Notes under the pieces: model-generated
Seen by the model: the letters and a program-made list of their open reading frames with translations, nothing else
The model's database searches: none
Told to the model about the DNA's origin: nothing
Made by a program: the position numbers and the translations under genes
Part shown: positions 1 through 64,000 of the stretch, one piece after another
Numbering within the stretch: position 1 is the stretch's first letter
How the letters are laid out: each line of letters begins with the position of its first letter
Assembly: GCA_963789435.1 (NCBI GenBank)
Contig: CAWBKO010000007.1
Coordinates: 189,364 to 253,363 of the forward strand
From: an uncultured Chloroflexia bacterium
Lineage (GTDB): Bacteria > Chloroflexota > Limnocylindria > QHBO01
Direction of reading: 5' to 3'
Length of the DNA stretch: 64,000 bases

Positions 1-546
1 GTGGGTACGGCCCGACTTCACGACATCGGCGAACTCGTCGCGCTTGCGCTCGAGCGAGACGGCGAGGTGCTCGAGCGCGGGAATCAGGTCGCGAACGACG
101 CCGGCCGTGGCGGCGATGTGGATCGACGCCGGGAACATGTCGTTCGAGGACAGCGGATGGTTGACATCGTCGTTCGGGTGCACGGGCCGCCCGAGCGACT
201 CCGCGGCGAGCGTGGCCAGCACCTCGTTCATGTTCATGTTGCTGGAGGTACCGGAGCCCGTCTGGAAGACGTCGACGGGGAACTGGTCGTCGTGATCGCC
301 ACGAGCGACCGCGTCGGCCGCATCGATGATCGCCTTCGCCAGCTCCGGCTCGATCAGGCCGAGGTCGCGCTTGACCACCGCCGCCGAGCCCTTGATGCGC
401 GCCAGCGCCTCGATCTGCGACCGCTCGAGGCGACTGCCCGAGATCGGGAAGTTCTCGACGGCGCGCTGGGTCTGCGCCCCCCACCTGGCATGTGACGGAA
501 CTCGAACCTCGCCCATCGTGTCGTGCTCGACCCGATCCTCGCTCAC
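1..546 (-). CDS. fumC: Class II fumarate hydratase (5' part; runs off window start)
   Basis: Manual minus-strand translation from GTG 546: [37 protein letters not shown]...[18 protein letters not shown]...[15 protein letters not shown]. These are FumC signature motifs. The start overlaps the upstream TGA. Confidence 0.95.
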
Positions 547-995
547 CGGCTGAAGTCGGGCGTGTCGGACTCCGTGAACCGGATGACCGGCGGGATGAGG
601 TAGGGAAGGTAGCCGACATCGAGGTCCTGGAGCACACGGCTCGCCTCGCCGGTCAGCTCGTTGACGAAGATGCCGTGATAGGCCGGCTCATATCGGCGGA
701 GCTTCTCGAGCCCCTCCCGCAGCTTGTTGCGCGCTCCGCGCCGGTTGCGACGCTGGAGGTGCAGGAGGCCCGCGGCAAGCTGGATCAGGCCCTGGTAGAA
801 GTCCCGATCCTCGTCGGGCGCGGCCCGCCAGAGCGTCTCCCACGCCTCGTGCGCGTACCAGTAGCGAACGCCGTTGAAGAGGGCGACTGCCTCGCGGAAG
901 AGCCGCTCATGCTCCTCGGGGTCGAGGGCGGGGGTGCGCCCGCGCCGTGCCGATGGGTCAGCGGTGGGCGTGCTGGCGGCGGGCGTATCGGTCAT
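543..995 (-). CDS. DUF309 family protein
   Basis: [18 protein letters not shown]...[21 protein letters not shown] matches the DUF309 pattern. ATG 995 is preceded by TACGAT. Confidence 0.85.
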
Positions 996-1011
996 CGCCG
1001 ACCGATCGTAA

Positions 1012-2675
<1,664 letters not shown>

Positions 2676-2683
2676 CCGGCGCC

Positions 2684-3248
2684 TCAGGATCGAAGGGCGC
2701 GGAATCCGCCATCAGCGACCCTGGCCATGACGAAGACCAGGTCCGCAAGTCGGTTCAGATACGGCACGACGTGCGAGTCGGGAAGACCACCCGCTTCGGC
2801 CAGCGCGACCGAGCGCCGTTCGGCACGCCGAATGGTGGTGCGCGCCACGTCCAGCGCGGCGCCCGTCATCGACTCGCCCGGCACGACGAACTCCTTGGGC
2901 TGTTCCACCAGCCGCTCGAGCTCATCGATCTCGTCCTCGAGGGCGGCGACCATCGGCTCGGTGACCCGCGTCGTGCCGTCGGTCAACCGCTCGCGTCGAT
3001 CAGTCTGGGTGGCAAGCTCGGCGCCGACCACGAACAGCTCCCGCTGCAGGCGCAGGATCAGTTCGGCCAGCCGCGGCCTCGATCCGATCGGTCTCGGCGC
3101 CGATCGTGGCTCGCGCCAGCCCGAGTGCAGAGACGGCTTCATCGGTGGTGCCGTACGCATCGGTCCGCAGATCGGCCTTGCTCACCCGGTCCCCGCCGAA
3201 CAGGAGGCCGGTCGTGCCGGTGTCGCCCTTGCGCGTGTAGATTCGCAT
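2684..3248 (-). CDS. pduO: PduO-type ATP:cob(I)alamin adenosyltransferase (frameshifted)
   Basis: MRIYTRKGDTGTTGL...AYGTTDEA; LQRELFVVGAELA; ARTTIRRAER; YLNRLADLVFVMAR. Confidence 0.92.
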
Positions 3249-3258
3249 CGGGCGCGAC

Positions 3259-3549
3259 CTAGAAGAGGCCCGGAGGCGGCTCCCAGCGCTCGGCCAGCAG
3301 CGTGACCTTGACCGGCGGTCCGACGACCTCCTCGGCCTTGGTCTTCACCGTCTGGATCAGCTCGCCGGCCCACGGGCAGAACGGTGTGGTGAGGACCATC
3401 TTGATCTCGGTCGGCGCGCCGTCGACCCCGAGCTCGATCCCCTTGATCAGGTCGAGGTCAACGATGCTCATCCCGATCTCCGGATCCTGGATGTCGTAGA
3501 GCGCGGTCATCACCTCGTCCACCTTGCCGAGGTTGGAATCAATCGTCAC
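3259..3549 (-). CDS. DUF59/SufT-like metal-sulfur cluster assembly protein
   Basis: LYDIQDPEIGMSIVDLDLI and MVLTTPFCPW match the FeS_assembly_P pattern. GTG start lies 6 nt after TAGACT. Confidence 0.88.
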   Translation of the reverse strand: MTIDSNLGKVDEVMTALYDIQDPEIGMSIVDLDLIKGIELGVDGAPTEIKMVLTTPFCPWAGELIQTVKTKAEEVVGPPVKVTLLAERWEPPPGLF

Positions 3550-3620
3550 GCACACAGTCTACGCTGCTGCGCGAGGGAGCACCCGAGGGCCACCCGTCGA
3601 CGCCGCCTGCCACCCGCTCG

Positions 3621-4346
3621 CTAGAGCAGTCTGTCGTCGAAGACCGGATGCGGGCTGGGGACGAGCGGACGCACGCGGGTATAGCCCTCGTAGATCGGAT
3701 GGCCGCCCTCGATCGCGGCGCGGAGCGCGGCCAGCTCCTCGGCGACGTCCGCCTGGCTGGCGTGGCACGCAAGCGCCTCCGCCTTGCGTCCGGAGACGGG
3801 CGTGATCTCGATCCGATGCGTGGCGGCCTGCTCCTCGGGCGACAGGTCGTAGCGGTTCCCGCTCGGGTCGAAGATCGGGCTGATGACGTAGACGGCGTTG
3901 GGCGCCGTGCCCGCGTCGGCGAGCCGCTCGACCGCCCAGCGCGTGGCGTTGCCGACGACGATGTGATCGGGGTTCCCGGTGACGCCGTGCGGCCCGAAGG
4001 TGATGACCGCCGCCGGACGCCGCTCGGCCATCCAGGCCGCGATCTCGTCGACCAGCTGTTCGAACGGCTGGTCCGCCACACCGCCATCGGCGTAGCCCTC
4101 GAGGAGCGAGACCTCGTCGAGACCGAGAGAGCGCGCGGCACCGATCAGCTCCGCCTCGCGCTGGTCGCCGATCGCGGGATCGGAGGTTCCATCCGGAGAG
4201 CCGGCCTCGCCGCGCGTGACGACCAGGAGCCGCGTGGTGGCTCCCGCGTCATGGGCCAGGGCGAGCGCACCGCCGCAGCCGAAGCTCTCGTCGTCGGGAT
4301 GGGCGAGGACGGCCGCCAGGCCGCCGGGCGCGATCGGGTAGCTCAC
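3621..4346 (-). CDS. PIG-L/LmbE (MshB-like) N-acetyl deacetylase
   Basis: AVLAHPDDESFGCGG, TRGEAG, REAEL..AA..LG, ITFGPHGVTGNPDH, K.EAL.CHASQ. Confidence 0.9.
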   Translation of the reverse strand: MSYPIAPGGLAAVLAHPDDESFGCGGALALAHDAGATTRLLVVTRGEAGSPDGTSDPAIGDQREAELIGAARSLGLDEVSLLEGYADGGVADQPFEQLVDEIAAWMAERRPAAVITFGPHGVTGNPDHIVVGNATRWAVERLADAGTAPNAVYVISPIFDPSGNRYDLSPEEQAATHRIEITPVSGRKAEALACHASQADVAEELAALRAAIEGGHPIYEGYTRVRPLVPSPHPVFDDRLL

Positions 4347-4723
4347 CGATTCTCCTCGGTCGGGTCGACAGGGGTGTCGTCGTCGTCGTCGGAGAGCAGG
4401 GACCATCCCTGGCGCTCGACGCTGGTCCTCATCGTACGCAGGACGGCGAGCTTGCCGCTGGCGACCTCCGCAATGAAGCGGCGGGTGCCGGCGTCATCGA
4501 GGGACGACCCCGGCGGCGCGCTGCCGCGCCCGACGTTGAGCCAGGCGAGGTGGTAGCGATCCATCGGTCCCCAAACTCGCCCGAGCAGCGCATCCGACTC
4601 GAGCAGCCATTGCCGGAAGCCATCCCACTCCGGCTCCGCGACCAGCCGGTCGCCGGTCTCGATCAGCGCATCGGTGGCGGCAAGGAACGCCGTGCGGGAC
4701 ATGACGGCGGGATGCGCGTTCAC
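4343..4723 (-). CDS. Hypothetical protein
   Basis: Compact ORF with TATACT 8 nt upstream of GTG 4723. Its stop overlaps the PIG-L gene start. Confidence 0.6.
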   Translation of the reverse strand: MNAHPAVMSRTAFLAATDALIETGDRLVAEPEWDGFRQWLLESDALLGRVWGPMDRYHLAWLNVGRGSAPPGSSLDDAGTRRFIAEVASGKLAVLRTMRTSVERQGWSLLSDDDDDTPVDPTEENR

Positions 4724-4801
4724 GGTGCCCGAGTATAGAGGCGCGCAAGCACGTCGTTCGTACCATTGCCCGGCCGTGTCCCGCCACCGGAGACTGGCCA
4801 C

Positions 4802-6443
4802 ATGGAACGAAGCCCGAGCGGGCACGCCGCCCGCGCCGTGCTTGCTGTGCTGGCGACCGCCGCGCTCCTGGCGCCTGTCTTCGTGCTGCACGCGCTTCCG
4901 GCCACCGAGCTGGACGCCGTTGGCCTCGGCTGGGTGATTCCGGCGCTTGCCGTCGGGCTGCTCGGCACCGCCGGAGCCGCAACCATCGCCTCACTGGCGA
5001 CCGGCCTGCGGTATGGCTCCCTCGTCTCCCTGCTGCTGGCGGGGGGCTCGGCGGCACTCGTCGGCGGAGCCCTCGCGCGCCTCAGCGGTGGCGGGACGAT
5101 CGCGCTGTCGATCCTGACGGCGGCCGGGCTGATGCTTGCGGCGGCCGTCGCAGAGCGGCTCGGCACGCTGGTGCCCGGGCGTCAAGCTCGCCTCGTGACG
5201 GCCGGCGTCCTGCTGATCGTGGCCGAGGCCATGGTCATCGCCGAGGTGATCCCGACGGTCATGGACGCCATCGCTCCCTATCACCAGGCCCTGCTGGCGG
5301 CCGCGGCCGTGCTTGCCGGCGTCGCGTCCATCGTGGTCGCGACGCGCGACCTTGCCCCCGCGGCCGTCGCCATGGCGGTCGGCGCCACCGCCCTCGCACT
5401 CGCGCGAGGGGAGGGCGCGGAGCTCGCCGTGGGCCTCGCCGCGCTCTCTGGCGCCGGGTTGCTGACCGCTCGCTCGCTGCTCGCGACCGAGCGCACGACC
5501 AACGAGATCGACGGCGAAGCGTTGCCGGCGCTCGCCACACAGCTGGCCGAGGGGGTTCTGCGCTTCGACGGACACCTTCGTCTCCGCTCCTGGAACCCCG
5601 CCGCGGCGGCCGTGCTCGGATTGGACGAAGGGTCGGCGGGCAGCCGGCTCGAAGACCTGCTGGGCCTCTCGCTGTCACAGCTGCCGGCCACCTCCGAGAC
5701 GGTCCTGCACCGGACGCCCGTCGGCGGCCTGGACCTGTCGATCCATCGTGAGCCGAACGCCATGACGGTCGTGGTCCACGACCCCGGCATCGCCATCGAC
5801 GCCGACCGGCTGGGCCGGGAGCTGCGCCGCACCATCGAGGATCTCCTCCAGGCGCGGCGCACGGTCGAGCTGCAGCGCGCCGAACTCGAGCGAGCGACCG
5901 CGATCGATCCGCTCACCGGGGTCTCCAGCCGCGGCTCGATCCTCGATCGGCTACGGATCGAGGTGTCGGAGGCGCGCCGCTACCAGCATCCGGTGGCCGT
6001 CGTCCTCCTCGACGTCGATCATTCGGCGAGATCAACAGCGTCCACGGCATCGCGGGCGGTGATGCCGTGCTTCGAGAGGTCGCGCTCCGCATCCGGCTCC
6101 GCGTCCGAGCGGCCGACGCGATCGGGCGGTCCGGCAGCGACGGGTTGCTCGCGGTCCTGCCCCACACCGACGAGGGCGGTGCGGCCACCTTTGCCGATGT
6201 CCTCCGGCGGCGCATCGGCCAGCGACCGATCTCGGTCGGGAGCGACGGAGATCGCAGCCACGCTCAGCGTCGGGCGTGGCCGTCATGCGGCCCGGCGAGG
6301 ATCTCGACTTCGACGGGCTGATGGCCCGTGCCGAGCAGGCGCTCCGGAGGGCGCGTGATGCCGGTGGCGACCAGATCGCGCTCGACCGGCCCGCCGGCGA
6401 ACCGCGAGTCGACGCCTGGCCGCCCGCGCGCGCGAGCGGCTGA
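4802..6443 (+). CDS. Multi-pass membrane protein with PAS-like region and degenerate GGDEF domain (frameshifted)
   Basis: About 7 hydrophobic helices, then FDGHLRLRSWNPAA (PAS-like), a coiled coil, IDPLTGV, VAVVLLDVDH and RAADAIGRSGSDGL. The C-terminus is in shifted frames, so the end is approximate. Confidence 0.8.
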
Positions 6444-6581
6444 CGCTCGCGGACGATGACGCCACGGACGAGGCAATCGACGAAGGAGCCTAGTCAGCGT
6501 CGGTGCGCTCTGCGCGCCATGATCGTTGTATGACGCGACGGGTCACCTGGAACCGTCCTGCGAACGGCCCACCGGCCAATC

Positions 6582-6626
6582 TTATCCACCGATGTCATAC
6601 AATGTGTGGGTACGTTCTGTGGATAA
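6582..6626. promoter_or_regulatory. Two oppositely oriented DnaA-box matches flanking a TACAAT -10-like hexamer upstream of thyX
   Basis: TTATCCACC at 6582-6590 (8/9 match to TTATCCACA); TGTGGATAA at 6618-6626 (perfect reverse complement); TACAAT at 6598-6603. Confidence 0.6.
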
Positions 6627-6670
6627 CCCCCTACTCATGCCGGCCGCCGGCTGGCACCGTGAGGTCGCAC

Positions 6671-7612
6671 ATGCCCTCCACCTCCACCGACCTCTCCGCC
6701 AAGCTGATCTTCCCGACGAAAGAGATCGTCGAGGAGTTCTACCTGCCGATCATCTACACCGCCTGTCGCACCTGCTACTCGGAGCAGGTTCCCGATCAGA
6801 TCTGGGACAAGGCGGTCAGCCGCCAGATCGCTGACGAGAAGCAGCAGAGCCTGGTGCGGAAGGTGATGGAGTCCGGGCACGGCTCGACCATCGAGCACGT
6901 GAACTTCACGTTTGCCATCAGCGGCGTGACCCGCGCCCTCAGCCACCAGCTGGTTCGGCATCGCGCCGGCACGGCGTTCGACCAGCAGTCGCAACGCTAC
7001 GTCAGCTTCAAGAAGCGCGACAACTACACGGTCCCCGACTCGATCGCGAACGGCGAACTGCCAGACGACCTCGCCGGCCGATTCCAACGAGCCATCGACG
7101 AGAACCTCGACCTCTACGGGCAGCTGCTGCAGGCCGAGGTCCCGGCCGAGGACGCCCGCTTCATCTTCCCGAACGCGATGCAGACCAACCTGATCATGAC
7201 GGTCAACCTGCGCCAGCTCATCCACATGAGCGGGCTGCGCCTCTGCACGATGGCGCAGTGGGAGATCCGCCAGCTCTTCAAGCAGATCCGTCACGAAGTC
7301 TTCCGGGTCAGCCCGTTCTTCGGCAGCTTCCTGGTGCCGAAGTGCGTGCCGCTCGGCTACTGCGACGAGATGGGCAATCGCGACGAGCACTGTCGCATCA
7401 AGCCGCATCGCGACACGGTCATGGCCGTCTGGGAGGCCTATCGCGGCGGCGCGCTCGAGGAGATCGACGGTCCGGTGGTGCCCGACACGAGCCCGTTCCG
7501 CCCGAAGCCGCGACGAGCGGCCCTGCCGGTGGCGGATGGCGACGTGCGCCCCGCGAATCCCGAGCCGTTGGGTGCCGCGGTGGGGCAGGCCGGAGGATCA
7601 GACCGGGTCTGA
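6671..7612 (+). CDS. thyX: FAD-dependent thymidylate synthase
   Basis: GHGSTIEH, SHQLVRHRAGTAFDQQSQRY, EDARFIFP, AQWEIR. GAGG RBS precedes ATG 6671. Confidence 0.95.
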   Translation: MPSTSTDLSAKLIFPTKEIVEEFYLPIIYTACRTCYSEQVPDQIWDKAVSRQIADEKQQSLVRKVMESGHGSTIEHVNFTFAISGVTRALSHQLVRHRAGTAFDQQSQRYVSFKKRDNYTVPDSIANGELPDDLAGRFQRAIDENLDLYGQLLQAEVPAEDARFIFPNAMQTNLIMTVNLRQLIHMSGLRLCTMAQWEIRQLFKQIRHEVFRVSPFFGSFLVPKCVPLGYCDEMGNRDEHCRIKPHRDTVMAVWEAYRGGALEEIDGPVVPDTSPFRPKPRRAALPVADGDVRPANPEPLGAAVGQAGGSDRV

Positions 7613-7622
7613 CCCACGCAGG

Positions 7623-8072
7623 TCAGTTGTCGGACGACACCCCGTCGCCCAGGGTGAACCGGCGGAGGTCCTCCGCGCAGGCCTCGGCCAGGCGCCGCGC
7701 CTCGTTGACGAGGAACGTGCTCATCTTGGTCGAGTCGACGATCAGGACCGTGTGGCCTCGATCGTTTCGGTCGAGCACGATCCGATCGTCGCCGTGGAAG
7801 CTGATCGACCAGTTGGCCTGGAGCTGTACCAGCTCGGCCAGCACGACCTTCTCGCTGAAGTACCAGTCGAGGAACTCTGCGTTCAGCGCCGTCACGACAT
7901 CACGGAGCTGAAGCGACTCGTTGCGCCGCAGGCGAGAGACGAAGTGAACGACGCGCAGAGCCGCAAATGGATCGCCGCTCCGCGCAAGCTGAGGGGGTGC
8001 CAGGGTTGGGTCCGGCATCCCCTCGGGGGCCGGACCCACCAGCGACGCACTCACCGGACGCGCATCGGTCAA
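7623..8072 (-). CDS. Hypothetical protein coupled to sulfurtransferase
   Basis: Intact 149-aa ORF with globular composition. Its start overlaps the sulfurtransferase stop. Confidence 0.65.
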   Translation of the reverse strand: MTDARPVSASLVGPAPEGMPDPTLAPPQLARSGDPFAALRVVHFVSRLRRNESLQLRDVVTALNAEFLDWYFSEKVVLAELVQLQANWSISFHGDDRIVLDRNDRGHTVLIVDSTKMSTFLVNEARRLAEACAEDLRRFTLGDGVSSDN

Positions 8073-8944
8073 TTCGTGGTCGCCTCACCGATCTCGATCG
8101 GTACGCCGACCAGGGAGCCGTACTCGGTCCATGAACCGTCGTAGTTGCGCACGTTGCGATAGCCGAGCAGCTCGTGCAGGACGAACCAAGTGTGACTGGA
8201 TCGCTCCCCGATGCGGCAGTAGGCGACGACCTCGTCCTCGCCCGAGACGCCCTTGGCGCCGTACAGCTCGCGAAGCTGCTCGATCGGCTTGAAGGTTCCG
8301 TCCTCGGCAACGGCGGTCGACCACGGCACGTTGACCGCTCCGGGGATGTGGCCGCGTCGCTGAGCGGCCTCCTGCGGCAGGTGCGCGGGCGCGGCAAGCT
8401 CCCCGCGGAACTCCTCGGGCGAGCGAACGTCGACAAGGTCGCGGCCCGAGTCGGCGCCATCGATGACCTGCTGGCGATAGGCGCGCAGCTCTTCGCGCGT
8501 CCGGTCCGGCAGCGTGATGGATCCCTCGGGGTGCGATGGCGCATCGGTCGTGAGCGGCAGGCCCTCGGCCTCGACCTTGATCCGGCCGCCGTCGAGCAGG
8601 CTGACGTTGTCGAGCCCCTGGTAGCGGAGCTGCCAGTACGCCCAGGCCGCGAACCAGTTGTTGTTGTCGCCGTACAGCACGATCCGCGTGTCGTCGTCGA
8701 TGCCGGCCGCGCGCAGCAGGGACTGCAGCTCCTCGCGGCTGACCAGGTCGCGCACGACTGGATCGGTCAGCTGGCTCTTCCAGTTGATGCCGGTCGCGCC
8801 GGGCAAGTGGCCGGTGTCGTAGGCATCGGTATCGACGTCGACCTCGAGGAAGCGGACCTTCGGGTCGTCCAGGTGCTCCCGGGCCCAATCGGTGCTGACG
8901 AGGGCAGCCGGAGCGGAGGCGGTGGTTGGATCTGCAACGGACAT
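8069..8944 (-). CDS. Two-domain thiosulfate sulfurtransferase (rhodanese, CysA/TtuD-like)
   Basis: YDTGHLPGA, LLDGGR.K, VDVRSPEEFRGE, GHIPGA, active-site YCRIGERSS, and YDGSWTEYG. Confidence 0.95.
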   Translation of the reverse strand: MSVADPTTASAPAALVSTDWAREHLDDPKVRFLEVDVDTDAYDTGHLPGATGINWKSQLTDPVVRDLVSREELQSLLRAAGIDDDTRIVLYGDNNNWFAAWAYWQLRYQGLDNVSLLDGGRIKVEAEGLPLTTDAPSHPEGSITLPDRTREELRAYRQQVIDGADSGRDLVDVRSPEEFRGELAAPAHLPQEAAQRRGHIPGAVNVPWSTAVAEDGTFKPIEQLRELYGAKGVSGEDEVVAYCRIGERSSHTWFVLHELLGYRNVRNYDGSWTEYGSLVGVPIEIGEATTN

Positions 8945-9025
8945 CGGGGGGTCGAAGGCTCCTTCGAGCCGTGTTCGACGGGCGCGCGGGCTGTTGCCGC
9001 GCGGGCGGATGGGATTGGGGCCGGC

Positions 9026-9050
9026 AAGTCCGACCGAACAGGTCGGAGTA
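9026..9050. promoter_or_regulatory. Inverted repeat (CCGAC-N7-GTCGG), candidate Rrf2/IscR-type operator
   Basis: AAGTCCGACCGAACAGGTCGGAGTA in the divergent intergenic region, overlapping a minus-strand GATACT -10-like hexamer. Confidence 0.5.
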
Positions 9051-9233
9051 TCGCCCCTTCACCCGAGCGGATCAACCGACCCTGAATCCGGTCCGGCGGG
9101 GGTACCGGTCCGGTGCGGCGGCGCACCGGCCCCCCCTAGGACTTTCGACCCGTTGGTGCCTCGCCGGCCAGCGCGTACCGTTCGGTCAACGGCCGCGATC
9201 GTGCTCGCGCGGCCGAAGTCCGCAGGAGGCAAC

Positions 9234-9812
9234 GTGACGTTCTGGAATCCGCGACGCGGCGGCCCCGGCCCATCGGCAACGCAGGGCAGCGCGGCGCTCG
9301 CCGCCGCCCCGGAGCTCGCACCCATCGAGCTCTACACCGCGGAGTCCAGGATCGTCGGCTGGATCGCACCGAACGGCCAGCGGGTGACCGATCTGCTCAG
9401 CAGCCAGGACGAGCTGCGGCTCTGGCGCCCAAGCCCCGGCCCGTTGGATGACACCAGCCCGCCATCTGCGAATGGCAGGGTCCCCGGAGACACCGGCGAG
9501 TGGGAGTCACTGCCGACCGCGCAGGTCATCCTGGCCATGCCTCCCGAATGGCGCGCCAGCCGGCAGCTTCGGCTCCACCGCCGCCTGCGCCGGGCCGCTG
9601 TCAGCGCCGGCCCGTTCAGCGTGACCGGCAACGTCCATCTGCCGCCCGGCGTCGAAGTCGGGCTCCACCTGGCGCGGAGCCAGACCTTCGTGCCGCTCAC
9701 CGATGCGTACATCCTGCACAACGGCGAGCCACCCTTCGAGCACGTGGTGAGCGTCGTGATCGTCAACAGCGCCCACGTCGCGCAGATGGTTCCGCTCGTC
9801 ACTCTCGCCTGA
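9234..9812 (+). CDS. Hypothetical beta-rich protein (possibly two tandem small domains)
   Basis: GGAGG RBS, then GTG 9234. Contains IELYTAESRIVG, GPFSVTGNVHLPPG and FVPLTDAYI. Confidence 0.65.
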   Translation: MTFWNPRRGGPGPSATQGSAALAAAPELAPIELYTAESRIVGWIAPNGQRVTDLLSSQDELRLWRPSPGPLDDTSPPSANGRVPGDTGEWESLPTAQVILAMPPEWRASRQLRLHRRLRRAAVSAGPFSVTGNVHLPPGVEVGLHLARSQTFVPLTDAYILHNGEPPFEHVVSVVIVNSAHVAQMVPLVTLA

Positions 9813-9853
9813 GGCCCGCCGCACCCGGGGACTCGCGGCCATAATCGCGGGAC

Positions 9854-11452
9854 ATGGCCGTCCTGCGCAGCTCGCTCGATCCCAACTCCGAGGCGTTCCG
9901 CGCCAATGCCGATGCGATGCGCTCCACGGTGGAGGACCTCCGCGGCCGCACCCAGGCGCTGACCGAGCGTGGCGCCGGCGGCGATGACCGCTCGATCGCT
10001 CGCCATCGCGAGCGCGGCAAGCTGCCGGTCAGGGAGCGGATCGATCGGCTGATCGACCCCGGCAGCGCCTTTCTGGAGCTCAGCGCGCATGCCGCCAACG
10101 GCCTCTACGACGACGAGGCGCCGGGCGCGGGGATCGTCACCGGCATCGGTCGCATCGAGGGCGTCGAATGCGCGATCGTGGCCAACGACGCGACGGTCAA
10201 AGGCGGCACGTATTACCCGCTGACGGTCAAGAAGCACCTGCGGGCGCAAGAGATCGCGCTCGAAAACCGGCTGCCCTGCCTCTACCTCGTCGACTCCGGT
10301 GGCGCATTCCTGCCGATGCAGGACGAGGTCTTCCCGGATCGGGAGCACTTCGGACGGATCTTCTACAACCAGGCGCAGCTCTCGGCTCGCCGCATTCCGC
10401 AGGTGGCGCTGGTGATGGGATCATGCACCGCCGGCGGTGCGTACGTTCCGGCCATGTCCGATGAGACCGTGATCGTGAAGGGCACCGGCACGATCTTCCT
10501 GGCGGGGCCGCCGCTGGTGAAGGCGGCCACGGGCGAGGAGGTGACGGCGGAGGAGCTCGGCGGGGCCGAGGTGCACACGACCCAATCGGGCGTTGCCGAC
10601 CACTACGCCCTCGATGACGAGCATGCTCTCGCCATCGGCCGCTCGATCGTTCGGAACCTGGCCTGGCGCAAGCCGGATCCGCCGTGGCATGTCGGCGAGC
10701 CGCGCGAGCCATCGGTCTCCCCGGAGGAGCTCTACGGCGTCATCCCAGCCGACCCGCGCCAGTCGTACGACGTGCGCGAGGTGATCGCACGCGTCGTCGA
10801 CGATTCAGAGCTGCACGAGTTCAAGGAACGCTACGGCGAGACCCTCGTCACCGGGTTCGCGCACATCGCTGGCCACCCGGTCGGGATCATCGCCAACAAC
10901 GGCATCCTGTTCGGCGAGTCCGCGTTGAAGGGTGCCCATTTCGTGGAGCTGGCCAGCCAGCGACGGATCCCGCTCGTCTTCCTCCAGAACATCACCGGCT
11001 TCATGGTCGGAAAGGAGTACGAGGCAGGCGGTATCGCTCGAGATGGCGCGAAGCTGGTCACCGCCGTCTCGACCACGAACGTGCCGAAGTTCACGGTGAT
11101 CATCGGCGGCAGCTTCGGGGCCGGGAACTACGGGATGGCCGGGCGGGCGTATGGCCCGCGCCAGCTGTGGATGTGGCCGAACGCGCGGATCAGCGTCATG
11201 GGCGGTGCCCAGGCGGCCAGGGTGCTGTCGACGGTTCGCGGAGGGTTTGAGACCGATGCGGATCGCGACGCGTTCGAGGCTCCGATCCTCGACAAGTACG
11301 AGCGTGAAGGTTCGCCCTATCACTCGACGGCCCGACTGTGGGACGACGGCGTCATCGATCCGCTCGATACCCGTCGCGTCCTGGCGCTCGGCATCAGCGC
11401 GGCGCTCAACGCGCCGATCCCCGAGCCCGGCTTCAGCCTGTTCCGCATGTAG
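9854..11452 (+). CDS. mccB: 3-methylcrotonyl-CoA carboxylase carboxyltransferase (beta) subunit
   Basis: [80 protein letters not shown]. Confidence 0.95.
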
Positions 11453-11462
11453 GAGGCCCGCA

Positions 11463-12104
11463 ATGAAGGTCTGGAGCGAGCGCCCGGGAGCACGAACGCG
11501 CGAGATTGTTGCGGACATCCTCACGCTGGGCTGGGTCGCGGTCTGGGCGACCATCGGCATCAGGCTCTATGGGTTCCTGGCCAACCTCGCGGGAGCCGGG
11601 CGCCTGGTCCGGGACGGCGGCAGCGGGATCACCAACGCGGGTGTCCAGGTTGGAGCCGCATTGCAGGGGATACCGCTTGTCGGCGAGGGTGCCGCGGACG
11701 GCGTTCGTGGAGCCTTCTCGGGAGCCGGCGACCCCCTCATGCAATTCGGGACCGACCTCGAGCGCCTGCTCATCGTCGTGGCGGCACTGCTCGGCCTGCT
11801 TGTGGTTGCGGCGGCGCTGGCGCCGTGGCTCAACCGCTATCTCCCGTGGCGCGTCGCGCGCTGGCGCCGGCTGAACGCCGCGGCCCGCGTCATCCGACGG
11901 CACCGCGTGGCGGGAAGCGACCCGCTCGAGGACGCCGACGTCGCGCGCATCCTTGCCTCGCGCGCGCTGCATCGGCTCGAATACGACGAGCTTCTCGAGT
12001 TCACCCCCGACCCCTTCGGCGATTGGGTCGCCGGACGCCACGACAGATTGGTGCAGGCCGAGCTTGACCGGGTTGGCCTGCGCGCCGCGACCGCCTCCCC
12101 CTGA
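11463..12104 (+). CDS. Hypothetical membrane protein
   Basis: GGAGG RBS, two hydrophobic segments and an Arg-rich cytoplasmic tail. Confidence 0.75.
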   Translation: MKVWSERPGARTREIVADILTLGWVAVWATIGIRLYGFLANLAGAGRLVRDGGSGITNAGVQVGAALQGIPLVGEGAADGVRGAFSGAGDPLMQFGTDLERLLIVVAALLGLLVVAAALAPWLNRYLPWRVARWRRLNAAARVIRRHRVAGSDPLEDADVARILASRALHRLEYDELLEFTPDPFGDWVAGRHDRLVQAELDRVGLRAATASP

Positions 12105-12186
12105 CGGCGCGCGGGTAGACTCTCGCCGCCGGTCCCGAGCCCGCGCAGCCGCGTGAGCCTGCCGGCGGAGAGGGAGGAGCTATCTC

Positions 12187-12471
12187 ATGGTTGGTTGGGG
12201 AATCTTTCTCATCATCATCGGCGCCGGTTCCCTGCTGCTGCCATCGCTCGGCTTCCAGTTTCGCCTCATGGAGCTGCTCGAAGACTACCAGCCGTACGCG
12301 GGCATCGTGGTCGCCATCATCGGCGCGGGCCTCGTGCTGCTCGGGATGAACCGCGGCTCAACCACGACCGTGCAGACCAGCACGGGGCCGGCTACACCAT
12401 CGCAGCCGGCCGCGGCGGCAGAGCCTCCGGTGACCGGGACCGACGCTGAGGACCCGTACCGCCGGCCCTGA
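12187..12471 (+). CDS. Small two-helix membrane protein
   Basis: GGAGGAG RBS, two hydrophobic segments and a Pro/Thr/Ala tail. Confidence 0.7.
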   Translation: MVGWGIFLIIIGAGSLLLPSLGFQFRLMELLEDYQPYAGIVVAIIGAGLVLLGMNRGSTTTVQTSTGPATPSQPAAAAEPPVTGTDAEDPYRRP

Positions 12472-12489
12472 TCGGGCGGCACTGTCGCG

Positions 12490-13280
12490 CTACGAGCGGC
12501 CGGGAATGGGCAGCGAGACAACGGCGCGTTCGACGTCGAAGCGCAGGCCCAGGAGCTCGGCCGTTCGTGGCGACTCCACCTCGGCCGCCAGGGTGACGAC
12601 GGCCGGCACGGCCATCTCGCCTCGCGGCACGAGCCTGACGACGTGCGGCCCGACATCGGCGACCGCCAGGTCGGCGACGGCCCAGAAGTCGATGCCGAGC
12701 TGCTCGTGCAGGACGGCCGCGGTCGAAGGCGGGTCGCCGGTCGCCAGATCGAGCCGGGCCAGGCTGGACGGATGAGCCGAGCGGGTGCCGGAACGACGCT
12801 CGTTCGGCGAGCGCTGCGGCGCCCCACTCCGAGCCGACGTACGCGTGCTGGATCAGGAACGGAATGCCGTCCGGCGCCAGGCGGGACTGCGGAAAGGCCG
12901 CCCACCACTCGACCAGCTCGCCGTCGGGGCGAGTCCGGCTGCCGTGGGTGACCGGGCCGAAGGTTCCCTCCGGCAGCGCGCCCACCGTCAGCTCCAGCGC
13001 GTCGTCGGTCAGCGCCCAGGTCGCCAGGCCGCCGCCATGGGCGTCCAGGGTGGCGATGGCGGCCTCACCGACCTGCGTGCGCGACGCTGCCTCGCGGTCC
13101 TCCACCCCGATCAGCTCGAGGTAGCTTCCATCGGCGAGCCACACGATCCGGTTGAAGGTTCCCGATCCCGTCGTGGCGGCCGCCGCCGGCGGCGGTCAGG
13201 CCGAGGGTGGACTCGAGCTCGGTCGCCGCCGCGTCCGGATCGGCGCAGGCGATGACGAGGTGGTCGATGCCTCGGATCAT
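12490..13280 (-). CDS. VOC/glyoxalase-like domain protein (frameshifted)
   Basis: MIRGIDHLVIACADPDAA...LGL..GGRH, DGSYLELIGV, RTRPDGELVEW, PFLIQH. The last frame stops at 12490. Confidence 0.82.
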
Positions 13281-13319
13281 CGGACGATGCTACCAGCATC
13301 CGGTAGGCTCACCGGACCG

Positions 13320-14135
13320 ATGAGACCTGCGACCGATCGACCCGCTCCGGGCTCGCACGACCGAAGCACGCCGTCGGGCTCGCTCGAGACGAGCGCCGCG
13401 AACCTGTTCGAGGCGATGCTCGCCGCCCGCGCGGCCGAGGAGCGCGGCGGGGACCGTCGCGTGCTCGATGGCTTCTATCGCACGCTGATGAGCGGCATGC
13501 TCCTGCTGCCGGTGCCGCCCGAGCACGGCGAGGAGGCGAAGCAGGCCCTGGCGTCGGCGGTCAACGACGAGGCGCAGGTGGAGATCAGCGTCATGCTCGC
13601 GCGCGACGGGGACGGCACGCCGGTGGGCGTCGTCTTCGGCTCGTTCGGCGCCCTCGCCGCGTGGGCCCCATCCCACACCGGCAACCTGCCGCTGCCGGCC
13701 CCGATCGCGATCGCGAACCTGGCTTCGGCGGGCATGCCGGCCATCATGGATCCCGCCGGACCGATCCCCTATCGCTTCGATGCCGACGAGCTGGCGGCGC
13801 TCGCCGCGGGCCGGGTGCCGGGAAGCGATGAACCGCTCTTCGAGCCCACGGCCCGGACGTCGCTCCTCGTTCGGCTGCCGGGGCGCGACACGCGGGAGCT
13901 CGAGGGCCGCCTGGTGGAGGCGTTGCGCGACACCGGGGTCGAAGCCGCCTACCTCGTCGAGAGCGACGGTGCCGACGGCCGTCCGCGGCTGATGCTCGGG
14001 CTCGTCGGCGAGCCGGGCGCCTCGGCGACGGTCGACGTCCCCGACGAGACCGACGTCGTGTGGCTCGAGGAGCCGCTCCTCGCCCAGGTGCGCGCGGTCG
14101 CCGAGCCGTTCCACCGCCCCGGTCGCGGACGGTGA
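13320..14135 (+). CDS. SseB-family-like protein
   Basis: Resembles the SseB N-terminal layout: FYRTLMSGMLLLPV, VVFGSFGALAAW, AIMDPAG. C-terminal part has AAYLVE and PRLMLGL. Confidence 0.6.
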   Translation: MRPATDRPAPGSHDRSTPSGSLETSAANLFEAMLAARAAEERGGDRRVLDGFYRTLMSGMLLLPVPPEHGEEAKQALASAVNDEAQVEISVMLARDGDGTPVGVVFGSFGALAAWAPSHTGNLPLPAPIAIANLASAGMPAIMDPAGPIPYRFDADELAALAAGRVPGSDEPLFEPTARTSLLVRLPGRDTRELEGRLVEALRDTGVEAAYLVESDGADGRPRLMLGLVGEPGASATVDVPDETDVVWLEEPLLAQVRAVAEPFHRPGRGR

Positions 14136-14921
14136 GCACGCTGCGCGTTGAGCGGGATGGGCCGTTCGCGCGCGTCACGCTTGCGCGACCGGACGTGCGC
14201 AACGCCTTCAACGCGGAGATGATCGGCGAGCTGCGCACCACGTTCGAGGCGCTGGCCGCGGAGCCGCCGGATCGGCTGCGCGGCGTGGTGCTGGCGGGTG
14301 ACGGGCCTGTCTTCTGCGCCGGCGCCGACGTCGAGTGGATGCGCGCGTCCATCGGCCTCTCGGTCGACGAGAACGAGCGCGACGCCGCGGCCATGCAGGC
14401 GATGTTCGGCGCCATCGACACCTGTCCCGTGCCCGTCATCGCTCGCGTCCACGGTGCCGCCCTCGGCGGCGGGATGGGGCTGTGCGCGGTCGCCGACATC
14501 GTGGTCGCGACCGCCGCCACCTCGTTCGGCTTCACCGAGACCAAGCTCGGGATCATTCCCGCCGTGATCAGCACCTTCGTGCTGCCGAAGATCGGCGAGT
14601 CCCACGCCCGTGCCCTCTTCGTCAGCGGCCAGCGGTTCGACGCGCGAGCGCGCGCGGGCGATCGGCCTCGTCCACGAGCTGGCCGATGACGAGGTGGCCC
14701 TCGACGAGCGGGTGGAGGAGCTGCTCGACGAGCTGCGCTCCGCCGGCCCGATGGCGGCCCGTGCGGCCAAGGCGCTCGTGCGCGAGCTCGGAACGCTGGC
14801 GCCGGACGAAGCGAGGCGCCACGTGGCCCGGCACATCGCGCAGCTGCGCACCTCGCCGGAGGGCCAGGAGGGGCTCACCGCGTTCGTGGAGAAGCGGCCG
14901 CCGCACTGGCGCGGCACCTGA
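14132..14921 (+). CDS. Enoyl-CoA hydratase, probable methylglutaconyl-CoA hydratase (frameshift near 14640)
   Basis: RPDVRNAFNAEMI, FCAGADVEWM, GAALGGGMGL, FGFTETKLGIIPAVIS, EGQEGLTAFVEKRPP. Lies within the leucine-catabolism cluster. Confidence 0.9.
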
Positions 14922-14940
14922 CTCTGCGACAATCGCGACG

Positions 14941-16952
<2,012 letters not shown>

Positions 16953-16960
<8 letters not shown>

Positions 16961-17859
16961 TCGCGACGTCCGCGTCTACGAGGTGGGACCTCGTGACGGG
17001 CTGCAGAACGAGAAGACGCCGATCCCCACCGGGGAAAAGCTGCGCTTCCTGTCGCTGCTTGCCGACGCCGGCCTGCGCGAGATCGAGGCAACCAGCTTCG
17101 TGTCTCCCCAGGCGATCCCGCAGCTCGCGGACGCGGACGAGCTGATGGCATCTCTCGAACGACGTCCGGGCGTTCGGTATCCCGTGCTGGTCCCGAACGA
17201 GCGTGGCCTGGCCCGGGCAGAGGCGGCCGGAGTGGACGCGATCTGCGTATTCACGGCAGCGTCCGAGCCCTTCACCAAGGCCAACATCAACATGACGATC
17301 GCAGAGTCGATCGACGCCTTCCGCCCGATCGTCGAGACGCGCCCGCGGGCGCGGCTGGTGGACCCGCGGCTATCTCAGCACCGCGTTCGGCTGTCCGTAC
17401 CAGGGCGAGGTCAGCGAGGCCGCAGTGGTGGCCGTCGCCCGACAGCTCATCGAGCTCGGCGTGGACGAGGTCTCGATCGGCGACACGATCGGGATCGCCG
17501 GGCCGGCGGACGTTCGGCGTGTCGTCAACGCGCTGCTCGGGGCAGGGATCGCGATCGACCGGCTGGCGATGCACTTCCACGACACTCGCGGCACGGCGCT
17601 CGCCAACGTCAGCGCGGCACTCGATCTCGGGATCCGATGCTTCGATGCATCGACCGGCGGGACCGGCGGCTGTCCGTACGCGCCGGGGGCGGCCGGCAAC
17701 CTCGCGACCGAGGACCTCGTGTACCTGCTCGATCGCGAAGGGATGTCGCATGGCGTCGACCTCGACTCCGTTCTGGTGGCTGCGCGCCACGTGAGCGAGA
17801 CGCTCGGCCGGCCGCTGGCGACGAAGGTGGGCCAGGCCGGCGGCTGGCGCGTACCATAG
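16953..17859 (+). CDS. hmgL: Hydroxymethylglutaryl-CoA lyase (frameshift near 17340)
   Basis: EVGPRDGLQNE, TSFVSP.AIPQLAD, SIGDTIG, HFHDTRG, GGCPYAPGAAGNLATEDL. Confidence 0.95.
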
Positions 17860-17866
17860 GCGCCCG

Positions 17867-18853
17867 ATGGACGCCGACGCCTCACCGCAGCAGCAGCCGC
17901 GCCCGCTGATCCTGGACGTGGACACGGGGATCGACGACATGATCGCCCTGCTCATCGCGGCGACCAGCCCCGAGCTCTCACTGCGGGGCGTCACGTGCGT
18001 CGCCGGCAACGTCGAGATCCATCACGTGGCGCGCAACACCGGCAAGATCCTGCGCATGGTCGGCCGCGGCGACGTGCCGGTCAGCATCGGCGCGGCCAGG
18101 CCGCTGCAGCGACGCCTGCGCACGGCACCTGACACGCACGGTCCAACCGGTACCGGCTACGTCGAGCTGCGCGGCGAGGACCGTCAGCTCGGCACCACCG
18201 AGTACACCGCGATTCCCGCCAGCCGTTATCTCGGCGCGCACGTGAGCCGCCACCCGGGCGAGATGACCGTCGTTGCCCTCGGACCGCTCACCAACCTGGC
18301 CGCCGCCACGCTGCAGGGCGTCGACCTGCACGCGGGTGCGCGGGACGTGATCTGGATGGGTGGCACCCTCGAGGAGCGCGGGAACACGACCGAGACCGGT
18401 GAGTGGAATGCCTGCGTGGATCCGGAGGCCGCCGAGACGTGCCTGCGGGCGGGCGCGATCCACCGCATCTTCCCGCTCGATGCCACGCAGGACATCGTCT
18501 TCACCATGGAGGACCTCCGGCAGCTGCCGGACACGCACCTTGCCGGCATCGTCCGCGACGCGGTGCGCTTCTACGTCGGATTCCACCAGCAGGCCGATGG
18601 GATCGACGGCGCGTACCTGCACGATCCGGTCACGCTGATCGGCTCGCTGCTGCGACCGGACCTCGTCACCGGAAGCGTCGAGGAGACGCTCGCCTGCGAC
18701 ACCAGCTCGGATCCGTACCTGGCCGGGAGCCTGTATCGCTCCGAGGCCGATGACCGCCCCGCGGTCTCGGTTGCGACGGCGATCGATGCCGATGGCATGA
18801 AGATGGAGCTCATCGCGCGCCTCGGGCGCGCGGTCGGCGCCCCGTACAGCTGA
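17867..18853 (+). CDS. Inosine-uridine-preferring nucleoside hydrolase family
   Basis: LDVDTGIDD, HG..G.G, LGPLTNLA, EWNACVDPEAA, LHDP. Confidence 0.93.
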   Translation: MDADASPQQQPRPLILDVDTGIDDMIALLIAATSPELSLRGVTCVAGNVEIHHVARNTGKILRMVGRGDVPVSIGAARPLQRRLRTAPDTHGPTGTGYVELRGEDRQLGTTEYTAIPASRYLGAHVSRHPGEMTVVALGPLTNLAAATLQGVDLHAGARDVIWMGGTLEERGNTTETGEWNACVDPEAAETCLRAGAIHRIFPLDATQDIVFTMEDLRQLPDTHLAGIVRDAVRFYVGFHQQADGIDGAYLHDPVTLIGSLLRPDLVTGSVEETLACDTSSDPYLAGSLYRSEADDRPAVSVATAIDADGMKMELIARLGRAVGAPYS

Positions 18854-18885
18854 CCACGAGCGCACACGCACAGGAGGGTCAACCC

Positions 18886-19980
18886 ATGGTCGTCCGCTGG
18901 ATCGCCGCCCTCGCGGCGTTCGCAATCGTGATCTTGATCGGCATGGTCACGATCGGGAACTTCGGCACCGGCATCGACACCGGCAATTTCTTCGACACCG
19001 AAGGCGCCGACTCATTCGCGCTCATCGGTGCCATCGCGCTCGTCCTCGCTTTCCTGGTCTACGCCGCGGTCGAGTATGCCCAGACCGGTGGATTCGCCTC
19101 GATCGCGTCCCAGTTCGATACGCGCACCATCGTGCTCATGCCGATCGCCGTCGCGATCAACATCATCCTCGGAGCGACCGTTGCGAACGCCCTCAAGCTG
19201 CCGATCTACCTCGACAGCATCGGCACCATCCTGGTCGGCGCTCTGGCCGGTCCGGTTGCTGGAGCATTGACCGGCTTCCTCACCAACACCCTCTGGACGT
19301 ACGTGATTCCGCCGCCCTTCCAGAACGGCCCCGCGGCGGCATTCGGCGTCGTGGCGGTGGTCATCGGCGTGCTGGCCGGTCTGGCCGGGCGCGCAGGTTG
19401 GCTGCGGCCGCGGCCGAACCGCAGCAGCTCCGAGCTGGTTATCGGCGGTCTGATTGCGCTGGCGATCGTGGTCGGCCTCGGGATCTATGCCTACACCCGC
19501 TTCTATGGCACGACCTTCCAGTTCTTCAACCCGGACAACACCAACGTCCTGTTCACCATCCTCGGCTGGTTCATCGGGCTGATCTTCGTTGCCTTCGTGG
19601 TCGGCTTCGTGGCGCTCCTCTTCGTGCGTCGCGACCTGGCGGTGGCATACGTCACCGTGGCCGGGGTCGTCACCGGACTGATCGCGGCGCTCATCAGCGC
19701 GCCAATCGCGGCCAACGTGTTCGGTGGCGTGACCGGTGGCGGCACCGACTTCCTGGTCGCTGCCTTCCGCCAGGCCGGCGCCGACCTGCAGACGGCGACC
19801 TTCCAGCAGGGCCTCCTGTCCGATCCGGTGGACAAGCTGGTGACCTTCTTTGTCGTCTACCTGATCCTGGCGGCCATGGCGCGGCGAACGAAGGCTCGTT
19901 TCCCGCAGGGTGAGCAGCTCATCGAGGAGGGCGACACGGAGCACGTCGAGGAGGGCGAGTGGCGGGGGGCGACCGCCTGA
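18886..19980 (+). CDS. ECF transporter substrate-binding (S) component, enlarged
   Basis: IVLMPIAVAINIILG..LKLPIYLDSIGTILVGALAGP.AG.LTG and SDPVDKLVTF. Followed by T and two A components. Confidence 0.85.
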   Translation: MVVRWIAALAAFAIVILIGMVTIGNFGTGIDTGNFFDTEGADSFALIGAIALVLAFLVYAAVEYAQTGGFASIASQFDTRTIVLMPIAVAINIILGATVANALKLPIYLDSIGTILVGALAGPVAGALTGFLTNTLWTYVIPPPFQNGPAAAFGVVAVVIGVLAGLAGRAGWLRPRPNRSSSELVIGGLIALAIVVGLGIYAYTRFYGTTFQFFNPDNTNVLFTILGWFIGLIFVAFVVGFVALLFVRRDLAVAYVTVAGVVTGLIAALISAPIAANVFGGVTGGGTDFLVAAFRQAGADLQTATFQQGLLSDPVDKLVTFFVVYLILAAMARRTKARFPQGEQLIEEGDTEHVEEGEWRGATA

Positions 19981-20786
19981 TCGAGGCCGTCGCCGTCGAC
20001 CAGGGCATTCCCGATTTCCTGGGAAGGCCCGGCCCGAGCGCGTATCACCGGCTCAATCCGCTCACCAAGGCGACCCTCGCGACGGTGTCGGCGGTCGCGG
20101 CGGTGGTGCTTGGCGGCCTTGTCGGCCCAATCATCCTCGTCGCGGCCGCGGTGATCCTGCCCGCGATCGTGGCCGGCGTCCTCCCCAGGCTCATCCGAAC
20201 GGCATTGCTGCTCGCGCTGCCGATCGCGCTGTCGGCCTTCCTCGTCAACCTGTTCTTCTTTCCCGGCGGCCAGACCGTCCTGCTGCGGATCGGGCCGATC
20301 GTGGCGACCGCCGAGGGCATGGCATTCGCGCTCGAGATCCTGGTGCGCATCCTTGCCATCAGCGGTGCGGTCACGCTCTTCTACCTCACGACACGGCCGG
20401 CGGACCTCGTGCTCGATCTCGAGCGGCGCGGGGTGAGTCCTCGCATCGGGTTCGTAGCAAACGCGTCGGTGCAGACGGTGCCGGCCATGGTGGATCGCGC
20501 GGGACAGATCACGGCCGCTCAACGCGCGCGCGGACTGGACACCGAAGGCTCGCTCTGGCGACGCATCCGCGGCGTCGTCCCCATCGTCGGCCCGGTCATC
20601 CTCGGGTCGATCGCCGAGGTCGAGGAGCGCACGATGGCGCTCGAAGCGCGCGGCTTCACCCGACCCGGGCGCCGGACCCTCCTCTGGTCACCCACGGACA
20701 CGCGCACCCAGGCGCTGGCGCGTTGGGCACTGCTCGCATTGCTGACCGGCCTGATCGTCATCCGCGTCACCGGGATCTGGGCGTGA
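19959..20786 (+). CDS. ECF transporter transmembrane T component (CbiQ/EcfT)
   Basis: LNPLTK, AQRARG and ALEARG (the two conserved ARG motifs). Confidence 0.92.
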   Translation: MAGGDRLIEAVAVDQGIPDFLGRPGPSAYHRLNPLTKATLATVSAVAAVVLGGLVGPIILVAAAVILPAIVAGVLPRLIRTALLLALPIALSAFLVNLFFFPGGQTVLLRIGPIVATAEGMAFALEILVRILAISGAVTLFYLTTRPADLVLDLERRGVSPRIGFVANASVQTVPAMVDRAGQITAAQRARGLDTEGSLWRRIRGVVPIVGPVILGSIAEVEERTMALEARGFTRPGRRTLLWSPTDTRTQALARWALLALLTGLIVIRVTGIWA

Positions 20787-21595
20787 CCCTCTCGCTGTCC
20801 GGGGTCGGATATCGCTATGCCGGAGCGACGCGAGCGTCGCTGCTCGACATCGATCTCGACCTGCCCGATGGGGTGGTCGTCGGCGTCGCAGGGCCCTCGG
20901 AGGCTGGCAAGACGACCCTGTGCCTCGTTGCGGCCGGGCTCGCGCCGCGGACGGTCGGCGGACAGATCCGCGGGCACCTGACCCTCGATGGCGAGAACAT
21001 CGATGCCTGGCCGATGCATCGGCTCAGCGAGCGGATCGGCATCGGCTTCCAGAACCCGTCGACCCAGCTGTCGCAGGTGGCGGGAACCGTCTTCGAGGAG
21101 GTCGCTTTCGGACCGATGAACCTTGCGGTGCCGCGGAGCGAGGTGGTGGCGCGAACGTGGACGGCACTCGAGGGCATGGGCATCGAGCCACTCGCGGAGC
21201 GCGACCCCCGCCATCTCTCGGGCGGCCAGCAGCAGCTGGTCGCCATGGCGGGGCTGCTCGCCATGCGGCCGAAGCACCTCGTCCTGGACGAGCCGACGGC
21301 GCAGCTCGACCCAGCCGGCACGCGGATGGTTGCCGACGCCATCGCTCGACTGGCGTCCGACGGCGCCAGCATCCTGGTGACCGAGCAGAAGACCGACCTG
21401 CTGGCCGCCGTCGCGACCGAGATGGTCGTGCTGTCCGATGGCCGGATCGCCCTCCGAGGGCCGGCGGACGAGGTGCTGGCCGATCCGCGCCTGGCGGAGT
21501 TCGGCGTCGCAGCGCCGGCAGTGGTGAGGCTGCGGCGCGCCGCGGTCGCCGCGAGCATCGACCCGGCGCGACTCGAGGGTGCCCTCAGTGACTGA
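20783..21595 (+). CDS. ECF transporter ATPase (A component)
   Basis: GPSEAGKTT, FQNP..Q, LSGGQQQ, LVLDEPTAQLDP. Confidence 0.92.
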   Translation: MTLSLSGVGYRYAGATRASLLDIDLDLPDGVVVGVAGPSEAGKTTLCLVAAGLAPRTVGGQIRGHLTLDGENIDAWPMHRLSERIGIGFQNPSTQLSQVAGTVFEEVAFGPMNLAVPRSEVVARTWTALEGMGIEPLAERDPRHLSGGQQQLVAMAGLLAMRPKHLVLDEPTAQLDPAGTRMVADAIARLASDGASILVTEQKTDLLAAVATEMVVLSDGRIALRGPADEVLADPRLAEFGVAAPAVVRLRRAAVAASIDPARLEGALSD

Positions 21596-22398
21596 GCTCG
21601 TCGTCGAGCGCCTCGCCCATGTCTACCGCCAGGGCGGCGTGCGGGCTCTTGATGGCGTCGACATCCGCGTCGGGCCCGGCGAACGCGTGGCCCTCGTCGG
21701 CCAGAACGGCAGCGGCAAGACCACCCTCGTCCGTCACCTGAACGGGCTGCTGCGCCCTACCGAGGGGCGGGTGACGGTCGACGGAACGGACGCCTCGTCC
21801 CTGACCGTCGCACAGCTGGCGTCGCGCGTTGGACTCGTCTTCCAGGATCCTGATCGGCAGATCTTCGCCGGCTCAGTCCGCTCCGAGGTCGAGTTCGGTC
21901 CACGCAACCTCGGACGCTCCGGCGCCGAGCTGCGGGAGGCCGTGTCGGCCGCGCTGGACGCGACCGGGCTCGGCGGCGAGGAGGGTACGAATCCCTACGA
22001 TCTCGGGCAGTCGCGTCGGAAGCTGCTCGCGCTGGCATCGGTCCTGGCGATGCGCACCCCGGTGCTCGTCCTCGACGAGCCGACCACCGGCCAGGACGCG
22101 CGCGGCGTCGAGCGTGTGCGGGGGGTGGTCGAGGCCGTCTGCCGGAGAGGGTCGCACGGTGATCGCCATCAGCCACGACATGCGGTTCGTGGCCGACACC
22201 TTCGAGCGCATCATCGTGATGCGCGCCGGCCGGATCATCCTGGATGGGCCGCCGTCACGGGTCTTCGCGCGAGATGCGTGGGAGGCGCTGCGCTCGACGT
22301 TCCTCGAGCCGCCGCTCAGCGCGGTCATCGGAGAGCGTCTGGGGCTCGGTTCCACTCCGACCGACGAAGTCCTGATCGGCGCCCTGGCGGTCGGCTAG
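21588..22398 (+). CDS. Second ECF transporter ATPase (frameshift near 22140)
   Basis: GQNGSGKTT, FQDPDRQIF, LDEPTTGQD, ISHDM. Confidence 0.9.
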
Positions 22399-22838
22399 TA
22401 GAAGCCGGGCGGCGGGGGGAGCGGCTTCCCCTCGGCGTCGAGGCGCTCATCGGTAGGCAGGTTGTCACGGTGCTCGCGCTCCCCGATCGGTCCGGGAATC
22501 GGAAGCGCCATCACCGATGAGGGGACCTCGTCGAGGCGGTCGGCGATGCCACGCAGCCCGAGTCGCTGCAGCGCGGGGGCGAATCGATCCGCGAAGTCCG
22601 CGCTGCGGAGCAGTCCGAAGGTGAGCGAGGGGTGCGCGCGGTTCAGCAGCTCGAGCCCGCGGGCGGCCTCAACGGCATTGACCTGGTTCAGCCCGAGCTG
22701 TACCTCGAGGATGTCGAGGGCCCGATTTGCCTCGCGGCGCGTCTGCTTGCTGAAATGCGGGGTACGGTTGACGAGCACCCGCGTGCGGTAGATGGCGTCG
22801 CGGACGCGGCTGTCACGATCGAGGTGGCCCTGGGTCAT
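22395..22838 (-). CDS. Hypothetical protein
   Basis: 147-aa ORF with TAGTAT 7 nt before the ATG. Confidence 0.6.
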   Translation of the reverse strand: MTQGHLDRDSRVRDAIYRTRVLVNRTPHFSKQTRREANRALDILEVQLGLNQVNAVEAARGLELLNRAHPSLTFGLLRSADFADRFAPALQRLGLRGIADRLDEVPSSVMALPIPGPIGEREHRDNLPTDERLDAEGKPLPPPPGFY

Positions 22839-23500
22839 GGAGCGAATACTACGCGCCGGCGCGGACTGGGAGGCGGCGGTTGCCGATGCCGTGCGGCGCG
22901 CCGACCGGCCGATTCCGCTCGACGAGCGCCTGCTGCCCCGAAACGCTGACGGTGAGGTGACCCGACGCGCCTACGACCGCGCCACGTTTCCGCCGGCACG
23001 CCCGGCCTCGACGCTCCTCGCCATCTACCCCGACGATGCCGGGCGCCTCGTCATTCCACTGACGGTGCGCCACGCCGACCTGCGTTCACATGCGGGCGAG
23101 GTATCGCTTCCCGGTGGCGCGGTGGACGCCGCGGATGCCGACCGGGAGGCGGCCGCGCTGCGCGAAGCCTGGGAGGAGATCGGACTCGAGCCGGAGCTCG
23201 TCCGGATCGCGGGCGTGCTCGATGACGTCTGGATCCCGGTCAGCAACTTCGAGCTCCGTCCCTTCGTCGGCACAGTCACGTCGCCGCCCGTCGCTGACGC
23301 GGCACGACGCCGAGGTCACCGCGATCGTCGAGCTGCCGCTCGACGCGCTGTTCGACGACGAGGTGTTCGGAACGGAGGAGTTCACCGGACGCGGCTTCAC
23401 CGTCCGAGCCGGCGCCTATCGGTACGGCGGGGTGCGCGTCTGGGGCGCGACCGCGCTGACGCTCGGCATGCTTGCCCACGTCCTCGAGGGACCGGCCTGA
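22837..23500 (+). CDS. Nudix hydrolase, CoA pyrophosphatase (NudL-like; frameshift near 23280)
   Basis: LTVRHADLRSHAGEVSLPGG...AALREAWEEIGL (UPF0035 motif plus Nudix box), and VWGATA. Confidence 0.9.
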
Positions 23501-23505
23501 CGCCC

Positions 23506-24336
23506 TCAGCGGCGGGTCTGGAGCGTCGTCTTCAGGGAGCCGAGCAGCTCGAGCAGCGCAGCGTGCTGGGCTGCCGGCGCAGCGACCACGCTGATGCGCG
23601 GCCCGCGCACCTTCGGGTTCCACCACGGGCCGCCGGCCAGGTCGGTGACCACGGCGCCGCCCCGTTCGGCGATGAGCCCGGCTGCCGCCACGTCCCACAG
23701 GGAGAGGCCGCCGTTCTGGATGTAGGCATCGAACCGTCCGTTGCCGAGGTAGGCGAGGGACAGCGCCGCGCTGCCCATGCGCCGATGGATGCGGATGAGC
23801 GGGGCGATCCTGCGCTCGCGCGTCAGCCCGCCGCGTCCGATCACCGCCAGGCTGACGACGTAGTCGGAGAGGGTCTCCTTCGCCGAGGTCGTGATCGGCT
23901 CGCCGCCGAGCGTGGCGGGTCCGTCAATCGTGGCGGCGTACAGGTCGTCGCGGGCCGGGTCGAGGACGACGCCGACGGAGGGCACGTCGTCGACCACCAG
24001 GCCGATGCTCACGCAGTAGTACGGGATCCCGTTTGCATAGTTGACCGTCCCATCGAGTGGGTCGATGACCCAGGTCCTCCCGTTGTTGGATCCGTCGTCG
24101 CGAAGCACACCGGCATGCTCGCCAGACTCCTCGGCCAGGATCGCGTCACCCGGGTAGCGAGCCCTGATCGCGTCGATGACGGCGCGCTCCGAGGCATAGT
24201 CGGCATCGGTGACGACGTCGCGCTTGCTCTTGTAATCGATCCGCTGGATCCGCTCGTAGCTATCGGTCAGGATCGTCCCGGCCCGGCGCGCAAGGTCAGT
24301 TGCGAAGGCGAGCTCCTCCGCCCATCGGCTGCTCAT
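23506..24336 (-). CDS. Inositol monophosphatase family protein
   Basis: VVTDADYASE, ILAEES, WVIDPLDGTVNY, GSAAL.LA, WDVAAAGLI. Confidence 0.93.
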   Translation of the reverse strand: MSSRWAEELAFATDLARRAGTILTDSYERIQRIDYKSKRDVVTDADYASERAVIDAIRARYPGDAILAEESGEHAGVLRDDGSNNGRTWVIDPLDGTVNYANGIPYYCVSIGLVVDDVPSVGVVLDPARDDLYAATIDGPATLGGEPITTSAKETLSDYVVSLAVIGRGGLTRERRIAPLIRIHRRMGSAALSLAYLGNGRFDAYIQNGGLSLWDVAAAGLIAERGGAVVTDLAGGPWWNPKVRGPRISVVAAPAAQHAALLELLGSLKTTLQTRR

Positions 24337-24363
24337 GTGAGCCGATGCTACCGTCTGGGCGGT

Positions 24364-24864
24364 TTACACGGCGCCGTCGTCCTCCTCGCCCTTGGGTTGC
24401 GGGGGTGGCCCTTCGTCCCCGTCCTCCCCGCGCTGGATGAAGCTGAACTTGCCGCGGGGCTCGAGGATCCCCCAGGCGATGTCGCGCATCCGGGCGATGC
24501 CCGCCAGGCGCATCTCCGACTCGATCTCCGAACGCGTCAGCCGACTGCGGCGCAGGTTCGCCTCGAGCAGCTCGCCGTCGCGGATGATGACGCGCGGCTC
24601 GCCCTCGAGCAGTCGCTCGGCCCTGGGCGAGAGGTAGCTGAGCCAGCTGAAGACGAGCGCCCAGAAGGCGATCGTCGAGACCGCGATGACCGCACCCGTC
24701 AGGCTGAAGTCGTTCTGCGTGACGCCCTGCTGGATCAGGTCGCCGATGACGACGAGCACGATCAGCTCGAACGGCGTCATCTGCCCGAGCTCACGCTTGC
24801 CCATCAGACGCACGAGGAGGTACAGCGCCAGGAAGATGACGGTGGCCCGCAGCACGATGTCCAT
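24364..24864 (-). CDS. DUF421 (YetF-like) membrane protein
   Basis: RLMGKRELGQMTPFELI, LEGEPRVIIRDG, LEPRGKFSFI. Confidence 0.9.
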   Translation of the reverse strand: MDIVLRATVIFLALYLLVRLMGKRELGQMTPFELIVLVVIGDLIQQGVTQNDFSLTGAVIAVSTIAFWALVFSWLSYLSPRAERLLEGEPRVIIRDGELLEANLRRSRLTRSEIESEMRLAGIARMRDIAWGILEPRGKFSFIQRGEDGDEGPPPQPKGEEDDGAV

Positions 24865-25397
24865 CAGGGCAGCACCGTGATGGACACGTCGCTGGTCGCC
24901 ATCGGCTCCTCACCGTCGTAGACGGTGACCGCTCCGTCGTTGCCGGCAACGATGTCCGGGTTCACCTGCAGGTCGACCTTGAGCAGGAAGGTCTGGTTCG
25001 CGTCAAGCTCTGCGAACCCAAAGCGGAACTCGCCGTCGACGCTCTCCTCCTCAGCCGCAGCGGGAATCATGGTGTTGACCGTCATGTCCTCCCAGAGGCC
25101 TTCCTCGACGCCGATCACGAGCTCGGAGAGTGGGACTTCGGACTCAACGCTGATCCGCATCTCGAAGAACTCGCCGTTGCGAATGATCTCCGAGGAGTGA
25201 ACTGCCAGCGTCACGCCGTTCGCCTCGGCCCGCAATACGGCCTCGCGTCCCAGGAGTCCGGCGAAGCCGAGCGCGATCACGCCGCCGAGAACGACCAGCG
25301 CAAGCGGGCTTGCGTGATACCGCCAGCCCTCCAGCGGACGCGCGTGCTCCTCGCCGATGCCATCCGGAGCCGCCGGCGGTCGATCGTTCTTGCTCAC
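24864..25397 (-). CDS. Hypothetical membrane-anchored beta-rich protein coupled to DUF421 gene
   Basis: One hydrophobic helix followed by a beta-rich domain. The stop overlaps the DUF421 start. Confidence 0.7.
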   Translation of the reverse strand: MSKNDRPPAAPDGIGEEHARPLEGWRYHASPLALVVLGGVIALGFAGLLGREAVLRAEANGVTLAVHSSEIIRNGEFFEMRISVESEVPLSELVIGVEEGLWEDMTVNTMIPAAAEEESVDGEFRFGFAELDANQTFLLKVDLQVNPDIVAGNDGAVTVYDGEEPMATSDVSITVLP

Positions 25398-25469
25398 GGT
25401 CGATGAACCGAAGCAAGCCGCGCGCCATACGAATCCATGGTGCGGGAAGCCTCGGCTAGGCTAGGCGGC

Positions 25470-26195
25470 ATGCCTCAGATCCATCTCCGCGCCGAGGACG
25501 GCGATTACGCGCCGCTCGTCCTGCTGCCCGGCGACCCGAACCGCGCGCGCCGCATCTCCGAGCGGTTCGATGCCGGATCCGCGAAGCAGGTCAACGACCA
25601 TCGCGGCCTTCTCGGCTTCACCGGCACGTACAACGGCACGCCGGTAAGCGTCCAGACCACCGGCATGGGCACCCCGAGCATGTCCATCGTGGCCGAGGAG
25701 CTGCTGCGCCTTGGCGCGAAGCGACTGATCCGGGTCGGCACCTGCGGCGGCATCGCCAAGGGGCTGAAGACGGGCGACCTCGTCATCGCCACCGCCGCGT
25801 GCCCGGTCGACGGTGCCACCACGACCTACCTGCACGGCGAGGCATATGCGCCGGCCGCCGACTTTCGCCTCACGCGCGCGCTGGTCGATGCTGCCGATGC
25901 GGCCGGCGTCCCGGCACTGACCGGCCTGGTCGCCTCGGTCGACGTCTTCTACAACACCGATGACGACTACGCGAAGCGCTGGCGGGAGCGCGGTGTCCTG
26001 GCCTTCGAGATGGAGGCGTCCGCACTCTTCTTCCTCGCCGCGCGCGCCGGCGTCCAGGCCGCCTGCGCGCTGACCGTGAGCGACGTCCTGTCGGAGGAGG
26101 TCGGGACCGAGGAGTCCTACCTGCCGCTCGAGGAGCTCGATCGGGCCATCGACCGCATGATCGACGTGGCGCTCGAGGCCGGGACCGCGGCCTGA
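25470..26195 (+). CDS. deoD: Purine nucleoside phosphorylase (DeoD-type, PNP/UDP family)
   Basis: LLPGDPNRA, TTGMGTPS, LIRVGTCG, FEMEASALF, ALTVSD. Confidence 0.9.
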   Translation: MPQIHLRAEDGDYAPLVLLPGDPNRARRISERFDAGSAKQVNDHRGLLGFTGTYNGTPVSVQTTGMGTPSMSIVAEELLRLGAKRLIRVGTCGGIAKGLKTGDLVIATAACPVDGATTTYLHGEAYAPAADFRLTRALVDAADAAGVPALTGLVASVDVFYNTDDDYAKRWRERGVLAFEMEASALFFLAARAGVQAACALTVSDVLSEEVGTEESYLPLEELDRAIDRMIDVALEAGTAA

Positions 26196-26230
26196 GCAGG
26201 CATGGGTCCTGCGGTAAACTCCTTCGAACC

Positions 26231-27397
26231 ATGACCGATACGCTCTCGCGCGGCGCGGCGAACCAGGCCGGCGCCATCATCAACCCGAACGCGGCGGCGG
26301 AGGCACAGGACTTCCTGCCGCTCAAGGGCATCGACCACGTCGAGTTCTGGGTCGGCAACGCGAAGCAGGCGGCGCACTACTACCGCGCGCTCTGGGGCTT
26401 CACACCGGTCGCCTATGCGGGCCTCGAGACCGGCGTTCGCGATCGCTCCAGCTTCGTGATGGTCCAGAACGACATCCGCTTCGTCTTCACCGGCCCCATC
26501 TCTCCCGAGGGCGAGATCGCGGAGCACGTCACGAAGCACGGAGACGGCGTGAAGGACATCGCCTTCGCCGTCGATGACGTCGAGTCCGCGTGGCGGGAGA
26601 CGACCTCGCGAGGCGCCCTCTCGGCGCTGGAGCCGGCGGAGATCGAGGGCAAGAAGGGCACGCTGCGGCGCAGTGCCATCCATACCTACGGCGAGGTGGT
26701 CCACTCGTTCGTGGACCGCTCCGACTACCACGGCGCCTTCGCGCCGGGCTATCACAAGGTGAACCAGCCGCCGCCGGCGGCGAGCGGACAGAGCCTCCTC
26801 GAGGTCGACCACTGCGTGGGCAACGTCGCCCTCGGCGACATGAACCGCTTCGTCGACTTCTACCGGGACGTGCTGGGCTTCGCGCAGCTCATCCACTACG
26901 ACGACAAGGTCATCCACACCGACTACTCGGCACTGATGAGCAAGGTGATGACGAACGGGAACGGGCGTATCAAGTTCCCGATCAACGAGCCGGCGGCCGG
27001 CAAGAAGAAGAGCCAGATCCAGGAGTTCCTCGACTACTACCTGGACGCGGGCACGCAGCACATCGCGCTGCGGACGGAGGACATCGTCGGCAGCGTGCGC
27101 GCCCTGCGCGAGCGCGGGGTCGAGTTCCTCGGCATGCCGCACGCCTACTACGAGTCGCTCCCCGATCGGGTGGGCGACGTCGGCGTGCCGATGGACACCC
27201 TCGAGGAGCTGGGTATCGAGGCGGATCGCGACGAAGAGGGCTACCTGCTCCAGATCTTCACCCGCCCCGTGCAGGATCGGCCCACCTTCTTCTTCGAGAT
27301 CATCGAGCGGCACGGGTCGCGTGGATTCGGCGTCGGCAACTTCAAGGCGCTCTTCGAGGCGATCGAGATCGAGCAGGCGCGGCGCGGCAACCTCTAG
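26231..27397 (+). CDS. hppD: 4-hydroxyphenylpyruvate dioxygenase
   Basis: DHVEFWVGNAKQAA, HGDGVKDIAF, DHCVGNV, IKFPINEP, QHIAL, YLLQIFT, GFGVGNFKALFEAIE. Confidence 0.97.
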   Translation: MTDTLSRGAANQAGAIINPNAAAEAQDFLPLKGIDHVEFWVGNAKQAAHYYRALWGFTPVAYAGLETGVRDRSSFVMVQNDIRFVFTGPISPEGEIAEHVTKHGDGVKDIAFAVDDVESAWRETTSRGALSALEPAEIEGKKGTLRRSAIHTYGEVVHSFVDRSDYHGAFAPGYHKVNQPPPAASGQSLLEVDHCVGNVALGDMNRFVDFYRDVLGFAQLIHYDDKVIHTDYSALMSKVMTNGNGRIKFPINEPAAGKKKSQIQEFLDYYLDAGTQHIALRTEDIVGSVRALRERGVEFLGMPHAYYESLPDRVGDVGVPMDTLEELGIEADRDEEGYLLQIFTRPVQDRPTFFFEIIERHGSRGFGVGNFKALFEAIEIEQARRGNL

Positions 27398-27431
27398 CCG
27401 GCGCGCCGATCCGGACGGCTGACTTCGCGGC

Positions 27432-28569
27432 ATGCGACGTATCCGCAACCTGGCGCTGTTCGGGACGGCGTCGGTCATCGTCATCGTCGCCGTGCTCTGG
27501 GTCTTCCGCGCACAGCTGCTGCCGTTCCTCGGCGTGAATTTCGACTCTGGCCCTGGCGGCCGCGCCGAGCTCGTCGTGCCGGAGGGGTATGCCGCATCCG
27601 TCTTCGCCGAGGGCCTCGCCGGACCGCGGTTCATGGCGGTCAGTCCGGACGGCACCTTGTACGTGGCGGAACGCGGGTGCCGATCGAGTCGTCGCATTGC
27701 CGGACGGTGATGAGGACGGCGTCGCCGACGCTGGTGGTCGAGGTCGGCAGCGGGTATGGCAACGCCCACGACATCGAGTTCGATGCGGACGGATCACTGC
27801 TCGTGGCCGGTGAACGCACCCTCTTCCGCGTGACCCTCGATCGATGTCATCCGGCGGGAAGATCGCCGCGAGGTCGTGGTCGATGGGCTCCCGACCGGCG
27901 GGCACTCGACGAAGACGGTCGAGGTGCTTCACGACGGGGATCTGCTGCTCTCAATCGGATCGTCGTGCGATGTGTGCCAGCGAGGAGGATGAGCGGCGAG
28001 CCGCATCAGCATCGTGACTCCCGATGGCGAGCAGACGAGTCTCGATGCGCGGCCTGCGCAACGCGGTCGGCGTCTGGGTCGACGATGCCACGGGGCGAGC
28101 GTGGGCGACGAACATGGGCCGGGATCGACTCGGCGACGATCGGCCGCCCGAGACGCTCTATGAGGTGATCGAGGGCGCCGATGCCGGCTGGCCGCGGTGC
28201 CATGCCGGCGAGCTCCCAGATCCCGAGTTCGGATCGGGGTCCGATGCCTGCGCCGGCGTGGCGATGCCGGCCGCCACCTTCCCGGCGCACATGGCACCGC
28301 TCGCCCTGGTCGGGTGGGAGGATCACCTGGTGATCGCGTTCCACGGCTCGTGGAACTCGTCGCAGAAGGTCGGCTACGCGGTCTGGTGGCTGCCCTGGGA
28401 CGGTGGCCCGGCCGGCGACCCACAGCCGTTCGCCACGGGCTTCCTGCGTGACGGGGAGGTCGATGCGCTCGGCCGGCCGGCGGGTCTGGCAGTCGGCGCG
28501 GACGGCGCGCTGTACGTCAGCGACGACAAGGCGGGACTGATCTACCGCATCGCGCGCAGCGACGGGTAA
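27432..28569 (+). CDS. Glucose/sorbosone (PQQ-dependent sugar) dehydrogenase-like beta-propeller (frameshifted)
   Basis: N-terminal anchor; PEGYAASVFAEGL.GPRFMA, GLRNAVG, AFHGSWN, GRPAGLAVGADGALYVSDD. Confidence 0.85.
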
Positions 28570-28746
28570 TCCAGCGGACCGCACCTGACCGGTCGAATCG
28601 AGCCCTTGGCCGGTACTCGAGTACGGCCGGGTACTCCCCCCAACCCCACACCGGCAATTGTTCGCCCGCCGGCGACATCGATTGTTAAATGCGGGCCGTA
28701 CCCCATGTGACGATTACGTCCCTCGTCGTCGCCCCGGCCACCCCGG

Positions 28747-30276
28747 ATGCTGCGCTCACCATTCCTACTCCCGGTAATGGAGACCGTATCTGTGCGCGGA
28801 GACCCGACGAATCGCCTGAACCCGCAGCTGCCGCATCGGCGGCGCCTCATCGCTGGGGCGTCTGCCGTCGCGCTCGCGTGGTCCTTGGCGTTGACGATCG
28901 CCGCGCCGTCGATTGCGGCTCCAGGCACCCGCGTCAACATCGAGCCGGAGGTGCTCGTGGTGGCAGTGGGTCAGACCGTCATCCTGACCGCGCACGTCGC
29001 CGAGCCGAATGGAGATCCGTCGGTCGGAACCGGGTCGAACACCCACGTGCGCTGGTACTTCGCCGTCGGCAGCCCGAACGACATCGACAGCCCGGGCAAC
29101 AGCTCCGACCTGGATTGCTCGACCGGAGACGCCGGCGAGTGCTCCGTGTCGTACGTCGCCACTTTCGCCGGCACGGACACGATCTGCGCAATCGTGGGCG
29201 GGCCGACGTCGGGGTGCGGCGAGCCGCAGGTCGCTCCCGAATGGGACGACAACGTGGATGTCGTCCTGCGCGTGGTGAGCACCGATCCGGCGCCGACCCC
29301 CACTCCTTCGCCGAGTCCCACGCCGTCACCGACGCCGAGCCCGACCCCGTCGCCAACTCCGTCGCCTACCCCATCGCCGAGCCCCACCCCGTCTCCGACC
29401 CCAAGCCCGACCCCGTCGCCAACTCCTTCGCCGACTCCTTCGCCGAGCCCGACTCCTTCGCCGACGCCGAGCCCGACGCCGAGCCCGACCCCGTCGCCTT
29501 CCCCGACACCTTCCCCGACGCCGAGCCCGACTCCTTCGCCCAGCCCCACGCCGTCTCCGACTCCTTCGCCCAGCCCAACGCCGTCTCCGACTCCTTCGCC
29601 GACCCCGAGCCCCACGCCGTCGCCCACTCCATCGCCCACCCCGAGCCCGACGCCATCGCCGACGCCGTCTCCGACTCCTTCGCCGTCGCCGACGGCAACC
29701 CCGTCGCCGGAAGCGACTCCGGATGCCACGCCAACGCCGGAAACCACCCCCGCGCCGGAGGCCACCCGCGCGCCGGAACCGACGCCGGAGCTCATCGCGG
29801 CGCCCGAGCCGGCGAGCGGGCAAGCACCGACGCCGCCCGGTGCGGGGGGAACGGGAACAGGAGTAGCGCCGTCCGCCGAGGCCGCCCCACCACCCAAGAC
29901 CGGTACACCCGACGTCCTCCCGACGCGGCCAGACGAGGAGGCAGCTCCGCCCCAGCAGACCGCTCCGCCCCTGCCGGTCGCTCAACTGCCGGATGCGGCC
30001 CCGGTGGCTGCGAGCCAACCCGCGGACTGGGTGGGACCGGTGGCCATCGTCGGCCAGGTGCTGTCGGCGGCCGCTCAGGAAATTGTCCGCGTCGTCCGGC
30101 CTGAAGCGGCCGTGGCAGTCGCCACCGAGTTCGGCTTCCCGCTGGTGCTGGCGCTCGCGGTCCTTGGCTATCTCATGATCCAGGGCTACGTCGACCGGCG
30201 CGATCCGAAGCTACGAATGGCGCCCAGGACCAACCTTGAGACGATTCTGCAGTTCAGGACTGAGGAGCAGCTGTGA
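28747..30276 (+). CDS. Secreted/membrane-anchored protein: signal peptide, Ig-like domain, Pro/Thr/Ser stalk, C-terminal TM helix and tail
   Basis: RRRLIAG plus hydrophobic signal; Cys-containing beta domain; PTPS repeats; [18 protein letters not shown] followed by DRRDPKL. Confidence 0.85.
29287..29709 (+). repeat. Coding tandem repeat, ([10 protein letters not shown])n, about 140 codons
   Basis: Imperfect 12/18-nt CCG-ACx-CCx-TCG units; in frame, with no unique spacers. Confidence 0.95.
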
Positions 30277-32720
30277 TCCGGCAGCATCAGCGACCCGAGG
30301 AGTACACCGCGCTCAGCGACCGCATGGGCTACCTCCTCATGCTACGGATCGCAATGGCATCGGTTGCCGTGACATGGAGCGCAATCCGCCCGGAGGCGCT
30401 CGGCACGCCGTTCGCCGTTCTTGCCGCGGTGAGCGCCGGCTACGTCGTGGTCGCGGCGCTCGCCGAGCTTCTGCGACGACGTGCGACTCGGTTCGGTTTT
30501 GCCGTCCTGAGCAGTCTGCTGATCCTCGACGGTCTCTATCTCGCCTTTGCCATGTATGTCACCGGCGCGACGCAGAGTCCGATCCGATTCCTCATCTACC
30601 TGCATCTCGTGGCGGTGTCGCTGCTTGCGTCGTACCGAACGGGGTTGAAGATCGCGCTCTGGCACTCCCTGCTGCTCTTCGTGGTGCTGTACGGCCAGGC
30701 AGCCAGCCTGTTCCCGCCCGTCGACGTGATCCCCGGGCGCGGCATCGACTTCGATCGGATGCCGGTGCTCAACGTGACCTCGTTCTGGCTCTTCGCCCTT
30801 GCGACGTCGATCTTCTCGGCCATGAACGAGCGTGAGCTGCGCCAGCGTCGCGCCGATCTCCAGGCGCTCGTGGACGTGGGGGCGCGCCTCGACGAGGTCG
30901 CCGACCCAGCGCTGCAGGCGCGAGTCGTGCTGGATGGGATGGCGGCGCGGTTCGGCTTCGAGCGCGGGCTCGTGATCGGCGCGGCCGAAGAGAGCCTCGT
31001 GGTCCTGGCGTCGCGCGGCGCCACCGAGTGGTCGGGCTCCGAGCCGCCCGATGCGATCATTCGTCGAGCGTGGGAACGCCGCGAGCTGTTGCCCGTGAAG
31101 CGGATCAACCCCGAAGGCAACCCGCTCCTGTCTGCCGCCCTGCCCGATGCGCGCAACCTGCTGGTGTCGCCGATGATCGCCGATGGTCGGCCGGTCGGCG
31201 CGATCGTTGTTGAGCATCGATCACGGACCGTCTTCGGCGTGGAGCGGCGAGTGGCATCGGTGCTCGGCCAATTCTCGGCTGTGGCGGCGCTGAACCTTCG
31301 GAACGCCGTGCTCCTGCGGCACGTGCAGGACCTCGCGGAGCAGGACTCCCTCACCGGCGCGGCGAATCGGCGCATGTTCCAGCGAACGCTCGAGCGCACG
31401 CTGGAAGCGCAGCCGGCCGACGAGACCGGCTCGGAACGCATCACGGCCGTGCTCTTCATCGACCTCGACGACTTCAAGATCGTCAACGACAGCATGGGTC
31501 ACGCCGCGGGAGACGAGCTCCTCGTCGCGGTCACCGATCGGATCAGGGGGCTCGTCCGGCAGGGAGACCTGGTCGCACGGCTGGGTGGCGACGAGTTCGC
31601 GATCCTGACCGGCGACCTGCCCGACCTGCGGCGCTCACGCGCCATGGCGGAGCGCCTGGTGCGCGACCTGCGCGTGCCGTACGTGCTCAGCGGCAAGACG
31701 GTGACGGTCACCGCCAGCATCGGGATCGCCAGCGCCCGCGATGCCGGCAGCGACGCGCAGGAGGTGGTCCGCAACGCCGATGTCGCGATGTACATGGCGA
31801 AGGCGAACGGAAAGTCGGGCTTCGCGATCTTCGATCCGGGCATGCACGCCGCCATCCGCGCTCGCCACGAGCTCGGCGCCGAGCTGCAGCATGCCGTCGA
31901 TCTCGGACAGCTCCGCCTCGTCTACCAGCCGATCGTGTCGCTGGAGTCCGGGCGCATCTCGGGCCTGGAGGCGCTCGTGCGATGGCAGCATCCGGAGCGC
32001 GGCATCGTGGCTCCGGGCGAGTTCATCGAGATCGCGGAGGAGAATGGCGCGATCCTCCCCATCGGCCGCTGGGTCATGCGCGAGGCGTGTGAGCGCGCGG
32101 TCGCCTGGCAGGCCGCTGGCCTCACCCCGGCCGGCCTCTTCCTCTGCGTGAACGTGTCGGCTCGTGAGATCCAGCATCCCGGCTTCGTCGGTGCCGTCGA
32201 GGAGACCCTGGCCTGGGCGGGGCTCGAGGCCACGCGACTCATTCTCGAGATCACCGAGACCGCGCTCATCAAGGCGACCTCGACGACCGTCGCGACCCTC
32301 GAGGCGCTGCGAGCGCTCGGCGTGCGGGTCGTGATCGACGACTTCGGCACCGGCTACTTCTCGCTCAGCCATCTGCGCCAGTTCCCGGTCGACGCGCTCA
32401 AGATCGCAAGCGAGTTCGTCCAGGTCGCCGAGGGCGACTCGCGGTCGGCAGCACTGGCCGGGGCGATCGTGGCGCTCGGCGACTCGCTCGAGATTGCGAC
32501 GGTGGCCGAGGGAATCGAGACGAAGGAGCACGCGGAGCGGATGCGCTCGCTTGGCTGCACCTACGGTCAGGGCTATTTCTTTGCCAGGCCGATCGGTGTC
32601 GAGGAGATCGAGGCCGGCGTCGAAGGCCTCGCCACTCCCACCCGGTGGCAGCCGGCCGGGGCGCCCGCGAAGGCTCGGCGGAAGCGGCGGACGCTGCGCA
32701 CGGAGCCCAGCGCGGCCTGA
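30273..32720 (+). CDS. Membrane-bound GAF-GGDEF-EAL diguanylate cyclase/phosphodiesterase
   Basis: About 5 TM helices, a GAF-like region, [38 protein letters not shown] and DDFGTGY. The start overlaps the upstream stop. Confidence 0.93.
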
Positions 32721-32755
32721 GGCGTACGGGGGATTCAGTTAGCATCGGTCCCCTG

Positions 32756-34192
32756 ATGAGCACGAAGGGGCTGCCGAGCCAGGCCGACGACTTTCCCGCT
32801 TGGTACGTCGAGGTCGTAAAACGAGCCGAGCTCGCCGAGCACGGCCCGGCCAAGGGTTCCATGATCATCAAGCCGCATGGCTATGCGATCTGGGAGCTCA
32901 CGCAGCGCGCGCTGGACGATCGGTTCAAGGCGACCGGACACCAGAACCTCTACTTCCCGCTCCTGATCCCGATGAGCCTCCTCCAGAAGGAGGCCGATCA
33001 CGTCGAGGGCTTCGCACCGCAGGTCGCCGTGGTAACGCACGGCGGCGGCGATCCGCTCGAGGAGCCGCTGGCCATCCGGCCCACCAGCGAGACGATCATC
33101 TGGAGCACCTACAAGCGCTGGATCCAGAGCTACCGTGACCTGCCGCTGCTCTACAACCAATGGGCGAACGTCGTTCGCTGGGAGATGCGGACCCGCCTCT
33201 TCCTTCGCACGTCCGAGTTCCTGTGGCAGGAGGGCCATACCGCACACGCCACCTCGGATGAGGCAATGGCGGAGTCACTCCGCATGCTCGAGGTCTATCG
33301 CGAGGTCGCCGAAGACGTCCTCGCCATTCCGGTCTTCAAGGGGCGCAAGACGGCGGCCGAGCGCTTCCCCGGGGCCGTCGAGACGTACTGCGTCGAGGGC
33401 CTCATGCGCGATGGGAAGGCGCTCCAATGCGGGACGAGCCACTTCCTCGGCCAGAACTTCGCCAGGGCGTACGACGTGACCTTCCTCAATGCGGCCGGCG
33501 AACAGGAGCACGCCTGGGCAACGTCATGGGGATTCAGCACCCGGATGGTGGGCGGCGCCATCATGGCCCACGGCGACGACGCCGGCCTCCGCCTGCCCCC
33601 CGCGGTCGCGCCGATCCAGGTGGTCATCGTGCCGATCTATCGGTCCGACGAGGAGCGCGCATCGGTGATGAGCATCGCGGATGGCCTGCGCGCCGATCTG
33701 GCCACCCGGGGCGTCCGGGTGCGCCTCGACGACCGAGATCAGCATCGGCCCGGCTACAAGTTCGCCGAGTGGGAGCTCAAGGGTGTGCCGGTGCGGATCG
33801 AGCTCGGACCGCGGGACGTCGCCGCGGGCCGGGTCGTCATGGCCAGCCGCCTCGGCGGCGAGAAGGAGGAGGTCGCCGTCGCCGACGTGGCCCCCGGAAT
33901 GAACGATCGCTTGCGGTCCCTTCAGCGAGCCCTGTTCGCCGATGCGCTCGCCTACCGGGAGGCAAACACCCACGAGATCACGTCGTTCGACGCCTTCGCC
34001 AGCGGCGTCGAGCAGCAGGGCGGCTTCTGGATTGGACCGTGGTGCGGTGATGGGACCTGCGAGGCGGAGATCGCGACGCGGACCAAGGCGACGATTCGCT
34101 TCCTTCCGATCGAGCCTACCGATCCGGGTGCCGACTGCATGCACTGCGGCAAGCCGGGCGTCGACGTGGCGCACTGGGCGCGGGCCTACTGA
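32756..34192 (+). CDS. proS: Prolyl-tRNA synthetase, archaeal/eukaryote-like type
   Basis: YFPLLIP, IRPTSET, QWANVVRWE, RTSEFLWQEGHT, GTSHFLGQNF, SWGFSTR and C-terminal ARAY. Confidence 0.97.
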   Translation: MSTKGLPSQADDFPAWYVEVVKRAELAEHGPAKGSMIIKPHGYAIWELTQRALDDRFKATGHQNLYFPLLIPMSLLQKEADHVEGFAPQVAVVTHGGGDPLEEPLAIRPTSETIIWSTYKRWIQSYRDLPLLYNQWANVVRWEMRTRLFLRTSEFLWQEGHTAHATSDEAMAESLRMLEVYREVAEDVLAIPVFKGRKTAAERFPGAVETYCVEGLMRDGKALQCGTSHFLGQNFARAYDVTFLNAAGEQEHAWATSWGFSTRMVGGAIMAHGDDAGLRLPPAVAPIQVVIVPIYRSDEERASVMSIADGLRADLATRGVRVRLDDRDQHRPGYKFAEWELKGVPVRIELGPRDVAAGRVVMASRLGGEKEEVAVADVAPGMNDRLRSLQRALFADALAYREANTHEITSFDAFASGVEQQGGFWIGPWCGDGTCEAEIATRTKATIRFLPIEPTDPGADCMHCGKPGVDVAHWARAY

Positions 34193-34195
34193 TCG

Positions 34196-34618
34196 ATGGT
34201 CGCGGCGTGGCGAATGCTCCTGGTCCTGCTGCTGTGTGGCTGCGGCCTGCTGCCGTCCGCGCAGCCCGACTGGATCGTGAATCGCCTGCCGCTCACCTCC
34301 TGCGGCGAAGAGGTGCTGGAACGTGGCGACACGGACGTCGAGGCACGCCAGTGCCTGCTCGACGCGTTCCGCGCCGGGGAGGGCGCCGAGCTCATCAGCA
34401 CCACGGCGGCCGGGGAGGATGGCCAGGTCACGCGCTACCTGCGCGTCCATGAGAACGGGACGATCGAGATCTTCACCGATGCGACCCAGGACCCGACCGG
34501 ATCAGGGGCCTGGGAGCGCGAGACCTGCACGCAGATGCTCGGTGCCGACGAGGTCCGAGACGTCTGGGTCGAGGAGGTGTTCGTGATGATCGACTGCCAG
34601 AGCCAGCCCATCCCGTGA
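34196..34618 (+). CDS. Putative lipoprotein/secreted protein
   Basis: Short hydrophobic leader LLVLLLCGC with a lipobox-like Cys, plus further Cys residues. Confidence 0.6.
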   Translation: MVAAWRMLLVLLLCGCGLLPSAQPDWIVNRLPLTSCGEEVLERGDTDVEARQCLLDAFRAGEGAELISTTAAGEDGQVTRYLRVHENGTIEIFTDATQDPTGSGAWERETCTQMLGADEVRDVWVEEVFVMIDCQSQPIP

Positions 34619-34640
34619 GAGCGGCGGGTAGGATCGGCGG

Positions 34641-35612
34641 ATGAGCACCTCCGTCGAGCCGCACATCGTCTCGATCGCCGAGATCCGCGATGCCGCCGAG
34701 CGGATTCGCGGCGTCGCCACCCGAACCCCGCTCCTGCGATGGGATGACACCACGTGGCTGAAGCCGGAGTCGCTTCAGCCGGTCGGCGCGTTCAAGATGC
34801 GCGGCGCCTACAACAAGGTCGCCTCATTGACCGATGCCGAGCGGGCTCGCGGGGTCGTCACGTACTCCTCGGGCAACCACGCGCAGGCGGTGGCGCGCGC
34901 CGCACGCCTGCTCGGCGCGAAGGCGGTCATCTGCATGCCCGAGAACGCGCCGCGGGTGAAAGTCGAGGGCGTCCTGCGTGACGGTGCCGAGATCGTCACC
35001 ACCGGCAACGACTCGGAAGAGCGCCACCAGCGCGCGCTTCAGCTTGTCGAGGAGCGCGGGCTGGTCATGGTCGAGCCGTACGACGATCCGGCGATCATCG
35101 CCGGCCAGGGAACCTGCGGCCTGGAGATCGTCGAGGACCTCCCCGAGGTCACGAGCGTGCTCGTCCCCGTCTCCGGTGGCGGGCTCTCGTCAGGCGTGGC
35201 AACGGCCGTCAAGGCGCTGGCTCCGTCGGCGCGCGTCATCGGCGTGGAGCCCGAGCTGGCGGCCGACGCCAAGGAGTCGCTCGAGCGCGGCGAGCTCGTC
35301 TACTGGACCGCCGAGCAGACGGTCCGCACCATGGCCGACGGCCTGCGCACGAACTCGCTCGGCCCGCTGCCATTCGAGCACCTGCGCCGCTTCATGGACG
35401 AGATCGTGACCGTCAGCGAGGACGAGATCGCCGATGCAATGCGCCAGCTTGCCCACCAGGGGCGGCTCGTGGTCGAGCCGTCCGGCGCGGCCGCCATGGC
35501 CGCGCACCTGGGCGGTCACGCTCCCCGGGTCGCGGCAGACGACGCCCGCGTAGTCATCATCTCGGGCGGAAACCTCGATCCCGAGCTGTTCCTCAGCATC
35601 CTTGCCGGCTAG
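34641..35612 (+). CDS. PLP-dependent threonine/serine dehydratase family
   Basis: KPESLQPVGAFKMRGA, SSGNHAQAVA, VPVSGGGL, VEPSGAAA, SGGN. There is no C-terminal regulatory domain. Confidence 0.92.
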   Translation: MSTSVEPHIVSIAEIRDAAERIRGVATRTPLLRWDDTTWLKPESLQPVGAFKMRGAYNKVASLTDAERARGVVTYSSGNHAQAVARAARLLGAKAVICMPENAPRVKVEGVLRDGAEIVTTGNDSEERHQRALQLVEERGLVMVEPYDDPAIIAGQGTCGLEIVEDLPEVTSVLVPVSGGGLSSGVATAVKALAPSARVIGVEPELAADAKESLERGELVYWTAEQTVRTMADGLRTNSLGPLPFEHLRRFMDEIVTVSEDEIADAMRQLAHQGRLVVEPSGAAAMAAHLGGHAPRVAADDARVVIISGGNLDPELFLSILAG

Positions 35613-36937
35613 CTGAGGAGCTCCACCGCGCGGTCGAGCTGCGGATCCTCGCCGCTCGTTGGATCCTCGGGCGATGCCACCACCACGTCCGGCTGGATGC
35701 CGTCCGGCGCCGCCGAATTGTGATCGGGCGTGAACCAGCGGTCGGTGGTGATGCGCAGCCCGCCGCCATTCGGCAGGTCGTTCCAGATCTGGACGGTGTT
35801 CTTGCCGAACGTCGGCTCGCCCAGGATCGTCGCGCGCCCCGTCTCCTTGAGGGCGCCGGCCACGATCTCCGACGCCGAGGCGGATCCACCGTCGACGAGC
35901 ACGACGACCGGGATCGCGTCCGTCTGCGCGAGGCCGCCCGGCTCCGACTGCCAGCGCTGGACGTCCTCGCCGGACTCGACGGTGAAGAGCAGCTCCCCGG
36001 CCGGCGCGAACTGGCCGGCGATGCCCTGCGCAGTGGTGATGAAGCCGCCAGGGTTGCCGCGCAGGTCGAACACGATCGATGTGGCCCCCTGGTCGAGGAG
36101 CGATCCGAGCTGCTCCCGGAAGAGCCCGGTAGCCCGATCGGTGAAGGTCGTCAGGCGGATGTAGCCGATGCCGGCCTCGAGCATCCGGGAGTCGACCTCC
36201 TGGAGATCGATGACGGCGCGCGTGATCGTGATGTCGAGCTGCTCGTCGTCACGCTCGACGGTGAGCGTGACGTTGGTGCCGGCCTCGCCCCGGACCGTGA
36301 AGACCAGCGAGCTGACCGATTCGCCGATGGTGGAGACACCGTCGATCTCCAGCACCCTGTCACCGGCACGCAGCCCGGCCCCCTCCGCGGGCGAGCCGGA
36401 CAGCGGGGCCACGATGACGAGCGCGCAGTTCTCCGTGACGGCCGTGCAGGAGGCGAGGTCGTCGGGGTTGGCGATGTTCTCCATGCCGACCTCGGCGCCG
36501 ATGCCGCTGAACTCGCCCGACAGGTCGTCGAGCGCGGACCCGTACTGCTCGGGCGGCAGGTATCCCGAGTACGGGTCCTCGAGCCCGAACTCGACCATTC
36601 CCCGCACCGCGCCGTCGATGAGGTCCTCGTCGCTGATCGCGTCCACGTACTCGCCCTTGATCTGGGCGTAGGCCTCGCACAGGACGGCGAACGCTTCGGT
36701 CGGCTCGGCGCAGGTAACGGTCTCCAGCGTCGGAGTCGACTCGGGAGTCGCCACGTCCGACGGCACGGACCCCGACGCCGCGACCGATGGCGAGGCATCG
36801 GCCCGACTGGTGCCGGTCCCGCCGCCCCCGACCGCCAGGCCGGCGACGAAGGTGAGGGCGCCGAAGAGGAGAAGGACCGCGACCAGGGCCGCGGCTTTGG
36901 CCGCAGGCGATCGAGGTGTCATGGCATTCGGGGTCAT
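35609..36937 (-). CDS. S41 carboxyl-terminal processing protease with PDZ domain
   Basis: DPYSGY, FSGIGA, DLRGNPGG, GGSASASEIVAGAL, TFGKNTVQ, GIQPD; N-terminal TM anchor. Confidence 0.93.
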   Translation of the reverse strand: MTPNAMTPRSPAAKAAALVAVLLLFGALTFVAGLAVGGGGTGTSRADASPSVAASGSVPSDVATPESTPTLETVTCAEPTEAFAVLCEAYAQIKGEYVDAISDEDLIDGAVRGMVEFGLEDPYSGYLPPEQYGSALDDLSGEFSGIGAEVGMENIANPDDLASCTAVTENCALVIVAPLSGSPAEGAGLRAGDRVLEIDGVSTIGESVSSLVFTVRGEAGTNVTLTVERDDEQLDITITRAVIDLQEVDSRMLEAGIGYIRLTTFTDRATGLFREQLGSLLDQGATSIVFDLRGNPGGFITTAQGIAGQFAPAGELLFTVESGEDVQRWQSEPGGLAQTDAIPVVVLVDGGSASASEIVAGALKETGRATILGEPTFGKNTVQIWNDLPNGGGLRITTDRWFTPDHNSAAPDGIQPDVVVASPEDPTSGEDPQLDRAVELLS

Positions 36938-38253
36938 CGGTCAGTCCTGTGATACGGGGGAGGGCACGCGGAGGCGCATTCTCCCGCGAATACAACGGGA
37001 TCGATGACGACGGTGACGGCCTCGTAGATGCGGCAGACCCCGACTGCGTCGGTCCGCCGCCGCCCACGGACACCACCGCCAGCGGGTCCAAGTACTACGA
37101 CGTCAACGCGAATGGTCAGCGCGATGCCGGTGAGCCAGGGCTGGCCGAATGGCCCATCAATTACGGTAATGGCGCGACGTCGGCGTCGGTCCTCACCGAT
37201 GCCGCTGGCAACTTCAGTGTCGCCCTTGCTCCAGGGAACTACACATTCGCTGAGCGCCAGGCTGCCTCGCCCTGGATCCAGACGGGCAACACGGTCGATC
37301 AATCGGGCGGCACCGCCGATGTGACGCTTAATCCCGACAAGACCTATACCGCGAGCTTCGATTCCGGCGAAACGGCCACGGGGCTCAACTTCGGCAACGT
37401 GTGCGTTGGCGGCGGCGGCGCACAGAGCAAGGGGTTCTGGGGCAACAAGAACGGCCAGGTGCTGATCGGCTCCGATGATCTCGCGATGCTCAGGGCCCTC
37501 AACCTGGTGAACGAAAACGGTTCGGCCTTCGATCCGACGACCGCTGCGCAGGTCAAGACCTGGCTGCAGAACGCCCGGTCGGTGAACATGGCCTACATGC
37601 TGTCCGCCCAGCTCGCCGCGATGGCGCTCAACGTCCACAACGGGTTCGTGCTGGGCACTGCCCTGGTCTATGCCCCGGGCACCACGTCCGCCAACGCGGC
37701 GGGATTTGCCACCGTCAGCGCGCTGATGGCGGAAGCGAACTCTGAGCTCGGCTTGCATCCGACGGCACGGTCGGGAAGCGCATGGCGGGCGTACCAGGAA
37801 GCCCTCAAGAACGCGTTGGACAATGCCAACAACAACCTGAACTTCGCGCAGGCCAATGCCTCCACGTGCCCGGCACCCTTCGCAGAGGCGTCGTTCAGCC
37901 TCTACGCCGATGGCAGCGTCAGCTGCGTTGGGGCCGACAACACGACGCGCGTGGCGGGCTCGGTGACATTCGTCCAATCCGCGGGCCAGGTCGTCTTCTC
38001 GGTGAGCCTCGATGGTGCGGCCCCCAACGCGTCGTACACCCTGGCAATCTCCGAGGAGCCTGCCTGTGCGAACGCCGTCTTCTTCACAGGTGCGATCACT
38101 ACCGACGCCGCCGGCGATGGCAGCTTCAGCGGATCGTTCGCCAAGGCTCCCGGTACGTACAACCTCCTCGTCAACCTTGTGACGTCGCCGGTCCCGTCCG
38201 ATCCGACGAACCGGGAGATCGGAACCGTCGACACCACGGTTGTTGTCAATTAG
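36916..38253 (+). CDS. Extracellular-type protein with DDDGDG Ca-binding-like motif and SdrD-B/Cna-B-like domain; start uncertain
   Basis: NGIDDDGDGLVDAADPDC, then GSKYYDVNANGQRDAGEPGLAEW...TDAAGNF.....PGNYTFAE...GLNFGN. No evident signal peptide. Confidence 0.7.
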   Translation: MSWHSGSSVSPVIRGRARGGAFSREYNGIDDDGDGLVDAADPDCVGPPPPTDTTASGSKYYDVNANGQRDAGEPGLAEWPINYGNGATSASVLTDAAGNFSVALAPGNYTFAERQAASPWIQTGNTVDQSGGTADVTLNPDKTYTASFDSGETATGLNFGNVCVGGGGAQSKGFWGNKNGQVLIGSDDLAMLRALNLVNENGSAFDPTTAAQVKTWLQNARSVNMAYMLSAQLAAMALNVHNGFVLGTALVYAPGTTSANAAGFATVSALMAEANSELGLHPTARSGSAWRAYQEALKNALDNANNNLNFAQANASTCPAPFAEASFSLYADGSVSCVGADNTTRVAGSVTFVQSAGQVVFSVSLDGAAPNASYTLAISEEPACANAVFFTGAITTDAAGDGSFSGSFAKAPGTYNLLVNLVTSPVPSDPTNREIGTVDTTVVVN

Positions 38254-38269
38254 GCACGAGTAATCCGAT

Positions 38270-38307
38270 TGATCGGCGCTCAGGGCTGCTCAACTGAGCG
38301 CCGATCA
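38270..38307. terminator. 14-bp perfect hairpin between convergent genes (bidirectional terminator candidate)
   Basis: TGATCGGCGCTCAG, 10-nt loop, CTGAGCGCCGATCA. Confidence 0.75.
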
Positions 38308-39123
38308 GATGCGCACGGCGCGCAAACCCAGGAAGATCGGGATCTCCGCGTTGGCGCGAGCGTCGCCGCGCGCCGCGCTTCCCGGACGGCGCTCGGGTGG
38401 GAGGTCGGGCACCTCGACCATGGCATCCGTGGCGAAGCCCGCGTCGGCCAGCGCGTTGACGTAGGCACTGATGGGCCGATGGAACGAGCGCGTCGGTAGG
38501 CCGCCGCCAAGCGACTTCATCGGCACCGCCATCTCGTTCAGGTACGCGTCGATGCGCCGATAGGTGATCTTTCGGGACTCGTCGAATCCCCAGCCCGAGT
38601 GGCGCGGCTGGCGGAAGGCCGGGTGGGTCATCAGCAGCACGACGCGGCTGCCCGGACCGAGGGCCCAGTCGATCCCGCGCACGACATCGGCCAGCGAATC
38701 CATGTCCTGGATGGAGAGCATGAAGACGGCGGCGTCGAATGCACCCGGCTCGAGGCCGACCACCGCCGGCAGACGTCGCGCGTCGCCCATCAGGAAGCGC
38801 GCCCCGCGCAGCTTCGCGTGCCGGCGCTTGGCGGCCTCGATCAGCCTGGCCGAGGCGTCGAGCACGGTGACGCTGGCGCCGGCCTGCACCAGGTACGGAG
38901 CGAGCACGCCCTGGCCGCCACCGACATCCAGGATCTGGTCGTCGCGCCGTGGTTGGAGGAGGTCGAGCACGGTTGGGATTGCCAGCTCACGGTGGTAGGC
39001 GGAGCCGTGATCGCCGACCCATCCGTCGTACCAGGTCGCCACGTGCTCCCAGCTCGTCTCGCGCGGCGCACCGCTGGGCTCACGCTCGGGCCTGCGACGT
39101 GGTGGTCGCTGCCGGCTCGTCAT
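38305..39123 (-). CDS. Class I SAM-dependent methyltransferase
   Basis: SWEHVATWYD, ILDVGGGQG, AFDAAVFMLSIQD, THPAFR, FHRPISAYVNAL. Confidence 0.9.
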   Translation of the reverse strand: MTSRQRPPRRRPEREPSGAPRETSWEHVATWYDGWVGDHGSAYHRELAIPTVLDLLQPRRDDQILDVGGGQGVLAPYLVQAGASVTVLDASARLIEAAKRRHAKLRGARFLMGDARRLPAVVGLEPGAFDAAVFMLSIQDMDSLADVVRGIDWALGPGSRVVLLMTHPAFRQPRHSGWGFDESRKITYRRIDAYLNEMAVPMKSLGGGLPTRSFHRPISAYVNALADAGFATDAMVEVPDLPPERRPGSAARGDARANAEIPIFLGLRAVRI

Positions 39124-40200
39124 CCGCGCGCGAGGCCCTCCCGGAGGCCCCCGAGAAACGCCACGGCGTTCGCGCCCAGCGCATCGACCGCGTAGCCACC
39201 CTCCTGGAGCGCAACCACCGGGTTTCCCGAGCTCCGCGATCCTCGACCCGATGCGCGCGTAGTCGTCGGTCTGCAGCGCGAGGTTGCAGATCGGATCGGC
39301 GTGGAAGGTGTCGAACCCGAGCGACAGCACGAGCGGCGCATCGGGGTCGAAGGCGGCGATGGCGTCGAGGCCGTCGGCGAGTGCGGCGAGATAGCCGTCG
39401 CCATCGGTTCCCGGCGCAAGCGGCAGGTTCAGGTTCGCTCCGGCGCCGCCATCCCCGCCCCGCTCCGAGGCGTAGCCCGAGTAGTACGGGTAGATGCCAC
39501 CGGGGTCGCCGTGGAGGCTCACGTACAGCACGTCGTCTCGGTTCCAGAAGATCTGCTGCGTGCCGTTGCCGTGATGGAAGTCGACGTCCAGGATCGCCAC
39601 CCGCGAGGCGCCGCGAGATACCAGCGACTCGGCCACGATCGCGGCGTTGTTGAAGAAGCAATAGCCGCCGATCAGGTTGCGGCCAGCATGATGGCCCGGT
39701 GGCCGGCAGAGTCCGTAGGCGAGCGGTGCGCCCTCGAGCACGCGGTCGGCCGCAGTGAGCGCGATGTCGACCGCCGCCCGGGCGGCGTCGGCCGTCCCGG
39801 CCACGATCGGCGTGGCGGTGTCGAAGCAATAGGCGCCCAGCCGCAGATGCCGGCCGGCCGGCAGCGACTCCAGCGCCATCGGCCCGACGTAGCCGCTGAG
39901 CAGGAACGTGTCGGGCACCAGCGGACGGGACGCATCCCAACCCGCTGCCGTCGCATCGGCCCAGACGTGCTCGACAAGGTCGATGAGCTCCAGCTCGTGG
40001 ACGGCCGCGATCGGATCCGGCCCGTGGTCCTCTGGTGGCTGCAGTACATAGTCGCCGGTGGCCAGCAGCGCGTCACGGATCACGATCGCGCGCTCGGGCG
40101 ACTCCCAGCACGGGATCTCGCGACCTCCCTGGACCTCGATGAGGCCGTCGTGGGCGAGGTGGTCGTCCGAGGCGATCAGCGGCGTCGTTTCGATGGGCAT
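39120..40200 (-). CDS. Histone-deacetylase family amidohydrolase (acetylpolyamine amidohydrolase-like; frameshift near 39200)
   Basis: [55 protein letters not shown]. Confidence 0.92.
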
Positions 40201-40260
40201 GGGCTGAACGAGAATAGCGACCAGCCCGTATCCTCCGCAGACGCATTGTTCGGAGGGCCG

Positions 40261-41219
<959 letters not shown>

Positions 41220-41230
41220 GGCAGGCGGCG

Positions 41231-42467
41231 ATGGGCGGCTGGACACTGCTCGGCCTGGCGATGGTCATCGCGGGCGCGCTGCTCGGTGCGCCCGGCCTCC
41301 TCCTGATCGGCGGTCTGACGCTCCTCTCTCGCTGGCTGACGACCCTCTGGTCGCGCTACGGGCTGGACTCGATCGGCTACGAGCGGCGGATCGCCACCAA
41401 CCGGGCGGTGTGGGGCGACCAGGTGCCGCTCGACGTCGAGGTCTGGAACCGCAAGCTGCTGCCCGTTCCGCTCCTCACGGCCGACGACCACGTCACCGAT
41501 ACGCTCCGGGTCGCGGGGAAGCACGCTGGTCGCCAGCGAGCGGCCGGGCCAGGGAGTCCTCCAGAACTCGTGGTCGTTGCTCTGGTACGAGCGCGTCGTC
41601 CGGCACCTGGTCATCGACGCGCGGCGGCGCGGCGCGTTCACGTTCGGCCCGATCCGCCTCACCGTCAGCGACCTCTTCGAACGCGGAACGAACAGCGAGG
41701 AGCGCGAGCTGCCGGCGGAGCTCATCGTCCGGCCGCGGACCGTGCCGGTTCGCGCGCCGCCCGCCGCACAGGCGCCGCTCGGGACCGCACGCAGCCGCGC
41801 AAGCCTGTTCACCGATCCGTCCCGGTTCGCCGGCGTCCGACGCTATGAGCCGGGCGACCCGCTGCGCCGCATCCACTGGCGAGCCACGGCCCGCGTCGGG
41901 GAGACCGGTGAGCCGGCGGTACGAGCCGGTCCACGAGCGCCAGGTCGTGCTCGCGATCGACCTCCAGACCGTGCCCGGGCCGCACTGGCTGATGCACTTC
42001 GACGACGACATGGTCGAGGCGCTGTGCGTGGCAGCGGCGTCGCTGGCGCGTCGGATGCTGCGCACCGACACGGCCTGCGGCCTGCTCGTCGGCTCGCAGC
42101 TGGCCGGCGGGCGGCGCTGGGCCTACCTTCCGCCGTCGGCGGCGGCCAGCCAGCTCGGCCGGATCGAGGACGTTCTCGCGCGCGTGCAGCCGATCCTCTC
42201 CCTGCCGTTCGAGCGGCTGCTCGGCGTCGTGCCCAGGCGCCTGGCGCCGGGCGGGACCGTCCTCAGTCTCGGCGCGCGCGACCCGGAGCCGTACGCCGAC
42301 CGCCTCCGGCGGCTGTCGCGCACCGGCTACGCGGTCACGCCACCTCTGCTTCGGCGACGAGCGCGAGGCGCATCGGGCCGAGCATGGCCGCGCTCGGCGT
42401 CCAGGCGCGCGTCGCCGAGCTCGATCCGGACTGGAGGAGGGCCGATGCGCTCGTCGTGGCCGGCTGA
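41231..42467 (+). CDS. DUF58 family protein (frameshifted)
   Basis: RRGAFTFGP, FAGVRRYEPGDPLRRIHWRATAR; follows moxR. Confidence 0.88.
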
Positions 42468-43807
42468 TCGGCTCGTCGGCTGGCTCCTGCCGATCCTGGC
42501 CATCCTGGCCGAGGGTGCCTGGCTGACGGTCGTCTACGTCGCCGTCGAGACCACCATCGACGGCCGGGCCCCGCTCCTCGGCACGTTCGAGCTGGCGGCG
42601 GCGGCCGGCCTGGCCGCCATCGCCGTTCGACGGGGATCGCTGCGGCCCGACGACAACCCGCTCACCTTCTTCGTCGCCCTGGTCGGATTCGGCGCCGGTT
42701 GGCTGGCTGTGGGACGACCGGGTGCGCTCCCTCGTCGTCGCCGGCGACCTCGCCGGCGCCATCGGTCTCCATCCCGGCGGCTGGCTGTTGCTGGTGGCGG
42801 CCATGCGCGGCGTCGGGCGCGGCGTCGAGATCGACGACCGCGCGCTGACCCGCCTCGTTCTGCTCGGCGTGCCGTCGCTGGCCATCCCGTGGATCCTCGG
42901 CCAGGTCGGCGCCGGCGAGCTGCGGCCGGTCTTCGTCGAGCACGCGTTCGTCGCCAGCCTGACCTTCGTCTCCGCGGGATTCATGGCCGCCGGCCTTGCC
43001 CGGCTCCAGGAGATCGGCAGGGAGACCGGCGTCGACTGGCGCACGAATCGGTCGTGGCTCGGCACCGTGCTCGGCGTGCTGGCCATCGTGCTCGCCGTCG
43101 GCGTGCCGGCCGCCTACCTGCTCGGGCTTCCGGTCGGCACCGTGGCGCGCGGGCTCGTCGGTCCCTTCTTCAGCCTGCTCGGTTACCTCCTGCTGGCGCT
43201 GGCCTTCGTGGCCGCGATCCTGTCGGCCGCGCTCTACGAGGTGCTCAGCCGGCATCGGGATCGTGCTGCCCGGACCGCTGAGCCCGCAGGAGCTCGCCCG
43301 GCTGCCGGAGGTACGGGAGTACACGATCGACCAGCTCCAGGGACCGATCACCACGGTCGTCATCCTGTGGGTCGCCGTCATCCTCCTGGCGGTGATCGTG
43401 ATCCGCACCTGGGTCCGACGGCGGGCTCGTGGCCGGCCGCGCGGTGGGACCGAGGAGCGGTCGTTCAGCATTCCGCAGGGGTCGTTCCGGCCTCGAGCTG
43501 CCGCGGATCGGCGGGCTCGCTCGGCGAGGCCGGCGCGGAGCCCCGACCGATGCGGTCGGCGCCTACCTCGCCACCCTCGACGACCTGGCGGCGCACGATC
43601 CCGCCGCGCGCGCGGCGCGATGCCGAGTCGCCTCGCGCCCACGCCGCCCGGGTCGAGCTGGCCGACCTCGGCGCGCTCCAGGCCGACTACGCGCTGGCCC
43701 GATACGGCGACCGTCACCTGACCGATGCCGAGCATCGGCGCGGGCTGGCCCGGTGGCGGCGCATCCGCCATCGGCTTCGCGGGGCGCCCGTAGACTCAAC
43801 GCGATGA
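42445..43807 (+). CDS. Multi-pass membrane protein with C-terminal DUF4129-like domain (frameshifted)
   Basis: GGAGGAGG RBS before ATG 42445, many TM helices, and C-terminal ESPRAHA.R...YALARYG. Confidence 0.7.
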
Positions 43808-44797
43808 AGATCGCCCACGTCCGGGAGCGGAACGCGCCCGCCGGCGCTCCGTGGCGCCTCGCCGCCGCGCTCGATGCCGACGGCGCGCGATGGCTCGACC
43901 TCGAGGAGGCGCGGCGCGCGCTCGTCGCCGCCGAACCCGGTCGCGCGCACAACAGCAGCCTCTTTCGCCAGCCGATCACGACCCTGGATGCGCACCTCGC
44001 GTCCGGCCTGCGGGTGGACGCCCTGGCCGACCTGCTGGCGGCGGACGCCGACGAGCCGATGGACGCATCGGCCCTGGACTTCGGTCCGCCGATCCTTCGC
44101 CCGCCGACCTTCCGCGACTTCTACGCCTTCGAGCACCACGTCGGCACGATGTGGAAGCGCCGCGACATGGAGATCCCCGAGGCGTGGTATCGGCTGCCGA
44201 TCTTCTACTTCAGCAACGTGTCGGAGATCCGCGGGCCGGGCGAGCCGGTTCACGCGCCGCGCGGCTCGGTGGAGCTCGACTACGAGCTGGAGGTGGCCGC
44301 GCTCATCGACACGCCGGTCCGCGACCTCGACGCGTCGCGCGGCGAGGAGGCGATCGGCGGCTACATGGTCCTCAACGACTGGAGCGCGCGCGACCTGCAG
44401 CGCGAGGAGAGCGACGGTCCGGCTGGGCCCGGCCAAGGGGAAGGACTTCGCGTCCTCCATCGGCCCGTGGCTGGTGACGCCGGACGAGCTTGCCGATGCT
44501 CGACGCGACAAGGGCTACGATCTGGCGATGACCGCCACCGTCAACGGAACCGAGCTCTCGCGCGGCAACTGGTCGTCGGCGCACTTCTCCTTCGGCGAGA
44601 TGGTCGAGCGCGCCTCCGCCGACGTGCGGCTGCGACCCGGCGACCTCCTCGGCTCGGGCACCGTCGGCACCGGATGCCTGCTCGAGATCCGCGACGAGAT
44701 CCTCAAGCGCTACCTCGAGCCGGGCGACACCGTCACGCTGGCGATCGAGCGCCTCGGCGCGCTGACGGCGCCGGTCGTCGAGCGGCCGGGCCGATGA
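43804..44797 (+). CDS. Fumarylacetoacetate hydrolase family protein (frameshift near 44410)
   Basis: RDFYAFEHHV, FYFSN, LDYELEVA, NDWSARDLQ, KGKDFA, PGDLLGSGTVGTGC. Confidence 0.9.
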
Positions 44798-45284
44798 CCG
44801 CCGACGTCGACGCCCTGCTGGCCCGCCTGGCCGAGGCGGAGCGCCGGCTGGTCGAGCACGCCGATGCGCCGCTTCCCGCCGGCCTGACCGATCCCGATCC
44901 GAGCACCGAGGAGCGCTGGGAGGCCGGCCAGGTCTGGGCGCACCTCGCCGAGTTCCCCGGCTACTGGCTCGCGCAGGCGGAGCGCGTCATCGCGCTGCCG
45001 ACGAACGAGCCGGTGCCGTTCGGCCGCGTCAAGACCGATCCGGTCCGCCTCGAGGCGATCGAGCGCGACCGCCACACCGACCCGGCGGCGCTCCTCGAGC
45101 GCGTGCGCGAGCTCACTGGCCGCGAGTCACCGAGACCGCCCGCGCGCTGCCCGCCGAGGCGTGGACGCTGCGCGGCGCGCACCCGACCCGAGGCGAGATG
45201 ACCGTGCGACGCGATCGTCGAGCGGTTCATCGTCGAGCATCTCGAGGAGCACGCCGACCAGCTCGACAGCTCTCGGAGCGCTGA
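44794..45284 (+). CDS. DinB/YfiT-fold protein (frameshifted)
   Basis: W..GQVWAHLAE and C-terminal EHLEEHADQL (His-triad pattern). The start overlaps the FAH stop. Confidence 0.72.
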
Positions 45285-45289
45285 GCCGC

Positions 45290-45773
45290 CTACTGGACCG
45301 TCGAGCCGCCTCCCCCAGCGGCGCAGCTCGGCCTCGAGGTCGAGCGGCATGATGGTCGCCTCGTCCTCGAAGCTGCCCCACGCCTCGCGCGGCACCTGCC
45401 ACATGACCTCGAACTCGTTGCCGTCCGGATCGCGGCCGTAGAGCGACTTCGAGACGCCGTGATCCGAGGCGCCGGTCAGCGCTCCGAGCTCGGTCAGCGA
45501 CTTCGCCATCTCGGCCAGGGCCTCGATCGTGTCGATCTCCCAGGCGAGGTGGTAGAGCCCGACCGAGCCCCGCGGCGGTCGCGGGGCATCGGCGCCGACC
45601 TCGAACAGGCCGAGGTCGTGGTGGTTGCCGCCGGTGGGCGAGCGCATGAACGCGGCGCGCATCCCCGGCGGGCGGCTCAGCTCCTCGAAGCCGAAGGCGC
45701 GCCGATAGAACTCGGCGGCGGCATCGGCGTCGCGGACGAAGAGGACCGCGTGGTTGAGTCGGTTGATCGGCAT
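45290..45773 (-). CDS. VOC family protein (catechol 2,3-dioxygenase/glyoxalase-like)
   Basis: LNHAVL.VRD, HHDLGL, GLYHLAW, DHGVSKSLYGRDPDGNEFE. The 3' end is approximate because the stop is frameshifted. Confidence 0.88.
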
Positions 45774-45777
45774 CGGT

Positions 45778-46387
45778 CTAGCGCTCCAGGTGCCAGGCGG
45801 AGGTCCAGCTCCACCCATTCTGGGCATTGAGGCCGATGTTCACAAACGCCATGCCCTCGAGATAGCGGGCCGAGCTGAGCGGGCCGACGTCGAGCGCGGT
45901 GAAGCCCATCGACTCGACGAGCGAGATGACCTCCTGCTTCGCCTTCGGATCATCGGCGGCGACGTAGCCGTCGATCTGGCGGGTCGGGTTGGCCTGGTTG
46001 GTGGCGAAGATGGTGTTGAACGCCTTGACGACGCTCGCGTCGGGGAGGCGCAGCTGAAGCTCCTCCGCGGCCGAGGTGTCTCGTGGCAAGCCCCGAGAAA
46101 TCCGGCGTGAGCGGGTTCGTGACGTCGATGACCGTCTTGCCGCTGACGCCGTCACGAATGTCGTCGGCGACCTGGGCGCTCGCGCCGTACGGGACCGCCA
46201 GGATGACGACGTCCGCGCCGACGACCGCGGCAGCGCTGGTGTCGGCCGAGCTCGTGCCGATCTCGTCGGCCGCCGATCGGGCGTTCCCTGGGTTCCTTGC
46301 CGCGATGGTCACGTCGTGGCCCGCGTTGGTGATCGAGGTGGCGAGTGCCTTGCCGACGTTGCCGGCTCCGATGATTGCGACCTTCAT
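45778..46387 (-). CDS. NADPH-dependent F420 reductase-like oxidoreductase (frameshift near 46085)
   Basis: IIGAGNVG, VILAVPY, IDVTNPL, VVKAFNT, DVGPLSSARYLE. Confidence 0.88.
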
Positions 46388-46449
46388 GGTCGAGTCCGTT
46401 CCTTCCGAGTGGTGTTGGCCGTTGCCAAGCGGGATTTGTTGGTGGCCAA

Positions 46450-46501
46450 ATCATGCCACTCGCATTTGCTCTTGTCAATACCTGTTTCTTGTAGGCATAA
46501 T
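46450..46501. promoter_or_regulatory. Overlapping divergent sigma70-type promoters
   Basis: Minus strand: TTGACA (46478-46473), N17, CATGAT (46455-46450). Plus strand: TTGTCA (46472-46477), N18, CATAAT (46496-46501), 7 nt before ATG 46509. Confidence 0.7.
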
Positions 46502-46508
46502 GTGGCCG

Positions 46509-47093
46509 ATGAAGACAGGCCAGCCTTCCCGCCAACGACCGCTCGTGGGGTCCCGCATTCGGCGCCGCCGCGGCGAGCGCGGCCTGACCCTCGCCGCCGT
46601 CGCCGAGCTGACCGGGCTGAACATCGGGTACCTGAGCCAGGTCGAGAACGACAAGGCGTCCCCGTCGCTCGAGACGCTCGCCGCCCTCGCTGCCGCGATG
46701 GACGTGCCGATCGCCTGGTTCCTGCTCGACGCGAGCGTTCCTCCACGGCTGGTGCGGGCGGCTGACCGGCCGCGGCGAAAGGGTCGCGAGGGCGGTGGCC
46801 TGTCGCAGGTCGACGGCGGCGTGGCGCGCGACCTGGCCATCTTCGAGGGGACCATGCCGGTCGGCCATCGCACCGGCTTCCACGCTCATCCCGGTGACGA
46901 GCACCACGTCATCCTCGCGGGCCGTGTTCGGATCACGCAGGGCGAGTCGGTGGTCGAGGCCGGGCCGGGAGACTACGTTCTGCTGGACGGTACCCTGCCG
47001 CACGACGCCGAGACGATCGGCGACGAGCCGGCCCGGCTCCTGATCGTCTACCCGCGCGGCGGCCACTCCGAGCTGACCCGGCACGACGGCTGA
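46509..47093 (+). CDS. XRE-family HTH regulator with cupin domain
   Basis: GLTLAAVAELTGLNIGYLSQVENDKASPSLETL; cupin part HAHPGDEHHVIL.G and PHD. Confidence 0.92.
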   Translation: MKTGQPSRQRPLVGSRIRRRRGERGLTLAAVAELTGLNIGYLSQVENDKASPSLETLAALAAAMDVPIAWFLLDASVPPRLVRAADRPRRKGREGGGLSQVDGGVARDLAIFEGTMPVGHRTGFHAHPGDEHHVILAGRVRITQGESVVEAGPGDYVLLDGTLPHDAETIGDEPARLLIVYPRGGHSELTRHDG

Positions 47094-47149
47094 CGGCAGC
47101 CACCGACCGCAGGGGCATACACTCAGGCCCCTTCCAGGACGAACAGACC

Positions 47150-48327
47150 ATGCCCGTCGAGCAACAGCCAGACCTCCCTCCCGCCGTGGAGATCGGGACG
47201 CCAGCCGCCACGCGAGGAGGCGTTCCGGCTGCTCATCGAGGCCGTCCAGGACTACGCGATCTTCCTTCTCGGCCCCGACGGACGCGTCCTCACCTGGAAC
47301 CCCGGCGCGGAGCGCGCCAAGGGCTACGCGGCGTCCGAAATCATCGGCCAGCACTTCTCGGTCTTCTACACGCCCGAGGAGCGCGAGGCCGGCCGGCCGC
47401 AGTCGCTGCTCGGGAGGGCTGCCGCAGACGGAAGAGTCGAGGACGAGGGCTGGCGGGTTCGCAAGGACGGGACCCGGTTCTGGGCGGACGTCATCCTCAC
47501 CGCGCTCCGCGACGCGGACGGAGCGCTATACGGGTTCGCGAAGATCACGCGCGACCTGACGGAGCGCCGGCGCGCGGAAGAGCAGCAGCGCAACCTCATG
47601 GTCGAGCAGCGCGCCCGCGCCGCAGCCGAGGAGGCGCTCGCGGTCCGTGACCGCTTCCTGAGCGTCGCGTCGCATGAGCTGAAGACGCCGGTGGCCACGC
47701 TCCAGCTTTCCGCCGAGAGCCTGCTGCGCGCACGCGAAGCGTGGTCGCCTCGATGACGCTCGACTGGAGACGGGCCTCAGCAGGATCCTGAAGTCGACCG
47801 GGCGGCTCGGCGCGCTCGTGTCAGAGCTACTGGACGTCTCGCTGCTGTCGGCCGAGCGTGACCGTCCGGTGCGCCAGCCCACGGACATCGTCGCGCTCGT
47901 TCACGAGGTCGCGGCGCGCTTCGACGACCTGGGAGACGAGGAGTCGCGCATCGCGGTCAAGGCGCCCGAGCGCGCGGTCGTCATGGCGGACACCTCGCGG
48001 CTCGACCAGGTCTTCACGAACCTCATCGACAACGCCCTGAAGTACTCCCCGGATGGCGAACCGATCGAGGTCGGGGTGGTTGACGAGCCGGACAGCGTCA
48101 CGGTCACCGTGGCGGACCGCGGCATCGGCCTCGACGCTGCCACCCAGGCGCGGCTCTTCGAGGCGTTCTCTCGCGGCGAGAACGCGAAGCACGTCCCCGG
48201 CCTGGGACTCGGGCTGTTCATCACACACCAGATCATCGAGCGCCACGGGGGCACCATCGAAGCGCAGCCCGCACCCGGTGGCGTCGGCTCGGTGTTCCGC
48301 GTCTCGCTGCCAAAAGACCCGGCGTGA
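47150..48327 (+). CDS. PAS-domain sensor histidine kinase (frameshift near 47740)
   Basis: DYAIFLL.PDG.VLTWNPGA..KGY, SHELKTP, QVFTNLIDNALKYS, GLGLGL. Confidence 0.93.
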
Positions 48328-48701
48328 CTCCCGGGATCAAGCGGGTTCTGGTGGTGGAGGACGACGACTCGCTCCGCGAAACGCTCACGGAGGTCCTTCT
48401 CGACGAGGGACACGATGTGCGGGCCGCGGCGCACGGGCACGAGGCCCTCGATCAGCTCGACGGTTGGGAGCCGCACCTCATCCTGCTCGACCTGATGATG
48501 CCGACCATGGACGCCTTCGCCTTCCGCACGCGGCAGCGAGAGCTCGGGATCGCGCCGGCGGCCCAGACGATCATCATTTCCGCCGCCCGCGACCTGGAGT
48601 CGGCCGCCGAGCGCCTCGATGCCGATGGCTGGATCGCAAAGCCCTTCCTCCTCGCGGACGTGATCGAAGCTGTCGACCGGGTGCTCGGCCTTTCGAGCTG
48701 A
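48324..48701 (+). CDS. Single-domain response regulator
   Basis: VLVVEDD, LILLDLMMP, ISA, AKPF. Confidence 0.93.
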   Translation: MTPGIKRVLVVEDDDSLRETLTEVLLDEGHDVRAAAHGHEALDQLDGWEPHLILLDLMMPTMDAFAFRTRQRELGIAPAAQTIIISAARDLESAAERLDADGWIAKPFLLADVIEAVDRVLGLSS

Positions 48702-48750
48702 GGGTCGCCAGGCGCCTTTCGCATCGGTCGCGGGCGCGATAATGCACCCG

Positions 48751-49978
48751 ATGTTCTACGTCCGCCGCGGCGAGGTCCCGCATAAGCGCCATACCCAGTT
48801 CCGCAGGGACGACGGGGGCCTGTACGCCGAGGAGCTGTTCGGTGTCGAGGGCTTCTCCGGCCGCGCCAGCCTGCTCTACCACCACACGCCGCCGACGCAG
48901 ACGCACGCCATCGAGAAGGTGCGCGACGTCGTCATCGAGCAGAGCGCCGACGAGGCGAGCGGACCCCATCGGCATCGGCTGGTCAACACGAAGGACCTGG
49001 AGCCCGCCGGCGACGGCGTCACCGGACGCGTGCCCCTCTTCTACAACTCGGACGTCACCTTCGGGGTGGCGCTCCCATCGGAGCCGATGGAGCGCTACTA
49101 CCGCAACGGCGAGGCCGACGAGATGTACTTCGTCCACGAAGGCACCGGCAGCGCTGGAGACCAACTTCGGACCGATCGACTACGGGCCGGGCGACTATCT
49201 CGTGATCCCCATCGGGACGACGTTCCGGCTCCGACCGGCGGAAGGTTCGGCGCAGCGGATGCTGTGGGTGGAGAGCCCGTCGAGCATCGTGCCGCCGAAG
49301 CGCTACCGCAACGACTTCGGGCAGCTGCTCGAGCACTCACCGTATTGCGAGCGCGACATCCGCCCACCGGCGGAGATGCCGCCGAGCCTGGAGGGCGGCG
49401 ACTTCGTGATCGAGGTGAAGACCCGCGGCAAGGTCACCGCCTACCACTACAAGCATCACCCGTTCGACCTGGTGGGCTGGGACGGGCATCTGTGGCCGTT
49501 CGCCTTCAATATCGGCGACTTCGAGCCGATCACCGGGCGCGTCCACCAGCCGCCGCCGGTGCACCTCACCTTCCAGCCGCGCAACTACGTCATCTGCAGC
49601 TTCGTGCCGCGCAAGTTCGACTATCACCCGCTGGCGATTCCGGCGCCGTACAACCACAGCAACATCAACAGCGACGAGGTCATCTACTACGTCGCCGGCA
49701 ACTTCATGAGCCGCCGCGGCGTCGACATCAGCTCCTTCACCATCCATCCGGCCGGGATCCCCCACGGTCCGCATCCGGGCAGCGTCGAGGCGAGCATCGG
49801 CAAGGAGGCGACGGAGGAGCTGGCTGTGATGATCGACACCTTCCATCCGCTGCATCTCACGAAGCAGGCATCGTCGCTGGAGGACGATCGCTATCCGTTC
49901 TCGTGGATCCCGCCCGAGGACGGCGGCGAGCACGCTCGGGAGCTCTCCGAGCGTGGACCGGAGGCGTTCCCCGACTGA
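48751..49978 (+). CDS. hmgA: Homogentisate 1,2-dioxygenase (frameshift near 49150)
   Basis: VPHKRH, SLLYH, RNGEADE, GRVHQPPPVH, PYNHSNINSDEV, HPAGIPHGPHPG, VMIDTF. Confidence 0.93.
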
Positions 49979-50244
49979 GCGGACAGGTCGCCAGGCGCCT
50001 CCTGCCAGATGCTCACCATGTGCGCACGAGGCGCGTCCAGAGTCCTGGTTGTGTCAAATGCTCGTCGAGTGCGCATGCCTGAGCGTGGACCGTCAAATTG
50101 CCGGTGCGGATCCGGCGACTGTGCGCACCCCGTGCGCATGTGGCAGCTGCCTGTGCCTCACTGCGCGAGAGACTCGTCGTCTCGCGAGTGGATGAGCGCC
50201 GTCGACGCCTCGGCGGTAGCATTGGTCGTGCAGGAGGAACCGAC

Positions 50245-50643
50245 ATGACCGACGCGACCGCCGTCCCCATCAACCTCTTCGAGAACGATCGCGAGCTGAT
50301 GGTGGTTGCGCCGATGCCCGGCGTGTCGCCCGAGGACATCAGCATCGACGTGACCGATGACGGCCAGCTGACGGTGCGTTCCGCCCAGCACGGCGAGGGG
50401 CAGGAGCGGATCAGCTACCTCGTGCGGGAGTGGTCATACGGCCCGTACGAACGGACGATCGAGCTGCCCTGCGCCGTCGACGCGCGGCGCGCGAACGTGA
50501 CGTACGGCAACGGCGTCCTCTCGATCAGCTTCCCGAAGGCCGACGCGACCAACGCCGGTCGGGTGCTGGTCCAGCGGACCGGCCACACCCGCGGCATGAT
50601 CGCCGGCCACGCGGGTACCCGGGGCGGCTCCGAGCTGGCATAG
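50245..50643 (+). CDS. Hsp20/alpha-crystallin small heat-shock protein
   Basis: AGGAGG RBS; MPGVSPEDISI, REWSYGPYER.I.LP, YGNGVL. Confidence 0.9.
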   Translation: MTDATAVPINLFENDRELMVVAPMPGVSPEDISIDVTDDGQLTVRSAQHGEGQERISYLVREWSYGPYERTIELPCAVDARRANVTYGNGVLSISFPKADATNAGRVLVQRTGHTRGMIAGHAGTRGGSELA

Positions 50644-50649
50644 AGCAGG

Positions 50650-51135
50650 GTGATCCTCTACTTCCTGCGGCACGGCAAGGCCAGCTCGCCGCAGCACGGC
50701 AACGACGAGGCGCGCGAGCTGACCAAGGGCGGCCGCAAGCGACTTCGCGCTGCGGCCCCACTGTGGCGTCGACTCAACCTGCGGCCGGACGTCGTGATCA
50801 CCTCGCCCCTCGTCCGCGCGCGCCAGACGGCCGAGATCCTGTGCGATGCCCTCGGCGGTGAGCCGGTCGTCGACGACCTGCTGCGACCGGGTGCGTCGTG
50901 GGGCCAGCTGGCGCGCGCGATGGCCCAGCATCCCGATGCCCGCCGCGTCATGTTCGTCGGCCACGAGCCGGATCTCTCGTCCGCGATCGTGCAGCTGACC
51001 GGCGCGGCATCGGTTCGCATGCGCGCCGGCGGCGTGGCGTGCCTCGAGTTCTACGGCGTCCCCGAGCCGGGCGGCGGCGAGATCGCCTGGCTGCTCGACC
51101 CCGACCTGTACGCCGATGAAGACCAGGGAGACTGA
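50650..51135 (+). CDS. sixA: Phosphohistidine phosphatase
   Basis: LRHGKA, RELTKGG, TSPLVRARQTAE, VGHEP. Confidence 0.9.
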   Translation: MILYFLRHGKASSPQHGNDEARELTKGGRKRLRAAAPLWRRLNLRPDVVITSPLVRARQTAEILCDALGGEPVVDDLLRPGASWGQLARAMAQHPDARRVMFVGHEPDLSSAIVQLTGAASVRMRAGGVACLEFYGVPEPGGGEIAWLLDPDLYADEDQGD

Positions 51136-51137
51136 GC

Positions 51138-51501
51138 ATGCCCGAATCCGTCGCCACCACCCGCAGCTTCGACGAGCCGGATGAGCTCCGCGAGTTCCCG
51201 CTCGGGCGCTTCGAGCTCGTCCAGATCGGTGGCATGACCGTCGGTCGCGCCGAGTACGCGCCGGGGTGGCGGTGGTCGGAGCACGTGGGCGCCGCGATAG
51301 GCCAGGCCATCTGCGAGGTGGCACACCTCGGCTTCGTGGTCTCCGGTCGCAACCTGATCGAGATGACGGACGGCCGTCGCATCGAGATCGGTCCCGGCGA
51401 CCTGTTCGAGATCGGACCGGGACATGACTCGGTCGTGATCGGCGAGGAGCCGTACGTGAGCATCCACTTCCTCGGCGCGGACCGAGTACGCGACGAAGTA
51501 G
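51138..51501 (+). CDS. Cupin domain protein (frameshift near 51480)
   Basis: PGWRWSEHV, C..AHLG.V.SG, GPGHDS.VIG. Confidence 0.8.
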
Positions 51502-51513
51502 GCTTCTTCCCCC

Positions 51514-51921
51514 ATGGCGGACGTCGAGCTTCACACACTCCTGCTGTGCGATTACGCGCTCACGGCGCAGGATGGCAAGATCAGCGCGATCGGCGTCTTC
51601 AGCCAGATCAACGTCGCCCGGCTGCCGGCGACCCATGGCCGGTGCTTCATCGTGGCCATCCTCGAGGCCACGCCCGGCGCCCACGAGCTGACGTTCCAGG
51701 TGATCAGCCCGACGGGCAAGGCCACCCTCCAGCAGGCACCGCGGCTGCGGATCGAGGTCCCGCCCAATGCCACCACCGCCAATATCGTGGCCGACCTGAA
51801 GGGGATGCGCATCGAGGAGATCGGCCGCTACCGGATCGAGGTCCGCTCCGGCGACCAGATCCTCGGCAGCAGCCCGTTCCTGGTCAACCTGATCCTGCGC
51901 CAGACGCCCGGCAACGCCTGA
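51514..51921 (+). CDS. DUF6941-like beta-sandwich hypothetical protein
   Basis: LLCDYA...DGKISAIGVF and G.YRIEV pattern. Confidence 0.65.
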   Translation: MADVELHTLLLCDYALTAQDGKISAIGVFSQINVARLPATHGRCFIVAILEATPGAHELTFQVISPTGKATLQQAPRLRIEVPPNATTANIVADLKGMRIEEIGRYRIEVRSGDQILGSSPFLVNLILRQTPGNA

Positions 51922-51973
51922 GCCGGGCCCCGCGCGGACCTCACGCGACCGCAACCGCCAACGTTTCCCGGTC

Positions 51974-52697
51974 ATGAGCAACGAGATGGAGCGCGCCTTC
52001 TACGCGTCAGACCCCAGCTGGGACGGCCGGTTCGTCGCCGCCGTGCGCACGACCGGCATCTTCTGCCGGCCGTCGTGCCGGGTCCGCAAGCCGTTGCCGA
52101 AGAACGTCGAGTACCTTTCCGACGCCGCCGCCGCGCGTGCGGCCGGATACCGGGCGTGCCTGCGATGCCAGCCCGAGTACGGCTCGACCGTCACGCTTAG
52201 AGCAATCGGACACCCCGATCGGCCCGATGCTGGCCGGCGCGACGGACGAGGCGATCGTCCTGTGCGACTTCGCGAACCGCCCGATGATCGGCGCGCAGCT
52301 CGCGGCGGTGCGCCGCCGTATCGGCCCGACGCGGGAGGGCAGCTCGCCATTGCTCGAGCGGCTCGAGTCGCAGCTGCAGGAGTTCTTCGCGGGCACACGC
52401 CACGACTTCGACCTGCCGATCGACATCCCCGGCAGCGCATTCCAGGAGCGTGTCTGGGCCGAGCTCCGGCGGATCCCGTATGGCGAGACGATCAGCTACC
52501 GCCAGCTGGCGGAGCGCGTCGGCGCCGGCTCGGCCTATCGCGCGGTGGGTCGCGCCAACGGTTCGAACCGAGTGGCCGTCGTGGTTCCGTGCCACCGCGT
52601 CATCGCCGCCGGCGGCGGGCTGGGAGGCTATGGCGGCGGGCTCGCCGCGAAGCAGCGGCTGCTCGAGCTGGAGGGACGGCGAACGGTCAGCGGGTAG
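51974..52697 (+). CDS. ada: Ada metal-binding domain fused to O6-methylguanine-DNA methyltransferase (frameshift near 52200)
   Basis: AVRTTGIFCRPSC, GYRACLRC; IPYGETISY, RAVGRANG, VPCHRV. Confidence 0.9.
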
Positions 52698-53562
52698 CGG
52701 CGATGACCTCGCTGCCGAACCGTTCGATCGCGTCGCTGTCGGCGACGTCAGGGAGCACGATGAAGACGCCCTGCGACCCGGCATCGGCCAGTGCATCGGC
52801 CCGTTCGAGGATCGTCTCGGCATCGGCGATCGGTCCGGCCTGTCCCGGCAGCGCCTTGAGATCCAGCCCGCAGAAGCGCTCGATCTCGTCGTAGTCGCGC
52901 CCCTCCGCCTCGCAATGGCGGCGAAGGACGTCGAGCTTGTGGCGCATCACCGATGGATCCGACGTCGTCTGATGCGTGGCATCGCCGTACTTGGCGACCA
53001 GCTTGAGCGTCTTCCGCTCACCACCGCCGCCGATCAGGATCGGTGGATGCGGCTGCTGCACCGGTGGCGGGCTGTCCATCTGCTCGGTGAGGCGCGTGTG
53101 CGTGCCGGTGAATGGCCCCGTCTCGCCGCTCCATACGCGGTGTGCGATCTGCAGCAGGTCCTCGAGCATCTCGAAGCGTTCCTTGATCGGCGGGAAGCGG
53201 ACGCCGAAGGCCCCGTGCTCACGCTCGTTCCAGGCCGCCCCGACGCCGAAATAGGACCGCCCGCCGGAGAGCACGTCGAGCGTGGATGCCTGCTTGACCA
53301 GCACGGCCGGGTAGCGATACGTGACGCCGGTGACAAGCGTCCCGAGCTTGATCCGTTCGGTTGCCGCCGCCAGGAACGCGAGTGTGAGCCAGCCCTCCAG
53401 CAGCGGCGCCTGCCAGCGGCGGAGCTGGATGAAGTGATCCCAGACCCAGATCGAGTGGAACCCGGCCTGCTCGGCGCGCCGGCCGATATCGGCAAGGTGG
53501 CGGCCCATGTCGGCCGGGCCGCCGGACCAGTCGAACTGGTTGATTTCGAGGCCGTATTTCAC
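52687..53562 (-). CDS. LLM-class (probably F420-dependent) oxidoreductase
   Basis: AEQAGFHSIWVWDHF, LGTLVTGVTYR.P, GAAWNEREH, PILIGGGGERKTL. Confidence 0.92.
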   Translation of the reverse strand: MKYGLEINQFDWSGGPADMGRHLADIGRRAEQAGFHSIWVWDHFIQLRRWQAPLLEGWLTLAFLAAATERIKLGTLVTGVTYRYPAVLVKQASTLDVLSGGRSYFGVGAAWNEREHGAFGVRFPPIKERFEMLEDLLQIAHRVWSGETGPFTGTHTRLTEQMDSPPPVQQPHPPILIGGGGERKTLKLVAKYGDATHQTTSDPSVMRHKLDVLRRHCEAEGRDYDEIERFCGLDLKALPGQAGPIADAETILERADALADAGSQGVFIVLPDVADSDAIERFGSEVIAATR

Positions 53563-53626
53563 GCTGCGCTCCTGCGGGGACTCGGATTATCGGCGTTGCG
53601 GAGGTGGAGGCCAAATGCGGCCTGGC

Positions 53627-54556
53627 TCAGCCACGAATGCCGACCGACGCGATGCCGCCCATCAGCTTGTTCTGGCTGAAGGCGTAGACGATCAGCGGCG
53701 GCAGCATGGCGACCAGCGTCGCGGCCATGACGATGTTCCACTCGGTCCCGACTGTCGTCACCTCGCGCGCCAGCGCCAGCGGGACGGTGAACCAGTTCGG
53801 GTCGTCCAGGTAGAGCAGCGGGCCGAAGAAGTCGTTCCACACTCCGAGGAAGGTGAAGACGGCCACCACCACCAGCGCCGGGATCGTCAGCGGCACGATG
53901 ATCTTCCAGTAGACGGTCCAGAATCCGGCGCCGTCGATCCGCGCCGCCTCATCGAGGTCCTTCGGGATGGTGCGCATGTATTGCCGCAGCAGAAAGATGA
54001 AGAACGGGTTGCCGGTGAAGGCCGGCACGATCAGGGGCAGATAGCCGGCCGGGAAGCCATCGACCGTCCCATACCAGCCGATGTTGAAGAAGAGCAGGAA
54101 CTGGGGGATCAGGAGGACCGGCGCCGGAAGCAGCATCGTGGCCAGCACGATCGCGAAGAGCACGTTCTTGCCTCGGAACTCGAGCCGGGCGAACGCGTAC
54201 GCGATGAGCGAATTGGAGAGGACGGCGCCGACGATGTTCAGCGAGGCCAGCAGCAGGCTGTTGAGTGCGAACCGGCCATAGGGCTCATTCGGCTGGGTCA
54301 GCGCATCAACGAACGTCCCGATGTTGAAATACTCGGTCGGGAACCACTCCGTGGGAAGCGTGAAGACCGGAACGTTGTCTGGCTTCAGCGCCGCGGTGAG
54401 CATCCAGCCCAGCGGCAGCACGATGAACGCCGTGAGGGCCAGCAGGCAGGCATAGACGAACGCCACGTGCAGCGCGCGCCGTGAGGTGAGCCTGGCCACC
54501 ATGGTCGGCCGATCGGGCGCTCGCGTCGAAGTCCCGTTCACGATCCCGTGCCTCAT
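53627..54556 (-). CDS. Carbohydrate ABC transporter permease (MalG-like)
   Basis: AYAFARLEFRGK, IPKDLDEAARIDGA (EAA motif), WNDFFGPL. Confidence 0.93.
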   Translation of the reverse strand: MRHGIVNGTSTRAPDRPTMVARLTSRRALHVAFVYACLLALTAFIVLPLGWMLTAALKPDNVPVFTLPTEWFPTEYFNIGTFVDALTQPNEPYGRFALNSLLLASLNIVGAVLSNSLIAYAFARLEFRGKNVLFAIVLATMLLPAPVLLIPQFLLFFNIGWYGTVDGFPAGYLPLIVPAFTGNPFFIFLLRQYMRTIPKDLDEAARIDGAGFWTVYWKIIVPLTIPALVVVAVFTFLGVWNDFFGPLLYLDDPNWFTVPLALAREVTTVGTEWNIVMAATLVAMLPPLIVYAFSQNKLMGGIASVGIRG

Positions 54557-55540
54557 GCCTGGTAGAAGACGAAGCGCTTCTCGAGCTTGAAGGTCAGCCA
54601 GACCAGCAGCAGGCCGATGACGGTGAGGATCCAGGCCAGCGCCGCGGCGTAGCCCATCTGCCCCTCGACGAACCCTCGGCGGTAGAGCAGCAGCATGTAG
54701 AACAGCAGCGAGTCGGCCGGCCCTGCCCCACCGCCGGCTCCCGAGATGACGATGACCGGGCCGATGATGACGAGGGCCGCAGTCAGCTCCCCGATGAAGA
54801 GGAAGAAGATGGTCGGCGAGAGCAGCGGCAGCGTGATGTGGCGGAACTTCTGCCATGGGCCGGCGCCGTCCATACCGGCCGCCTCGTAGAGGTCGGGCGG
54901 GATGTTCTGGAGCCCGGCAAGGTAGATGATCGCGTTGGTTCCGACGCCCCACAGTCCCATGATCGCGACGCCCCACAGAGCGAAGTCCGGGTCCTGGAAC
55001 CAATTCGGCGGATCCTCGATCCCGATGCTGCGCAGGAACTGGTTGACTGCGCCCGAGGTCGCTGTTGAGCAGCGTGAACCAGAGAACGGCGATCGCGACG
55101 CCGGAGAGCACGGCCGGGACATACAGGATGGTGCGGAAGAAACCCATTCCCGGCACCTTCTGGTTCAGCAGCAGGGCGGCACGCCAGGCCCGAGATCAGG
55201 AACAGCGGCACGGCGATCACGATCCAGGTCAGCGTGACCTGGAGCGCCTTGTAGAAGCTGCGATCGTCGGTGAAGGCGCGCAGCGTAGTTGTCGAGGCCG
55301 ATGAACTGGCCCGGGCGAAGCAGCTGCTCGTCAGTGAAGCTGAGCCAGACGGCCCAGCCGAGCGGGATCAGCAGGAAGAAGACGAACCCGGCGATCCAGG
55401 GCGCGAGGAAGAGGTATGCAGCCCGCTCCTCGGCCCGAGAGCCCGGCCGGCCGCGGGCGCGGCGCGCCGAGCGCGGCCGCGACGCCCGCCTCGCTCAGCC
55501 GCTCTCCGGGCGCGCCCTGGTCGCCGAGCTGCATCGACAT
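54553..55540 (-). CDS. Carbohydrate ABC transporter permease (MalF-like; frameshifted)
   Basis: GFVFFLLIPL, YLAGLQNIP.DLYEAA..DGA, GYAAALAW. Confidence 0.88.
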
Positions 55541-55563
55541 CGGTCAGTCCCTCGCTGTCGACG

Positions 55564-56916
55564 CTACTCGCTCGGCTCGGCGGAGGCCTCCGCCTGCTCC
55601 TCCTCGACCTGGTCCTCGAACTGCGGCTCGGTCGAAGGTGTCCCATCGCTCCCAGACCTCATCGAGCTCGCTCCTGGGCGGACGCGGCCATGCTCGTCGA
55701 GGATCGCCTGGGCGTCCGTCTGGCCCTCGATCGTCAGCAGTCGCATCACCTCCACCGGATCCCAGGCCTCGACGCCGGGCGGTGCAAATGGCAACGGACG
55801 GGCGTTCGCCAGGACGGCCAGGAAGTCCTGCTTGATCGGGTCATCGTCACCGTAGCCTGCGTCCTCGGCCACGACCGTCGAGAGCGGCGGGTCCGGAGTC
55901 TCCGCCATCTGGATCTCCTGCGCGTCAGTCGCGATGAACTCCAGGAATGCGAGCGCATCCTCCGGGTGCGCGCTCTCCGCGAAGGTGCCCCAGGGAGCTG
56001 TCCAGGTGTCGACGAAGTCGTCCTGGCCCTCGACCACGAAGAACGGCGTCATGCCGAAGTCGATCTCCGCCTCCTGGTAGGTCGGGACGGCGGTGAAGTC
56101 ACTCCAGGTCATCGCGATCTGGCCCTGCGCGAAGAGATCGGACTCGGCGATCGTGTCGAGGACGCTCGAGCTTGGCGCCAGCCCGTCGTTGATGAGGCCC
56201 GCGCCGATCTCGAATGCCTCGGCCAGCTCCGGCGCGTTCATGTTGCCCTCGGCCGTTCGGCCGTCCTCTCCGAAGATCGGGTAGAAGCCGAACGCGATGT
56301 CGGCGGGCATCGAGCAGCCGTAGACGTTCGTTGCCGGATCGTCGTTCGGCTGAGCGAGCTGGCGACAGATGTCGGCGTATTCCTGGAAGGTCATCGACTC
56401 ATCGGGCGAGGGATGGGACACACCGGCCGCATCGAAGATCGCCTTGTTGTAGACGAGCACGTTTCCGCCCAGGAAGGTGCCGATGCCGAAGATGCCGTTG
56501 GCGGGATCGTTCTCGAGTGCGCCGCGCGACATGCCGCCCAGGTTGAAGTCGTCGACGCTGACGCCCCACTCGGCGAAGCTTGTCGGTCAGCTCGACGGCG
56601 TATCCAGCCTTCATCCAGTCGTCGCTCTCGATGATGGCGACATCGGGCGGGTTGCCCGCAACAAGCGCGGTGTTGACCTTGGTGACGTACTCCTCCTCGG
56701 GGTAGACGACGATCTCCACGTCCTTGCCCGCGTGCGACTCCTCGAAGGCGGTCTCCATTGCGCGAATCGCGACCTCGTCATCTCCCTGCGGAAACATCCA
56801 CACGCTGATTCCGTTCGACGTCGGCGCCGTCGGCGCCACGGCCGAAGCAGCCGGAGAGCAGCAACCGCGGAGGCAAGCAGCACGGTCAGATGGAGGAGTC
56901 GGCCCCTGGTTCGCAT
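55564..56916 (-). CDS. Sugar ABC transporter extracellular solute-binding protein (frameshifted)
   Basis: AGGAGG RBS; signal/lipoprotein-like leader; GNPPDVA, LVYNKAIFDAAG, GQIAM. Ends approximate. Confidence 0.85.
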
Positions 56917-56959
56917 CGTTGCCTCCTGTGATCTCAATGTGACGCTCCGTTCGGTCCGC

Positions 56960-57895
56960 CGGCCACCGCTTCGGCGGCGGTCGAGTGGGTGCTCGGCGCC
57001 TCGGCCCCGCGCAGGCGCGGGAAGAGGCTGGTTGCGATGTCGCGGACCGACGACCATCGCTCCCTCGGCGGCAGCGCCGGTCATCAGGTCGGTGAAGCCG
57101 AGCGACCGATACCGCGCGACAAATTCGACATAGGCGGTCGTGACTCTCGAGCGGCTCGGATCCAACCCACACCGAACGTCGGACGGTGGTCGGGTCGCGC
57201 CCGGCCGATCGGCACGCAGCATCGAACGCCGTCACTCGCTCAGCGAGGTCCGAGGGCACCCCCTCCGTGGCCGTGCCATCGATGGTCGGGAAGGTGTCCC
57301 AGATGTCGGCGTATCGCGCCGCGAGGCGCAGCATCCGGGGTCGGTGCGCGGCGATCAGAATCGGGGATCCGCGGTCGCTGGATCGGCAGCGGGAGGGCCA
57401 AGTGCGCCCGTCGAGTCGGTAGAAGCGGCCTTCGTGGCTCGCGGCTCACCGTGGCCAAGGCGATCGAGGACCTCGAGCGCCTCTTCGAGCCGATCGACAC
57501 GCTCGGGCGCTTCCGGAAATTCCAGGCCGAAACGGTGGTGCTCCTCGGGATACCAGCCGGTCCCGATCCCCAGGATCAGGCGTCCGCCGCTGATGTGATC
57601 GACGGTGGCCGCCTGCTTCGCCAGCAGCGACGGATGACGGAAGGTGTTGCTGCTCACCAGCACGCCGAGACGAATGCGCGTTGTCAGGGCCGCGAGCGCC
57701 GCGAGCGACGTCCATGCCTCGAAGATGGAGCGGTCGCAGGGGTGGGTCAGTCGGCATGAGGTGGTCGACCAGCCAGGCGTGGTCGAAGCCGAGCTCGTCG
57801 GCCAGGACGAATCGCTCGACCAGCTCGGGCCAGGACAGGCCAACCTGGCCGATGAAGAGGCCGAAGCGGGTCTCGGGCCGAGCGGTGGCGATCAC
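56960..57895 (-). CDS. Second LLM-class flavin/F420 oxidoreductase (frameshifted)
   Basis: DELGFDHAWLVDH, RIRLGVLVSSNTFRHP, SGGRLILGIGTGW, LRLAARYADIW. The 3' end is approximate. Confidence 0.85.
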
Positions 57896-58936
57896 TGCTC
57901 GATCACCACCTTCCCCGTGTCACCGGCAAGGAAGCAGGCGATAGCCTCCTCGAGCTCGCCGATCCCGAAGGCGATGGGTGATGATCTGCCCGAGATAGGC
58001 TCGATTGCTCTCGCAACAGCCCAAGGTTGCCGGAAAGCGCTTCGTAGCGGAAATACTCGCTTCCCATCACTGCTCGCTCTGGACCGATCAGGTCGCGGCT
58101 CACGGACAGCCTGAGCCCCTCCCCGTGCCCAACACAGACGAGCACGCCACGGCGGCCGAGGCCGTCGAGCATTGCGCGGCGTGCTGCCTCGCTGCCGGCC
58201 GTGTCGATCGCCACATCCGCGCCGTCCGCCAGCCCGGCTCCGCGCAACGCGTCGGCCGGCTCACGGCGTCGGAGGTCGACCGGCGTCGCGCCGAGCCGTG
58301 CCGCGAGCTCAAGCCGGTAGGGATGAAGATCGGTGACGAGGATCGGCACGTCCGGCCCGAGAAGGAGGCGCGCCATCGCGACCATGCCGAGGCCGACCGG
58401 GCCGGCTCCGACGACCAGCGACCGACGCGATGTCGTCACGCACGGCCATCGCGCGGGCGAGCGCGTGCGAGGTGGTCCCCATCACGTCGAGCAGGAGGGT
58501 CGCCTCGGCGGGATCGAGCTCGGGCCCGGTGGCGAAGAAATTGGTCTCGTGAACGAGCTCGAACTGGCCGAGGCCCACCGTCGTGGGTGAAGCCCATGTC
58601 GGCCCGCTTCGCGAGGCACTGGTTCGTCGCGCCAGCCAGACATGAGCGGCATTCGCCGCAGTAGTCCATCAGGAACACCACGCCCGGCGTCCCGACCGGG
58701 GTCGACGTTCCCGGCCCTGCCGCCATGACATCGCCCGCCGTCTCGTGCCCCGGCGTGACGGCCGACCCGTCATGCAGCTGCGCGCGGTCAGTACCGCACA
58801 GGGCGTTGGCCCGTACCCGCAACAGCAGCTCGCCCATTCCGGGATCACGGACCGGACGCTCGTGGCTCCCGATTCGACCGTCGCCCAGGAAATGCGGCAC
58901 ACGCTGAACGCGCACTCCCACGGCGCCGGCCGGCAT
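57892..58936 (-). CDS. Zn-dependent medium-chain (sugar alcohol) dehydrogenase (frameshifted)
   Basis: ALCGTD, TPGHETAG, CGECRSCLAGATNQC, VGAGPVG. Confidence 0.88.
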
Positions 58937-58937
58937 C

Positions 58938-60035
58938 TCAGTTCGTCCTGTCGTACGTGAGCGCCACCTGAAGCGTGTCGCCGGGCTGCTGGAGCGCCGC
59001 GAAGCCACGGGCCGCCTCCTCGACCGGCAAGGTGAGCCGCGGAAGCCCGCCGAGCACGACCTGTCCGGAGAGCCCCATGCCGATCGTCCCCGATCGCAAT
59101 GTGCGCCACGTCTGGCCGGGATGGACGTTGCCGATCTGGCCGCAGACGACCCGGATCCCGTTGTGGTGGAACTCGTCACCAAGGACGAGGCCGGACGCTT
59201 CGCCCTGGTAGAAGCCCACCGCAACCACGGCCCCTCGACGCCGCACGACGCGGATCGCCTCGTGGAGCGCCCGGGTCGAGCCGGTGCACTCCCAGGCCAC
59301 CGGAATGCCTTCGGCGCCGTGACGTCGCTTGAGGTTCGCGGACACGTCATGGGTGGTCGACGCGTCGACCGTTTCGAGACCGAGCGAGGCCGCAATCGCG
59401 AGGCGCGCGGGCAGCCGGTCGACGACGTGGACCGGCTCCGCTCCGGTTGCCCGCACCATCTGGGCGGTCAGCAGGCCGACCACGCCGGCGCCGAACACGA
59501 CGGCCGGCCTGCCGGCGTGCTCGCCCTCCCCGTAGGCCGTTGCGTTGGCGCAGATGGGTCCCATCTGCGCGACATCCACCCCGTCGTCCCAGGTCAGCCC
59601 GTCGGGGAGTCGCTGAGCCAGCGCCGATTCGGCGGGAAGTGACGTGAACTCGGTATGGCGCCAGCTGCCGAAGACACGCGTGCCAACGGCCACGCCAGGT
59701 GCGCGGCTCTCCATGACCTCGCCGGCAGCGCGATATCCGATCACCAGGGGGTAAGCCATCGACGCCGTGCCCGCCTCGAAGAGCCGCAGCTCCTCGTTCC
59801 AGCGCTTGTGGAGATAGACGTTCGTCGCGCCCTTCCCGTAGAAGGTCATTTCGGTGCCCGAGCTGATCGCCGACTGCACCGTGCGGATCCGGACATGTCC
59901 GTCGGCCAGGGGTGCCGGGTCGTAGGCGACGCATTCGACCTCTCCGGTCTCGGTCAGCTGCACCGTCCGGCCGCCGATCTCGCCGCGCTCGATCGGACCG
60001 CGGAGCGCCTCCGGAACGGCTTGCACGTGCGTCAC
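58938..60035 (-). CDS. MDR-family dehydrogenase resembling YcjQ (D-guloside 3-dehydrogenase)
   Basis: ISSGTE (lacks the catalytic Cys), GYRAAGEV, FGAGVVG, EFHHNG. There is no structural-Zn Cys cluster. Confidence 0.8.
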   Translation of the reverse strand: MTHVQAVPEALRGPIERGEIGGRTVQLTETGEVECVAYDPAPLADGHVRIRTVQSAISSGTEMTFYGKGATNVYLHKRWNEELRLFEAGTASMAYPLVIGYRAAGEVMESRAPGVAVGTRVFGSWRHTEFTSLPAESALAQRLPDGLTWDDGVDVAQMGPICANATAYGEGEHAGRPAVVFGAGVVGLLTAQMVRATGAEPVHVVDRLPARLAIAASLGLETVDASTTHDVSANLKRRHGAEGIPVAWECTGSTRALHEAIRVVRRRGAVVAVGFYQGEASGLVLGDEFHHNGIRVVCGQIGNVHPGQTWRTLRSGTIGMGLSGQVVLGGLPRLTLPVEEAARGFAALQQPGDTLQVALTYDRTN

Positions 60036-60832
60036 GCGAGGGTCGCCGTGCCCGCGCGCTCGAGATGACCGCGCAGGAAGGCGACGGCAGAGGGCAGAAC
60101 GAGCTCCGGATCGCCGGACAGGTTGCATTCCATGGACGCCCACCCGTCGTATCCCAGGCGGTGGAGGCCGTCGAAGACGCTGGCGAAATCGAGGTGGCCC
60201 TGGCCCGGGCTCGAGCCGTTGCGAGTCCGCCAGGTGGACGTAGGCGAGCATCTCCCCGGCTTCGACCAGGGCGGCGCCCATGTCCGGCTCTTCGATGTTC
60301 ATGTGGAACACGTCGCCCATCGCCCGCACGCTCGCGCTCTCCATCGAGCGCGCCCATCGAACGGCGTCGGCGACCGTGACCGACACACTGTTCTCGTAGC
60401 GGTTGATCCCCTCGACCACCAGGGTGCCGCCAACGCGCTCGGCATGGTCCGTCGCCTCGCGAAGACCGTCGAGCCAGAGCCGCTCGTCCTCCTCGGGGAG
60501 CGGCCAGTACCACAGTTGGGCAGCTTGTTGGTGCGCCCGTAGATCGGGACCACGATCAGCGGCGCACCGAGCTGCGCCCCGAGCTCGAGGAGCCGCTTGA
60601 CGTCCTCGAGGCATGCCCGGATCTGCTCCGGGTCTGGATCGATGAACCAGCCTCGGTGGCCGGAGCACATGGCGCTGACCGGCACGCCGTCGCGCACGGC
60701 CTCCTCGGCGGCCTCGATCATCGGGAAGTGCGAGAGCTCGATCCCGTCGAAGCCGTAGCGAAGCGCGCTCTCACGCTTCTCACGCAGCGAGCTGCCGGGA
60801 ACGAGTCGGGACTGGATCGCCAGTTTCACCAT
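60032..60832 (-). CDS. Sugar phosphate isomerase/epimerase TIM barrel resembling YcjR (frameshifted)
   Basis: GFDGIEL, VEGINRYE, GDVFHMNIEE, YVHLADSQRLEPG, GYDGW.SME. Confidence 0.88.
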
Positions 60833-61800
60833 CGGCCTACGCCCACCACATCGCTCCGGCGGGCTCCGCGCAGGATCGCCTGGTTGAGGGTGCCGATCGC
60901 CCGGGTCAGGCCCTCATCGATCGAGGCAAGGCTGTCCTCGTGCTCGATCGAGAGCACATGGTCGTAGCCGACCACCCGGAGAGCGCTCACGAAGCGCTTC
61001 CAGAAGAGCACGTCGTGGCCATCACCGACACTTCGGAAGACCCATGATCTGTTGGCGATGTCGTCGTATCGCTCGAGATCCAGGACGCCATTTCGGGCCA
61101 CGTTGTAGGCGTCGAGCGCCGTGTCCTTGGCATGGACGTGATAGATCGCGCCGGCAAGATCCCTGATGGCGGCGATCGGGTCGATCCCCTGCCAGAAGAG
61201 GTGCGAAGGGTCCAGGTTCGCTCCAATCACCTCGCCGACCTCGGCCCGCAGCCGCAGCAGGGTCTTCGGGTTGTAGACGACAAAGCCTGGATGCATCTCG
61301 AAGCCGAGGCGCACCCCATGCTCCGAGGCGAAGGCACCGGCCGAGCGCCAATAGGGAAGCACGACGTCATCCCACTGCCAGGCGACGATCTCGCTGAACT
61401 CGGGCGGCCAGGCGCAGGTCACCCAGTTCGGCTGCGAGGCGTTCGGCCCGTCGCCCGGGCATCCTGAGAAAAGGTTCACGACGCCCACCCCGAGCTCGCC
61501 GGCGAGCCGCACCGTGTCGCGGAAGACGGCATCGTCGTGAGCCGCCCGATCGGCGTCCGGGTGAATCGGATTGCCGTGGCACGAGAGCGCACTGATCACG
61601 AGGTCGCGAGACGAGAACGCTTCGGTGAATTGGCGGCGGGCATCCTCGTCCATGAGGAGCTCACCCGGCTTGCAGCGCGCATCCCCCGGGTAGTTGCCCG
61701 CGCCGATCTCTACCGCCTGCAGGCCGAGCTCAACGACGCGATCGAGCATCGGTGCCAGCTCCAGGCTGCCGAATACCGGGTCGAAGACCCCGAGCTTCAT
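60826..61800 (-). CDS. Sugar phosphate isomerase/epimerase family (xylose-isomerase-like TIM barrel)
   Basis: SALSCHGNP, FEMHPG, NLDPSHLFWQG, YHVHAKD, LSIEHED. Confidence 0.9.
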   Translation of the reverse strand: MKLGVFDPVFGSLELAPMLDRVVELGLQAVEIGAGNYPGDARCKPGELLMDEDARRQFTEAFSSRDLVISALSCHGNPIHPDADRAAHDDAVFRDTVRLAGELGVGVVNLFSGCPGDGPNASQPNWVTCAWPPEFSEIVAWQWDDVVLPYWRSAGAFASEHGVRLGFEMHPGFVVYNPKTLLRLRAEVGEVIGANLDPSHLFWQGIDPIAAIRDLAGAIYHVHAKDTALDAYNVARNGVLDLERYDDIANRSWVFRSVGDGHDVLFWKRFVSALRVVGYDHVLSIEHEDSLASIDEGLTRAIGTLNQAILRGARRSDVVGVGRW

Positions 61801-61996
61801 GAAACCTCCACTGCCGATGGTTGCTGATTCAGCACTTCGTCGGCCCGTCTGGCTCCGGTCCTCCGGCCATGCCGGCGACGACCCGGCTCGTCCGCGTGCG
61901 ATCGTACTTCTATCGTCAATGGACAGAAGGGCATCTCGATCTATTCAAGAGCGGTAACGGAAGCGGTCAGAATGCGAGCCTCACCGAGGAGGACGG

Positions 61997-62927
61997 ATGC
62001 AACGTACAGCCCTGATCACCGGTGGTGCCGGCACGCTGGGGCGGGAGCTGGCACCGCTGTTGGCCGGCGAAGGCTGGAAGGTTCGGAGCGCCGATGTCCG
62101 CGTCGTCTCGCAGGAGAACGTGGAGTTCATGCGGACGGACCTTCGCCGCCCCGACGAAGTCCGCCGGGCCATGGACGGCGTCGATGCCGTCGTCCATGCA
62201 GCGGCCTGGCACGGCATGCACCTCCGTGACCATCCACGCCGCGACTTCTGGGAGCTGAACGTCGACGGGACCTTCAACGTCCTCGATGCCGCGGTCGACG
62301 CCGGTGTCGCGTCACTCGTCCTGTCAAGCACGATGGGCGTCTACGGGTCCTCGTCCCACCCCGTCGGACGACGAGCCTGCCGTGCGCGTCCATGAGGCGC
62401 TGCCGCTGCGGCCCGGCGACATCTACGGGCAGTCGAAGGTCATGGCGGAACGCCTGGTCGCCTATTTCACCCGGACGCATCACCTTCGTGCGGTCGCGCT
62501 CCGCTACGGCATGTTCGTGCCCGAGCCATTCGGCCACTACGGAGTCCGCATGCTCTACGGCGGCGTCGACGCCCGCGACGTGGCGTCGGCCAACCTGGCT
62601 GCTCTTCGGCACCTCGAGTCGCCGAGGGAGTTCGCGGCGTACAACGTCTTCTCTTCGCTGCCGTTCGACGCCGGCGACCTCGAGGAGCTACGGACACGGC
62701 CCTTGGCTGTGGTCGAACGGCACTGGCCAGATGCTCCTCGCCTGCTCGCCGCAATCGGGGCGAAGCCGTGGGGACCCATCAACACGGTCTATGACAGCGG
62801 GCGAGCCGGTCGCGAGATTGGATGGCGGCCTCGCTTCGGCTTCGCCGAGTTCGTCGCTGGCCTGAAGCGGGGCGCCAGCTCGGCGGAAGAGCTCGATCCC
62901 GATCAGTCGACGCCCGACCGCGGGTGA
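61997..62927 (+). CDS. NAD-dependent epimerase/dehydratase (extended SDR; frameshift near 62350)
   Basis: LITGGAGTLG, VVHAAA, NVDGTFNV, SST, YGQSK. Confidence 0.9.
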
Positions 62928-62938
62928 CCGGCGACCCA

Positions 62939-64000
62939 ATGCGCCGGGCGGTTCAGCTCGATGGGGAGTGGCACTTCGTTCGCGATCCCGCGGCGCGAAC
63001 GAAACGCCGAAGGGCTCCCTGCCGGTGAGCCTGTTTCCGTGCCCGGATGCTGGGAAGCGCAGATCCGAGAGCCATTCGGCATCGTGCATGCCTGGTACTG
63101 GCGAGACATCGAGGTTCCGCAGGATTGGGGCGAGGACGGCGAGGTGGTGGTCGCCTTCGGTGCGGTCATGTATCGGTGTGACGTCTGGCTCAACGGCTCG
63201 CAGGTCGGCGTTCATGAGGGCGGCTACACCCGATTCGAGATTCCACTTCCCGACCTGCGTCGTGACGCTCCCAACCGAATCGCCCTGCTCGTCACAAACC
63301 CGATGAACGCGATCGATGCATACCCGGCGCACTCCGACGAGCGGTTGTCGCGGGCCGAGGCGAGGGTCCCCGAGCTCCCGATCCGCGAGATCCCACACGG
63401 CAAGCAGACGTGGTACGCGAGCCAGAGCGGACCCTGGCGCTCGGTCAGCCTGGAGTGGAGACCGCACCATCGCCTCGAACGCATCCGAGCCGCCGCCGAC
63501 TGGGCCTCCGGAGCTGTCGTCGCCCAAACCCCGACGACTGGCGGAACGGACGGGCAGGTGGAGCTCACCGTGCTCGACCCGTCGGGAAGCGAGGTCGCCA
63601 GGGCTCTCGTCGCAGCCGGGCCGCTCGCCGCCGCCGAGCTCAACGTGCCGGAGCGCCTCCCGTGGGATCTCGAGACGCCGGCCCTCTATCGCCTGGTCGC
63701 GCGACTGCGGGTCGCGGGTCGGGTGGTCGATGAGGTCGAGACGCGCTTCGGCTTCCGCGAGATTCGGACGGAAGACGGTCGGATCGTGCTGAATGGTCGT
63801 CCCATCCTCTTGCGCGGTGCCCTCGACCAGGACCTGTATGCCGGCACGATCTCCACGCCACCGAGCAGGGAGCTGCTGGACCGTCAGCTGGCGTTGGCGC
63901 GCGAGATGGGCCTCAACCTTCTGCGCTGTCACATCAAGGTGCCGGATCCGGCATACCTGGACGCCGCAGACGAGGCCGGCATGCTGCTGTGGTGCGAGCT
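62939..64000 (+). CDS. Glycoside hydrolase family 2 (frameshifted; runs off window end)
   Basis: LDGEWHF, FGAV.Y...VWLNG..VG.HEGGYT.F, LY.L, RFGFREI, LNGRP..LRG, MGLNLLRCHIK. Confidence 0.88.

Follow-up and report, generated by a model that had tools for sequence, protein, structure and literature searches.

A surface protein and a membrane c-di-GMP enzyme that look like an undescribed two-protein receptor in Chloroflexota and Actinomycetota

Two overlapping genes in the window (by which we mean the whole 64,000-nucleotide stretch of Limnocylindria DNA analyzed here) look like an undescribed two-protein receptor. Gene 1 encodes a surface protein with a C-terminal membrane anchor, gene 2 encodes a six-helix membrane protein of the GGDEF-EAL class, and the adjacency and co-occurrence of their homologs are near-obligate in two soil-bacterial phyla, the Chloroflexota and the Actinomycetota. 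We consider it probable that the two proteins form a single transmembrane signaling unit, in which the anchor of the surface protein would dock in the six-helix (6TM) domain and the state of the surface would be passed to the output; within this unit we infer that the two proteins touch, that they do so at 1:1, what the signal is and which way it travels. The inputs of most membrane diguanylate cyclases and of many sensor kinases are not known, and here the input subunit would be readable from the genome. A literature search for such a pairing of a surface anchor with a 6TM enzyme found no description of one.

Results

Architecture of the gene pair

The features discussed below are listed by their positions in the window.

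28747-30276, + strand: gene 1 (ORF, 509 aa), a secreted, C-terminally anchored surface protein and the proposed partner or input subunit
28837-28920, + strand: gene 1 signal peptide, aa 31-58 (RRRL, hydrophobic core and AxA-like end; from hydropathy and sequence)
28924-29286, + strand: gene 1 Ig-like beta-sandwich ectodomain, about aa 60-180 (from alignment, AF2 and Foldseek)
29287-30030, + strand: gene 1 stalk, a PT/PS repeat (to about 29750) and then a Pro/Ala-rich linker (from composition and tandem repeats)
30031-30273, + strand: conserved C-terminal module of gene 1, aa 429-509, comprising an amphipathic helix, the transmembrane (TM) helix, DRRDPKLR and the tail (from alignments and profile search)
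30130-30192, + strand: single TM helix of gene 1, aa 462-482 (from hydropathy and sequence)
30193-30216, + strand: predicted cytoplasmic juxtamembrane motif DRRDPKLR, gene 1 aa 483-490 (from sequence and conservation over 160 pairs)
30262-30276, + strand: coupling signals, a GAGGAG Shine-Dalgarno sequence, a 5-nt spacer and a GTGA start/stop overlap (from sequence and ortholog junctions)
30273-32720, + strand: gene 2 (815 aa), a 6TM-GAF-GGDEF-EAL membrane c-di-GMP enzyme and the proposed transducer subunit (from ORF and domain searches)
30294-30893, + strand: PilS-like six-helix membrane domain of gene 2, N-in/C-in (from AF2 helices, alignments and Pfam 6TM_PilS)
30906-31319, + strand: GAF domain of gene 2 (from a weak Pfam match, AF2 and Foldseek)
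31338-31814, + strand: GGDEF domain of gene 2 (from a PF00990 match, motif and I-site)
31881-32591, + strand: EAL domain of gene 2 (from a PF00563 match and motifs)

As a first-pass annotation of this DNA had described, gene 1 combines a signal peptide (whose layout recurs in orthologs), a Cys-containing Ig-like domain, a stalk, one TM helix and a tail. Four cysteines of the ectodomain (124, 132, 147 and 157) are invariant across an alignment of 19 orthologs, and its AF2 model is all-beta (pLDDT 88.6, pTM 0.80), with Foldseek matches to Ig-like, macroglobulin MG, Rib and S-layer beta-sandwiches at TM-scores of 0.4-0.5; Pfam PKD scored 19.7-22.8 bits on this region, under the PKD cut-off. The stalk is longer than the roughly 140 aa originally assigned to it, because its PT/PS repeat of 155 residues (aa ~181-335, with 74 P, 37 T and 37 S), visible in the DNA as tandem repeats at 29287-29692, is followed by ~95 further Pro/Ala-rich residues. 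Stalk length differs among orthologs.

The membrane domain of gene 2 spans the membrane several times, as annotated, although with six helices rather than roughly five, according to both hydropathy and the AF2 model (aa 8-38, 47-70, 72-96, 105-118, 121-143 and 163-207). Both of its ends are cytoplasmic, with basic residues at the inferred cytoplasmic loops, and its external loops are 5-20 residues long in the model. The invariant residues are R17, R25, D86, S120, R122, G124, W130, N185, E186 and E188; R17 and R25 belong to the N-terminal helix and TM1 and D86 to TM3, while the SYRTGLK and NERELR segments lie in the TM4-5 loop and past TM6, respectively. Pfam 6TM_PilS (PF25323, cut-off 27 bits) matched gene 2 weakly (11.5 bits, E 0.24) and matched a kinase-output homolog, L172, at the cut-off (27.0 bits, E 4.2e-6); the two proteins are 40% identical across the six-helix domain. 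A rhomboid- or sortase-like reading of this domain was considered and rejected: the His in TM4 varies, some members having Y or Q in its place, and the invariant Ser lies beside the YRTGLK loop, where TM4 reaches the cytoplasm.

The cytoplasmic domains of gene 2 bore out their first description. The Pfam GAF match (PF01590) is weak for gene 2 (16.9 bits, E 0.0096, below the 22.4 cut-off) and scores 41.8 bits for L172, and the presence of a GAF domain was confirmed by the AF2 model of aa 212-349, which has a GAF fold (pLDDT about 90), and by Foldseek (TM-score 0.74, with target-normalised values of 0.73-0.76 against the solved GAF domains 3oov, 3cit and 3ci6). The GGDEF domain (PF00990, 142.4 bits with the cut-off at 23.8, E 1.4e-41; TIGR00254, 128.3 bits) has an intact GGDEF motif at aa 438-442 and an RxxD I-site, RQGD, at aa 429-432, five residues upstream. 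An EAL phosphodiesterase is expected to show the domain match and the catalytic signature (EAL, N, E-x-x-E, DDFGTG, K, EG-x-E and QG); gene 2 matched PF00563 at 236.4 bits (E 3.8e-70) and has the motifs EALVRW, EITE, DDFGTG, EGIE and QGYFF. Gene 2 is predicted, from its sequence, to be an enzyme for both c-di-GMP synthesis (GGDEF) and hydrolysis (EAL).

The two reading frames meet in the sequence CAGCTGTGATCC, where the gene 1 stop codon TGA (30274-30276) overlaps the gene 2 start codon GTG (30273-30275), as annotated, and where a GAGGAG Shine-Dalgarno sequence (30262-30267) falls within Glu-Glu codons of gene 1. At every related locus the gene 1 ortholog immediately precedes that of gene 2. 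This junction is conserved among orthologs of the pair: an NTGA overlap (ATGA, GTGA or TTGA) is retained by 146 homologous pairs in a non-redundant set of 160 and so is not due to chance. Conservation of the last tail residues (EEQL) may come from the ribosome-binding site of the downstream gene and not from protein function. Promoter and terminator scans gave no signal exceeding that of shuffled controls.

A conserved anchor and its constant neighbor

An HMM profile of the last ~80 aa of gene 1 matched 1525 protein cluster representatives in a full scan (a word-based homolog search with the tail retrieved only 4 proteins), and among the matches listed the tail was C-terminal in nearly all. 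Searches of Pfam and NCBIfam for models covering the tail found none. Over the 160 pairs, the TM helix has a Pro conserved in 97% and a Gln in 99%, and in DRRDPKLR the residues D, D, P, K and L are conserved across the two phyla at 100%, 99%, 99%, 96% and 99%, respectively.

A test set in advance was whether homologs of this tail lie directly upstream of diguanylate cyclase or phosphodiesterase genes, and the association proved to be very strong. In Limnocylindria the profile found one locus per genome, with the gene 2 ortholog directly after it in 30 of 30 loci; starting instead from the membrane domain of the sensor, a tail ORF ended at the sensor start in 79 of 80 loci, the sole exception being a contig end. 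A search from the Actinomycetota tail subtype found a homologous 6TM-GAF gene adjacent in about 73 of 80 loci, and six Actinomycetota loci carry tandem double pairs. Three Actinomycetota tail genes (L195, L206 and L216) had no sensor within the flank examined. Apparent fusion proteins (P0107, P0085 and the 1279-aa ORF of L135) proved to be products of frameshifts or garbled gene calling in assemblies prone to error; they are no natural fusions and were therefore left out as Rosetta-stone evidence.

Presence and absence matched as closely as position. Among 401 sampled Chloroflexota genomes, the tail and the sensor membrane domain occurred in exactly the same 13; among 401 sampled Actinomycetota genomes, the sensor was matched strongly in 24, of which 23 also had the tail, leaving one (G731) with a sensor and no detected tail. 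A weaker 6TM tier in 16 Actinomycetota genomes (E 1e-11 to 1e-21) was never accompanied by the tail, and genomes of the window's genus that lack gene 2 lack the tail too. The conserved anchor is the only part of the surface protein that co-varies in presence with the six-helix transducer.

Could inherited gene order alone, with no functional link, account for the pairing? Within the window's genus the block hppD-GSDH-gene1-gene2-proS is syntenic, as inheritance would have it, but hppD or proS flanks are kept at only 9 of 51 Limnocylindria loci, and the pair is retained where the flanks differ. Set against its spread over two phyla, the exchange of domains, tandem duplication as a unit, matched presence and absence, and the conserved 4-nt overlap, we regard this explanation as close to untenable.

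The same data bear on whether the tail might serve simply for anchoring, for sorting or in biogenesis, with the two proteins co-inserted or mutually stabilized and no signal passing between them. The layout of a short motif, a TM helix and a basic cluster, found on unrelated surface proteins of which many have Pro/Thr-rich linkers, does resemble C-terminal sorting signals such as LPXTG, PEP-CTERM, GlyGly-CTERM and PGF-CTERM; translational coupling could aid co-insertion, and a few tail genes have no adjacent sensor. However, NCBIfam sorting-signal models (CTERM, LPXTG) run against eight tail-bearing proteins gave no match on the tail, which is longer than such signals and continues ~20-27 aa past the basic cluster. 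The constant neighbor, moreover the only one, is a signal transducer and not a sortase, exosortase or rhombosortase, and no sortase-like gene cluster recurred across the 80 Actinomycetota loci. The near-invariance of Q and D..DPKL across two phyla also exceeds what plain anchoring requires; we judge this reading very improbable.

Exchange of ectodomains and outputs

The remainder of each protein is exchangeable. Partner ectodomains include the Ig-like domain of the window, a PATR beta-helix with Big_1 (L061), an NHL propeller (L062), VWA (L094), Big_13, TasA-like domains and giant multi-domain rods, while sensor outputs may be GGDEF-EAL, GGDEF alone or a HisKA_3-HATPase kinase, the last with response regulators nearby. 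What stays constant is the anchor and tail on the partner and the PilS-like 6TM-GAF unit on the sensor, and the pair persists despite lost flanking synteny and exchange of ectodomains and of output domains. The two-gene linkage within what had been called a c-di-GMP module stands, but its restriction to c-di-GMP does not: because some of the partner sensors are histidine kinases, the module is broader.

Many Actinomycetota partners have a TasA/camelysin-like ectodomain (PF12389, 32.1 bits), and their loci often hold tasA-like and SipW-type signal peptidase genes beside the pair. In Geodermatophilus obscurus (L215), for example, the order is tasA-like (2581-3240), sipW (3237-3932), partner (4053-5162) and cyclase (5159-6811). 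The Limnocylindria pair is unlinked to tasA/sipW; one genome (G020) has both genes ~288 kb from the pair, and another (G000) had no match to PF12389 or TIGR02228.

Wiring to kinases also informs the direction of signaling. If control ran from the inside out, the enzyme would use its GAF domain or I-site, together with the 6TM domain, to alter the conformation, retention or shedding of the partner and thereby adhesion, by a logic like that of LapD/LapG/LapA. Adjacency and coupling are compatible with both directions, the partners are adhesin-like (Ig, VWA, NHL and beta-helix ectodomains), and gene 2 is predicted to bind c-di-GMP because its RQGD I-site is intact. Nevertheless, the joining of the same anchor and 6TM-GAF unit to HisKA_3 kinases with nearby response regulators is a hallmark of an input module rather than an effector, and the neighborhoods of the pair have no recurrent gene for a protease or a LapG-like protein; we consider such control very improbable.

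Returning to outside-in signaling, a broader proposition, which we hold to be evenly balanced, is that the anchor and tail (FP-x-L ... Q ... DRRDPKL) act as a portable docking tag that could connect nearly any extracellular module to a PilS-like 6TM-GAF transducer with an exchangeable output. The pairs would then constitute a modular two-chain class of outside-in receptors in monoderm soil Actinomycetota and Chloroflexota, one that our searches of domain libraries and of the literature did not turn up. The outputs exchangeable under the docking-tag reading are c-di-GMP synthesis, c-di-GMP turnover and phosphorelay.

Discussion

In the mechanism that we propose, gene 1 would be exported, with its variable ectodomain (here Ig-like and disulfide-bonded) held outside the cell on the Pro/Thr/Ser stalk, and would be retained through its C-terminal TM helix with DRRDPKL at the cytoplasmic end. 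The anchor and tail would serve as the docking element for the six-helix domain of gene 2, much as a pilin does with PilS, and NTGA coupling would supply the two proteins jointly. The state of the surface protein (which might have bound a ligand, be under pull, be engaged in a surface structure or have been shed) would then pass through the 6TM bundle to the GAF domain and the output, which here would be the balance between c-di-GMP synthesis by GGDEF and hydrolysis by EAL. Judging from the alignments, the conserved residues (P, Q and D..DPKL of the tail; R17, R25, D86, SYRTGLK and NERELR of the sensor) are concentrated at sites where contact would be plausible. In an APC-corrected mutual-information analysis of 81 tail against 221 sensor columns in the 160 pairs (effectively ~100), the top-scoring column pairs tracked the split between the two phyla, as at tail position 62 (R versus A). 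The constant parts, namely the TM helix with the tail and the membrane domain of the enzyme, are those that the first-pass annotation had proposed to be in contact.

The closest parallels are PilS-PilA of Pseudomonas aeruginosa, in which PilS, by virtue of its six TM segments, can bind the pilin PilA directly (PMC6058289), and pilin-dependent signaling in Caulobacter. The present pair resembles PilS-PilA in having a six-TM sensor domain that may be of the 6TM_PilS type (L172 being at the Pfam cut-off and the window's protein a weak match) and a partner whose single conserved helix keeps it in the membrane. The systems differ in that gene 1 is no pilin, having, in place of a prepilin leader, a Sec-type signal peptide together with anchoring at its C-terminus (N-out, C-in), and carries the cytoplasmic DRRDPKL motif; in that gene 2 has GAF and then GGDEF-EAL (or, in relatives, GGDEF alone or a HisKA_3 kinase) and no PilR; and in that the present genes are translationally coupled and belong to Chloroflexota and Actinomycetota.

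The PilS-PilA parallel brings with it another reading, in which the 6TM domain would bind the anchor in order to gauge the pool of free partner in the membrane, a pool that would drop upon engagement in, or release into, a surface structure and feed back through c-di-GMP on expression of the structure. The PilS-like membrane domain is consistent with it, given that direct PilS-PilA interaction operates in pilin autoregulation, as is Caulobacter, in which pilin subunits in the membrane are reported to signal after attachment to a surface, linking it to cell-cycle initiation (PMC7196804). TasA-like partners beside tasA-like and sipW genes in Actinomycetota would also fit a fiber anchor whose occupancy is monitored. 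Against it, the Limnocylindria pair lacks that linkage, the single Ig-like domain of the window's ectodomain shows no sign of polymerization, and translational coupling suggests a fixed protein ratio rather than a free pool. We therefore consider inventory sensing unlikely.

Other co-encoded regulators resemble the proposed receptor less closely. In YfiR-YfiN (YfiBNR/TpbB), a co-encoded extracytoplasmic protein controls a membrane cyclase. In DbfQ-DbfS, the product of a neighboring gene is reported to act outside the cytoplasm to set the activity of a membrane signaling enzyme (PMC12714742). The present pair likewise places an accessory protein beside a membrane cyclase or kinase, but the partners in those systems are small, soluble and periplasmic and bind a periplasmic sensor domain, whereas gene 1 is membrane-anchored, its conserved part is a TM helix with a cytoplasmic tail, and gene 2 is almost without external loops. 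WalK with YycH/YycI, and small membrane regulators such as MgrB-PhoQ, exemplify control of a sensor by single-pass membrane proteins, exerted through TM-helix contacts. These are unrelated families whose partners are N-terminally anchored or tiny, and to our knowledge neither has modular exchange of large ectodomains or a conserved juxtamembrane DRRDPKL. The TasA-TapA-SipW biofilm fiber system of Bacillus subtilis has its likeness in the TasA/camelysin-like partners of Actinomycetota and the gene content of their loci, unlike the window, with its Ig-like ectodomain and its pair unlinked to tasA/sipW; we know of no dedicated 6TM cyclase in the Bacillus system.

If docking is true, the tail would define a new protein family, one so far without a Pfam or NCBIfam model, and would provide a rule predicting, for soil Actinomycetota and Chloroflexota, the inputs of their cyclases and kinases by the hundreds. 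The principle of intramembrane sensing known from PilA-PilS would then reach past pilins, and TasA-like surface fibers of Actinomycetota would be tied to c-di-GMP. The close relatives of the window's pair are all uncultured. Geodermatophilus obscurus DSM 43162, G. pulveris, G. africanus and a Kineococcus sp. are cultured carriers of the pair, which makes the docking reading testable.

Architecture of the gene pair

The surface protein (gene 1) and the membrane enzyme (gene 2) are encoded by overlapping ORFs, which lie in the window together with the following features:

27432-28569, upstream of gene 1: glucose/sorbosone dehydrogenase-like gene, lying in three frames (27432-27710, about 27677-28168 and 28024-28569)
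28747-30276, + strand: gene 1, ORF of 509 aa
Gene 1, aa 31-58: signal peptide
Gene 1, 81-residue C-terminal module, in order: amphipathic helix, 12-residue stretch, TM helix (aa 462-482), DRRDPKLR, short acidic end
30262-30267: Shine-Dalgarno sequence GAGGAG of gene 2, 5 nt upstream of its start and inside Glu-Glu codons of gene 1
30273-32720, + strand: gene 2, ORF of 815 aa

The signal peptide of gene 1 is followed by an all-beta domain in which four cysteines are invariant among 19 orthologs. An AF2 model of this ectodomain was confident (pLDDT 88.6, pTM 0.80) and matched Ig-like sandwiches, including macroglobulin MG, Ig V, Rib and S-layer domains, with modest TM-scores, while a Pfam PKD match to the ectodomain fell under the cut-off. 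Next come ~155 residues of PT/PS repeat and ~95 residues rich in Pro and Ala, which together form a stalk leading to the conserved 81-residue module. Sequence and model thus agree with the first-pass annotation, which had read gene 1 as a signal peptide, a Cys-bearing Ig-like domain, a single TM helix and a charged tail.

Gene 2 has six TM helices, not the roughly five counted at first. Pfam detects the GAF domain weakly, but the structure model shows it clearly; the GGDEF domain is intact and carries a canonical RxxD I-site, and the EAL domain has the full set of usual catalytic motifs, so that the domain matches, the motifs and (for the GAF) the model uphold the initial reading of all three domains. 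The six-helix domain scored 11.5 bits against Pfam 6TM_PilS, compared with 27.0 bits, which is the cut-off, for a homolog with a kinase output (locus L172).

At the junction of the two genes, CAGCTGTGATCC, the stop codon of gene 1 (TGA) and the start codon of gene 2 (GTG) overlap within the 4 nt GTGA, as had been noticed from the sequence. The GAGGAG of gene 2 is built from the Glu-Glu codons of the conserved C-terminal EEQL of gene 1, and the conservation of EEQL may therefore in part act at the RNA level, as the ribosome-binding site of gene 2. An ATGA, GTGA or TTGA overlap was kept in 146 of 160 non-redundant pairs from both phyla in which we found them.

Linkage of tail and sensor in Chloroflexota

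The last ~80 aa of gene 1 (the tail) served as a profile that matched 48 of 301 Limnocylindria genomes, essentially once each, in two main families. A gene 2 ortholog directly followed the tail gene in all 30 fetched loci, and genomes of the same genus that had no full-length gene 2 ortholog lacked the tail too. Across 401 sampled Chloroflexota genomes the tail was found at convincing E-values in 13, two of which come from a different family that lies outside Limnocylindria; a membrane-domain profile run over the same 401 genomes recovered precisely these 13. A membrane-domain alignment search found 263 genomes, of which the best 80 were all Limnocylindria, and in 79 of these 80 a tail ORF ended at the sensor start, the exception being a contig end. 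The question of whether tail homologs adjoin DGC/PDE genes, posed by the first-pass annotation, is thus answered in the affirmative by 30/30 and 79/80 loci; in the 13 genomes, tail and sensor co-occur.

The partners varied in these comparisons. In one of the two genomes from outside the class, G600, the partner (796 aa) combines a PATR beta-helix, Big_1 and a PT stalk, with the C-terminal end AAFPLILLVLMLLFIAVQNEIDRRDPKL, and in the other, G391, an NHL-propeller protein sits on the same anchor (IDRREPKL); both overlap, through ATGA, a 6TM-GAF-GGDEF gene without EAL.

The pair in Actinomycetota

Scored against 1.84 billion representative proteins, the tail profile matched 1525 clusters at E <= 1e-3 (235 of them at E <= 1e-10), and nearly all of the matches listed had the tail at their very C-terminal end. 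We found no model for it in Pfam or NCBIfam, and the family appears undescribed in the domain libraries and literature searched. A subtype ending IDRRDPKLALAP was found in 169 loci, the best 80 of which were all from Actinomycetota: uncultured Nitriliruptorales, Acidimicrobiales, Solirubrobacterales, Frankiales and Mycobacteriales, and the cultured Geodermatophilus obscurus DSM 43162, G. pulveris, G. africanus and a Kineococcus strain. A 6TM-GAF homolog adjoined the tail gene in ~73 of these 80 loci, mostly directly downstream (four were convergent and two upstream); two of the loci without one were contig ends. Among 401 sampled Actinomycetota genomes, the sensor was matched strongly in 24, all but one of which (23) also had the tail.

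A distant tier of 6TM matches (E 1e-11 to 1e-21) in 16 of the 401 Actinomycetota genomes (e.g. G877, G1054, G955 and G890; proteins mostly about 550-700 aa) had the tail in none, and looks like a related sensor family working without an anchor protein.

Six of the best 80 loci, all from Actinomycetota MAGs (L183, L187, L190, L191, L214 and L218), carry two tandem pairs in the order partner-cyclase-partner-cyclase, with the whole pair doubled, and offer natural material for probing cognate specificity.

Constant core, variable ends

Of 51 Limnocylindria loci whose flanks were complete, only 9 shared the hppD or proS neighbours of the window, so the pair is independent of its surroundings. Partner ectodomains included Ig-like, VWA + DUF7507, NHL, beta-helix, Big_13 and TasA/camelysin-like domains, as well as short acidic segments and open frames >1700 aa; sensor outputs were GGDEF-EAL, GGDEF alone, or a HisKA_3-HATPase kinase with a response regulator nearby. 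Conservation in the anchor and tail was near-complete (P 97%, Q 99%, D 100%, D 99%, P 99%, K 96%, L 99%), and the 6TM-GAF unit had the invariant residues R17, R25, D86, S120, R122, G124, W130 and NERE. Such a combination is typical of an input module, with a variable sensor part, a constant connector, a constant transducer and exchangeable outputs. Of the original proposal of a two-part c-di-GMP module, the gene linkage stands; c-di-GMP alone is too narrow, as some outputs are kinases.

Kinase-output pairs (6TM-GAF-HisKA_3-HATPase) lie at L168:3017-7057, L172:3988-6737 and L213:3245-6998. L168 has a REC-EAL response regulator just upstream of the partner gene and L213 a NarL-type regulator nearby; the partner ectodomains of L168 and L172 are short, acidic and Thr-rich.

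Apparent partner-sensor fusion proteins were rejected as natural fusions and attributed to assembly frameshifts. At L135:3615-7454, from a nanopore MAG, a 1-nt indel just past DARDPKL (its version of the DRRDPKL-type motif) joins both frames into a single ORF of 1279 aa. A second, unfused pair (L136) is present in that genome, and the fusion is probably an assembly error. A stop-free frame ending in the tail (L102:1753-4974) has three matches to rhodanese-like domains close to its start, which may belong to an upstream gene sharing the open frame in GC-rich DNA and not to a true ectodomain. In the window, the dehydrogenase-like gene reads in three frames and is therefore frameshifted or a pseudogene; long-read indel errors may be common in this genome, because its assembly has only 9 contigs yet is rated 61% complete.

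A proposed PilS-like model

PilS can interact directly with the pilin PilA by means of its six TM segments (PMC6058289), which makes it the closest precedent for a 6TM sensor with a membrane-anchored partner; in Caulobacter, membrane pilin subunits serve as a signal once the cell has attached to a surface (PMC7196804). Because of this precedent and the input-module pattern, we propose that the anchor helix and DRRDPKL motif of gene 1 would dock onto the 6TM bundle of gene 2, from where the GAF would pass on the surface protein's state to the GGDEF/EAL pair. That acidic residues of the tail contact invariant arginines on the cytoplasmic face of the sensor is a guess.

The sensor may instead take inventory, monitoring a fibre anchor: in Actinomycetota the pair often lies within tasA-like + sipW loci and the partner ectodomain is TasA-like, whereas the Limnocylindria pair has no linkage to tasA-like/sipW. 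We rate the pair as a probable case of accessory-protein-gated, PilS-like intramembrane sensing, of which such inventory sensing would be the main variant.

In Geodermatophilus obscurus DSM 43162 (L215:2581-6811) and Kineococcus sp. (L203:1822-7374), an apparent operon contains a tasA-like gene, a SipW-type signal peptidase, a partner with a TasA-like ectodomain and a 6TM-GAF-GGDEF gene, and by its gene content would link a dedicated cyclase to surface proteins of the TasA-like kind. In a MAFFT alignment (A8) the partner anchor was consistently aligned with the sensor's own TM4-TM5 stretch, a likeness that is probably a chance similarity of hydrophobic helices.
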